A model generated the notes under the pieces. That model was not told the DNA's origin, ran no database searches, and saw only the letters and a list, made by a program, of their open reading frames with translations. A stretch of 64,000 nt of DNA from positions 1 to 64,000 of the forward strand of contig RBZT01000646.1 of the NCBI GenBank assembly GCA_003693705.1, read 5' to 3'. Shown here one piece after another: positions 1-64,000 of the stretch (positions are counted from its first letter, which is position 1; every line of letters starts with the position of its first letter). The DNA is from Polymyxa betae A26-41 (taxonomy: Eukaryota; Protista; Endomyxa: Phytomyxea). The position numbers were made by a program, and so were the translations under genes.

Positions 1-453
1 TGGCACGCGCCAATATCAGTTGATCTCAATATCAGTTGATCTCCAATTCTTTTTTACTCGCTCTGTATATAGCATTACCATCTTTTATTATTCTTACTCC
101 TTAAAATCATTTTTTTATTAATCCGCTCATTCTTGATTTTTTGGGCGAAAATGTTCAAGATTATGGTCGCCAAGGTCAATACTATTATCGGGCACTGCGT
201 ATAGGTGCCCGTTTTACGTTTTACATTTTTCACTTGTTTCAGATGAGGGGAGCCTATGCTGTTTTTTGTTTTAATAATTCCGAACGGTATATAATTGACT
301 TGGCAATCCTTACGATAGACATATATGTATGTATAGGTCCCACCTTATGCGCTATTATTATGAAGGTCTCGGGTTCAATTCTGGGTCGCGATATTGTTTT
401 TTTTTACGTTATTGGTGTTGCTTTCAATTCATTATAAAATATTTCCACACATT

Positions 454-657
454 TCAAACATAAAAAATGTCAATTTCACAATTCTCTATTAATTCCTTCA
501 TATATTTATCAGAACAAGAAAAACAGAAAATATTATCACATTTATAACACTTTTTACATACATCCGAATGAAATATCACATTCTTAATCCCAAGACATTC
601 CTGACAAGTTTTCTTATTATGGATTTCTACCGAACATAACGAACAATATTTTATCAT
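454..657 (-). CDS. Small Cys-rich (zinc-finger-like) hypothetical protein, virus-like, 67 aa
   Basis: Intronless ATG ORF in a very AT-rich block with CxxC repeats (CSLC, CQEC, CKKCYKC, CFSC). It shares an upstream motif with the neighbouring ORF. Confidence 0.5.
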   Translation of the reverse strand: MIKYCSLCSVEIHNKKTCQECLGIKNVIFHSDVCKKCYKCDNIFCFSCSDKYMKELIENCEIDIFYV

Positions 658-702
658 TGATTAATTACAATCAACCTCTATTATTATTTTCAATATCTTC
701 CC
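658..702 (-). promoter_or_regulatory. Conserved upstream motif ATATTGAAAA(A)TAATAATAGAGGTT(G/A)ATTGTAAT, copy 1 (copy 2 at ~1012-1050)
   Basis: A near-identical ~35-nt sequence sits immediately 5' of the ATG of both minus-strand ORFs. Confidence 0.55.
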
Positions 703-1013
703 TAATTCTGTTTCTTATATTCTTTAAAACTTTCTATAATTTCTGGTTTATATTTATCCCCTTCAATAAAAAATTTCCGTTTCAGACAACTTACACATCC
801 AACACAATCATAATTATAATTCTCATGATCATGTCCGTTCGTTATATAAACATAATATCCGTTTCTTTTGTTGTCAAATTTTATAAAGTAATTTACACAG
901 CAACTTTTTGATAAAACTATTAGTATATTTTCTCTTTTACTTTTTTTAATAACGTAATCAATCATTTTTGGAGTAAATATAACACCATCCCATTTAAAAA
1001 CAACCTTATCCAT
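702..1013 (-). CDS. Hypothetical Lys/Ile-rich protein, virus-like, 103 aa
   Basis: Intronless ATG ORF, AT-rich, tightly packed with 454-657 in the same orientation. Contains CC and CxxCxxC. Confidence 0.5.
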   Translation of the reverse strand: MDKVVFKWDGVIFTPKMIDYVIKKSKRENILIVLSKSCCVNYFIKFDNKRNGYYVYITNGHDHENYNYDCVGCVSCLKRKFFIEGDKYKPEIIESFKEYKKQN

Positions 1014-1189
1014 TACAATTAACCTCTATTATTATTTTCAATATTTTCCCGAATTATATTTCCATGATTACCCCAGTTATTATTTCTGTTTTTCAATTTT
1101 GAGTGTCGGCGGGGTTTTATTTTCATTATTCAATTCAAAATTCACCCCGATTTATAAAAAAAATCTCAATCTGTGCGATTTCGCCGATG

Positions 1190-1323
1190 TTACGTGGCAC
1201 GAGCGCTTTACGTGGCACGAGGTCATTTTTGTATGGGAAAATGGCATTTTTCGCCAATTTTCGGAAATCTTACGTGGCACGAAGGGGGTTTTACGTGGCA
1301 CGAAAGGGGTTTTACGTGGCACG
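1190..1323. repeat. Five copies of TTACGTGGCACG (1190, 1208, 1270, 1291, 1312); the last three have a 21-bp period
   Basis: Read directly from the sequence. A partial copy (TGGCACG) is at window position 1. Confidence 0.9.
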
Positions 1324-1506
1324 CTTGCCTGGCAGGAAAATATAAGGATTATTATGAGTAAAATACAGAATGATTGCGGATTAATATGCGTGATTGATTG
1401 ATATTTTCAAAAAATATTTCCAAAATGTCGGGATTAATCCTTAAAATCATTACGGATTAATCTCCCCAGAGATGAATACCACCCACTATTAAAAGGTCTT
1501 TTAATG

Positions 1507-1586
1507 TGTCATTTTTGGGTTAGGGTTTGTCATTTTTGGATTAGGGTTTGTCATTTTTGAATTTTTTTTTTGTCATTTTTGGATTA
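1507..1586. repeat. Four-copy ~21-bp tandem repeat TGTCATTTTTGG(G/A)TTAGGGTT, degenerating
   Basis: Copies start at 1507, 1528, 1549 and 1571. The first two contain TTAGGG. Confidence 0.85.
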
Positions 1587-1599
1587 TGGTATGGGTGGT

Positions 1600-2022
1600 A
1601 TTCAACTTCAGCCAGCAACCAACACCAGCTACAATACTTAATTCATTGGAAAGGATATAACGTTGACGACCGCACTTGGGGACCAGCATCACAGTTCGTC
1701 GGTTCCGCAACAGAAGCATTAAAAGCAGCAATCGACATATTCCATTCTCAAAATCCAGCCAAGCCGGGGCCAAAAAAGGGGGATATGTCATAATCGGTGC
1801 CCCGCCGGAGCGGCCCAGTAACAGTAGGAGTTCACCTCGATAGTTTATCTAACCAGTGTGTGACTGGAATCTGCTAATAAAGAAAGCCCCAACACACGCT
1901 TGAACCGAATCTTGTCTTGCATTCGTAACCTTCCCTTGTCCCTGTCTCAAGTCTACTCAAGTCGTAGCCCCGGTCCCTGCGCTTCCATCTATCCCTATCT
2001 ATTGGTCGCTCGGTTCTTGACA
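1600..2022 (+). mobile_element. 3' end of a chromoviral (Ty3/Gypsy) LTR retrotransposon: integrase chromodomain fragment, PPT and 3' LTR
   Basis: QLQYLIHWKGYNVDDRTW...FHSQNPAKPGP is a chromodomain. It is followed by a polypurine tract AAAAAAGGGGGA (1772-1783), then a 237-bp LTR 1786-2022 bounded by TGTCA...TGACA with an internal AATAAA. Confidence 0.85.
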
Positions 2023-2966
2023 TGTATGAGTTAGAGATTGATGACTGTCTGTAAGCGGGTAAGCTTGCGTGCAGACGTTAATAAATTGCAGTTCAACACT
2101 AAAGAACTCTTTATGAGAATGAATTCAAAAGCTGGGATGATCCTCAGGTCGAGGCCCGGCAGGAACGCCGAGTCGGCCCAGTACGTGACTCCGACGCAGA
2201 GGGAAAGGCGGGGACGACGCAACCCCGTGGCGTCACGGTCCTCGCAGTGCCCGTTACATGTCTACACAATGAACTGGTATTGTTAGGGTTATGCACTTAT
2301 TAGTTGAGCTCAGTTACTCGCAATCTTCATCCCAAAATCGATTCCAGATGTAGTCTATTAGCGCTAGTGGAAGTCGTTTGTGTTCCTGTTTGCTTTGCAT
2401 TTCACGGATTCTTTGGGCTTGTGATGAATAATTACCTTTGGCTGACTGTGGGATTGGATTAGGAGGAGCTGGCAGGACGAGTCATTATTCAGCGTCATTC
2501 ATCAATCTATTATAATGGTAACTAAATTTCTATCTACAATATGGGCACTTATCAATCTTTCTTATATCGCTTCAAACATACACAATTATCACAATCCCTA
2601 CACGCTAACAATGCGTTCATATCACCAGCTACCAATATTTCATAGCAAACCCCACAAGTAGCGTCAGCTCCAAGGCTTCTTACAAGAAATTTGTGTTGAA
2701 ATCTCATGTAAAGTTGCCATTATATAGTTATCTTTATTAACTTCCGCATCAGGATCACTGGCGAGTATCTCGTCACTTTCTGCGACTTTACGTCTTCCAT
2801 AGTAGATATAACGAACAATATGACTGAGGTAAGCATCACTGCGATCTCATTAATGAACAGGTTCAGAATAGTTCAATGAAATTCTGTTCGTGATTGATAA
2901 AGGCAATTTTTGGATTAGCCAAACAAATTTTGTGAAAAAAAAATCTCCGATGAACTCCCAGCTCTA

Positions 2967-3815
2967 ATGATTCAGGTTCGACGATTGGGCCATGATCATG
3001 TCTGCTCACAGACCTGGCTTGATCATGTCCAATGGGACGACGTTGTTTTGGTTCCTGAAATTTCAATCGTCGTTGCTGACGGCATCTCCATGCAGCAGTT
3101 AGACCAGTCTCGGAAAGATAACAGTTGTGAGACCTGTGGCACACTACTGGATAATTCAAATATCGGAATCTTGAATGGCCGTCTCTACATTGCATTGCTG
3201 ATGCCAGAGTCGAAAGCGCATGCAGCGGCTTTTGGCAGTTTCCTTTGGCATTTAAATGAGGTTCTGGAGGGTTTGGGAATGCCATTTCAGCAGTGCTTGA
3301 TGACTACCGGTAATACGAAATGATTTTCAGATCTGTCGTTATTTAAGATATTTTCATAGGGCATCCAACAACAGAGCTTGGAGAATCCAATGGCGGTCTC
3401 ATTCCTGTGACACTGGAGTATTCCAAAAAGAGTGCAAATCTCGAATTTGAATTCGGTTATTCACAACCCATGGAATCAGACAAGAATATCATCGGAGTCG
3501 ATGAAAAGACACGAGCCTGGGTACAATCAAATTATTGCAAACCTCGAGTTGCTGTCGGCATGAAGTTTGATCGTAAGCAGTTGGAGCTTGAGTGCCGAGT
3601 GTATTGTCGAGGAAAATGGTTTAATTGAAAAGTATGGCGACTCGATCATCATTCGTGATTCGGATCGTCCGAATTCAAAATTCATTAAATTGAAGACCTG
3701 CGACTTGTATCATGACGCCGATATTCCTATTCAGCTACAGGATCAGCAGGATATTCATTTGGATATATATCCAATTTTTCCTCGTTGCAGGATACTTTCC
3801 TCAGATGATGATTAA
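2967..3815 (+). pseudogene. Uma2-like PD-(D/E)XK nuclease (Crinkler-associated REase type), disrupted
   Basis: Fragments in three frames: MPESKAH.., LEFEFGYSQ (E-x-G-Y-S-Q), VAVGMKFD, and C-terminal DLY..IP..LD. Contains stops and frameshifts. Confidence 0.45.
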
Positions 3816-4364
3816 GGGTTTCCATTTCCTATTTACTCCATATAATTTTCATCATTAAAACTTATATACCAATTTTAACACTTCATATTGAACAAGCAAT
3901 ACACATTTCAATAAATCGAGTGAAAGGGCTTTAAAGGCCTGTGCCACCGCATTATGTAAATAGGAAGATCGACCCAAGGCGACCGCGAACTCCGCCCAGG
4001 GGTCTTAGAGGCTTCAAGTAAATTCGCTCCGTGGCGCAATAGAGACTTCCACCAATCAGATTGCGTCTTGCTCTGTTTCTAGCTCTATTGCGGAAATTGA
4101 TCTTCGTGAGGTCAATTTCTGAAATAGAGCTCTATTTCGGGTCCAATCTCGCAATAAAACAATTATTTTCTCTTGGATCCCACGACTGCTGCCATCGTTT
4201 CAGGGGCTCTCGTCGCCTTTCTGACATGCTTGGCAGGTGGGGCCGTGGTATGGGCTTCTCAGCCATACCGAGATAGCCGTTCATGGCGTCGGCCACCTTC
4301 GACGAGATCTGCAGTTGAAAGAAACCAGTTTGCTATTGCTGTATCATTCGTTTCGGCGTTAGAC

Positions 4365-4465
4365 ATTGTGTAGAAATCAAGAAATGGAGACGTTGGGATC
4401 GGAAAATACACCATTACGTCACGTTGAGTGGCACCAACTTCTCCATTTCTTGATTTCTGCACAAT
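4365..4465. repeat. 32-bp inverted repeat (2 mismatches) around a 37-nt spacer
   Basis: 4365-4396 ATTGTGTAGAAATCAAGAAATGGAGACGTTGG versus the reverse complement of 4434-4465, ATTGTGCAGAAATCAAGAAATGGAGAAGTTGG. Confidence 0.9.
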
Positions 4466-5299
4466 TGCGAAGCGGCTGGCGGGGAGTGGGGGTTGGAGGT
4501 TTGGGGGGGGGCTTGGTGACCTTGAGAGCTTCAAGGGCCGCGAGCCCTCGGGCCTTTGTGCGTGCCCAGGTGCCAACCTCCGGGAGTCGCAACACGTTTA
4601 TGATTTGGGTCACAATGGTTCGCCCAGAAACAAGGGGCAGCTATGGGAAGCAACGTCTCAGGCACGTTCGCAGACTTGGTACTTGCAGATATGGAAGAAG
4701 CCCTATTTGCAACATTAGCACCAACAGAACGGCCCAGCACGAATCTGATATAATCTATTGTCGACTCTGAGCAAAAAATACTGCCAAACATAAATGATAA
4801 ACCATGGAGTATTTAGTTAGACTGTTTCAATGATACGGAGAATCTGAAATATCTGCGCTCGGCGATCCTGAGAGTTTAGCTAGACGCAGGTTCTCTGGGA
4901 GTGGAACAACAGCATTCGCCTGTAAGAATCTCAAGCGCAAATTTATTGGTTCGGAATTAACCTAGGATCGAATACTGTACTAAGGCAAATTAAACGTGCA
5001 GCAACGCCATCGAAATAAATACAATATTTTAAGTGATGTTTTACTTACCAGTTGCCAATCTTTACGTATCGTCCTCCAAACACGGAATTGATAAGATTGA
5101 ATCATCGTTTCCATAGCCTTGTCAATACTCGTTTTGATTTTACAATATTTCTTGTGACTAGGTATTACCTTCTGAATCAATCCACAAAAGCCGAATCCTA
5201 TCACATTCCAAATTCAATCGTGGTACTATCACATCGACAATCTTCATTGGCTTAAACCCAAATTTTTCGCCAACATCTGATTTGCCTCCATACAGTTCT

Positions 5300-5960
5300 C
5301 GCCATACTTTGACCGATATTCTCGAATCCATTGGTCTTCAATATTCATTTCTCTCTTACGATTCACGATCTATGTGGCCAGACCCTTGTAGTTGTGTTTG
5401 GCATTTTGTAATCAAGGTCACGTTTCTTCTCGCCCAGTCTAATCTCTTCACTCCTATTGGTCAATCCAACATAGAACAGCTGTCCGTTTGTGTCCTCATA
5501 GATTTTTGGAGTATCCACTTTATCCAATGGAGTCGGTGTGTATTTCTCGTTATAATCACTTCGTTTCCAATGTGATTTACGACCAGAGTCAATACACGCG
5601 TTACGAATATCAGTGAGCCTACTTAATGCCGAGATTTGATTGTGTACAGTCATTTTCCAGAATTCGTGAATATTACCGCGACCACGAATAATCTTGCCTT
5701 GATATACGTGTGATATCACGCCGCATCCGAGTTTTACGTATTTTAAACATTCCATCGACGAGGCGGCCTTTTATTGTATTTATGGAGTCGATTGTAATGA
5801 ACGCTCGGGTTCATGTCCAAGCAGTCCCATGAGTGCTGCAAATCTCTCACCAGTACGGGCGTAGTAAGCATTGCTATCTTGATCGATGCCTACAGCATCG
5901 TCTAGAGCAACCTCTTTTTATGCAATCGTGATCTTGAGGTCGTCCGTAAGCTGGAAGTTT
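5300..5960 (-). pseudogene. Degraded Myb/SANT-like (NAM-associated, PIF/Harbinger-type) gene
   Basis: The minus frame reads NFQLTDDLKITIA*KEVALDDAVGIDQDSNAYYARTGERF, matching the NF..EDL.L..AW..VS.D..VG.DQ...YW.R pattern, with the Trp codon now TAA. The 3' extent is uncertain. Confidence 0.5.
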
Positions 5961-6830
5961 TCGGTTTTCAGAAACCTTACCTTTAGGCTTGGCATTGGAT
6001 TTGACTTTCGGCAACAACTACCATAATACTTTGCTGTAAAGACAAAGTGACTTGGTATTTAAGCGCGGTTTCGGATAGCTTCTGTGTTCAGTCATCCAGA
6101 ACTGCCCTCTAAATAATCTCTAGATTGTCAAATAAAAGTATCGGCCCTGATATTGATCATCTCTGTTGACCAACCATTAATCTGTGTTCTGTGAGCTGGC
6201 TATTCTTAATACGATGTCGCCAGTGTCTAAGAACACGATGCTGCTTGTTTCTGTTCCAGTACCACGAGCAGCGTCGCTTCATCATCGGTACAGCCGACTA
6301 ATTCTCAAACCCAGGAAAAACAGTTCAAAATTCTTCATTACAATTGGACATCGGAAAAGTTTGAGATCTGCTGGAGTTCATTTCACTGGCGATCCCCAAT
6401 ATCACCATACATATTAGCTGTATGAATCGGAGGGTTCGGACTCGTGATGAGGAACACTCCATAATCAGGCTCTCTCGGACCGTTATGCACATAGAAGCCA
6501 TAATCTGTCTGGCGCTGTCGTAACTGACGCTTGTCGATGCTGGCAGCCATTATGGTACATTATGAGCAATGCCTTGGTGACGTCTGGCTACGAGATCCCG
6601 ACATCGGTGACCACCTACCAACGGAGACCAAAGATCGCCCCTTTGATTGCCTTGAGACTCTCATTGATAGCACCGAAAGCTATCGCCAGCATAAATCCAG
6701 GTCGGTATCTATAGAACCATTACGGTTCGTCTTATTTTATTTCAGTTTTGAGAAATCGATAATTCACTTTCATTATTGATAATTTTGCAACTTTCGGTTT
6801 ATTACTCAAGATGTTGGAATTTAGCATTTT

Positions 6831-7420
6831 ATGTGGACTGTTTGCAAGTTGGTCTTCACGTTTTTCCATCATTTTGGTAACGGAGGATTGATTATCATAG
6901 AGGCCAAATGCCAGTTTCAGAATTTAGACGAATTCCTGGCCGATTTCGACGAAACGTTTGAAATGTTCCAATTCGTGCTCCAGCATCTGAAGAGCAGCGA
7001 CGTCTCGATGGCGACCACGGTCATGGACTTCATCAACTATACGTGCAACGTCGAACCGAATCTGACCATCTCCGAAGTCATCCTGTTCGTGGCGTTGTGG
7101 TTCGTCTGCGACGAAAACCCGCACCGGACGCCGCCAAGCAGCGATAAGGGCCGGCCTGGGAAGTCGCGACGCGAGAGGAAATCCAGTCGGTTCACATTCA
7201 ATTTTCGTTTTCTGATTTTGTTCGGAAGGCGCCATCCACTTCGGAATTCGATTCTCTAAACTGATTTTTCAGAGTATAAGATTGCCGAGGCTCTCGTCAA
7301 GTTCGAGCAGCGACAGAAAGCGGCCCAGGAGCGAAATCGGACCGGAGGCATCTGGACCAAACTGAACTTCTGGCAGCTTCTTCGTCGAGAACTTCGCCGA
7401 ATTCCATGGAATCGATTCGC
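6831..7420 (+). CDS. Hypothetical protein, probably spliced
   Basis: GC-rich coding-like segments 6920-7185 and 7273-7400 are separated by a T-rich GT..AG intron candidate. No recognisable domain. Confidence 0.3.
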
Positions 7421-8374
7421 CAAAATTCCGCCTAATTCCGCTTCAGGTTCGAATCCTTCATGCGCGGCGAGAAATCTTGTTGAATATTTGTGGTGTGCAG
7501 ATTTGGGATCCGTTTCTAATGCTCACGGCATGATTATATCTAAATCAAGAATTCCCGAAAAGCTGCTTTGTCAGAGTGTAAAGAATGGACGCGTAAATTG
7601 TAAGAGACCTCCAATGAAGCTTGGCCATTTCCCCGTTCCTTCACTGCCGCCCTATCGGTCTTCTGCTGGAAGGACCAAAAACAAGGAAAACCTCCCAGGT
7701 GTTATCATTAAGCCATCAGAACGGGAATCTGCTGCCACTACAGACATTATAGACCAACGAAAGTGTAAGCCCCATTGTAGAAATTTTCCTGAGAAATCAA
7801 AATTTTTCAATGCATCGTTGGATTACCTGAAAATGTAGACTTATAAATGTTACTGGTTTTCGTTCAGCAATCACCATAATTCCGATTACTAAAATGATTT
7901 TTTTTAGGGAAATTTCACAATTCGCAGTGTTGCCATAATTGTCGCAACCTACTGCAGACTCTGTATCCCGATCTAAGCCGTTGTGAGCACTCAGTGCAGA
8001 GCTTACGAACAGCTCGGTCTGGCAGAGACTCGGTCGTTGGGAAACTAGACTCAGCATTGTCCGGCATCGCAACGTATCGGCCCTGCGGATTGGATGTGAT
8101 TCGCACGTCGCGACACATCTGGGACCTGTTTGGCCTGTTCGAGCCGAAATGGAACCAGAATTGAGACGAAGGTCGCAACAAGGATGACAGCGAAAGAATC
8201 GCTGCAGAATGTCGCACCATTTGTGACCTCTTTAATGTTACATTCATTTTACCTGAGCGATTACCTCATAAAGAGAGACTCACTGAATTTTGGGAGAATA
8301 CGACTGATCGTCTCCATGAGGCAGTGCGCAAGCGCCCCTTAGCCAGCCCAGCCATAGTCGATGTCGCTTTGTCG

Positions 8375-9486
8375 ATGTCCGCCAGTGAGGGACGCTCGGA
8401 CCTGGCCTGGGTCGTCCCCGAGACCAACGAAACATTCAATGATTACCACGACTATGTCGGCCGCCTGATCGATCTGCGGCGCCCCAGGACGGACGCCGTC
8501 CTGACCGCCAGCGGCACGATCGTGCACCCGGCCAGCGACAAACCCGCCCGGCCTGTCATTGAGGTCGAGGCGCCGCTATCGAATCCGTCATTATTGAAAG
8601 CATTCCGATAGAGATCTGGTTATGATATCGTGACGTTCGAGATCTCGCCTGAGGACGCCCTGCGCCGTCTGGGCGGCTGCGAGTTTCATGCCACTGGCGT
8701 GGCGATCTCGGAACGCGTCCATCGATTAGAACGTGAAGTGAAGGCGCTGCTGGTGCAAACAGCGGACGAGGAGGTCGGCGCTGACATCATTGGCAACCTA
8801 CGCCGAATGAGAGCCGATCTTCGCCGAATATCAGATCGTCGTTCTGGTAATCATTTTGGGGTAGAAAGTGCTTTTAAAAAGGCTTTTTTTACCATTTCGT
8901 ATCTTGACAAAAAGCGACAACTGATAATTTGATTTTAGGGCCCGTATTGCTCGATACCGAAGGACCCGATCCAGGTGATTCCATACTGAAACTTCATGAA
9001 CGAGTTGCAAAGTTGGAAAGGGCGCTGGAAATCAGTACGCTCTCGAGTGCTGAGTCGTTGCTCGAAGAGTTAGAGGATCGCGTCGAGCTGCTATCCGAAT
9101 CGAAACTGGACAAGATCGCCGCCAAGTCGAAGCAGGCGCTGGTACAAATGCAGCTACTGTCGCAAGAAGCGTCATCGAACATCAACCGAACTGCATTTGA
9201 CGAATTACGCGATGCCGTCGCTAGATGGGACGATGTCGCCAATGCCGTTCCACATATTATTGAGCGTTTAATCGCCGTTAAGGATCTGCATCAACAAGGC
9301 GCGGACGTTGTCAATCGGGTGGTGGCGCTGGAGCAGGCCGTTCAGGTTGGCGATGAAAGACTACGGCAGAGCGAATCAGCGGTCTCTAATATCGAACGAA
9401 CGCTGGCTGATAATTTGAAGATTATGGAGGCTAACTGTGCGGCTCTATCTGAGAGATTAGATAGACTGGAACGAAGTAAACAATAA
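8375..9486 (+). CDS. DCTN2: Dynactin subunit 2 (dynamitin, p50)
   Basis: Three exons (introns ~8564-8611 and ~8847-8938). The coiled-coil C-terminus RWDDVANAVPHIIERLIAVKDLHQQ...NLKIMEANCAALSERL is typical of dynamitin. Confidence 0.75.
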
Positions 9487-9612
9487 TGTTGAAAATATTT
9501 CCTCTTTGTTTGATCGCTGTTAGTCAAGGGTTGAAGCTTTAAGAGATACTAATTGTGCTTTAGCAAGTTTAGCACTGATTGTGATTTTTATTGGAAATTT
9601 CTTCGCTCCTCA

Positions 9613-10671
9613 TCAATAGGATATGCACTCGATTTCAATACCGAGCGATTTGAGGACTTTTTTGCATGGGTCCCCGAAATGCTTGTTGCTAGCTTCGACC
9701 TCACATTCGCTCTTGCCTTGGCACCGCTTCTGAAGTATCTTGTGCGGCTTGTCGGAATTGCATTTATACTTCGGGTCGATTTTGAATCCATTCGCATCGC
9801 GGAACTGCTTCCCGTAACCAGCCCAAATGACATTCCCGAATCTGCCGTTCGGGCATTTCAGCGTCTGCTTAGAGTGTTCATTGACGACGAAGACCAGGTT
9901 CTTCTTAGGGAAGCTGGCAGCTGAGGCGCAGCGAGCCTGAACGGCCAGAGACTTGCCCACATTTTCGCATGGATCGTCGAAGAACTTATTTGCAGCAAGC
10001 AGCGTACAGCTGTTCCTTCCCAAACACTGTTGCTGGACGTTGCCCATCGACTTGGCGCTATTGCAGTTGAATCTCGGGTCGAGCTGGAAGCCAGAGGCTG
10101 TGATGAGTTGCCGGCCGTAGCTGGCGAAATCGATGCCCACTATGACTTCGCCGGCTTTACAGCTTAGTGTCCCTTTCTGGTTCTCTTGAATAGTCGTCTT
10201 GATGATGTTCTTCGGCGTCAGACTCGACGAACATTGCATTCGAACAGCCAGCGAGGTCAGCCCGGGACAGCGCTTGCCGAATCTTGAAGCATCGGGTGCA
10301 AACGAGCATTGCTGCTGGCCAATGCATGCATTCGAGACGATGTTCTTCACGTCTTTCTGGCAATTCGAATCGGCAACAAACTGACCATTGCTGGTCAGGC
10401 GGTAGGAGCCCCAACCGGCAAAATCGACGCTCGTGAATGTGCCGCCACCAGGGCAGCGGAATGTGTCCTTTTGGCCTTGCGGAATCGCAGCGATCACCCA
10501 ATCGTCGGCAGGGCATTCGGTCGGCGGCGCTACCGGCGCTGGGGCGACCATCCTCGCTTGCGTGATGCCTGGATTTGGACGTGGCTTCGTGTTGGAAGAA
10601 AGGCAGTCATCGGCAACGACGGCCAGGAAATATAGCGATACAAGCAGAGCATGAGACAGGATTGGGGACAT
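9613..10671 (-). CDS. Secreted protein with three tandem SUEL (D-galactoside/L-rhamnose-binding) lectin domains
   Basis: Signal peptide MSPILSHALLVSLYFLAVVA. Three repeats of L.C..G..I..A.YG...C......V...C.G...C...A.N..F.DPC....K.L.V...C. Single exon. Confidence 0.85.
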   Translation of the reverse strand: MSPILSHALLVSLYFLAVVADDCLSSNTKPRPNPGITQARMVAPAPVAPPTECPADDWVIAAIPQGQKDTFRCPGGGTFTSVDFAGWGSYRLTSNGQFVADSNCQKDVKNIVSNACIGQQQCSFAPDASRFGKRCPGLTSLAVRMQCSSSLTPKNIIKTTIQENQKGTLSCKAGEVIVGIDFASYGRQLITASGFQLDPRFNCNSAKSMGNVQQQCLGRNSCTLLAANKFFDDPCENVGKSLAVQARCASAASFPKKNLVFVVNEHSKQTLKCPNGRFGNVIWAGYGKQFRDANGFKIDPKYKCNSDKPHKILQKRCQGKSECEVEASNKHFGDPCKKVLKSLGIEIECISY

Positions 10672-10852
10672 GATTTTAGATGAAGGGAATGGACACTGAA
10701 TTTGATTCTGGCCAAGATTTTTGGTTCCGGCAGACTGTGAAACAAAAAGGTTGAGTCATCGTCCGGATAAAGCTTCCGATGACGCGACCGGATGTAGAAT
10801 GACAACAAGACGAATTGCAAGAGGAGATCTGTCATGCTGTTTTATTGCTGAC

Positions 10853-12514
10853 CTACGAACGCGTTAAGCCGCCTTCATCGGATATCGTATCCCATTGCTC
10901 AAAACGAGCATTCTCATTGGGTTGAAGACGGTGTAAGCTTTCTGAAAGGGTCCAAATCGCAACACTGCCATCGAGATCGCCACTAGCAATAAACGTTCCG
11001 TCATTCCTGTTGATTGCAACAGATACGGCGGACGCCCCGGTCTGATTCATAGGCAATGATAAGGCAGGACCATAAATGTTCTTGGAAAGATCCATAACAT
11101 GAACGACGCCCTTAACATCGGCGACAAAGGCCACTGAAGGACGGCAGTGTGACCATCTCGCGTCAGTCAAAGCCATCCCTGAAACATCCAGCGATATAAT
11201 CGGCGACGATCTTAGGACGTGATAGACCCGGAAGAAGCCATCCGCCGAACACGACAAGAACAAATGACGATGAAGACGAGAAAATGCGATTGAACGAAGA
11301 GGCCCCGCGTGGGCGTTGTAAACCAGTGTGGTAGTGACTGGATACAAGTCGTTGGGCGACGGGCGCGCAGCCCACACATCAGTCGTGTCGACACGGCGCA
11401 GCCCTCGTAGAATGGCCGCTCGCTCGACCTGTCTACGAAGCTCATTCGAATGACGAACGAGGGCGGCGGCCTGGGCGGTCCATAGTAGGGCGCCGTCGCG
11501 AACATCCGGTTTCCCATGATATTGGGTTGGGGTGAGAATCTGACAGCGAACCAAGCCTCCGGCTTCCGTTCCTGCAACGATCAGGCCGTCGATGGCTGGA
11601 GAGAAAGCGAAAGCGATCCCGCCAAGGACGCTGTGCTTGTTAGGTAGGACGCCATGGCCATGGTAGAGAGCACTTGGTGCGAGGCGAATGCCGGATATCG
11701 GGTTGGATAATTTGTTTGCCATGCTCCAGAGCAGAATTCGTCCATCGGCGCCGATGCTCGCTAACAAATAGTCGTTGAGGACGGCGTCATACGCCCATTC
11801 TAAAGCAGAAATGGGCTCGCGATGTGTCAAATCCTCGGTGACTGAACGTGTTATGATCGGGTCGGCGTCCCCTTCGGCTGCAATGTCGAGAAGCAGAATC
11901 TGCCCTGTGAAGATGCCCAGCGCTAGAAGGTTGGGTCGGACAGGATGGAAGCTCAAAGCGGTTGCGCATGAATCGATCGGTATATAACGATTTGGCCGAT
12001 CAGCGTTGATTTTCATGGCCAGATTCCATATGGATACCTGGGCTGAATGACGACACCATCCCGTGTGGTCGTACCGGCTATGAGCGACGGCGATAACGTG
12101 CCCACTGCAATTCCAATCAACGCGCGATACCGGCAACGAATTCGCTCGAATGCTGTACGCCAAATTCATGCTGTTGTCGTTATCGGATTGGGTGGTCGTT
12201 ATAAAGGTATCGATGCTGTCTTTTGCCAACGGTTCGTCTTCCAGTAAACAGAGAGCTTTTCGCAGAAATTCGGCCAGCGCTTGTTCATCGTAATCTGCAG
12301 AGATGACAGTCTCCTGACGAGTCTCGGTTTGAATTTTTATATCGCTTCTGGATGGGCTCTGTTCAGCTTTGTCTGCTGTCGTTATCGGTTGGGTCTGTAT
12401 AGTGGCATCCTGCCCTTCCTTTCTGATGAACTCACGCCACCTTGATGGGATGTCAGCTTCGGCGCATTCGGTATTACTCGAGAACATACCCCCTTCGAGC
12501 TCGTTGACCGTCAT
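10853..12514 (-). CDS. WDR34: WD40 protein WDR34 (dynein-2 intermediate chain 2)
   Basis: 553-aa intronless ORF with HSRYDHTGWCRHSAQVSIWNL, HREPISALEW, HRHLFLSCSADG and WSHCRPSVAF motifs characteristic of WDR34/DYNC2I2. Confidence 0.85.
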   Translation of the reverse strand: MTVNELEGGMFSSNTECAEADIPSRWREFIRKEGQDATIQTQPITTADKAEQSPSRSDIKIQTETRQETVISADYDEQALAEFLRKALCLLEDEPLAKDSIDTFITTTQSDNDNSMNLAYSIRANSLPVSRVDWNCSGHVIAVAHSRYDHTGWCRHSAQVSIWNLAMKINADRPNRYIPIDSCATALSFHPVRPNLLALGIFTGQILLLDIAAEGDADPIITRSVTEDLTHREPISALEWAYDAVLNDYLLASIGADGRILLWSMANKLSNPISGIRLAPSALYHGHGVLPNKHSVLGGIAFAFSPAIDGLIVAGTEAGGLVRCQILTPTQYHGKPDVRDGALLWTAQAAALVRHSNELRRQVERAAILRGLRRVDTTDVWAARPSPNDLYPVTTTLVYNAHAGPLRSIAFSRLHRHLFLSCSADGFFRVYHVLRSSPIISLDVSGMALTDARWSHCRPSVAFVADVKGVVHVMDLSKNIYGPALSLPMNQTGASAVSVAINRNDGTFIASGDLDGSVAIWTLSESLHRLQPNENARFEQWDTISDEGGLTRS

Positions 12515-12589
12515 GCTTTCATATTGTGACGGGCCTCTGCTGGGTGCTGAAAATTTGGACCAAAAATAAGCAGTCAGAACAGTATCTTT

Positions 12590-13056
12590 TTATTTATTTA
12601 GTGGTAACAGTGGATCAGATTCGGTTTTGTTGACAACGACCTGGCCGAGGATGACGTTGCGATTGATTTGCTGCCAGACAGAAACATGGATGAAATCGTT
12701 CAAGGTCGTGCTATTGACTTGGACGCGATACAGATAGCGGGTTCCGGCAACAACCTGCATGCGGTATGATTTCACCTCGTACGTCGGCAGCTGCCCGATG
12801 AGTTCTTCTATTTGCGGGATGCTAGCGTTGAAAGCCTAAATCGACCCTTAATGGATTGGTGAATCAGGTTTCAATAAGATATAATTACTTGCAACGCAGA
12901 GGTGTCTCGGAGCGTTTCGTTCCCAGGCGTTATGAAGTATTCCTTGCTGAAGCCGCCGACGAGTTTGCTCTCGCCGGTTGGTGGTTTCGGATTGTCGTTA
13001 TTCTGGGCCGCCAATGTAATCGCAAACAAGGCCACGAATACGATGAAGATCTTCAT
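12590..13056 (-). CDS. Secreted cystatin (stefin-like) cysteine-protease inhibitor
   Basis: Two exons (intron ~12837-12888). Signal peptide, N-terminal VGG, QVVAG reactive loop, IHVSVWQ, and a K...DPL C-terminus. Confidence 0.85.
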
Positions 13057-14170
13057 ATCGTCTGGTGCTTGTCTAGTTTGAATGCTGCAATCAAATAGAT
13101 CTGGCCCACCCTCCTTCAGGGCCGCGACGTGATGTACGGATCAAGTCGGGCTTGCCCCGTCACAGCGACCCACAAAGTAGCTCACGATCGATCTGGGGTT
13201 TCGAAGGGATCCCCGGAAGATTCAAAATCCCACATCCCAGGCTTCATGGTTGATGACAAAATTATTCGAAGATGCTCATGGCAATGTTCTTATTAACTGT
13301 GTGGCTGATCGACTTGTAATGAGCTTTGGGCAACAGGCTGCTCACCTTCGACACCCATCGAATGCAACCTCGGTTTGGCCAACTGCTAGTGTTAAAAAAA
13401 TTCAAAACTATGTTCTGCAGTGTACGTATTCTGATATCATTCACCCAAAAATCATGAAGCTCTCAAAGTAAAAAACGCCGAATTTAATGTTGGGCAATTC
13501 TTATAGCCCGAGTCAATTTTGTTTTGCAACTGAATGGTAGCGATCTTCGGAAGAGTTGATCAAGTAAACCGACTCCCATTGGTCGCTTAAAATCTTACTC
13601 ATTGAAAGCCATCGATTCCAATACACAGAAATAGGACTTCATTTATAGTTGTGTCATAAAGATTTTCTGTCCGCTTTGCTTTCATACGTTGGCTTTTCAA
13701 CACTGGAAAGAGAACTATACGTCGATAAAAAAAATGACGTCGGATTTAGAGCAATGTGGTGTTCAAGTTGACGATCTATTGACAAAGCAGTATTCAGCGC
13801 TGTAAGACATCAAAACCAGACCTTCAGACACGAGACATCATTGCTTTAATGGAAAACTGAAACTGAAGTGGAAAAAATTAACCGCATCGATATTATGGCA
13901 CGTCGCATAACCGGAAACAGATCAACCTGCTGAACGAAGACGGTCGCTTGGTATACTAGTATCATTCACTAATATCGATCGTACCGGTTCGTTCGAGATT
14001 AGGGACGCGATGAGCGGTTACAAGATAACATATGGTCCATCCCTTAATCCTTGGTAGGTACCAACGGTACCGCAGACGTAGAAGGCTTCAGGTACTGAAG
14101 ATTGATTTCATGTCGTTCATCTGAGGTCCATCTAAAAATCTTGTTTGCCGATTTCGAAGACGATTCCTTC

Positions 14171-17100
14171 ATGGCGAACACGCTTCCTAACCCCGATCTT
14201 CTACTGGCATGCCAAGAGCGAGCACAAAATAACGCGGCCCATAACGAACTGGTCTCGTTCGTCGACCAGAAAGGCCATGTTTCGGAATCGCTCACGAACG
14301 CCGCAATCTGGCAGCAATCCGGTTCAATCGCCTTCGCTCTCGTCAAGCAGTTCAAGCCTGGTGACAAGCTACTGCTCGTGTATACGCCCGGCATTGATTT
14401 CGTCCTGGCCTTTCTAGCGTGTATGCGTGCGGAAATTGTCGCTGTCCCAATCCCGCCTCCGGACCTGTCCCAGAACGGCGCCAAAGCCCAGGAGGAATCG
14501 CGCAAGTTCATCGCGATCGTGAACGCCTCGGGCGCTGTCGGCGTCCTGACCAACCAGGAATATCACCAGGCCAAAAACTTGACCGCTGTGAAGAAATGGA
14601 TCAAATCGTGGGTATGGACCGACAACAGCACAGTGTTGTGGCCGGATCTGCCTTGGATCGTCACCAACAGCCTTCGCTTCGGATCGGAGACGCTGCCGGC
14701 GCAGACGACCCCGACGCCGCCAGATCGTGTCGCCTTCCTGCAATTTACATCGGGATCGACATCGCAACCGAAGGGCGTGCGGTTGTTAACGCTCTATGTG
14801 AATATCTCAGACTGTTGACATTTTCTGCAGGATAACGTTCCGAAATATTCGGCATCAGCTGGAAGCGAACGCCGTCGTCTTGGGCATGAATGATAAGAGC
14901 TGCAGTGTCTGCTGGATGCCCCATTTCCACGATTTCGCATTAATCTCTCATATTTGCAGCGCCTTCATCGGCAACGGACGCCTCATCTTGTTATCGCCGC
15001 TTTCCTTCCTTGCTAAACCCATACTATGGATCGAACTAATTCAGCGCTATGGTGCCACCCATATTGCCTGTCCGCCATTCGCTCTTTCCATTCTCGTGAA
15101 AAAGACGACGCCAGAGCAGCGGGCGGCTCTAAAACTACATACAATCTCGTCGTTGTTGCTAGCAGCCGACGCCATCAAAGCAAGCGTGATCGACGAATTT
15201 TGCAAGGCGTTCGAAGTGGCAGGATTTCGTCGGGAGATGATCAGAACAGCTTATGGTCTAGCTGAGCATTGTGTCGGTATTACGATGACAACAGCAAAGG
15301 ATGCGGTCGTCGACATTTCCGTCGACAGCGACATTCTGTACAACGAGAGTCGCATTGAGATTTCGAAGACCAGTCCGTATTCCATCGTATCATGTGGCGT
15401 CCCTTTGCCGGGCGTCGTCGTCCGCGTCGTCGACCAGGACAAAGCCCTGCCGGACGGGTTCATTGGCGAAGTCTGGGCGAATTCCGATAGTAAAGCGGAT
15501 GGCTATGAAGGCCTGCCCGAGCTCAGCGAGACAACGTTCCAGGCGCGTATCGAAGGCGACGATCAGCGATCGTATGTGAGGACCGGCGATCTTGGATTCA
15601 TGTGGAAGGGACAGCTATACATCACTGGGCGCCTTAAAGAGATCATCAAAGTCTATGGAAGGACCATCCACCCAGTCGACATAGAGCTGTGCGCAACCCA
15701 GTCGAGCGACCTCCTCCGTCCTGGCTCTGTCTGTGCATTTGCCATCTCTCTCGATGATGGTGGCGATCGTCTTGTCATCCTGGCCGAGGTCGTCAAGGGC
15801 GCCAACCCAGACCAGGACGCCATTCATGACCTCGTCGATACGATTCGCCAGGCGATCCTGGCGACGTTCTCTGTTCCTTGCCAGGCCGTGATCCTAGGCC
15901 GACCCGGGCAGCTGGTTCGAAAGACGACCAGTGGTAAGGTACAGCGGGCGCAGCTACGAAATTGGTATCTGCAAGGAAAATTCACCCGGTCAGCGGATTT
16001 GTCGCCGCAGTCGCCGGTTTCCAAAGCCCTGTTGCACGTTTCTACAATTCAATCGCCAAAGGCATCGGTCCCATCTCGATCGTTTTCGTTCCAAGTGACT
16101 CCTGACGCCAGTGTTAATGAGCAGCGCTTGCGTCGTTTGTGTGCCGCTGCTCACGAGGCAGGATTCGCTGGCGAAATCCGCCAGCTGGTCTCATTGAGTG
16201 CCGCGCTCGCTCCACCCCGTATCGAACTGCAGCCGAAATGCCCTTTTCAAAAGCGTGTTTTTCACGCAACCGGCGTTGGCGCCAGCGGGCCCATTCGCAT
16301 GGCTGGTTTCGGTGAAGGCTTATTTGGACAAGAAGACTTAAACGCAGCGGTTCGGTTTTCCAATTTCATGTTCGCAGACGATCGTCATCCACAAATTCGC
16401 GGCGCTAGCTTCAGAATCTACTCGGGAGACGATTACGAGAATCCGCTTTTCGACCTGATTTTCCTCACCGGTGATGGACGCGCCGTCTTCCCTACCGCCG
16501 ACTTAGCCTTAAAAGTACTCAAGGACCACAGTCATGTCATGACATTGCCGCCGTCGCATCCTCTACGTGACGCTCATCGATGCGCTGTTCGTAAGGTGCC
16601 AGATTCATACGCTGAGCTACACTGGTTTGCCATTCATACATACTCGTGGCACTCGACACATTGGGCCCGTTTCCGTTTCCGACATCGCGACTCTAACACG
16701 AACCTTCCTCCATATTCCAATGATGTCAACTGCGATCTACTCGATTTGCGTCCTGATAGTCACGATCAACGCGATGCGTCATTCCTGAAACAGCGCTTCT
16801 CGGAGGAGTGTCGTAGTGGTGACGGCCAGCAATACGTTATCGAAGTGCAGATTCGCCCGAAGTCTAAAGATGAGCAGCTCGATCTGAAACTTCAAGACGG
16901 ACTGATTCCTTGGGACGATTGTCCCTGGCAGCCGTTTGCCGACGTTGTTCTGGATAATCCGCTCCCAGACACGGTCGTTGAAGGGCTCCGGTTTAACGTT
17001 GTCAACTCTCCGGCAGATGTTGAAATTGTATGTGGTGCAGACGCTCACCATCCGGCGTCTTCCGCTCACGCCCGGGCCATCACGTACGCCATTGCGTCCC

Positions 17101-19583
17101 ATGTTCGCTGTGGCATCATGTTGCCCGACTATCTGGCTGCGTTTAGTAACAAGAATCCTTCGCCATATCTGCTCAACACCCTGCAGGGATCGACAACAGA
17201 ACGCCCAACTGTTGTCGTTATCGGTGGAGGTGTCTCTGGTTTGGCTGCAGCAATGTCCCTAGAACGGCGCGGATACCAAGTCACTGTGCTGGAGGCGGCC
17301 CCAAATGTTGGCGGTAAAGCTTCGTCCCTCTGGATTGACAAGAAGGTGTACGACTGGGGAGGGCATCTTTGTAATAATTCGTATCACTGTGTCCGCGCTC
17401 TTGTTAATCGTTTTGGTCTGAAAATCGAACCGGCTGCTCCTCCGCACCTGTTTAACTGCCAGGATAGTCGCTCTACTATCTGTAATATCTTTGAGAATCG
17501 CGGACTTGAGCAATTCAGGAAGGCAATGTACTCCATGACAGAGAACTTTGGTGTCCGCGATCGCGTTTCAGCACCGCTGACGGAATGGGCGAGCTCAGTT
17601 AAAGTCCCTTGGCGCCAATGGATCGAAGACGACCCGAAGCGAAAGATGTGGCTTTGGCCAGTCGTTCTGCAAATGAATTCTTGCGGTTACGGGTTTTCCC
17701 TCGATCACGAGGTCCCGCTCGCGTTTCTCGCGAAACTAATCGCCGTCTCTGATGAGTTCAGCTCGGTCGGTTGGACTTTGGAGACCGGCATGCAGTCGCT
17801 CTATGACGCCATGGGCGCCACTCTTGATGATCTACGCCTCAATTCTACAGTCGCTGGGATTGAACGGCGTGACGGATCTGCTTACGTCCGGTTGTCGAGT
17901 GATGAAACAATTGTCGCCGATCATGTTATTTCGTCGCTCACGGTGCCCCAGACAGTGGCTCTCCTGGCGAATCCCTCTGAGACAGAACGCGCGGTTGCTC
18001 GTGACGTCCACACATTCTCATACTACACTACGATCGCCCGCTGCAAAGGCCTGGAAAAATATCCAATCGGATTTCACGTCATGGACCAGCATAACGAACC
18101 CGATCTTGCTCTAAAGAATCTCGGCCACGTAGTTGCTTGGCACAAGCGTTACACAGATTCGGACATCTTTCTGTTCTATTCGTTCGCGCCCGATCTGCAG
18201 TCAGACGATCTTGTTCAACGCTTTGTGCTCGAAGACGTTGTGCAGATATTGGGCGGGGAACTTATTAAGATTGTGGCACAGCGCGCGTTCGACTTCTTCC
18301 CCTATGCCTCTTATCCGGACCATTTCTATCCGAAGCTATCCAAGATCCAAGGCCACCAACATCTTTGGCATATCGGCAGTATTTTTAATATCGAGTAAGT
18401 TGATCTCTGTTTCTATCTTCTTTATTTAATCAGTTTCCGTCGCATCTGCGCCCCATTTGTACAGCAACTATTCAAAATATTCGAACCTCGGCTTCATCAT
18501 CGAGATATCTAATGGACGCGTTTTAGGTTAATGGAAGGGAACATTGGTTTCGCTCAACGCATGGTTCAGAATCACTTTCCGGTCGTCAATGACGGTGCTC
18601 TCTTCTCTCCTTCGCCTAACTCGATTCCTGGTGTGCAGCGGAAGCTAACAGCGACTGAGCGATATATTGCCGAGGCCATCTTGGCTGAATCAACGGAGAG
18701 CTTTGATCCAGAGTTGGTTGGTCCTTCTGACAAAATCGCCAATTTTGGAATTACATCAATCGCGCTGCCAGCTCTGGCCTCGAAGTTTAGCGAATATACT
18801 GGCGCCCATGTTCGTCTGCTTGATTGCGCTATGTACCCTAGCATCAAGGAGCTTGGTGCTTTCCTCGACAGACTTCGCCAAGAGTCTCAACGTTCATTCC
18901 AGTGTATCAAAACTGTACGCCCGGGTAATGAAGAGACCGGTTCGGTCTTATTCATGATCCACGATGGTGTTGGACGTACCCATCAGTATATCAGCAACTC
19001 TCCGAGGTTTAATTTCCCTCTGTCATTGGTGCAGCCATACTGGGAAGAGGCCAACGTCGATGTTATCGCATCGCTAGATGAAGTTGCTGCTTTATATGTT
19101 AGCAAGATCCGGGCTGAGCAGCCGCAGGGGCCTTGGCGGTTGGGTGGATTTTCCATGGGAGCCATGCTGGCCTGGCGTATGTCGCAGATGCTCGGTGATG
19201 TTGATCGCTTAGTTCTGATTGATTGCCCGGACGTCCCGCATCAACCAGGCAAAGGTACAGCTGATGCAGGCACCGTCGACAAGTTGCGAAAGCAGTTCTT
19301 GGACCTGGATCAGTCCGAGCATGGCCGCGTCTTGAGAGATCAGATTCCAAAAATGTCGTTGCTGCCTGGGACGCGATCAGCTCCAACCCTGGTCATAGCT
19401 GGTTCACAGGGAATTGTTCAGGAGATGCAACTGGCATCTACCGCGGAGATGCGGCAGAGCTGGGAGTTGGCCATCGGTCATCAGCTCCGTTTCATCAGTG
19501 TCGATGGCGCCAGTCATATGGACATTATGAACGCGCCACATGCGGATCAGGTGTTTTCTGAAATTCAACAATTCTTGAAGTGA
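14171..19583 (+). CDS. Multidomain fatty-acid-modifying megaenzyme: FAAL - catalase-like (AOS-type) - FAD oxidoreductase (PUFA-isomerase-like) - ACP - thioesterase, ~1,743 aa
   Basis: Exons 14171-14781, 14831-18394 and 18527-19583 splice in frame (GT..AG). FAAL motifs: FLQFTSGSTSQPKG, WMPHFHD, YGLAEH, RTGDLGF, KTTSGK. Catalase-like: RVFHATG, VRFSN, RAITY. FAD: IGGGVSG..EAAPNVGGK. ACP: FGITSI. TE: GGFSMG..LID..H. The start codon is uncertain (alternative ATG at 14010). Confidence 0.85.
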
Positions 19584-20121
19584 ACGATCGTCCTTATATT
19601 TACCTCTCTGATATCGTCGTCCTGGCTTGTCATTTCCTTCCATAAAACGGATAAACAATGGGGTTCTATACATTTGTCTTTCAATGGTCAGTGTAAATCC
19701 CCAACGTTCGTGATTCAACGTAAGACTGTTGTTAGCGGAAGTCAACACGATTAACGTCACAAAAAGTCGTCTCTGGTGCTTTCAAACCTAACTCCAACCA
19801 TTCTGACCGTTCCATTCGATGATCTTTTTCAAGTATGCATCAAAATACAGCAATTGCAGCATTGTACGTTAGAAGCTCTGCACTTTAAAAACTTGTTATT
19901 GGATGTAAATTGAATACCAGTGTGAAATTGAAATTATATTTCAGAGAAGAGCCAATTTGCCGCAATAGGTTTCAGGTAACACAGGCGCAAACACATTTAA
20001 AGCTGGAAAACTCTGCTGATGGTTCAATGCACAGATCGCGGGAGCCATAACAAAATCCAAAGAGACTGAATCGATGAACCTCGCCAATAGATCCGATTCT
20101 TTACGTTCTTCGTAATTCGAT

Positions 20122-20520
20122 TCAATACGGAATGCTCATATTGTCGCTGGATATAGATCGTGATAGGAATGGTTCTAAAGTATCTGATGGGTCCTCTTCC
20201 ATATCGTAATGGGAGACAGCCACTTGTCAATCTTCACTTTGTACAGGTAATGCATGCATGCAAAGACGACTTACTCTCTATACGAGACGACTTCAGCTGA
20301 TTGGGCTCATCAAATCCTCTCCTAACAGCTTGTTGGCCTTCATTGAAGGCCAACAACGACTATGCCAGGCAATCTATGAAACCAAACACCTCCCAACTTT
20401 GTGTTGATCATCTCATCATCGAGCGGCGTCTCTTTAGTCACTAAATGCTCTTTGCTGAAGGCGCCAAACATGGTCGCTTTTGCAGACGTCGCCAGAATCG
20501 CCACCACCAAACGCCATATT
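20122..20520 (-). pseudogene. Cystatin pseudogene, a duplicate of 27558-28005
   Basis: Clear nucleotide similarity to 27558-28005. The Gln codon of QVIAG has become TAA (YRE*VVF), ~50 nt covering the second loop are deleted, and there are frameshifts. Confidence 0.8.
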
Positions 20521-23225
20521 GAGACCTGCTGTTACTGATAGTGAACAAATTATGAAATCGACGGTTTATACTTACATGATTTAGACAAAGATGTTTTGCA
20601 GAAACGCATTGCCATAATAGCCATTTAAACGATAAGGGACGTGAGTTCAGCAGAAGTTGGTTCAGAATCGCTCCTTCCTCGTCTAACAACATATCTGAGC
20701 ATCTGAAATAACCAACTACTAATTATCCATCGAAGAATGTAAACAAAGCAGAGTGTGTTTATTTCGCCACGTACGGGAACCTTGTGATGGAATGGAAGAA
20801 CAACTGGACGAAGTCATGAAGTCGACCATCGAGCCGGGATGTTTAAGGTCTAGAAGAACACTTCACACTGTGGTGGACATGGACCGGCTGGCGTGTGGTG
20901 ACAAGCTTATCGGAGGATCGGTCGAGTCGGATGAATGTAGACGGTGATGAAGAACGGTGGTATAAGAGAGAACATGAACTGTGGCATATGGAGGAGAAAT
21001 AAAATAGGGAGATAATAGAGAGATCTGATCCAGATTACAAAACACATTTGCAGGAAACCGGAACCGGACTGGAGTCCGGAGGTTAGGAGAGCGGTGCCCG
21101 GAGATGGTGGGGACAAAATCGACAGGAGTTGAGGGATCTTTTCGGTTATTCGCAAAGTGACAGGCCCGATAATCATATTAATCGGACGCTCGCCAAGAAG
21201 AAATTCGCCGCCGCGCTCTATTTCATCCTGTCGAATCACCACAAGCATCTCCGAATCGCGGCCTGCGTCCAAAGGTTACAACTCGATTCGGCCACAACTC
21301 GGAATGTCGTCACCGGCTCGCTCTTCGACTCTCAGCGACCAGTGGAGCAGATCGTGCCGAAATGACGCTTTGGCCAGGAACGGGTGGGGTAGGGCAGAAT
21401 TCTGGGCGGCGTCGGGAAAATCAGAGCGCGACCCAATACAGATCATGACTGTCCGGTCTGTCTCTGTTTAAATGTCACACGACCGCAGCCGAGCGATAGA
21501 CCACAAGGACCGACCTGTGAAATCTCCCGGTGCCATGCCCTCATCAACCACGAAAACGACTTCGACGCCGGTGGAGAACTCCTTCCGCCAAACCTCATCG
21601 TCCGAGGCGAAAACGACAACAAGCTTTGGATTGGACATTGATAAGGCAATGACCGGATGCTGGCAGCCATCTGGTGGCAAGGTCCGGGTGATGACAGCCG
21701 CCTTCGCGACAAGTGAGGTTCGGGGGCACCTTATGGCATCCGGTGTCATCAATATCTAGCTCGAGGAGTGAAGACGATCGGCGACCACCTCGCCATTCAT
21801 CCGTTTCAGACACGTAACTAAGTGCGCGCACGACTGTCTATCGAACTCGTAGATTATGGAATTACTGGTAAAAATCAATATCAGTTCTATCTACTGCATC
21901 TACAGTCACCATCGCCCTAGAAGCTACCGGTACGTAAACTTAAAATACAAGCCCCGCCGCGAGGGGGTATTCGAAAGTCTATAGATTTTCTGCGCCACGG
22001 AGTCCACACCGCGCCCGATCGCCTGCGTTCTACTTCTACATATGAACGAGAGTCCGACGTGGTAGCGTGGATGATGATCTGGTTTAGGCCCAGATGCTCT
22101 TCAATTTAAAATGGAAGGCTCTCGACGTTCCAGTTCATGGAGGATCGCGTCCTGACAAAGAGCAAGGGTTCCAGCGAATCTGCCAAGATTAATTCGCAAA
22201 GAATCCGGTTTATAACACAAAAGTGTTTCGGAGACGTTTCCGGATGCGTCGTGAGCTTATCATGGATGGTGTTAGGACCCAGGATTCTTGGTTCAAAAAT
22301 AAAACAACCAACAAAAATACAGTCGAGAAGAATCGAACTCCCGTCATGGCGCTCACGCCAATCCGTAGACCTTCGAATAGCCAGCGGTTTATTTCCTGCA
22401 AAAATAGACCAGTCTATTTGATAGGTAGATTATATTTAGATCTGCGGTCGGGCATTCCTCGGAATAGACCCGCTGTGGCGATGCTCTTACGTTGGCTGCG
22501 ACCATATGAACCAACTACACCAGTCGCCTAGCGGCTTGTTTAAAATTTTTACGGCCTAGCATTACACCGTCTAACAGAGCTTGATTTTGAAAAAAAGCCA
22601 AACATTTTGGTAAACGACTTCCAGGTCGGATATCATTAGGCTGGATTTCATCGATCAGGCCTTCCTTCGTTGTAGAGCTCCTTCGGTCGTCAACCTCTCC
22701 AATATGATCCCGAAGAAAGCAATAAGACTCGCTGGGGGCTTTTGCTCGGCAATTGGGATATAAAAAGCTCTCATATTCTAATCTGGACTTTTCTTGCGCA
22801 TTTTTCTACAAATCGATAATTTAATTCGATAATTGTTTTGAGACATGTCACATGATGACTGCGATACGAGCAATTGTATATTACAAGCGATTGTTCCTTT
22901 TTGTTGGACCATCACCGCACGAGACTGGCTCAGGCGCAGGCTGGCTATAGAAGGCAGAAGTAACATTATGTCGAATCCACTCCATCTTAAGCTCAGATAT
23001 GTTGTACTTGTAGTCTATCAAGAGATGGGAGGAACCTCACCACAAAGGAATTGACGGATGCGGAGCCCGCCGGCAGATAGAGAGATGCACTGTCCTACGG
23101 TACCGCCAATGAGCTGATGTAAGAATGCGAAATTAATAAGAATACGAAATCAACGAATGTTTATTTAGACGATTACTCCAATAACGAACTTGATTGAAAG
23201 TAGCGGTCTTTATCAGTCTTGGTTT

Positions 23226-23447
23226 TCATTTCTTACCACTACCGCAAAGGCATAACCCACCACCAGTACATATGCAATTGTCGGAATCGTGTTCAAGACC
23301 CTCGGTAATCGCAGCCTCGGGAAGACCTTTAGCAGCGTTGGCGACCTGATAGAATCTGGGGCTCAGTTGCATGGCAGGTTGAGCGGGCTGGGCGTCGGTC
23401 ATCATGAGGCCCATGGCTCCCAGCAATACCATCATGGACAGCTTCAT
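23226..23447 (-). CDS. Small secreted Cys-rich peptide precursor, copy 1 (73 aa)
   Basis: Signal MKLSMMVLLGAMGLMMTDA, pro-region LSPRFYQVA, acidic linker, core CICTGGGLCLCGSGKK. Paralogous to 25677-25913. Confidence 0.7.
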   Translation of the reverse strand: MKLSMMVLLGAMGLMMTDAQPAQPAMQLSPRFYQVANAAKGLPEAAITEGLEHDSDNCICTGGGLCLCGSGKK

Positions 23448-23613
23448 AAGAAAGTCTTGAGAATCGAAATCACGACGAATTCAGAATGAGATGGTCGAGA
23501 GGAGGCGACGTCGGCCATGTTGGTGTGTCAATCCTCTCTGCAAAATGCCGCAACTTCCCTTCCGTCGGCGGCGCTATTTCTGGCCATCCGACCACTTGTT
23601 GGCGGCGGCCTCA

Positions 23614-23744
23614 NNNNNNNNNNNNNNNNNNNNNNNNNNNNNNNNNNNNNNNNNNNNNNNNNNNNNNNNNNNNNNNNNNNNNNNNNNNNNNNNNNNNNNN
23701 NNNNNNNNNNNNNNNNNNNNNNNNNNNNNNNNNNNNNNNNNNNN
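23614..23744. other. Assembly gap (N run)
   Basis: Run of N. Both sides carry the same 13-mer GGCGGCGGCCTCA. Confidence 0.98.
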
Positions 23745-24809
23745 GGCGGCGGCCTCACAGTCGCAATGTGCTCTTATCCAGTCTGAACACTTCTAACAAG
23801 AGTGTGGACACCTACTGCGACGGTAACGAACAGGCGCGCATTATGGATCGGTTTTTTTGCAATATTTTCTGAACACTTGAATAGGTAAGTATTCGCCGGG
23901 TGACTGGAATAACAGAAGGCAGCGACACCTTGCAAGCGGGTATGCTAGGGTTAGGGTTTCAAGAAATGGTCGTATAACTTTAGCTGTGGTTGCTCCAAGA
24001 GGCAGCTTAATCCAGCAATTGCAGTCAATTGTTCCAGCTATAGAATCATCTAATTTTGTGTGTTATTGAATGACTCGGGAGGCCCATCTTTCAGGAAACT
24101 GATGTCCCTGATCCGGTGGTTACGTGGGATGGTGCCAGGCAGGGGGGCTGCTCCACAGAACAACCACAGCATACCCAAAATAACGTAGCTCTCGGGATGC
24201 AACGATTGTCGGCCATCTATCCGGTGGTGATGCTGTCGCATATTTACGATTGCCATATCGATACAAATGGTATTAAGCTTCTCCAGATACTGCTCATTGG
24301 ATTCATTGCCAAACTATTTGGTATTGGAAAGTAATGTGTTTGCAGATGTTATGGATTTGTTGGCGTTATCTCCGTTGCGAGCCACCCTAAACAATCTCAC
24401 AACCCAGCACGAACGCACTACAAATGAACCACAGCTTTCGAATAATCAAACAGGTATTTTTTGTAGCGCGACCAGAATGTCATGAACAGGTTTTATTCGT
24501 CCCTTTAGTTGGAAAAGCTGTTGCGAACAATGATGCGGCTCATTTATTTGGTCGTTTGCCAATCATACGCTCGCCATAGTACGCTACTGCACTCTGCCTA
24601 CCAAGCACCCAACAAGTTGTTGATGTTTCACGAAAGGACCTAGGTAACGTTACGACTAGTCGTACAGTCAGTACAGAAAGAAGTGCGTGGACAGATCACA
24701 CCGTCGTTCACGCAGTTTCTATCCGACGCTTCTCATTCTGGCAAAATTTCGCATTTCAGGTCATGGGGACAACGATGAATTTTCATGCAATTTTATTCCA
24801 GCTGCGGCT

Positions 24810-25450
24810 TTAAACTGCCTTCTTGGCCTTTTTTATTTTAGAGGGCTGTTCGATTGGATTGGATTCGACTAGTTTGTTGATAACGACGGGCGGTGCTGTA
24901 TCCATAGCACACGGCCCAAGGAATGCCGATTGCTCAGCATTTAAATCCTCAGGAACTTCTTTTTTATTCAGGAGCGCGCAGTATTTCACCCATTTAGAGG
25001 ACTGTTGTTGGGCTCGAAATTTGAATCTTTTACCGCCAGTACGTGATCGCCCTCTCGGTCTAACTTTCAGTGGATTCCGAGCTATTAGGATTTCGTCGTC
25101 TAAGCATATGAGGGCACTTGCAGTAAATCCACGCCAAGAAACGTGCTGGAATTGTATGGGGCATGTACTTCTCCAATTATACAGCTTGTATATAGCATGA
25201 TATCCCTTGGTACTGACTAATCCGAAGCAAATTTCAAGCCATGGAAAAGGCTTAATGACCACAACGAATGCACTTGGCCCGAATTAGCTAATTTCGTTTT
25301 AGAGGACATCATACCAGGTCCAAATGAACCATCTGCGCAAGAATCTGGCCATCTATTTCGACAGTTTCCGAGTGTTTCCGCAGCCAAACAGCAAGACGTT
25401 ATCAATGTTTTTTTCCGAAAAGTAATAAAACTGCTGTTTGTCCGGCTCAT
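24810..25450 (-). mobile_element. Degraded MULE/FAR1-like transposase C-terminal remnant
   Basis: Broken frames give YQGISC (SWIM-finger-like), IPARFL and NPLKVRPRGRSRTGGKRFK (NP..V..KGRP..KR-like motif), with many stops. Confidence 0.4.
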
Positions 25451-25676
25451 GGGAATGAGAAGTTATCTGAAACGATTCATTGCTATTTTCTGATTGCAAC
25501 CGAAAAAGTTGCGGTTGGTGGTCAATCGAAGGTCAAAAGTACGGAAATAGTAGCCGGCACCAACTGATTTAACTTTTGTATCTAGCTTTCAAGTGAATCA
25601 TTGTTTATTGACATCATGGTTGCTGTGAAGATGAATTGGTCGGTCTTGCTCCGTCAGTCTTGATCCCGATGTAGAA

Positions 25677-25913
25677 TTAAGGACCACATCCACAAGTCCA
25701 ATTAGGAACATTGTGGACCGAGCAGATATAATCATCATCATCCACCTCGGTCATCGAAGCCGTCTTTGGGGATCCTTTCACAGCGCAGGCGACTCGGTGG
25801 AAAATTGGGCTGAGACGCGACTCCTGCTCGGCCTTGGCGGGCTGGGTGGGCTGGGCGGCGGTCGCCATGACACCCATGGCTCCCAGCAGCAACATCGTGA
25901 ACATCTTCACCAT
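25677..25913 (-). CDS. Small secreted Cys-rich peptide precursor, copy 2 (78 aa)
   Basis: MVKMFTMLLLGAMGVMATAAQP...LSPIFHRVA...EVDDDDYICSVHNVPNWTCGCGP. Same architecture as copy 1. Confidence 0.7.
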   Translation of the reverse strand: MVKMFTMLLLGAMGVMATAAQPTQPAKAEQESRLSPIFHRVACAVKGSPKTASMTEVDDDDYICSVHNVPNWTCGCGP

Positions 25914-26759
25914 CTTATCAGGTCTTGTTGAGAGATCCGAACACAATCGCGACGATATCAGAATGAGGGAATCCGGCAGGTCGTTGGGAAATACAACGAT
26001 GCGGCATTCTCTCGCATGCGCGAGTCGGCAGTTAGTGGCTACCAACAGACTGTGGTCTGTTCGAGGGCTGCCCGCAGTTGCCTTTTCCGTCGTTAGGAAA
26101 TGCAGGAATGGGCCAGATGTTCAGCATTGCTGTGGTAGACTCTACCATCACACACCGCTCCTGATGTATCTATGGCCTACTTCATTATGGTATTCCTTCC
26201 AGATTCATTCCAGACAGAGATTAGCAGATGTACTGCACGGGCCACATCGCACAAGTTGCCTTTTTGGAGCTTTCTAACCTAACCTTCAACTATCTGTTTG
26301 ATCATCTATTGCAAAAATAAACTATTAGAAGAAACATATTTTAGTATCGCGTTTCTCTATCAGAAGCCTTGCACAAATTGCCGTTGGCAGTGACGAATTG
26401 AGATTACCTGATTGCAGGCCATTAGAACATCTACTGATTTCATTAATCGATGGCAAATATTGGAACCAATGGCTGCAGGTTTGAAGTCGCATTTCTGTCG
26501 ATCTAATCGTTGCTGGGCGTCCAACGTGAACTATCGTTTGTGTTCCCTTTCTGGTAGCCCATTGGGGTTGATATCTAGTCGAAGAAACACCCTCTACCCT
26601 ATCTCGTCAGAAACCTACGAATAGTTGAAGACAAACTATAGAAACAAGGACGATGATGATTCCTGTGACGATTACTGGTCGGTCTTGTTCTCGCAGCCGA
26701 GCGTTAAATTGTTGACCTGAAAAATCAGCGAACTAGTCGAACCCAATCCAATCCAGCCG

Positions 26760-26935
26760 AGCTTTATTGGCGGCAACAATGAACAATAGTCTTTATCGCA
26801 ACCCAGACAGATCTCATCTTCCACCTCGGCAGTCTCATTCGTAGCGCAAGCGACTCGATGGAAATTTGGGCTGGAATGTGAAATCGTGGTCTGCCTGCTG
26901 GGTGGCGGCCACCATAACGCCAATGGCTCTTAAGC
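26760..26935 (-). pseudogene. Cys-rich peptide precursor, copy 3 (5'-truncated, frameshifted)
   Basis: LRAIGVMVAATQQ, then after a frameshift SPNFHRVACATNETAEVEDEICLGCDKDYC. No ATG/signal start is found. Confidence 0.6.
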
Positions 26936-27557
26936 GACTCCCTGAGTCTGCCTTCTGTCGTTTGCCTGAAAGCCTGTAGCTAATACGGGTAGCGATGTAG
27001 CTACCGGTAGGTAATGGCTCGAATACAGAAGTATAAACTTCGGGAGCCTAAACAGCACAATTGGTGACAGCAGGGAGTCGGACTCTTTAAACTGTAGTCT
27101 GATTGAGCCAGATGTTGATCACCACTGTGACAAACCCTACAATCATACATCGCCTCCTGCTGTATCTGTCAATATGATATCCATCTTCCATACTCAATCC
27201 AAGATAGCTATTAGCAAATGGCTTCACGGGTAGCATCACACATGTTGCCTTTGGTGTTCTCAAACCTAACCTGCAACTATTTACGACCATTTCCCAAACT
27301 CTGCACCAAACCATAGGGCGTTTTTACATTCGTTTTGCCTGTCATTGAAATGCAATCCAATGCCAGCTCAAAGATAAATAGCATTTCAGAAAAGAGCCAA
27401 ATTGCTGCAATTAGGTTCCAATATTGCCAAGCCCAGATGCTGATAAAACTCTGCTGCATTGTTGAGAGCACAATTCGCAGGTGCCATAGCAAATACAAAA
27501 AAAAACAAATTGTTGAACCTCGCCGATAGGTTCGTGGAAATTTTTCTTTAATTAGAT

Positions 27558-28005
27558 TCAATACAGAATGTTCATATTGTCGCTGGATATTGATCGTGAT
27601 AGGAATGGTTCTAGAGCATCTGCTGCGTCCTTTCCCATATCGTAATGGGAGACAGCCACTTGTTGGTCTGGCTTCCGCCAGACGAGCAAATGCATATAGC
27701 GATCGCCATCACCGAGCTTCACTTTGTACAAGTAATGCATGCCAGCAATGACTTGCTCTCGATACGAGACGACTTCAGCTGACTGTCCATCCAGTCTATC
27801 TTCTAACAATTCGATAGCTTCGTTGAAGGCCTAAATCGTCTGAGCCAGACCGAAGCCGAAACCAACACCTCCCAACCTTCTGTGGATCATCATCGAGCGG
27901 CGTCCCTTTAGTCACCAAATGCTCTTCGCTGAAGGCGCCAAGCATGGTCGCTATTGCAGACGTCGCCAGAACCGCCAGCACTAAAACAACATATTTGAAT
28001 GCCAT
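27558..28005 (-). CDS. Secreted cystatin, second intact copy
   Basis: Two exons (intron ~27831-27876, at the same position as in the first cystatin). Signal peptide, LGAFS, QVIAG, MHLLVWRKP. Confidence 0.85.
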
Positions 28006-28101
28006 AATGAGACAAGCTGTAACTACTATTAGTGAATGAATTTTGAAAGCGACGGGTCATCATCATACGACACAGAGAGTTCTTTTTGGTATTTTTTTTT
28101 A

Positions 28102-28518
28102 TTAAACAGATGATAATAACTTATTTCGTACCGGTTCCAGCCTAGTTTGTAATCGATCGAAAACAGCATGCACGAGCCCGATATTGCTGTTTGGCTTCAG
28201 GCAGAACGTGACGATTAACGGCAGCATATTGTAATGGACGACAGAGACGTTGTTGAAGTCGCTAACCATGTTGAGCGCCTCGCCTAATTGCAATTTCGTC
28301 GCCTGTTCGAGAGCATTGATGAAGGTCGTCGCCAGCCATGGGTCGATATCGATCGCGATATTTGGCGCATCAGCCCGGGCTATGACACCATTTCAGCCAA
28401 GATGCAGGCAGCTGGGTAGCATCACACCAATAAGGACGCCGTCCTTGTCATTGACAAAAACCGCCTCGGCACCGCAGAGATGCACCGCCTCGATGAGAAG
28501 CGCTTCAAGAGACGACAT
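28102..28518 (-). CDS. LAMTOR3: Ragulator complex protein LAMTOR3 (MP1)
   Basis: AVFVNDKDGVLI, LATTF..A.EQATKLQLG, VVHYNMLPLIVTF and NSNIGLV motifs. One intron near 28385-28425. Confidence 0.8.
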
Positions 28519-28588
28519 TTCGGAAGTGCGAATTTTGTCCTTATATTGTATTTTAACATTAAAATAGATTGAGCGAAAAAAACACTTT

Positions 28589-31500
28589 TCAAGGAGAAGC
28601 GACTTCGTAGTCGCTGAATGGAACAGACTGACGACCCGGTGATGACTGCCTCACTGATCCAATGCTTGGAATCCGACTAGCCCGCCCACGACATATCAGG
28701 TCAAGTTTTCCAACATAGAGTGCAGCTAGTGACACTGCAACGAATACGTTGACACCGAGGCCACGTAGCAGAACCAAAGCATCAGGACTGGAATGCAGAA
28801 GAAACTGCAATGGTAATACTAACGACGAATAGATCGCGACGAAAACTAGCGACACCGCAATCGACGAGGATTCATTGAAATCAGTTGGAACGTTACGAGC
28901 GTGCCACTACAACCTGTTAAGTTAATGCGAGAATGGAAAAATGATCATTACCGCTATTCTGGCACCCCATACGGTTAGCAAAGCACAGGCTGTCAACACC
29001 ATGGCCAGATTCGACTCATGAATTGTGCACCGAGACATTGTGTATGCAACATCTGGCGATGGAGCTGTCAATTCTGGTGCTGGAACAACCTGTCGAACTG
29101 AAGCAAATTCGATTGAATGAATCGTCAAAAATGCAGTCATTGCCATCGCCATCAATCCGATTCCTCTGAACAGCGTAGAATCGGGAATAGAGACAACCCG
29201 CATTGACCTTGAAACAAAAATCTAGAGAAAATTGTTTAGCAATCCAGGAAGAAGATACAGTACTCAAACTCAAACCTTATCTATTCGGTAAATCTTCATA
29301 TAAACAGGACTAAACATGATTGTGAACCCAAGACCAGAAAGCCACCAGCGAAGTTCGCATATTAAATCACCATATTCCTCATCAACAGGTGAGGCAAATG
29401 CCAGTGAGGATGAACTCAAGATCAAAGCACCAAATAGGTTGATAAGAAGAAGAAGCGGAGAAGCTGCTTTGATCATAGGGGATTTACGATTAAGATACAC
29501 CAACACTCCGATGATTAAGACAGAAAAGGCGACGAATATGAAGCTGGCGCCAATGAGAGAATACAATATTGAAGAACTTTCATAAGGAATAAGGAATAAC
29601 CTTACAGGAAGTCTTAAAAGTAAAGAATCGTAGCATTCGCGCTGCCTGCTCGTATCTGATGGTGTGATTGCGACATGAATAAACGATATAGGAGCAGAAA
29701 CTGCCTCTCTGGTAACATTCACAATAACGAAGCTCTGCGGGTCGATTTCGCCAGAACTTGGAATTATTTTGAATTGATCAGTTTCCGTCAGTACTGCAGT
29801 CCAGGGCAGCATAATGGGACCGTTGTTAATAAGTACGATGGAGGCAATTGCCAACCTGCCCTCAGATTGCCGTATCTCGTAGTTCCAGAGCTTAGGCGAA
29901 CCATTCGCCGCTACTGGACAGATATAACAGGACCCGTCCTGATCCAAAAACCTTCCATTATTGCATTCGCCTGCCAATCGAATTGGGTTTGCACTCAGAT
30001 CGATAATGCCTCTAAAGATACTAGTTAAGCATATGAGTGACATGATTTTTGTCAGCTTACCTCCGTTCTTCATAATCAGATTCGTGAATCACTTTAGAAG
30101 AAAAAAACTCCACAATGGCTTGCGTAACGGTTGTGATACCATCATGGAAATCGTATCCATGTTTTGGAATCAACTCATATTCATCTCCTCCACCTCGCAC
30201 AAACCCATTCGTGGCCACGACATATGATTCCTCAACTGATATATTTTTCCACTGGGATCCTTGAAGAATTTCAATCCAGGTGATTCGACCATATTTGGAA
30301 CCATTTTTGATGTTTAGCGACCATTTGAATTTCACTCCCGATACTTGAGGAAAAGCATTATCTATCCTGAGCTTAGTGGCGGCTTGAAGTGTTTGGAGCA
30401 GATAGCCGCCTGAGATGGAGAATACACATATCGTATCCATAAAAGGGACCACCTAAATAAACTGAGCACCAGGCACTTTTGCATGAAGAAAAACAATTAC
30501 CGAAAGGATTTGATCCCGAGTAATGTTCCCAGCTGGAAATACATCCCTTAATGTGCCTTTGTTGATAATTACAACATCTGGATTGAATCCCATTTTTCTG
30601 GCCATGAACATAATCGAATCAGCCACAATGTCTCCTGTTGACTGACTATAATTCTCGATATCACTCTGGCGCATACTAAGCTTGGTTGTGAAATCAATTC
30701 TCCCAACGATATCTGTAGCAACAGCTCTCTCGTATTTTTCGACGGCATTCTTTAAATACAAAGATATTGCCGGATCTGGTGGAACAGTCAAGTTGATCGG
30801 CACAATAGTGGACATGGCTTTTGCAATGCTTCGGTCTGGGTTAACATTGATATCAATACGAAGAAAAGATCTTCCAAATGAGCAAGCATCTTCACAGGAA
30901 AACACCGTCTGGTTTCCATATAACGACTTCTGATTGACAATCTGAATATCCATAAATGGGAATTCGGGTAAGCAATTATCGATGCACTTCGCTCCCAAGC
31001 TGCCAGAGTTATCAGCGACGATAACAATATCAGCGCTCATGCCTTTGGCTTCGCCAATTGCTTCTCCAGTAAAACCGATCCGATTTCTGGTCGTGAAATT
31101 GTTTGCGAATGATGTGCCTGCAGTCAAGGCTGTGGCGTAATTCGCTCCGACAATGGCGACTTTAACGCCATTAGGTAAGCTTTGCATTGAAAACGGGTGA
31201 TACGCTCTCTGGCGAGTATGGCGAGAAATTATGTTAGCAGAAACCACTGGGATTCCGGATTGAGCTTCGAAGCCTTCGGGCTCGTTTTTGTCCACAGACC
31301 AGTCCAGATTTCTTGGAACCATGGCTGCAAACTTAAACGGTCGCATAGCCATCGACTGCAACTGACCGCGATAATAACGATAAAGTCCATCAACGGCCAG
31401 CAAGTTGCCCATGTCAACGAAGACAACATTTCCTCTTGTCTCATTGATGATGCGCTTGTACAGTGTTGACTTCCTAGCAAGACCTCCCAGACCTGCTTAA

Positions 31501-31870
31501 TACTCAGGGCGAGTGCTAACGAGCTGCCAGTGAAAACATTACAGGTGTTTGATGCATCACTTTCGTCACAGTTTCTGCCGAACGCGTTAGCTGGCGTCAC
31601 TTTACCATAGGTGTTTCTGGAAATCCTTGATTAGAATCACATTTTCAGACTTGCTTATATTTACATTTGAACGACAATCGTCACATTGAGAGAAGATACC
31701 GTGATCAAGCATCTACTACATATTCAGCTACATGAAAAACAGCATCTGTGTTCCCGACATTAACATTATTAGAAGGTGATAGCATCGTGTCAGGGTAAGC
31801 ATTGACATCGGTCAATCCGCCCGGGGGCGCATAATGAGCAATTTGTGCTGATCTTGGGGTTGGGCATTGA
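28589..31870 (-). CDS. Class C (GABA-B-like, 7tm_3) GPCR with an N-terminal 5'-nucleotidase-like ectodomain and an Ig/MSP-like linker
   Basis: 5'-NT C-domain motifs: GDIVADS, INKGTLR..FPAGNIT..IL.VVPF, FPQVSG, YVVATNGFVRGGGDEY. 7TM motifs: KSPMIKAASP, CELRWW..LGFTIMFS...KIYRI, RNVPTDFNESSSI. Multi-exon; the 5' start is uncertain and may extend to ~32170. Confidence 0.75.
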
Positions 31871-32637
31871 TCGCCTGTGACGAGACCGAACTGCTAAACT
31901 TCTAGGGAAGGACCTTTCAAGAGGGGATCATCAAGGATCAAATCCGATAAAAATCCCACGAGGAACGTAAAAACGACAACGAAAATTCTGTGCTGCGCGC
32001 CAAAACAGCATCTGTACCCCTGGCAGCTAACCCTCACAATCAGCAGCGAAACGATCGAAGAAAAGCTCTGGAAACAGATCTGTATGTATGCATCCATATC
32101 CTGGGTATATAAGGTCGCGCTTTCAAGTATATCCGGTCCAGATGGAAGCCAAACGCTGCTGGGCATCCAATTGGCAGTTCTATGAAGATCGGACAAGCGC
32201 TGCCGCCTGCCGGACACAGAATGCTGCCGATCTCAAAGAAAAGTCGAATCAAACTAAATCAATTGCTAATGGCACTGAAGGGCTCCGCCTTATTGGCTGT
32301 CGCCGAATAAAGACATTCCACAGTACCCGGAATCTGAGACCAATGACAGCTGATATCCACAGCCAATGGTCTACAGAATGTGATTAGGACGACTGCGAAG
32401 TGGTAGTGACAGTAATGTTTATTAGCACATTTAGCAAGCCCGACTTGTTTAGGGTTTCATATACTGAGCTGAGGGGCCGATTACGTACAGTTGATGGAGA
32501 TGGGAAACGAAGGGGAGATTTTGAATGTCTGTAACATAATCGACTGCGTCGATGACAGTGAGGACGCACTTTAGTTTGCGGTTGGCTCATTCAAGCAGAC
32601 GCATTATCATTTTCATCGATCATCGGTCTATCAAATA

Positions 32638-33424
32638 ATGGAGGTCGTTGACAAGGTCAAGTCGTCGGCCCTGGCCTGGATGGAGGAGATGGAAGCCTTC
32701 CTCATCAAACAGGAGATAATGGCCCTGAGTTTGTTCACACAAAAGACGGGACTCAAACAAATTCATGGCGTTCTTATTGGTGTGGCGGCCCTATTTTTCT
32801 TCCTCTTGACGGTGCATGAGGATTTGTTTTAACTGCCATCAAGCTGAAATGCGTTTGTGTGTAGAACTTTGGAGGTAAAGCAGTGACTAACCTGATTGGC
32901 TTCGTGTATCCGACACTGGCGTCGTTCCACGCTTTGAAATCGAAGAATTTTGATGACGACGCCTTCTGGCTCACTTATTGGATCGTTTTCGGGTAAACTC
33001 TATTCGCTGCCTGATGCATTTATAAATCGTTACTTTCAGGCTATTTCAACTGCTGGAAGCATTTGGCGATTTGTTTTTGTTTTGGATTCCTTGTTACACC
33101 TTATCTAAGTGCTTGTTTTTGATATGGCTGTTCTCCCCTCGAACACGCGGGGCCCTATTTGTCTTAAATCAGTTTGTTGCTCCAGTGGTGAAACGCCACC
33201 AGACAGAAATTGACGGCGCCATTAACGTACGTTTGCTGAACTTTCGTTCTCACTCTCATCCTAAGTCTAAATAGGCCGCCAAGAACTTCGGCAACCAGAT
33301 GGAGAATGAAGTGATCAAACCGGTTGCTTCTCAAATGGCTCACAAAATCAGCGAATCTGCCATGGATATCATCGCGAATCAGCTTCGTCAGCAAGCTTCC
33401 CAGGAAGGCGAAGGATCTAGTTAA
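32638..33424 (+). CDS. TB2/DP1/HVA22 (REEP/Yop1) family ER-shaping protein
   Basis: LIGFVYPTLASFHAL..DDDAFWLTYWIVFG and WIPCY..K..FLIWLFSP.T.GA motifs. Four exons. Confidence 0.9.
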
Positions 33425-33566
33425 TCTGCAGTCGTTTCAGAAGACCATTCCATTTCCTCCTATTTGTTGAGTACATAAATTAAAATCATAGATTTTGTTG
33501 GCTGCTCATGCTTCTACTCGTATGTAATCTCATACGTACATTGTAGAGTCACAGGATATGAGAGCA

Positions 33567-35660
33567 TGTCTTTGGCGCTAACGTCTAGGTTAAAACGCGA
33601 TAGCACTGCCGAAATCACTCTTAACGTTTATATAGAGGGCCTGGGAATCCTCAATCGAAGTCTGCCGTTGATGTATGGCTGTCTACTGCTCGAAACTTGC
33701 AACAGAAGTGAGTCAGGATTTCATTAATCAGTAATTTGGCATAACGCTGGTTGCTTGTTTGCCATGGTATTGACTTATCTTCTGCAACAGAAGCCTGGGT
33801 CTGGAAACATCAATTGAGTCTATGCTGCATCGGTTAGAGTTCAGGAATGAAGGTGACCTAAAGCAGATACTGACTGGAAGGACGTCTTTAGAAAAAGAGA
33901 GAAAGTCTCAGTGTAATACCCAATTGAACGCCTCTTTTCCAGTTACTCTATATTTTGTCTTTCACTCAAGTGCTGGCTGAATGCATCCTGACAGATGAAC
34001 CCATATTTGCCAATATCGATTCCGTCAAACTACGGGTTCGCCAAATTGGCGAATTAATTGAATGTAGCGATGACAGTGATTTAAATGGTGATTGAGATAC
34101 TGAAGTTTGCTTCCATTTATACGTGACATACTGTACTCTGATTTAAAAACTGTGTTCATTTCATTGGCTCTTGTTTGCTTGAAAACTGACAATATTTGCA
34201 GAGCAGAAATGTATTCAAGAGCACATCAACGACGTAGTCGCTGAGATTGCAAGCATTAAGAATAGCCGCGCGCTCGAATACGATGTAATGAACTCCAAGT
34301 GCCAACAAACAGACCATTCGCTCGCTTCGCTCATCCAAAAGTATGACCTAAGCAGTAACGACGATGGGCAATACGTACTCGGCCGTTCGCCAGATCAAGC
34401 TCCTATCGAACAGCCATCGCAACCTGTCGGAACTGCTTTCAATGATAAGATTTGTACTAATTGTCTACAGGGAGGTCGTAAAGAGAAAGCGGATAAACCT
34501 GTTGATCAGGAAAACTCAATTTTAGAACAAATCAGCAACGTGGAAAAGACCATTGACCTAGACGGCGGTCAGTATGGTGGATGGGATGAACACGACCATC
34601 GTCATTTTCTCAAGTCGGGGATAATCACCATTGATCTTACGCTCTTGCCTAAGGTCGTTTAGGCTGTGGAATTCATACAACAATCTAGAAGAGATATGCC
34701 ATCGTGGGTCTAATGAGATATATGGACAGACAAACCAATCGGTTATGGCGCATTGCAAATGGTTTGAAAGGTACAGATCCTGTTTTCTCACTTGTGGACA
34801 ATTCGAGAAATTAAAGTTGCAGTTCAGATATAACGGCTATATTTTACGTAAGAAAGAGCTGATTGCCAATTGGAGAGTTATCAAAGATGTAATGATGATT
34901 AGAATGCTCACCACACGCGGCTCATATTTACCTTGGTTTATAGAGTGAGAAGAAGAAAGCAATACAAGAAACAGAAGAGGCTTTAACCAATGCGAATAAA
35001 GATACCAACGATGAAGCTTTAAAAAAGCAACAGGAAAAAAAGGAAGCGGCTCTTCGAAAATGGAAAGTGAGTTCTCATCAAGGTTGCTAGATCTGCCTGT
35101 TGACTTCGTTTACAGGAAGACAAAGCTAAACAAGAACAGGCGAAATTCCTGCGTGAAGCAGAGCTTCGAGAGAAATCACTGAAGGCTGAGAGGCGGCGCT
35201 TAGAGCGACGTTCAAAAATTCTGCATGACAAAGTCGAGAAGTTCCATGCTGAAACCGAATCAAAGCAGCGGTTAAAAGAGAATAATCAACCAAAAAAGGT
35301 GGAAATCGATGAGCGCGCCCTGCAAAAAGTAATATAAAAATGTCAAAGAAAAGTGCTGTATTAACTGTTTAGCAGATCCAAATGAGAAATTCGGCATTAA
35401 TTAGCAAGCGTAAGAACTTGGTTGAATCGAAACAAATCGAACAAAAAAGGAATGTGATGAGAACCGCTGCATTAGCAGCAAAGTATCGTGCCTCGATTAG
35501 GATTGCAGCTGATCCAGATCGGTTGTTAAAGGAAACAGAAGCGATGAAGGTTAGGATGCTGGCTCGCGAGGCGGAAAGATCTGAGCCCAAGCAAGAAACC
35601 AGCACCTTTATTCTGTCAGCCCAACATCGTGCTGTACCTCAATGGAGAAGAGGCGTCTAG
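33567..35660 (+). CDS. CCDC112: CCDC112-like coiled-coil protein
   Basis: GGWDEHDHRHFLK, HCKWFE..KKELIANWR, DPDRLLKET and the C-terminal HRAVPQWRRGV. Many introns; the start is uncertain. Confidence 0.65.
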
Positions 35661-36351
35661 TGCATCCATTATTCACAATCGCGACAGCGATGCTGCGCTG
35701 TCAAGAATTCATAGTTGTGGCTGGACTCTCATCAGTCGAATCTCGAAAAGTGATTCACATTCGTTTTACATAGCACTGGGAATATATAATCAATGTCCTG
35801 ATTTTTGAGAGAAGCGATAGTTTTCACAGCATCGCTTACAATAAATTGGAGTTTCATTTCAAGATTTCCTTTCCTGCTGTAATACTTGAGATCGTATCAA
35901 CTGATTGTAAGTTGCCGTCGGGTGTTTGTGAAGAGTATGCCCTTTCAGCGTCAAATTAACCTATTGTTCTCTCTCTAGAGCGTTCTTGTTTCCCGGAATA
36001 GGAGAAGTTCCTTTGACCGACAGAAACGAATAAGGAAAATCGTATTTACCCTTCGACATCCAGCAATCGCTATTGTTTTGGCGCTGCTGACGACTGTCAG
36101 TCGTCAAGATAATGCCGAAAGCCTGCTGGCTAGTTCCTGATAGCCTAAGACAAAGCTTACTCTCGAAACGTTTTGATAGTGCTAGACGGAAACTAGGGCC
36201 AGCAGGAATGATATCAAAAGGCAATCTGCATCACACTGAGAAGAAGAGGGTTGACAGGGCTCCCAGTTGGATTCCGATCCGACAGAATCACCATACTGGG
36301 TTGCTGGGTTGTAAAAGCGTGGCCTTTAATGAGTCAAAGGGGTCGTTCTGT

Positions 36352-37483
36352 TTATGGCAATGCCTGGTAACATTCTGTGGCGGATCCACAATCTTGATAG
36401 CATTTTGAGACGGTTACGAACTGGTAATCTGAGAAACGCTGCTTCAACCAGGCAAGCATTCCTGTATGATACCACATGTCGTGCATCAGGATCATTTTTG
36501 ACGTCTGCCGCGGCGATTCGGTCTCGATGTTCGCCTGAATCTGATCGATACTCAAGCCTTGGTTTGGGTCAGCTTATTTTTCATTAGAGTTCAGAGTTTT
36601 CACCTCTCCAGTCATTGCTATCGACATTCCAAATCACTGATGTCAGACCTAACTTATTTAACTGCCCGTTTTTCTCTTCGTTTGTACTCCCAAACCTGAA
36701 AAGGCTTAATACGTGCATTAATGAACCGACACAATATTACGGCGGTCTTAGCATTGTGAATGATGTTTTCGATGCTTCAACGTGGCATCTGTTGGCAAGC
36801 CAGTCTCTACAACTTTTCACTTCGTGTTCGATATTAGTAGTGGGCAACGTCAGATCTACATGATTCCAGGTGTGCCATTGGACTTCGTGCCCTGACACAA
36901 GTTAGGCGTATTTTTCACATTTCTATCGCCGCGACCTTCATTGAGCATTCGTCTGACAAGCTCACATTCTCGGGGTCCATAGTGTCCGCCGTTGGAACCT
37001 GGAGCAATGAAGAAAGTGGCTACGAGCCCGTTAGCTTTTAGTTCATCGAGTACATGTGCCGTTGCTGGGTATCCGTCGACATTGTTATTGATAGTCCAAG
37101 GACCTACAAAATTGGACATGTGAGATCCTTCCAAAATCGCAGCTGCCTGGTACCATCATCGAAGGTTAACTACATAGAATCAGCGGAAAGCAGAACCAAC
37201 AATAGAAACATACAGCTACGTATTTGTGTTCACCACAATGTGATACGACGCCAGGCGGCAATGGCTCTGGTGCAGGCGTTGATTGCTGCGGCTGTGCAGC
37301 CGTTGATAGCTCCGGTGCAAGCGTTGGTTTGAGAATTGCTCTGTCAGGAGATGGTGTGGTGGTGTTCGACGCTCTAAACAAGGCACCGGTTGGATTTCCT
37401 CGTAAGGTTAAATAGACGATAACCCCAGCTAGCGCTAAGATTCCTACACAAACGAGTACTCCAACCTTTCGTCTCGTTGACAT
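36352..37483 (-). CDS. Membrane-anchored polysaccharide (chitin) deacetylase, CE4/NodB family
   Basis: N-terminal TM and Pro/Thr stalk. After splicing, motifs LTFDDGP, ATFF, HTWNH, RPPFG, WNVDSNDW and LMHD are all present. Confidence 0.85.
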
Positions 37484-37796
37484 TTTTGGCAAGGTCTGGA
37501 ACTGAGGCACGCGTCATGCTACCATCATCGTCACTTCTACATGACGGTGGAAAAAATCTTTGACAATTATTTAGACACGGTAAAAGTTCCATTAAATTAA
37601 CATGACAACCATGAATGCATCCTTTAACACAGATTAATTGTAACAGTTTCGTTGATTTGGATGATTAGCGCTTCATCGGCGATCAGCAGAATAATCATAT
37701 TCTGAACTGTTTGAATTACAACTAAAGCAGTCCATGGCTCTTCCAACAGAAACGGCAGATAGCGTTCACGATTGAAGCATATGAGGTGCTTCCCAT

Positions 37797-38941
37797 TTAA
37801 TGTGATGTATCGGAATCAGTTTTCAGGTCCATATTAACTGGGGCGCCCCAAAGCTCGGCCATTTTTCTGGCGATACAATCTAGATCTTCGAAGGCATCGC
37901 TGATTGTGCTTTTCTGAAGCTGAAACTTCAAATCTGTGGCCTCGTCGTCTTCGGGCTCTTCGATCTTCACGTATTCTAATTCTTTCGCTCGACGAGCAGC
38001 TTCGATTTGTGACTCCAGAAGCGCTGCTCGTGTGGGATGTTCGGATCTCATATACCTAACAAGAAACTCATATCGACGATTACAACAAAACAAAGACTTA
38101 CTCTATCGTGGGAAGTCGGCCATCGGGTATGAGCGTCCCCCAATCCAAAGTTCGTTTTCCGGTTTTAACGAAGACGTACTTCCTATAGAGCTCTAGCTCA
38201 GTTTCAGTATTCTTCTTCGATTCCAAAGTTTCCTGAACGCGTTTGAGTGCGATATCATTTTCCTTTTTGGCAACAGATAGCTCCTGCTGCAATTGCTTCA
38301 CTTGCGAGCGTAGATTTAAGAGTTCCTGGTCGCAAGCATCTGAAGCACGCACTCGTTCGGCTCCAATAAGCATAACCAAGGACATCGCAGCATCATCATA
38401 GCGTCGAAATAAACTTGCTAGCAAATTCGCTGTTTGATTTTGAACAGACAGCTTCGGCAAGATGTGATTAAGACAGCATGCATACAGATTACGCTTTCCT
38501 ATCAAAGCTTTAGAATGAGAAATTTTACTACCAACAAGAATCTCCCAGGCAACGAAGCGGTTATGAACAAATCCGCTTACTTCGAAATGCACCAATTGAA
38601 GGCGGGACATTGTCAAGCTCATTAGAGAGCGATTCAAGAACATGTATGACAGGGGCTATACGATTACAGGCAAGCTTAGGGCGGGTTTTACTTTCTTCAA
38701 GAGCGGCATTGAATTCTTCAACTGCTCTCCCATCTACGGCTATGCTGTCATAGTTTCGGTATAGTAATCTCGGGAGAAGCTTGACAGGGCGTCGTCCAGA
38801 GCCAGGCGTTGGGCGAGTTCGATACAAGAATGCAGATGGGGTCTGCGATAGTTGAAAGTTATGCTGTGAACGAAGATCGGGTAGACCATGTAAAACCGGC
38901 GTTGAATGGCATCGTAAGATGTCTGCAACTGATTCCCTCAT
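37797..38941 (-). CDS. Hypothetical coiled-coil protein, multi-exon
   Basis: Successive minus-strand coding segments joined by GT..AG introns, with heptad-rich LRSQVKQLQQELSVAKKE. The 5' end is uncertain. Confidence 0.45.
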
Positions 38942-39409
38942 TTATAGTACGGTCACGATATACACATTAGGATACTTTGAGAAAGAATCAAGATGTATAA
39001 CCGTCGCTAGATAGAGATTTTTGCGATGAAACTGATCACGATGCTGGGTGCGTGAGAGCACCCAACGCCATCGCAATCCAACAGAAACCCAACCACAGCA
39101 AGGCATCGCCTGAATTCAGTGAGATGTGAAGATTAAGGACATAGCGGTCGATCTTCACTTGACCATCGCCGTCCTGACCTTCAGGAAGAGAGAACGCTCC
39201 GAAGGTGCCCCTGGAGGCCCGCCTCGAACAGGCGCTGCCTCGAAGGGGGTTGCGGACTTTCTGTGATTTCGATCGAAGGTCCTGCCTGGCTGTATCTTTG
39301 CCAGTAGTGATCACAGCTGATAAACCCGGTCAGCCTGTTGGCGCTTCACAGTTCTCTGTCACTCTAGCAAACTGTTGCAGACAACCGACTATTCACTTTG
39401 CATAGCAAT

Positions 39410-40688
<1,279 letters not shown>

Positions 40689-40775
40689 ACGCGGGATCGC
40701 GATTGTCTGAACCGAAGTTGTTATGATAAAATGTTCGATTATGAGACATTATAGATGAACAATATGGATAAATGA

Positions 40776-42071
40776 TTAAGCCGCCTGCTTGCAATCTTCT
40801 GACCGCCCTACTTTCTCTGGATGTATGGTTACCGAGGATACGCCAGATGATTTCAGAATAGCCTATCCATACAACTCAGCAACAACCCTATATAGAACTG
40901 TAGCAAGACATACAGTGAAATGACTCATCGTAAGAGATATATCGGCATCCTCAGACAACATAACGTGCATAGACGCTATGACCTTGTCGCTGGTAAGAGT
41001 CCATACATGGAAGTGGTGAATGCCAACAACACCATCCCTGGACAGTAATTTAGCAACAACGCTCTTCACATCGATGGCTTTAGGCGTTTGCTGCAGCAGA
41101 ATGGCAATAGCATCTCGCATCAGAGGGACCGTTGCAAATGCCAGCAGGAATACAATAAGAATGGAGAATACGGGATCAGCGACGAATCTATGATGGAAAC
41201 TGGTAAACTTGATGAAAAGGCATGAGGCCAGCACACCAACAGAACCAAGGCCATCAGCAGCAACATGCAATAGCACACCTGATGCAAAGGCTAAATAACT
41301 TGAATAAATATGCAAAGAGAACAGTACCTTGCATATTTTTATTTTCTAGAGCACTGGTTGTAGATTTTTCGCCCGAATCATTGGTGGTCGAATGCTTTCC
41401 AGTTCCAAGAATGATAATTCCTGGACGCAACATCAATCAATTCAGAATTACAGAGCTTATAGAAACCCTTACCTAACACGTTCAATAACAGCCCACCGAT
41501 CGAAACCCACAAAATAACGTCCACATTCATCTTTTGAGGAGGCTCATATTCCATAATTTTTTGGATTGCGTCTATGGTGATTGTCAAGCAGATAGCCAGC
41601 ATGAATGTGGAATTGACTAATCCTCCAACAACTTCACACCTAGTCCTATGAGAATAAATGGATATCCGAGGCGATCCGATTTCTTCTTGTAACCTACCAT
41701 CCAAAGGTGTTATATTCGCTGGCGTGTTTTCTCGATAATCGCATAGCGCATAACCCAATGCACATAGCAATTAAATCAGAAAACATGTGCATAGCATCGG
41801 CGACAAGGGCCAGCGATTGGTAACGGATGCCGATGTAAATCTCGACGACAAAATATGACAATGTTAAGAGCAGAACGGCATAGAAACGGTAATCGTTGTT
41901 CTTGTCAAGCGTAGAAACGGTAGCGACGTTTTGGGGAACAGCAAAGTAATGGTTCGCTTGAAAGAATGCTACAGAATCGGAACTGGTAATCAACATGGGC
42001 GAAGAATCATTGGGTGAGCCTTCGACCTCAAAGGCCACCGTATCTTGACCTGCCCTGGATGATTGCTGCAT
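40776..42071 (-). CDS. Cation diffusion facilitator zinc transporter (ZnT/SLC30)
   Basis: SLALVADAMHMFSD, TFGW.R.EVVGGLVN, NMQGVLLHVAADGLGS, DPVFSI, LLQQTP and HHFHVW motifs, giving an HD-HD transport site. Confidence 0.9.
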
Positions 42072-42458
42072 CGGGTGGAATTAGAAAATCACGGACGTCA
42101 CAATCTGAGAGTCGTTAAGATGAATGAGTACGCCCGAAACAACGATACGATTAAGACCTGTATCAAGGTCAGGCAAGTCAAAGGCTGAAAGGCTACGGCG
42201 TCGATAGCGGAAGTTTAATACGCCCCGATTAATCAGCTTTCAATGCGAACCATAACAACTTTGATGCTGACCGTTCCCAACTCTGGCGTATTTCTGAAGA
42301 TTGCAGGTATTAACTATTTGCGCAAGGCTCGGTCGAGATGGCATTCGAGACCGTGCTATCGCTTCTAGCCGCACGAATGCAAATAATTCCAAGATTTCAT
42401 TAGTTTAATAGATAAAGTGAATGTGTTGCAAAGCGGTGTGATTTGTACATGAACGATG

Positions 42459-45375
42459 CTAGCATGACTGTGGTAATGTACCAGACGTTACGGGAGCTAC
42501 TGGATCAGAAGGGAATTGCAAACTCGCAAGTGAAAGCGGAGATATTGGAACTGACTTGTTTGGAGTTTGACGTCCAGAACTTCCAGCTGAGCCTAAAGAG
42601 CATTAAGCTGAGAATCCAGAGGTAGGAAATCTGTCAACAAACCTGCCGGCCGTGAACGGCCGTTTTGCAAGAACAATAATGCATCATCCTCTTCATTCTG
42701 CGGGTATTTGTATTTACAAGATAGATCAAGATGTTCAACGCAATATTCCAGGAATCTGAACAACCACGTTTAACCACTTTTTGACAAAACACATCGCTCG
42801 ATTACTTGGCCTCGTGTTGTGCATTTTTCATCATCTGCATGGGATCAATAGATGCAGGACACCTCAGAACAGAAGGAACCAAGACAATGCAAAGGTTAGA
42901 TGCTGACATCCGATTCTGAGGCGTAGCATCAATTACGATAGGAGTAACGCGATTTAGTCAAAATTAACCTCATTTTGGTTAGCTGAAAACTGGCGTATTA
43001 AATGAACAACGGCAGCAAAAAGTAGGGCATTGCTCGGATTAATCTCATCCAGAATGGCTTCTAAAGCCAAAGCAGACGGTGCTTCTGGAGACTTGCCTAT
43101 GTTCACACATCTCTGATACGAGTTAAGCAAAACATCAGAGAGGATAAAATGGTAGCTCACTTGATAGAATTTGTCCTCTGGAATTACCGGTGTCGTCAAT
43201 TCACGCATCCATTTTTTTAATAAAGCAGCACACGCATGAACAGAAACATCTGAATCCAGGAATAGGTCTCCTGAATCTATCTGAACAAATCTGGCTGTTA
43301 GAGACATTTAATATATAGCAAACGAATCTAACCTGCCTAGCAAGGTCGACAACGACTGATGACTCTGGAGATACTCTAAATATTCCCTCCGCTCCCAAAC
43401 CACCTAGCAATATTAATCATCTTATAACTGACGATTTCTACTAGGAAAATAACCTGATCTAATCGTGGCGGCTTTGAGGATCGTGAAAATATTAGGCAAT
43501 GTGTGTTCCGGATAGAAATTCCCCTCGCGCTGGGAATCCATGATTGATTGGAGCGAAGTCTTGAACATACAGCCTAAATCGACAGTTGAGACAATGGCTG
43601 CTAATAGCAGATAGAGAAAAGTTTTTACATTGCTGATCGGACATGTTTGTTACCTGGTTAATTCTGTCCAAAGAGACAAACAATTCATATTGGAAGAGAT
43701 CCAGACGACGAGAGCCTTCAGCATACTGAGAAGCCTGAGCGAATGTCACACAGTAACAGAGGCAATGTCAAATCACTACAGTATTGATACAGAATCCCTG
43801 AATGTCTTTGGACACATCAATCAAGGAACAAGATTTCGCTAATTGTTCCGATAAGATGAGATAACGTTTTGACATCGGAATAAAAAGTCGTCCAAATGCT
43901 TCTAAATGTCCTCTTATGGAGTTGATCCTCATTTCTTCTAATGACTGCATTTCTGAGAGAAGGTCCGGAATTTCCCTCGAGGTATAAGAGTGAAGCATAT
44001 GATTCGACACTTGAATTTCATCAGAATACGAAGCACCTACAGAACAATCTGAGCTCGAGCGTCTGAAGAGCTGCTCAGGCTTACACGTTTTCTGCAAAAG
44101 AGCAGAATTTCGTATCTTTGCTTCTTCTTGTTTTCCTAAGAGATTGGCAGCTCGACTTCCAATTTTATGAAACACTTTCCCGCTTCGGTTGGACAATGGA
44201 CGTTCTGATGACTCGTCCAGACCCAACTCTGGCCCATAAGTGCTTAACATACGCAAACACTCCTGTTGATCGGAATAGTAATCAGATTAGAAGTTTTACA
44301 AAGTTGAAGATGGGACCTGCTTTTTCTTTTCCATAAGTTGCCTCCTATTGTCCATCGCTTGAGTAATATTCTTCTCAGTCTCAATAATTCGCGATAATAT
44401 TGGCTTAGCGATTTCTTCGAAAGTCTGAAGAGGTTCCACCACACTTAGTCGAGCTTCACTTGCAAACCAAGTATGGATCTGTGACAATTCTTCGGCTTTG
44501 TCAAACAGATCCATAACGGCACCGCCACAAGCGACCTGCATTAGCGAAGTCAGAAAGTGGAAGCCGAACCAAAGCATGTCGATCACCATAAAATCAGGTT
44601 TCCTCCAGGCTGAAATTTTCTTCTTTTCGGATTTGACAAGGTTGCCAACCTCGACGGCAAAATCTTGCTGAAGTTGGCAAAGTTTTAGTACAAACTACGA
44701 TCAGCGTTAGAGCGAATTTCGGATGCAAGAGTGGCGAATTAACCTGTTTTAATCGATACACTTCAGCCATTCCAGTATCCAGCTGGTCTTTTACTTTGTC
44801 GAAAGCATGAGGAAGAGCTTCTGCGAAATTCGATGGCTAATTAGCGATTAAAGGACTTCACTGCATTTAGTTAAAAAAACGATACCACGAATTTCGGAAT
44901 TTCGGGAACAATTACATGTGCAAGCTCAGACGGTGAGTATCTGCCAGATGACGCGACCTGCTGGGTTGGAAAGCCCTCAAAGTTTGACGATTCAGTCTCT
45001 AAAACTGGGCAAGAAATGCGATCTCTAATAACATTCAACGATTATGAGCGCTCATGAAGACAGCCTACAAGTTGATGCGAGGCAGCAGAGATTCCTCAAG
45101 AATGCTTCCGGTTGAATTCCTGCTTGACAAACGCGTCTGCAAAGGTTTCTCGGTGACCTGAATCGCATCTTCACTGGCACGATGTTTCAGAATCTTGGGC
45201 GAGTTATCGGCAGGTGTCGCCCGCGCAACTCGGTGCCTCACACACGAATGCGAGCATTGGCATTCGGTTGGATTCGTGGCCGACGCTGCGAATCTGGAAC
45301 ACTCTACAGCCCTCCTTAAGACCCAGTGAAGCTGCGAGGACAGAACTCACCACAGCCGGGCTCGCGACAAGACAT
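42459..45375 (-). CDS. F-BAR + RhoGAP domain protein with an N-terminal Cys/His motif
   Basis: RhoGAP motifs GGLGAEGIFRVS, AALLKKWMRELTTPVIP and NRMSASNLCIVLVP. An upstream helical region (AFDKVKDQLDTG..., LQQDFA, MQSLEEMRI) is F-BAR-like. About 12 exons. Confidence 0.75.
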
Positions 45376-46121
45376 GACAAATGTTAATGGAAGATGGCGG
45401 TTGCGCCCCCTGCCTACTGTCGTTATCGACTACCCTTCGCTTCATATAACGTCACTGAGTGGAATGGATTCATTCCATAATCCGACTATGTTAGGAGTCG
45501 TTTCCACAACGACTTGCATTGACTGAGCAGACGAACTTTAGAACTGGATTTAGAACTGGATTTGGAAAGTCACATTCAGCGACAAGTTTTTCGTTTATGT
45601 CAAACTAAATGCTGTGTGCTATTAGAAAATCGGTTGGAGAGCTCCTATTTGGAGTCAGAATTTCAATAGGATCGTAGCAGTCGAGTTGCATAGATTATTG
45701 ATAACAATGCGTGTTCGGGAGGCATAGAATGGTAGCTTACATCTTCTCGATTGGTCTGACGAACCTGTTGTCGAACCGGACGCTGACCTTTGGACGTTAA
45801 GTAACAAGCAGTTCTGAGCCGTTATCTCCACTGATATTTGAGCCATGTGAGACAGGGAGCGCTCTGACTCAGATCGCAACAAGGCGCTCGCCTGTATCAT
45901 TTGAGGTTCCTTTTCGTTATCTGCGATCAGCGACCGTCCATTTATCGGCATTCATTCGCATCAGCATCGACCCGATGATGAATAGATTCCTCGAACTCTT
46001 GGTGCTTCGTGAGCTGTCGATATTCCGCGATGCTTTTTGTTGGGAAAACTACAAAAGTTCCCAGATGGGTAGCTAGGGGTATCAATCGAACAGAGAGGTG
46101 CATCCAGCGGGTATGACAGTT

Positions 46122-46571
46122 TTAATTATTCTGATCGTTGAGTTCGTCCCATTCGTCTAGGAACTCCTTCACGCTCTGAGATGAGAGCGATTTGAGCAGC
46201 TTCGTGGTTTTGTCGTTGAACTCCTCCAAGCGGATCGGGACCGCAGTCTGCAGCGAGTAGTGATCGGTATGTTCGTGATAGAGGCAAAGATCGTCGGGCA
46301 GCTGCATGCCTTCTGGAAATCGATAGATTCGCGGCTCGCCCTTGAACGCCGTCAGAATGCCAAGCATGTTTTCACCAGCGGGTCTCAAGCTCATGCCGTT
46401 CGGTGTATGGAACACGTCGCCCGTCATCGGCAAATACAACCCGTTGTCGTCCAGTTTCAGGTCGAACGACGATCGGCTTTTCAGTCGCTGCGTTTGAAAA
46501 TCCCGCAGCGACACCGGCAACCGCGCCTGGATTCGGTACAGCGTGACCGGGACCCTGGTGTAGCGCTTCAT
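46122..46571 (-). CDS. Tse2-like ADP-ribosyltransferase-fold toxin domain protein
   Basis: Intronless, GC-rich 149-aa ORF with TLYRIQ..LRD, PNGMSLRP and IY..PEG..LPDDL.L.HEHTDHYSLQ motifs, recalled from the Tse2 ADPRT family. Confidence 0.7.
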   Translation of the reverse strand: MKRYTRVPVTLYRIQARLPVSLRDFQTQRLKSRSSFDLKLDDNGLYLPMTGDVFHTPNGMSLRPAGENMLGILTAFKGEPRIYRFPEGMQLPDDLCLYHEHTDHYSLQTAVPIRLEEFNDKTTKLLKSLSSQSVKEFLDEWDELNDQNN

Positions 46572-47361
46572 TTCTGCACTGGCTGATCACAATCTGAAAT
46601 GCGTCAAGGACACCGGTAGCCCTCATCGCCTACGCAGATGTGAGGCCGTATCCACCTTACCAACTCACACTTTCTTGTATCCCTATCTGAGCACGAGATC
46701 AGAATATCATTTAGCTCTAGGCAAATCCAAACTTGATTAAAAGAGTCCTAGATATCACAGTTTTTATTCCATTTTCAAGCTATCGATGCGAGGAGTCAAA
46801 TTGTTCGCTCTAATGTTAGAATTGAACTAAGAGCCTAATGTCGCTATTGGCGTTCAAAGAAGCCATGTTGGCTTACCGTGCATCTGCTGCTTTGCTGATG
46901 CAGAAACAGCGATCGAATCGAGCATGTCGTTACAGCATCATTAAAAGCCAATGCAGATCTGCAAAACTGCTCAGGGCAATGAAGTTATGTAAATACGAGC
47001 GTCCATTGAAGAGTAGACGCGTACGATTCGCCAGGCTCTCTTTGGCAATGTGGTGTTCAATCAAGCAGCCGCCACGAGCGCCATCATTCTTCTGACTCGT
47101 GCTTTCGACATGATGCAACCAGTGCCTGGATGGAACGCATCAAGGCGAGGCTTCGTTGGCCAGCTAGGATAACTACTTTCGTAACATTTGACGTCGTGTG
47201 CCCAATTATGGTCCAAACTCAAGCTTCGATTGTGTGCCAGCCATGGGAACTGGGGTAATCGTAACAATCCAGTTTTTGAAGCTGAACAGAATTTCGTATA
47301 GTTTATAAAAGCATACATTGAGATTAAGGACATTGGTATGATTTCTGTTGAGGAGCAGGAT

Positions 47362-50220
47362 TTATCTATACAGGAACAGCCGTTCAATGTTAGATTGCAA
47401 CGTTTCAACTGAAGCGTCAATAATGACAGAAGCGTTTTTGGCAGTCAAAGAAACAGCTGGATAAACAGGACCGGAGAGTTGGATGAAAGCAATCCCTTGG
47501 CTAGTGCCGTTTTTGAAAAACTCTAATGTCAAGTTGTCGAAATCCATTAATACTCCTATTCTATCGCCTTTGCCATATTTGGTCCCGTAGCTAGTGGTTC
47601 GACCTATAGACAATTGAGAATGACGAGTGAAATCGGTTTAGATGAATGAGAACCTGAATCAAAGCCTTTGCCTCCAGTTCCAGCAAAATAGCCCCATGAA
47701 GCTTGTGCTCCTATCCAAAGCTTCTGATGACTGAAATCGTACGTTTTCGGAATAACACCAACACAGATCTTCCAACTATTCGTTGTAGAAGGGCATTCCT
47801 GTGAGCGGATCAATTCTGAAACCTAAAGGATGCTGTTCCCAAAACCTCAATAAACACTTCAAAATATCTTCTGCCAGTGGAATATGGAAGCAAACCACCA
47901 CAAGCCCGCCATTTGTCTTTGGAACCAAGATTTTTGACACGAAGGCACTGATTTTCCAAAACGAGATCGGAACTCAACTAAAAAATGTCAAGATAATGAA
48001 TACTTGAACGTCGATACGCCAACCTTAGCTCGATCCCAAACGTTAGAGAAATTCTGAATGACTCTTTGTAGAGTTAATTCTCTTTCTTGCGACTCTTTTA
48101 AGTATTTATGAACGAGGTCTGGTTCAGCTTCGCGAATCGTCACGCAGCTTCCCTAAATACAATTAAACCAAATAATAAGCTTCAGGCTCATTACAGTAGC
48201 AGTCATCGAGACGGCAGGGTGAACAGGTCCCTCTAGATTTCTGAATGCTACGCCTTGCGAGACTCCGTTTTTGAAAAATTCGACGGTTTTAGCATCAAAG
48301 CTGCAATACAATTGAACATTAAGGTAATTCATGCGGGTCAAGTGATCGACTTACTCTAGAAGAATACCAATGACATCACCATGCCCGAATTGATCGCCAT
48401 ATGGAGCGCTTTGTCCTGAATTGTTCGCTTTGCCTCCAGTACCGGCAATGTAAGCCCACGAGTCTGGTTTCAATGATCAATCGAATAACCCTCAAGAAGG
48501 CGATTCAACCTTGTGCTCCTACCCAGGCCCGGGCATGCGTGCATGAAAACGCAGCCGGAACGACGCCCACACAAAATCGCCAAGAATTCGTGCTTTTGGC
48601 GTCATTTTCAATCATGATTTCAACAAATTTCTTTCCCGAAGAATAGGAAACCAATGCCCTGTCGAAATTGTGATATCGCATTAGTTTGAGACTACAAATT
48701 TACCTGCATGTACGCCATTTGTCTCCAGACCCTTCATTGACAGCGCGCACGAGATTATCGTCTGGGTAATAGATTGCCTAAGTTTACGTATCAATAACTT
48801 CTGAAGCCATCTTGTGAAGTCGAACATAGTCTTTAGAGGCCGAAAAAGCGGCATCCCATGCATTTGAATTGGAGCTCTGGAGCTGAGTGGCAAGCTGCGA
48901 TTGAACCTCAGGGATTGTCATATTCGCCCAACGCAGCTTTCGTTGGTTCTCCATGGCGTAGAATCTGAGCAACGATCTCAATATGCTTATAAAAAAGGTG
49001 AAAAAGCAATGCTACTTTTGCATTATCGAAGCCATCTTTGCAGGCATATCATCGACGATTCGAACTTCTGAATCCTGAGAATCCTCAATTTGAAGAGAAT
49101 GTGCTTCCGAATGGCATAAGTTACTTTTGCCGTTAATGAAACCGCTAGATGAACGGGCCCAACCAAGTTATCAAACGCCACACCTTGAGAGGCACCGTTT
49201 TTGAAGAACTCGATTGTACCAGCAGTGAAATCGAGGGAAACCCCAATAACATCACCTTCGCCTATTCAAAATTGGATTCAGAACTAATCGTCGTTCGCCG
49301 GTAATAAGCACATGCCCCATTCAGCTCCGTAATCTAAGGATTTTCCGGAATCGTGGCATTTTCCTCCAGTACCAGAGACATAGGCCCATGATTTCTGACT
49401 TCCAACCCAGCGTCGGTCAGCGTTGATTTTAAAACCAATAGGGACAACGCCGAGGCAAATTTTCCATGTGTTTGACGTTTCAGGCAGCTTGACGACCTTA
49501 ACCGCTGTAAAATATTGGCCCCTAGCGGGCACTGGATGTAATGTATGAACAGTGCACCACTGGTCTAGCGATCCTGTGAACCATGAGCGATAGCAACAAT
49601 CATACTCAGTCAGAAAAACGAACCTTTATTCCTGGCTGTGAGTCCGTCAAGTTCCAATGGCACATCGATATGAGGAGAATTTTGCTCCAGCATCCAGCAG
49701 CGTCCCAATGCTGATAACTCTGCTATTCTAGCGAGTCGTGCCTCTTCTTTCAGTCTCGCCTAAGAATGTGTTACATTAACAATCACAAAGTGACGACATC
49801 AAACCTCTTCTTCCCGCTTTTTCTGTTCTTCTTCTTCAGCAAGTCGTTGCGCTTCACGTTTGGCGCGACTAACTTCCGTTTCTATTCAACTTTACATTAC
49901 GAGACCAGCGAGACGTAAAGACGGAAGGACAAACAACAGAAAGACCGAAAACCGAAAACTTGTACTATACACGAACCAATTGCTTTGAGAGTGACCTGCG
50001 AACTTGATTTTTTGTCCAACGCTTCCTTGAAGATATTGTCGTCCAGCGGTTCCCCTGTCGACTTGCGGAGTTCGAATTCATGGATCGTGAAAGCATGCCA
50101 CAAATGATATCTCGTAGTGACCTCAGCCAGAAGGTTATCTACTCGGACTGGATCCTTCAGCTGAATTGTGAGCTGGTCCTGGACCAGGTCAGTATCAACT
50201 GCCACCTGAACCCTAACCAT
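47362..50220 (-). CDS. Multi-SPRY (B30.2) domain protein, three SPRY repeats
   Basis: Three repeats of NxW..C.GV.P...W.G.Q.SW.Y..GTGGK...YG..G.GD.IG...DF...T.EFFKNG.SQG.AF..L.GPV. One intron (49262-49315) is GC-AG. Confidence 0.85.
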
Positions 50221-50440
50221 GACGAAGGATTTGGCTATCAAAGTGCAGTCAAGCAAAGAACTGCTCGACTGCAACCTCAACGTAAAGGCTGCGCCTCTTA
50301 GTCGAAGCTTCCCTTTCAAGTCCAGAACGGAACCGCATCATAATCACTCTCGTGTTCTTGCTGACAAAGCTACATGCCTATCTACATACATGTATAAGCA
50401 AACCACCTCGTCAATATCGTTCTATGGATGCCATCATCCC

Positions 50441-51479
50441 TTATTTATCTAAGAGATGGGAGAAAGTGGGACAGGCGCGAGCGACAGGGATGCGTTCTTC
50501 ATGAGGAATATCTGCAAATTCCCATTCACCATCGACATTACAACGCCGGGTTCGGCGCCAGACTGTCAGTGAATCCGAGCTGGTCGGGAACGACGGCAAT
50601 GGGACCGAGAGTAGGAGATGAAATTTTGAGGCGAGTTCTAACTGTGCTTCAATGCCTATGGACTTCCCGCCTGGGTTCGATAACACTGTCTGTCCAAACC
50701 ACTCTCCAACCAATATTACCTAAATGTCGATTCAATTTGCAATCCAGATGGATCTGAAGTCTCACAGTGTCACCGCAATATTTTTCTAGACATTCAGCAG
50801 CAAGAGAAAAATCTTCGCTTTCTTCAAAGTCATCAGGATAGCATAAGAACAGAGCTCGGTTTGAATGCTTTGAAAGGTGCTCGCTTCCTAAAGCAGAAAA
50901 TTAGTTGTACAGGTATTACAGAGAGGAAAAGAGGCATCCCTCCTTGAACAATTCGAGTCCAGGCGTCTACAGGTTTTGGCAAGTGCTTATCGTAAGCAAT
51001 GATATCCACGCCCATTTCTCGCAGAAGCCGACACCAATATCCTGACCACGATATCGTTTAGAATATGCTGGAAATATATTCCTGAATGGAGGAATACCTT
51101 TTCCACAACCAATTTCAATTATAGGCGAAAATTCTTTGATAATATGGAGTGCACGAGAATCTGGAATAGCCCAAGCAAATCGATCGAGGGCATCCAATGG
51201 TAAGGAAGAAAACAGTTTTTCCCGTTCTTCATCAGATACATCTTCAGCGAATATTCGACGCTCAAGATTTTGTTGTTCTGACTTCCGCTTCCACTCTTGG
51301 AGTAAGTCCAGAAACGGATTTGGACTGCTCAGAGTTCTGAATTTACTATTGGAGACAGATTTCGCTCGCGCTTTTTTGGACTTTCTTTGTGTCGAAATCA
51401 ACGATTGCTGCTGTATTCTTCGTTTTTTCGCTCGAAGACCGTCCAGTTTAGAACGAAGAGTATTGGTAAGGTCATCCAT
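50441..51479 (-). CDS. Uncharacterised class I SAM-methyltransferase-like protein
   Basis: FAWAIPD..AL..I, IIEIGCGKGYW..LL...GVDIIAYD, RALFLCYP and VGEW motifs. Four exons; one splice donor is non-canonical (see findings). Confidence 0.65.
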
Positions 51480-51646
51480 TATGGATTGATCACAAGTCCG
51501 AGAGTTTTGCAAAAAATTGAAATGCGGGATTTATTGGAAATCCGATTTGCAGAACCCTGCACATATTATGATATCCTAAGTAATTACAATACAGTATTCT
51601 TGTTCGAGTCTAGTGGCAGTCTGTGGAACTATCAAAGTTAAAGGTC

Positions 51647-54519
51647 TTAACAAATAGACTGTACAGAAGGCCGGTGCTGCGATTTGTTACACGGAGATGG
51701 CCCAAGTGATTTTCTAGAAATCGATGACCTTGAAACATTGTTGACATGCCGCATCACCCAAGCATAAATTTCTTTTTCAGAAGGATGAATCGACATCTGA
51801 ACCGCAGGGCCTTCCGTAGAAGATCTCATGCTAAATTTGAAGTTGGATCCAAGACGCCCATGTCGAGACCCATGCCTCTTGTAAGTCGCCCGCTTAGGGA
51901 CGAATCGTGCGAAACCCCAAATTGTTGTCAGCATGATTCGCTGGATCCAGAGCAGAAGTGTAATCGGAAACCTGCCAAAAATGTAGTGTTCTTAATTGGG
52001 TACCACAATTCCTCAGGAAAATGATTACCAGATTGCGATAAAGAAGATGAAAAAAGAAACTTGTTCCCGGATGATCACAGAATCGCTAATTGGTTTTTTC
52101 AAGGAATTGCACACACTGCATAATTCTATTTCTTGCAGCGGCAGGGATTCCAGCAACGATGTATTACAGGCTAAAATAATCAACAACTATTCAAATTAAG
52201 TGAATGTTTCAGTCACCTTCCAGATGAAGCATCCACGACGTAAGCACATCCAAAATCTGAAACCGATTCCTTCGAGGGTTTTGTGAATAGCAATATGCAC
52301 AGACCCAGCCATCTGCAGAAGAAACCATCATCCTTTTGATTGCGCTCCAAGCTAAGATGGGCAATGCTAGTATGGATATAAGCAAGTTTGCAGGTGCAGG
52401 TAGTACACAATTTTCTGAATGCTAAAATCAATATCGTAAAAAACATGACGGAATCGTCGGACCAGCATGTGTTTCGACAATTAAATGAGCGAATCCAAAC
52501 CCGTACTCAAGCTCTGAATGATCACGAACCCTCCTATATGTGCTGTTCTAAAATGGAAATAAGAGTCTTCGAAGTTAGCGCTCATCCCTCAATACCAAAA
52601 TGGCTACGATCATGGTCTAAATAACAGTCAGCAGTTGGACACAAAGCAGCTTTAAAAGGGACTAGACTTTTAGCAAAATCAAGGTGGATATGAGAAGAAA
52701 CAAACCCAGTAAGGTTTTGGCCACGACCCGCTTCCCAGAAGTTAAGTCTGTAAAGTCGCTGAATGAATACTGGGACAATGCAGCTTGATACAGCGTGAAC
52801 CAGGCTCCAAATACAGTTCGATAGGATTCCACAGTATCACCGACTGCACAAATCTATTGAATGCAAAGAAACATTACTTGTCTTGATACTGACCAACATA
52901 AGTTAGGGCAATTCCAAATCCCATACAGAAAACGGCAAGGAAGAGACTGCAATGAGCAATATATGCAGTCAGCAGCGGCAACGTTCGATTTAAGACGCCA
53001 ACAGTTGGTAGCACCGTAAACTGGCGCGTCAGCTTCAACCAAAGCAAGATTATGAAGAGAGATTCGCTGCCCCAGAGCACAACTTGAGTGCCTTTCAGGT
53101 TAGTCTTATCGAATGTTCCGCTAGATCCCAAGAGTCGCACAAATGCTTTGAGCAGCATTGCAGCCCATAGACATAAGCTCTGGAAAAATCATTAAGTTAA
53201 TGCTATGACAGTGGCAAACATGGCTTCATTACAACACAGCTCCATCCGGAACGGCGATACCGCTCGAATGTAATTCGATGGACCTCAGCTATTTCTACTG
53301 AAATGTACCCGATTCCAAGAATCCAAACCGCCATTTCGTGATTGGCAATTGCGTTTTGGATACCAACCCGTGCTAGTGCCGAGTAAGATGATAACATAAC
53401 ATATGCCCAAAGAAATATAATATGAAGCTGGAACTGGAACCAAGTTTTAGTATCTTTGCTAACACTTATCTCAAGCTTATTACCTTCACTCGGTTGGTTT
53501 CAAGAAACCTAAAGACCATATCAGGTTTTGCTATTTAGCCAACGTGCTGCATACTGTTTCGGATGTCGCTGTAGCAGAACGTCCAGTCGGTAATGAACAG
53601 GAACGTAGCCAGGGGCAGAGAAAGTCTGAATATTCACCATTAGTCCAAACAAATCATAAACAATCTGCTACAAGAATTTGAACAAAAAAACATTTGACAA
53701 TCCCCTAATTACGAGAACCAGGAACGCTTCGAAACTGGGAAACTAATACCGGTTGCTTTAAGTATCTCGGTACTGCCCAGATGTTGAACAGAATTCGGGA
53801 CACTAATGGATCGGCAATAAATTCCATATTGTTGGTCGCCAGAGCCAGTTCAAGAGCAGATCCCCCTAGAGCCGGATCCCTAACTTGTAAGGCCAATGCT
53901 GCTACATGCTCACTTCCGATATTCTTCAGCAACTCAGTTGACAGTTTCGTACAGAAGTTGGTCTCTGCTATCAGCAGCCCATATCTTCCCACCTGTTTGA
54001 ATAATCAAACAACAGTGAAGTTTAGAGGCAGAACAGTACATGTTTCTTTGCTAGTTTGTAACAGCATGATCCTAGCACGATGGCAGTTGCGATAGGAGCT
54101 TTGGAAGTCAGCACGATGTGATTCGTCAGCATCCGAAGTCGTTCTGGCGTGAAAGTTATATGCGAGGCGAAAATGTTATACGCTTTGATCTTCTCCAAAA
54201 CATCTAGCGTGTTAACAATTTTCAACAGGATCTCGTACGTGGCGTCCGTCGGAGTCGTCATGAAGCAGACCCAGGCGAGATCGAGCAGATAGAACTGGGT
54301 CTCGACAATGGTGATAGGCGCATTGAAGTCCACTCCATGCTTAGAAAATTCCTCTATGTCACCGTTGACAATGGCTCGTAGCAAATCGACGTTTGCACCG
54401 TCGGCGCAATAGTCTTTTAAAAAGGGGGACCTTGGTGACAGCAGTGTGTCTTTAATCCATTCGTAAAGAGGCTGGTGTTTGGGCCGCGTCTTCAGTTGGT
54501 ATACGGATGAACGAGACAT
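51647..54519 (-). CDS. TRP-like cation channel, paralog A
   Basis: Pre-S1 LELALATNNMEFIADP, TM segments, pore LYQAALSQY, and S6 GFLLISTL. C-terminal WVCAYC..N and CSVC..KKP. Multi-exon. Confidence 0.7.
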
Positions 54520-54608
54520 TGGGTCATGACGGGCCCTGGGCCAGGGGCGGTCTCCTGATCGGGATGGCGATGACAGGCAGGCAGTCACATTTTTAATTGG
54601 CTGTTCCC

Positions 54609-57600
54609 ATGAATGGGGCGGCTGGAGCCAAGGCCGCCGCCACGGCTGCAGCGACGGCATCGGTTACAAGAATGAAGGAGAGGCAACAGCGGGCCGTCCT
54701 GCAGAGCTCCGTCCATCAGCAGTTGCAGGCGATGCTGTTGTCGTCGCCCCCGGAAGTGATGTTCGATATCAGTGCGGCAATGAAGGAATTACAGAGGCAA
54801 ATTCGTGATGGAATGCAGATCAAAGTTATCCGGCAGAAGATTTTTGACACGGATGAGCTACAATGGGCAAAACTGTTGCAATTATCGATTGCCACATCCG
54901 GTTTGAACGTAGGCCTGAGGCTAACTTGCAGCAGGATTCAATTGTTGCTAGATATTGACGTGGTGAAAAAGTTCTGTGAGGCCCGAGTAAACTTGAATAT
55001 AACCGATACTCTGCAAGGAATTCGCTTCACTTTTTTTCAGGTAACTTTCATTGTGTGACATCACGAGACATTTTTTGTCTGCTGCACAACTATTCATGTT
55101 TAGCAGTTTGCTTCTTTTTTACCTTGAGAGAGTCAATAGCTCTGTTGTTCTTGCACCTGCGGTTTAAGCTGTACTATCTTATGGCTTGGAACGTTCATTA
55201 GCTTGGCGTGCTTCTGATGAAATGACTATTTCTCACACCGATGCGCTGCAGTTGGCAGGCGCTGCTTTCGACAATCGCCCGAGTCCTGTCGCGCTTGCTG
55301 TCATGGGAGAAATCGCTGCTTTTAGCAACACTTCGCAAACGCTGGAGTCATTTCGGGTTTTTCTGAGATACACGGACGTGCAGCCGGACGATCTGCAACG
55401 ACTCGGAACTCGGATTGTTTCCGGATCGCTCTATCCGATTGTTGTATCGATTCAAGTAAGCGATCACATTCTTGTGCACCATTTCTTATTCAATGAAGCT
55501 GGCGGATGTTTTCTATCGAGCTGGAGCGAAGATCATTTCAAGACGTGAACAACTGGAGCAAGTGGGATCGTTTTTTACGGATCTGGCTCTACAGTTGTTG
55601 AACAGCCTTGGCTCGGATCATATTGCGGCTTTGGCCTTGGAAGCGCGCAACGAACAAGGTATCAGTGCAGTAGATGCCGCCTTGGCGACAAACAACATGA
55701 ACTTCATGGTAAATTCAATTCCATCGTTTCTATTTGAGCATAATTTGTTGCTTTGTAGACTGATCTACAAGTGTTTCGTATTGTTTCCAACATCTGGACC
55801 AGCTCCGATTATCTGGGCCAGACCGTAATGGTCGAGCCAGGCCAGAGAGGAAATCGACCGCCTTTACATCGACTTTTGGTCATGTATCCAATGCAGTTCT
55901 TTCGCCTAAATAAAGCCAAGGTAGCATCATATGGATTACTCGAGTCTGAGGCTGTCAAAATTTGCACTTTGTTTTCATGCAAATTCTGCCTTAACATAGA
56001 TCTCAGTTTATTCTTCGAACCGTCGGCTTCGTGTCCTTCTTGGTGTCTCTTTCCGCGACAATGTTAACTCGGCCGCAGACTGACGTATACACAATCTATG
56101 TGTTGACTTCTTACGCTGATCTCTGTCTTAGGAATCAATCACATGGCTTGAGGTGCAGACCTGGGTAGCAGGAATCGGCTTCATTATTAGCGAAATAAGC
56201 GAGATGTCGCGCCTTGGACTTCTCAAATACTCCAGTTCTGGCTGGAACCAGATAGACGTCACAGCTTGGAGTTGCTTGACAATTGCGGCAGTTTGGAGAA
56301 TAATCTGTTTCGCCACACTATCAGGCCCTGCCATATATCAGCAATCAGTATGGAAGGGATGGATCCGTTGCCAGTTTGGCATTGATAAGTGATTAGGTCT
56401 ACGATGGGCTCATGTCGTTCATTGTCGTCATTTTGTGGGTACGGCTGACTCGTGCCTTCGCCATTAATTCGTCACTGGGCATTTTGACTAGAATGCTGAA
56501 CCAGTTTGCAAGAGATATTTTCGTCTTCAGCTTATTGCTTTCTGTCATTATTGTCGGGTAATTGCATTGAAATTTGGTTTTCTTCATCATGTTAATTGCT
56601 CTGGGGAGTTGTTATTTCCTGTTGAAATGTTATCCAATTTCTTCCTTACCGATGAGCGATCAATTTCTGGCTCTGCAGTGTTGAGCGAAACGTTCAGGTT
56701 CGGCATCGCCTTATGTGCAGTGGTGGGGGATGAAATCGAAGGATATCATTCAGTAGGCGGGTCACTGTTCACATTGTACCAGTCTGCTTTGGGTCAGTTT
56801 GATTTCTCGCCATTCCAGACTTTGGATACCGGAAAACGATTTGTTGCCCAAACGCTTCTTGGCGTTTTTCTTCTGGTTTCGATCGGTATGTTAGAACGAA
56901 CTGACAGTGAAGTGCTTTGATAAAATTGATCATCAGTGGTGCTTGTCAACTTACTCGTTGCAATGATGGTCAGTAACTTCTCCCTCTCTTTTCGAAACTC
57001 ATCAATTTCGTTCAGGCGGATACTTACACGAAAGTTCAAGATCGAAGCCAAAAGGAGTTCCTCTGTGGGTGGTCAGAGCTGACCTGGGAGATTCATCAAG
57101 AAACTAATACTTTACCGCCTCCATTTAACCTGATTGTGTACGCTTTGGCTCTACCATACATCTTGCTACGAAGCTGTCAAGATTATGTAAGTAGAGCCTC
57201 CTTCATTATTTTCTTGGCTATTAGGGATGGCTTGTGGAAAGAGATAACTGATGTGTTGACGCATTCTGTTAGGCCAATGAGATTTCGAAAAAACCAGCTC
57301 CAAAAATGACATCGGTTCGTGGCAAACCATTACCTGCTATTATCGAACAGCGGCTGTCAATGTCGATGCCGGGAAGTATTGTCGCAATGGAGACTATTTC
57401 CCCTGAGTGGATCTGTGGATTTTGTTGGACCGTAAACGCTCTTCGATCCAGTTATGAAAACCGCATGATGACTGAAAATTGGATCTCCAAGATTGAAGGT
57501 TGTTGGATACGCGAGTCCTTATCATCAAGCATCATTCGTGCTTCCAGGCTCGGTACCAGACTCTTTGCAGTTTATACCAGAAGGGAGTGTTAGCCTTTGC

Positions 57601-57970
57601 GTTCAGTGTAAATCTCTGAAGCGTCCAATTTCCAGAAGACAAAAGCGTATTGAAAAGGTTAGACGATTGGTTGCTTGCCATTCTCCCTGTTTGAGGATGA
57701 AAAATTAGATCTCATTCAGCATATTTATGACTGTAATTTGGTTCCCTGCTTCTCTTGTCCTTGTTGGACCACATTTGGTTGAATATTTTCTGAGAACCTC
57801 CTTCACCTCAATGAAGCGGGTTGCACTTCGGCTTAATGCAATCAGACGCAAGGATGAAGTACGTTTCACATTGACTAATCTAAAAATTAAGTCCTGTCTT
57901 TGTAGGTAAGAAAAACAGGGTTTGTCGATGAACTTCCTCCAGATCGGATAAGATCGACCGAAATAAATGA
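54609..57970 (+). CDS. TRP-like cation channel, paralog B
   Basis: SSGWNQID (S3), pore LYQSALGQFDF, S6 VVLVNLLVAMMADTY, TRP-box region LPPPFNLI, and C-terminal WICGFC..N and CVQC..KRP. Confidence 0.8.
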
Positions 57971-58864
57971 GCACACAAAAAGATGGGTTTGCTCAGCAAT
58001 CCAGTCACTCGCTTCAAACGTGCTGGAGTCATAACAAATAGATATTAATCAGGCAACTTGAATTAAAGATGGAAAGTGGCAATCGGCTCTAATAATCGGC
58101 TCTAGGGAATAAGCTATAAATATACAGTTTCTGAATATATTAGACAGTTCCATCCGAAGTGCTTGTTGAATAGTGTGTTAAATATCATTGCCTGAGCAAA
58201 TGTGAAATCTGCCTAAAAAAATTGATTCAGCACTGCAGCATTGAGACCTTTAACGCTGGCATGGAGTTTCCATAGATCCTTTGAAGTTCTGTAGCTTCAG
58301 CGTCGCATGGGAATCTTGTCAAATATGCACGAGAGCGATAGCTCGCCATGTTGTTGATATAACGCTGAGATTTCAGATTCTTTTAGTTTCTAGCTTATCG
58401 AGCCTGGGCGACGTCAAAGGCGAATTTGTGCAGGACCGTTTCTCCCATAGGTCGCACTTGCCCCGATACAATTCGCGTCAAATATGCATGATGCATCGTC
58501 TTTGGGCTGGTCAAGAATCAGACCCACAAAGACCATATGAGAACATGGTCCCCATCCAGTTTCGCTAGTTACCATATTTGTACTGCAAAACTTTTGTATT
58601 TTACTGCCCAATATATGTTGTAAACACTGCTCCATAGATTTGGTTAACTCAACGATTGACGATTGTGGTTGCTTGTTCATTCAGCACGCGCGTGCAAATT
58701 GAAATTCGAAGAGATTGATTTCATCGCTTTGGTCATCTCTTCATTTAAAAATCAATAACAGATGCTGAAGTTTTCCTTGCTCATGGTGCCTCTTGCTTTC
58801 AAAATGAAAGCATTTAAAGGCCAAAACGTCTGATGGAAACACCATGTAACGATTGCAGAAAGGT

Positions 58865-61800
58865 TTATTGAGATCGTTTGGAACCAGATTGGCCAGTGAT
58901 CGTTAAAATTGTACGAAACAGGGAATCAGGGGTCAGGCTGATGGAATCGATTCCTAGTTCAATCAAAGACTTGGCAATTTCAGGGTAATCCGAAGGTGCC
59001 TGGCCACATATACCCGAATGGGCATGATTGCGCTTTGCACCTTCTACTGCCATCTTGAGCATTCTCTGGACAGCAGGATTTCGCTCATCGAACAAGTCGG
59101 CAACCAGTCCAGAATCTCGATCGCATCCCAAAGTCAATTGAGTCTATCATAAGTTTCAAATTGAATCTGTTCAAGAGAATCGAAGACAGACGAGGTCATT
59201 TGAGCCAATAGAGATCCCGTCAAATGATTTCAGAAATTCGTCGATCTGGATGACATTGGATGGGATTTCGCACATCATATATATTTTCAGGCCGTTCTGC
59301 CCTCTCGCAAGCCCATGCTTCGCCATCACTTGAATTACCTAACGTTCATTTTCATCAAGATGAAAGACCAAGTGTTGAATTTTACAAACTTTTTCGGCTT
59401 CTTCTGTAGTTCGGACGAAAGGAACCATAATGATGACATTAGTCAAACCCATGCTGTTTCGAACACGATTTAACGATTTACATTCTAAAGTGAAACCTAA
59501 CATGCAAATTACAAAGATTTTGGGAGTAATCATAGTTAGATCCGACCTTCGACATAGTTTGGATGGGTGTAGCGTGAAGCTCCTCTGAATCCAAGCATCG
59601 GGTTCTCTTCTTTCGGTTCAAACGAATCTCCACCAATTAGCTTGGCATATCTAAAACATTATCAGATAGGAGTTGAACGAATCAGTGTGTTGACTCGTTT
59701 GTTTTGTAATCTGACAGTCGCACCACAACCGGTCGTGGATAAAACGCAGCTGCGATTGTACCAATTCCTTCTGACAGTTGTCGGACCATATAATCAGACC
59801 CAGATGTATAGTTCTGAATAATGTTTTTGATCGTGCTCAGATCCTTTGGATTGCTAACACGCTCAGGATGAATGAGAGCCATTGGATGAATCTATTCAAC
59901 GTTAAACGAACCTAAACAAGAGAAAAAAAACACCTTGATGTATTCGCTGATGATGAATTCCATCCGAGCTAGCCCAACTCCATCACAGGGAAGAAACGAT
60001 AAGCCAAATGCCAAATCGGGATTGCCAAAATTGATCATCATCTTGGTGCTGGGCCTTGTAATCGCGGCCAGGTCAACCGTTTCGACGGTGAATGGAACTT
60101 TCCCATCAAACACATAGCCTATATGAAATTAAACAAAGCACAATGGAACGCACATAACAGATGGGATCGACATACCGATCTCTCCTTGACAGCAAGAGAC
60201 CGTAACTATAGAGCCTTCTTTGCAATTTGATAGTGCATTGTCTGTGCCAACTATAGCTGGGATTCCAAGTTCTCTAGCGACAATCGCGGCATGGCAGGTC
60301 CTGCCGCCGCGATTCGTCACGATTCCAACAGCCATCTTCATCACTGGTTCCCAATCAGGCGTCTACAAGCTCATGTGAAGGAAGGTTTCATAGCTGGCAT
60401 TTCTTAACTGTTGTATCTGCGATCAGAATGTCTCCTAAACAACTAGTAAGGGTTTGTTGAGTAATCCAGAATCCTGCCAACCTGCTCTGAATTGACCTAG
60501 ATCGACGGCATTGTGGATTAGACGAGCAATGCCCGTTGAAACCTTCGTCCCTACTGCTCGGCCAATGGCCAATACATTTTGTTTTGGAGGTCCTTATATC
60601 AGCGTAACTGCTACGTTAATCGATGGAAGATATCACTACCTTCAATGGTATACTGCTCATACGTGTTGAGTTTCTTCTGAGAAACGACAGTTTCTGGACG
60701 AGCTTGGACGATGTAAAGGCTGTGGTCGACCCCGTCTTCAAAATTTGAGAAATACGTTGCAGCATTTCAGGTCCATCAATCATCTCTTACCCAAAGCCCA
60801 TTCGATATCCATTGGGCAAAATGACCCGCCTCTGGAGTAATGGTCTTCGATTTTGATAGCACAGTCAGCAAGCTCCAAAACCTGATAAATTTCATTCAGA
60901 ATCATTTTTTGGTAGGACTGTAGCGTCAACCTGAGCATCATTTAAGCAGAATAACTTTCGCTTAGCAGCCGGAGTCGGGAAATTTTTGGTGGGCTCTCTG
61001 CCGGTGCTGAACACCATGGTCATTTGTTTTCGCCCAGCGCTCCTTCGCAAGACGCAACGGAATCCCTTCTTGAACGTCGGTTTATGAACGTAATATTCAT
61101 CGGGATCGACGGTTCCTTGAACGACCTGAAGCCTTAAGTGCAGTGACAAAATCCTAAAAACATTACATTTTCGCCGAGGCCAAATGCCCCGGTGATGAAA
61201 ACGGCATCCTTGTATCCAGTCTCGGTGTCAATTGAGAACATCACACCAGAGCAGGCGAGATCTGATCGGACCATTTTCATGATGCCGATCGAAAGAAACA
61301 CCTAGTGGAGCACGATCAACAACCGGGAATCCAAGATTTGCATCCCAGCAGAACTTTGAAATGGTCGAATCCTTGGTCGATTCGATACGATATCGCACGA
61401 TCCGTAAACAAGGAAGCCATACAGCTAGCAAAGCAAGATTATTCGATATTTGTTTGTTCCAAAACGAGTAACCGTTTGATGGCGTCAAGCAGCTGGGTTT
61501 CACCTTCTATGTTCAGATATGTGTCGTGCTGCCCACTTTACAGAACGTCAAAGAACAAGCAATCAAATCCGACAATGTTTACGCGAACGACGCTGTGGGG
61601 AGATCTTCAGCAGTAGCTGATGAGCGTACAGCAACCGAGATGCAATGATCATCTATAAATGTGAATCAGAAGAGGCGAATCAGTGATGAAAACAATTTCA
61701 CTTCGCCCTTCTGAGTACTCGTCGTTCAATTTACGATATGCCTCAATGATTTCTTGCGTATGATCTGGCGTAAGACCAGCCTTATAGACGGTATCTCGAC

Positions 61801-62179
61801 AAACTCGACCGGCGATCGCCAACCTCTTGACAAAATCAGGCGAAGACTTATCGAGTGGATCAAGAGTCTCATGCAGCAGGGCGAGATTCTTCTCCGTTAA
61901 TCCCGCTTTAAAAGCCGCTATCGTGACCGCAAACCTAGAGCCAGGTCACTAAATCCTCCAAGGTATCGCTCTGACAAACCCGTTTGGAATTCGAACTCCA
62001 ACCTTTCTTAGGTCCTTGTACATCTCACCTAACGAAGCGTTCTTTCCTCCTACTAAAGCTACATCCTTCATGGATAGGTCCTCGAAAAAGATAACCGCCG
62101 CTGCGGCAGAGAATCAGGAAGGAATTCATCAAACGTGTCGACACCTACGTTCTGCGCGTTCGGCTCTGGCTCTCGACAT
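58865..62179 (-). CDS. ppsA: Phosphoenolpyruvate synthase (pyruvate,water dikinase)
   Basis: [33 protein letters not shown] (phospho-His), [27 protein letters not shown] and GICGQAPSD motifs. More than a dozen short introns. Confidence 0.95.
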
Positions 62180-62942
62180 GGTTTCCGATCGTGAACTCAT
62201 TTCTCGTGCTGGAAAAAAATAGCGAATTTCAAGGTGCGGCTTATGAATGCCGATTTCGGTCATGCTAGATAATTCGCTGGCACCAGTCGGCCAGAAACTG
62301 AAGGCGGACTGTTCAATGACGCTCTCTCCTTGAGCGGCTCAAGTCTATACAGTCTTGGAATAACAGTTCATACAGATCAAAGTAAGAAGCGGATTGGCTC
62401 TCTTAGACTATGGCGCCGCCATGAGCCTATCATCAATGATAACCCACAATCTACTACAAATCCTGCATGAGTGTATAGGTCATAGCAACTATATCCTTCG
62501 TCATTTGCCAATATCTCATCTCTGTATCCTTCGTATCACGTATCTTGTGAAAGCGTTGGACCGTGTCAAAGGTCAACAGCATTGATAAAGCCAGAATGCA
62601 GGTGTAGAGTACAATTTGGCGCTTTTTAAGAAAATCACGGAGCCAGGAACTCTATTCCAAATAAGAAGACGGTCAATGGACGCATCCTTCTGATTGAATT
62701 ATCATCGATGAGTTATGGAGCAATCATGTTCATAGAAGTATTAATTGATAAGATATTATACATGGAATGGTCGTCTTAAGCTGATGATACCGAAAACCCA
62801 GCAAAATACATAGATCGGTTGGCAAAGATTGGCTGAGAGAATTTTCGATCCCACAACTCCAAATCAAAAACGATTTAAGTTGATTCTGCTCTCACGGTTT
62901 CAGAAGAGGCGCACTGCTCGGACCTTTGCAGCCCTAGACGCG

Positions 62943-63369
62943 ATGGATAACAGCAATTCGAGGAAAGGAGGCACGACGTTCGACAGAGACGGTAAGGGTT
63001 TGAGAGCCATTGTCGGCTATGTGCTAAGATCCTGTACGATAGGCGGGTTTCAACAGCATAATGCTGGTGATGATATGGAGTCGTTGTGGGTGAAGCTGGC
63101 CAAAGGCGGCGTCGCGACTGCCGGCGTGATACTAACCGGTGGCGTGGTGATTGCTGGCCTTGTATCTATGGCCCGAGGAAATGCTCGGCAGTCTGCGACT
63201 TCGATGGGTCTTCGAGTCGCCGCTCAAGGTATGGCAACCATGAAAACTCTTGACAGGAAATTTCTGATATGTTTTGACTATAGGAGCGACAATCGCAGGC
63301 TTATTGGGATACGCTTTGTACGAAACAAGCCGATCTGCAGAAGGAAAGAGTTCGGATTCGAATCATTGA
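62943..63369 (+). CDS. HIG1 domain mitochondrial membrane protein (Rcf1/HIGD-like)
   Basis: Spliced product AGVILTGGVVIAGLVSMARGNARQSATSMGLRVAAQG|ATIAGLL matches the HIG1 G..S...M..R..AQG motif. Three exons. Confidence 0.75.
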
Positions 63370-64000
63370 TGCATTGCTGGGTCTTATCCCTACCAAAATG
63401 TCAAAAGTATTTGGTCATCTTTCCATTGTCGTTGAGTGGCCATTATTGCTTAAAAATAGACAATTGATGGGTCTAACGTCTTCACGGATTCGAATTTTCA
63501 GCCTTAAAAAAGCAGAAAAATTTCACCGGTTTTGCCAACAATACGCCGCGAATCGGTTTCTGGAGAACAGACGCAAGATCTATTTTTTGGTTTCAACTAC
63601 ACTCCAGGAATCAACATATCTTGCTGAAGTCTTTCGATAACACATTCTGGTAGGTTTGAGATTATCCCACTACCGAATGATGGACTAGATTTCTAAATAG
63701 ATTAGATTTCTGATGCACTCAAGAAAGCCGGGACTGAATTCTTTGTTAAAAACCGCTCAATGATACCCAGAGAAACTGGTTTTCAGAATTTGAGTTATAC
63801 AGAAAAATATGTTATCTGAAGTAGAGATCCGTTCCAAGAGCACTCTGCCAACACGCTTCGATTTGCGAGAATCAATACAGCAACGATGGGATATTAACAG
63901 CAATTCAGCCAAATACATATGCAGACGACAGCTTTGAGCAATGGCAAAGAGCATTGTGTATTTGCTGAATTAGTATGAAAATTCAGAAACTTTTCGCATA

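Follow-up and report, generated by a model that had tools for sequence, protein, structure and literature searches.

A candidate fatty-acid-tailoring enzyme of Polymyxa betae with adenylating, haem, flavin, carrier and thioesterase domains encoded by one predicted spliced gene

Up to now, catalase-type haem enzymes have been known to handle fatty-acid hydroperoxides as partners of lipoxygenases in fusion proteins, in corals and a small number of microbes. Two solved structures stand closest to this theme, the allene oxide synthase of Plexaura homomalla (cAOS; 1u5u, 3dy5), which occurs as a fusion with a lipoxygenase, and the M. avium protein 3e4w; both consist of the catalase core fold and lack the C-terminal extras of catalases. 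In cAOS the proximal ligand is Y353, the haem arginines are R64, R102 and R360, and the distal histidine is H67 (PMC5617202). A different solution to the modification of unsaturated chains is offered by the polyunsaturated fatty acid isomerase of P. acnes (PAI; 2b9w), a stand-alone flavoenzyme that acts on free fatty acids, not thioesters. From linoleic acid it produces trans-10,cis-12 conjugated linoleic acid (PMC13365329). Tethered chains are handled by the alkyne and polyyne cassettes JamABC, cay and pgn, which combine a fatty acyl-AMP ligase (FAAL), an acyl carrier protein (ACP), desaturases and a thioesterase (TE) (PMC8406139). Finally, proteins of Selaginella and Eucalyptus in which FAAL, ACP, PAI-like and catalase-related domains are combined were described in 2021, with their function given as unknown (PMC8460268). 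A literature search found no biochemically characterised member of the family to which these plant proteins and the gene presented below belong.

The plasmodiophorid Polymyxa betae lives as an obligate parasite in the roots of sugar beet and acts as a vector of viruses. The window analysed here, a stretch of 64,000 nucleotides of its genome, contains a predicted gene of three exons and 1,743 codons that encodes, in this order, a FAAL, a catalase-related haem domain (CAT), a PAI-family flavin domain (FAD), an ACP and a TE (Table 1). We lean towards reading it as a self-contained, carrier-protein-dependent fatty-acid-tailoring enzyme, in which the FAAL would load the chain, the flavin and haem domains would modify it and the TE would release it. 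The logic of FAAL activation, ACP loading, oxidative change and TE release, with no chain extension, is shared with JamABC, cay and pgn. In those systems, however, tailoring is performed by di-iron desaturases of the membrane that have genes of their own, whereas here soluble flavin and haem domains reside on one polypeptide.

Table 1. Predicted gene, exons, domains and key residues, in window coordinates
Feature	Position	Strand	Remarks
Predicted gene	14171-19583	+	three exons, five domains
Exon 1	14171-14781	+	start codon and N-terminal part of FAAL
FAAL, first part	14171..14781 (exon 1)	+	Pfam AMP-binding 3.9e-19
Core motif TSGST..PKGV	14741-14779		Lys 14771-14773
Intron 1	14782-14830	+	49 nt, GT..AG; Arg codon split after second base
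Exon 2	14831-18394	+	rest of FAAL, haem domain, most of FAD domain
FAAL, remainder with C-terminal subdomain	14831..16016	+	NCBIfam PRK05850 2.7e-64
Core motif, SGK region	15927-15938		Lys 15936-15938
Catalase-related haem domain	16239..17156	+	cAOS / mini-catalase clade
Haem Arg residues	16254, 16353, 17106	+	
Distal His; proximal Tyr	16263-16265; 17085-17087	+	from alignment with cAOS
Distal Asn position	16464-16466	+	Leu
PAI-family FAD domain	17187..18394	+	GxGxxG at about 17214-17231; last helix in exon 3
Intron 2	18395-18526	+	132 nt, GT..AG; Glu codon split after second base
Exon 3	18527-19583	+	FAD last helix, ACP, TE; TGA stop
FAD C-terminal helix	18527..18578	+	aligns with PAI last helix and matching segment of bacterial homologues
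ACP domain	18645..18872	+	predicted phosphopantetheine Ser 18756-18758
Type I TE and stop codon	18948..19583	+	Ser 19152-19154 (GxSxG), Asp 19221-19223, His 19515-19517

The haem domain displays the catalase core fold of about 300–370 residues without the catalase C-terminal domain. With the single sequence the Pfam Catalase profile stays under its cut-off (0.006), and phmmer matches the domain to 1u5u at 6.8e-10. A family profile searched against the PDB retrieves 1u5u at 9.1e-53 (residues 63–361) and 3e4w at 3e-17, with true catalases at 6e-13 at best. An AF2 model of the domain (pLDDT 73.6) likewise ranks 1u5u first in Foldseek (E 1.5e-17, TM 0.67/0.72; 3e4w, TMt 0.70). By all three methods the nearest solved relative is thus the coral allene oxide synthase and no true catalase, as an earlier sequence-only reading of this stretch had suggested. 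The distal histidine, the proximal tyrosine and the three haem arginines are common to cAOS, the mini-haemoproteins and the window gene, and each is kept in 28–32 of the 32 family members; as in cAOS, moreover, the domain is fused to a member of an enzyme family that acts on unsaturated fatty acids. Differences from cAOS are found in the fusion partner, a flavoenzyme here and a lipoxygenase there, in the surrounding FAAL/ACP/TE frame, and in the loss of Lys K107, which binds the free carboxylate in cAOS. They extend to the distal pocket, where Thr66 is replaced by Phe, as in 21 of the 32 family members, and Asn137 by Leu, or by Gln in a second Polymyxa copy; this position varies across the family, being Asn in 21 of 22 aligned actinobacterial members. 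The gene therefore does not carry the Thr66–Asn137 pair of coral-type allene oxide synthases proper, and the Phe together with Leu or Gln suggests that its chemistry may differ from that of an allene oxide synthase. Mutations of Asn137 in cAOS alter the rate, not the chemistry, according to work cited in PMC5617202. A lipoxygenase domain was sought in the window gene with Pfam and is absent; lipoxygenase-like exons occur in the same genome only on contig G000:C19, without linkage to the window gene.

The flavin domain is recognised by Pfam as Amino_oxidase (1.3e-20), but its affinities lie with PAI. phmmer aligns it with chain residues 8–403 of 2b9w (9.4e-19), and the family profile covers residues 8–423 of 424 at 2.8e-59, against a partial match at 4.8e-25 for the runner-up, a monoamine oxidase. 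Homology runs from end to end, last helix included, and the GxGxxG motif for binding of the FAD dinucleotide is shared. The resemblance to PAI proposed by the sequence-only reading, whose quoted motifs are all present in the sequence, is thus upheld over the full length, PAI being the nearest solved relative; no other structure of a flavin-dependent fatty-acid double-bond isomerase of this type was among the search results. Other family members are 27–32% identical in this domain, and the position of PAI Arg88 is occupied by His in the window gene and by Arg in most bacterial members. Whereas PAI works alone, its counterpart here is one of five domains and is accompanied by a carrier protein.

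What follows is what we infer about the class of substrate, the tethering of the chain in catalysis, the sequence of the two modification steps, the product and its biological role. The FAAL would adenylate a long-chain fatty acid in its free form, which is probably polyunsaturated, and load the acyl moiety onto the phosphopantetheine of its own ACP, not onto CoA. The flavin domain would then act on the tethered double-bond system, either by migration or by oxidation at a bis-allylic carbon, and the haem domain would convert a peroxide-level intermediate in the manner of allene oxide synthase, hydroperoxide lyase or epoxy-alcohol types, before the TE frees the modified acid. Against this scheme weigh the free fatty acids used by PAI, the lack of a lipoxygenase domain, the substituted distal residues, the absence of PUFA-synthase genes from the 8–10 kb flanks of fully fused bacterial members, and the clusters without a haem domain. 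A peroxide-coupled variant, unlikely in our estimate, would make the flavin domain an oxidase or desaturase of the tethered chain that yields H2O2, with the haem domain removing this peroxide or using it for peroxygenase-type epoxidation or hydroxylation, so that no lipid hydroperoxide is involved. Such coupling would suit the amine-oxidase superfamily, many members of which reduce O2 to H2O2, the haem and flavin domains that in most members lie next to each other across a short linker, the lack of a fused or linked lipoxygenase, and the existence of haem-less members, as expected of an accessory domain. It sits poorly with a haem domain that matches cAOS (9e-53) far better than catalases that dismutate H2O2 (6e-13 at best), with the finding that cAOS does not scavenge H2O2 (PMC5617202), and with a flavin domain whose nearest relative is an isomerase and no oxidase. 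Within the tailoring scheme that we prefer, a more specific and rather doubtful proposal is the synthesis of oxylipins without a lipoxygenase: the PAI-like flavin domain would take a bis-allylic hydrogen from the ACP-bound polyunsaturated chain, addition of O2 would give a tethered hydroperoxide, and the cAOS-like haem domain would turn this into an allene oxide, an epoxy alcohol or a cleavage product prior to release by the TE.

The five-domain architecture is by no means unique, and the enzyme family is widespread. Among the best 150 clusters at 50% identity, 20 have the same domain order (including myxobacteria, cyanobacteria, a chytrid, a green alga and a malawimonad), 27 miss only the FAAL, and 5 combine FAAL and FAD without the haem domain, so that the family at large can do without the haem step. 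The sequence-only reading had allowed that the domain set might not be unique, and it was right about land-plant proteins that combine these domains differently. These are found in Eucalyptus and Selaginella and share the four domain families, and all of them agree with the window gene in the haem residues R-F-H / R / R-Y-R; their order is FAD-FAAL-ACP-...-CAT, and BLAST reveals no TE. Its further suggestion of a jasmonate-like mimic linked to parasitism finds no backing, as homologues occur in free-living bacteria, the chytrid, the green alga, the malawimonad and plants, and the genes surrounding the window gene are of ordinary housekeeping type. The off-loading domain differs among homologues, being a TE, a PlsC-type acyltransferase, or BD-FAE plus TE, and this variation fits an acyl product that is kept on the ACP until release. 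The same enzymology might instead supply a structural or storage lipid of the parasite, such as acyl chains, conjugated or oxygenated, destined for the lipids of spores or membranes, and no secreted signal or toxin. This role we regard as improbable: the one homologue with a terminal PlsC-type glycerolipid acyltransferase in place of the TE speaks for it, as do the mostly free-living organisms that carry the family, the lack of a signal peptide by eye in the window protein and its ordinary neighbours, but the window gene closes with a TE, and TEs as a rule liberate a free acid or lactone.

The window ACP falls short of the Pfam PP-binding threshold (0.0088; 16.7 against a cut-off of 20.8), but its Ser falls on the column of the phosphopantetheine Ser that is invariant in homologues with ACPs that pass Pfam at 40–46 bits, and this alignment confirms the predicted ACP. 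PPTase genes occur in the P. betae genome. The TE (Pfam PF00975, 4.3e-16) has a lid region about 60 residues shorter than in bacterial homologues, and its Ser-Asp-His triad is kept in them and in the paralogue. The ACP Ser and the TE triad are intact. An ACP about 840 residues past the end of the FAAL and the absence of ketosynthase and condensation domains had been noted beforehand; the arithmetic of positions and Pfam and NCBIfam searches of every exon agree, and the absence of these two domains sets the gene apart from PKS/NRPS assembly lines. In the AF2 model of a Streptomyces homologue four well-folded domains are separated by disordered linkers, as would be expected for a mobile carrier.

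The adenylation domain was likewise correctly assigned to the FAALs, to which it is closer than to acyl-CoA ligases or amino-acid A domains. Several FAAL families head the NCBIfam results (2.7e-64 to 7e-54), led by the fatty-acid--AMP ligase PRK05850. In the PDB the best match is 7r7f (6e-52), deposited as 'Polyketide synthase', followed by 3kxw, FadD32, FadD23 and FadD28; the matches from 1e-32 to 6e-52 include the named FAALs FadD32, FadD23, FadD28 and 3pbk, and CoA ligases reach 1e-11 to 1e-14 at best. FAALs are distinguished by a specific insertion and a blocked CoA pocket (PMC8460268). In sequence alignment with FAAL structures the window protein shows small gaps only through the insertion region. 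A spacing of 43 residues after the YGLAE motif is compatible with the insertion, at what we take to be its site.

The bacterial loci lend support to the tailoring scheme. In Actinomycetota all five domains occur in the same order but are divided between two intronless genes, FAAL and CAT-FAD-ACP-TE, with 27% identity to the window gene over CAT-FAD. The FAAL gene lies directly upstream, often overlapping, at 39 of 41 loci; a P450 gene follows directly in 23, and 22 have pfaD/pfaA/pfaC-like (secondary lipid synthase) genes at a distance of up to 10 kb. The adjacency of genes that are fused elsewhere constitutes Rosetta-stone evidence for one functional unit. These loci resemble type L pfa clusters, the product of which is uncharacterised (PMC3098273). 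One further fused bacterial member adjoins fatty-acid desaturase and thiolase genes; PUFA-synthase genes were not found in the 8–10 kb flanks of fully fused bacterial members. That the adenylation domain activates an amino or aryl acid, upon which the flavin domain would act as a true amine oxidase, is very unlikely: the single-sequence Pfam label 'amine oxidoreductase' hints at it, against FAAL families and structures as the best matches by far, a full-length PAI match that, with the profile, surpasses every amine oxidase by 34 orders of magnitude, and bacterial synteny with PUFA-synthase-like, desaturase and thiolase genes.

In the gene model the exons contribute 611 + 3564 + 1054 coding bases, which make up the 1,743 codons, and reading through intron 2 leads to a stop codon. 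The P. betae genome has a paralogue, 57–72% identical in amino acid sequence (72% for the product of exon 1), in which both introns stand at identical position and phase, with intron identities of 33% and 37% for introns 1 and 2 against 74% for exon DNA. The Pfam AMP-binding profile is cleanly divided at intron 1 (profile positions 6–180 in exon 1, 183–383 in exon 2), and the joint of exons 2 and 3 is collinear with the intronless Streptomyces P0002, residues 783 and 788 being contiguous without a gap once the 4 unaligned residues are accounted for. Comparison with the paralogue and the Streptomyces homologue thus supports both predicted introns and, together with the exon arithmetic, the single spliced gene of about 1,743 amino acids and five domains put forward by the sequence-only reading. 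All five domains are under purifying selection, dN/dS between the two Polymyxa copies being 0.08–0.19 in each, and a diverged paralogue with such values argues that the gene is not a chance feature. Misjoining of two or three genes, a pseudogene, or a bacterial contaminant of an assembly binned from infected-root DNA (PMC6328671) is scarcely credible in view of introns shared in position and phase with the diverged paralogue, an FAD domain whose last helix lies beyond intron 2 at a joint collinear with the intronless homologue, open frames at this dN/dS, eukaryotic neighbours (dynamitin, WD40, class C GPCR) and a GC3 in keeping with that of the neighbours.

Haem and flavin domains are here combined in one carrier-protein machine, and the combination is found repeatedly in bacteria and in no fewer than five lineages of eukaryotes. 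The intronless two-gene version of Streptomyces, situated near PUFA-synthase-like genes, offers a tractable system for the chemistry. For the plasmodiophorid, the gene points to an ability to produce modified fatty acids, and two copies have been kept under purifying selection. If the lipoxygenase-independent route to oxylipins were true, a large uncharacterised family spanning bacteria, protists, fungi, algae and plants would represent a second, independent origin of oxylipin synthesis.

The window gene consists of three open stretches in one orientation, which together hold 5,229 coding bases, i.e. 1,743 codons over three exons, the length that the sequence-only reading had put at roughly 1,743 residues. 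Searches were run per exon on the in-frame segments (window 14171-14779, 14832-18392 and 18528-19580), and the overall residue numbering is arithmetic. The predicted splice model rests on comparison and appears strongly supported. Exon 1 ends at position 180 of the Pfam AMP-binding profile and exon 2 picks up at 183. Across the second junction, an intronless Streptomyces homologue with a CAT-FAD-ACP-TE arrangement aligns with the end of exon 2 at its residue 783 and with the start of exon 3 at its residue 788, the four residues in between being accounted for. Residues 1-17 of exon 3 form the final helix of the flavin domain, just as in the P. acnes polyunsaturated-fatty-acid isomerase (PAI) itself; a reading as two genes would sever this conserved helix from its domain.

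Exon and intron structure of the window gene
Feature	Position	Strand	Basis
Exon 1	14171-14781	+	junctions read in sequence
Intron 1, GT..AG, 49 nt	14782-14830	+	junctions read in sequence
Exon 2	14831-18394	+	junctions read in sequence
Intron 2, GT..AG, 132 nt	18395-18526	+	junctions read in sequence
Exon 3, TGA at end	18527-19583	+	junctions read in sequence

The five domains first noticed in the sequence are confirmed, and their assignment proves largely right judging from family profiles, PDB matches, Foldseek and conserved residues; no KS or C domain is present in the gene. The adenylation domain matches the NCBIfam fatty-acid--AMP ligase family at 2.7e-64, with FadD21/28/32-type families scoring similarly. 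Among its best PDB structures (1e-32 to 6e-52) are the named fatty acyl-AMP ligases (FAALs) FadD32, FadD23, FadD28 and 3pbk, with 7r7f, an entry deposited as 'Polyketide synthase', at the top of the list; CoA ligases reach 1e-11 to 1e-14 at most. The haem domain (CAT) is a weak match to Pfam Catalase (0.006) and as a single sequence finds the coral allene oxide synthase (cAOS, 1u5u) at 6.8e-10. A profile of 24 family members matches residues 63-361 of 1u5u at 9.1e-53 and the M. avium mini-catalase 3e4w at 3e-17, with true catalases scoring no better than 6e-13, and the AF2 model (pLDDT 73.6, pTM 0.79) retrieves 1u5u as its top Foldseek match (E 1.5e-17, TM 0.67/0.72). Equivalents of the cAOS haem-site residues, namely the haem arginines 64, 102 and 360, the distal His67 and the proximal Tyr353 (PMC5617202), are kept in the window gene and shared by 28-32 of the 32 family members. 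Unlike cAOS, the window haem domain has Phe in place of Thr66 and does not retain the carboxylate-binding Lys107. The position of the distal Asn137 is occupied by Asn in 21 of the 22 aligned actinobacterial members, by Leu in the window gene and by Gln in its paralogue.

The flavin domain (FAD) matches PAI (2b9w) at 9.4e-19 as a single sequence and at 2.8e-59 as a profile. The profile match spans residues 8-423 of 424, and the runner-up of that search is a monoamine oxidase at 4.8e-25 in the nucleotide-binding half only. The ACP falls under the Pfam cut-off in the window sequence, and its predicted serine (18756-18758) aligns with the invariant serine of homologues whose ACPs pass Pfam. The thioesterase (TE) scores 4.3e-16 in Pfam, and its Ser-Asp-His triad is intact in the two Polymyxa copies. 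The lid region of the TE (window 18948-19574) is about 60 residues shorter in these two copies than in actinobacterial homologues.

The paralogue is a second intact five-domain copy in the same genome (G000:C49, locus L005 3438-8924, forward strand), with 72%, 67% and 57% identity across exons 1, 2 and 3. In further support of the splice model, both of its introns lie at codon positions and phases identical to those of the window gene; the introns are 33-37% identical and the exon DNA 74%. All five domains are under purifying selection, with dN/dS values of 0.08-0.19 between the two copies at near-saturated synonymous sites.

Because the Polymyxa betae assembly was binned from infected roots (PMC6328671), contamination has to be considered. 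The window gene carries spliceosomal introns, its GC3 (0.54-0.57) lies inside the range of its neighbours, and these neighbours are eukaryotic genes (window 8929-12514 and 29270-31412: a dynamitin fragment, a triple SUEL lectin, a WD40 protein and a class C GPCR with a 5'-nucleotidase-like part). No lipid or secondary-metabolism gene is found among them, and there is no biosynthetic cluster around the window gene. A 944-bp contig filed as Beta vulgaris encodes 314 residues (KMS94374.1) that are 100% identical to window 16335-17276 in the haem domain region; it is probably parasite DNA within the sugar-beet assembly, as expected of a root parasite.

A HMMER scan of the haem-plus-flavin stretch against 1.84 billion representatives yielded 55 matches below 1e-30. 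No closer orthologue, for instance from Plasmodiophora, occurs among the matches, and the nearest is a metagenomic fragment (P0013) with 56% identity. When the five window domains were mapped onto the best 150 clusters, FAAL-CAT-FAD appeared in the same order in 20, so that the architecture is not unique; a further 27 clusters contain CAT-FAD(-TE) without FAAL, five contain FAAL-FAD without the haem domain, and eight place FAD ahead of FAAL, the haem domain coming last in two of these. The same-order form occurs in bacteria (Polyangiaceae, Archangium and the cyanobacteria Coleofasciculus and Trichocoleus) as well as in eukaryotes (the chytrid Spizellomyces, the green alga Myrmecia bisecta and the malawimonad Gefionella), and a permuted domain order is found in Selaginella and Eucalyptus. 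The plant form was noticed by Patil et al. 2021, who stated its function as unknown (PMC8460268), and literature searches yielded no characterised member of the family. The release end differs among homologues, being a TE, a PlsC-type acyltransferase or a BD-FAE esterase with a TE. One relative (P0015) has two tandem haem domains followed by the flavin domain. In a FastTree phylogeny of the flavin domain the two Polymyxa copies pair with support 100 on a long branch, which joins other eukaryotic lineages in a polytomy outside a mainly bacterial group; we claim neither a donor nor a direction of transfer.

Bacterial synteny was surveyed in the Actinomycetota, along with four single look-ups of other bacterial genes. 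In Actinomycetota the unit is split into two genes, FAAL and CAT-FAD-ACP-TE. Across 41 loci with CAT-FAD-ACP-TE or FAD-ACP-TE the FAAL gene ends at the start of this gene in 39, a P450 follows directly downstream in 23, and pfaD/pfaA/pfaC-like genes lie inside the 10-kb flanks in 22. These pfa-like genes resemble type L secondary-lipid synthases, whose product is uncharacterised (PMC3098273). Where the bacterial gene is fully fused, it is solitary or adjoins a desaturase and a thiolase. The family is sparse in Actinomycetota, since at 1e-20 the haem domain had no further match in an even sample of 300 other genomes (0/300). In one actinobacterial MAG a second, separate gene for a catalase-related domain (L017 3130-4200) precedes the FAAL / CAT-FAD-ACP-TE pair by about 6 kb. 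Many Streptomyces species encode PAI-like flavoenzymes as separate proteins about 420 residues long (L046-L084), which share 67-76% identity with the flavin domain of the intronless Streptomyces homologue; in most cases an ABC-ATPase-like gene lies 4-7 kb downstream on the opposite strand.

With somewhat more confidence than doubt, we favour tailoring of a tethered unsaturated fatty acid. The FAAL would load the free acid onto the in-cis ACP, the flavin domain would work on the double-bond system of the chain, the haem domain would convert a peroxide-level intermediate, and the TE would free the product. This reading is supported by the fusion and split pattern of FAAL and CAT-FAD-ACP-TE, by the PUFA-synthase, desaturase and thiolase neighbours in bacteria, by the interchangeable off-loading domains and by purifying selection in all five domains. 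Further support comes from the flexible linkers joining well-folded domains in the full-length AF2 model of the intronless Streptomyces homologue (pLDDT 82; linkers 367-393, 809-830 and 910-935 below 50), in which a pTM of 0.48 makes the mutual facing of haem and flavin sites unreliable. The characterised FAAL, ACP, desaturase and TE cassettes of polyyne biosynthesis (PMC8406139) provide a precedent.

The Polymyxa genome also encodes PPTase genes and a desaturase. One 1,184-residue open frame with ketosynthase and PPTase matches (G000:C591:38553-40583, reverse strand) resembles the alpha subunit of a fungal-type fatty acid synthase, and Polymyxa may therefore make its own fatty acids; Plasmodiophora brassicae is reported otherwise (PMC4471660).

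The tethered-acid reading faces three difficulties: the source of the hydroperoxide, the altered distal residues of the haem domain and the fact that PAI substrates are free acids. As to the first, three short exons scoring over the cut-off of the Pfam lipoxygenase profile (G000:C19:41241-41988, reverse strand; L092) look like a many-exon lipoxygenase-like gene, which could supply hydroperoxides. The main rival, which we regard as unlikely, casts the flavin domain as an oxidase or desaturase that generates H2O2, which the haem domain would then handle. Mimicry of a host jasmonate or oxylipin, proposed from the sequence, is possible but set aside as unsupported, since the family occurs mostly in organisms other than plant parasites. 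The window gene belongs to a widespread and recurrent family, in which known parts are joined in a combination without a characterised example.
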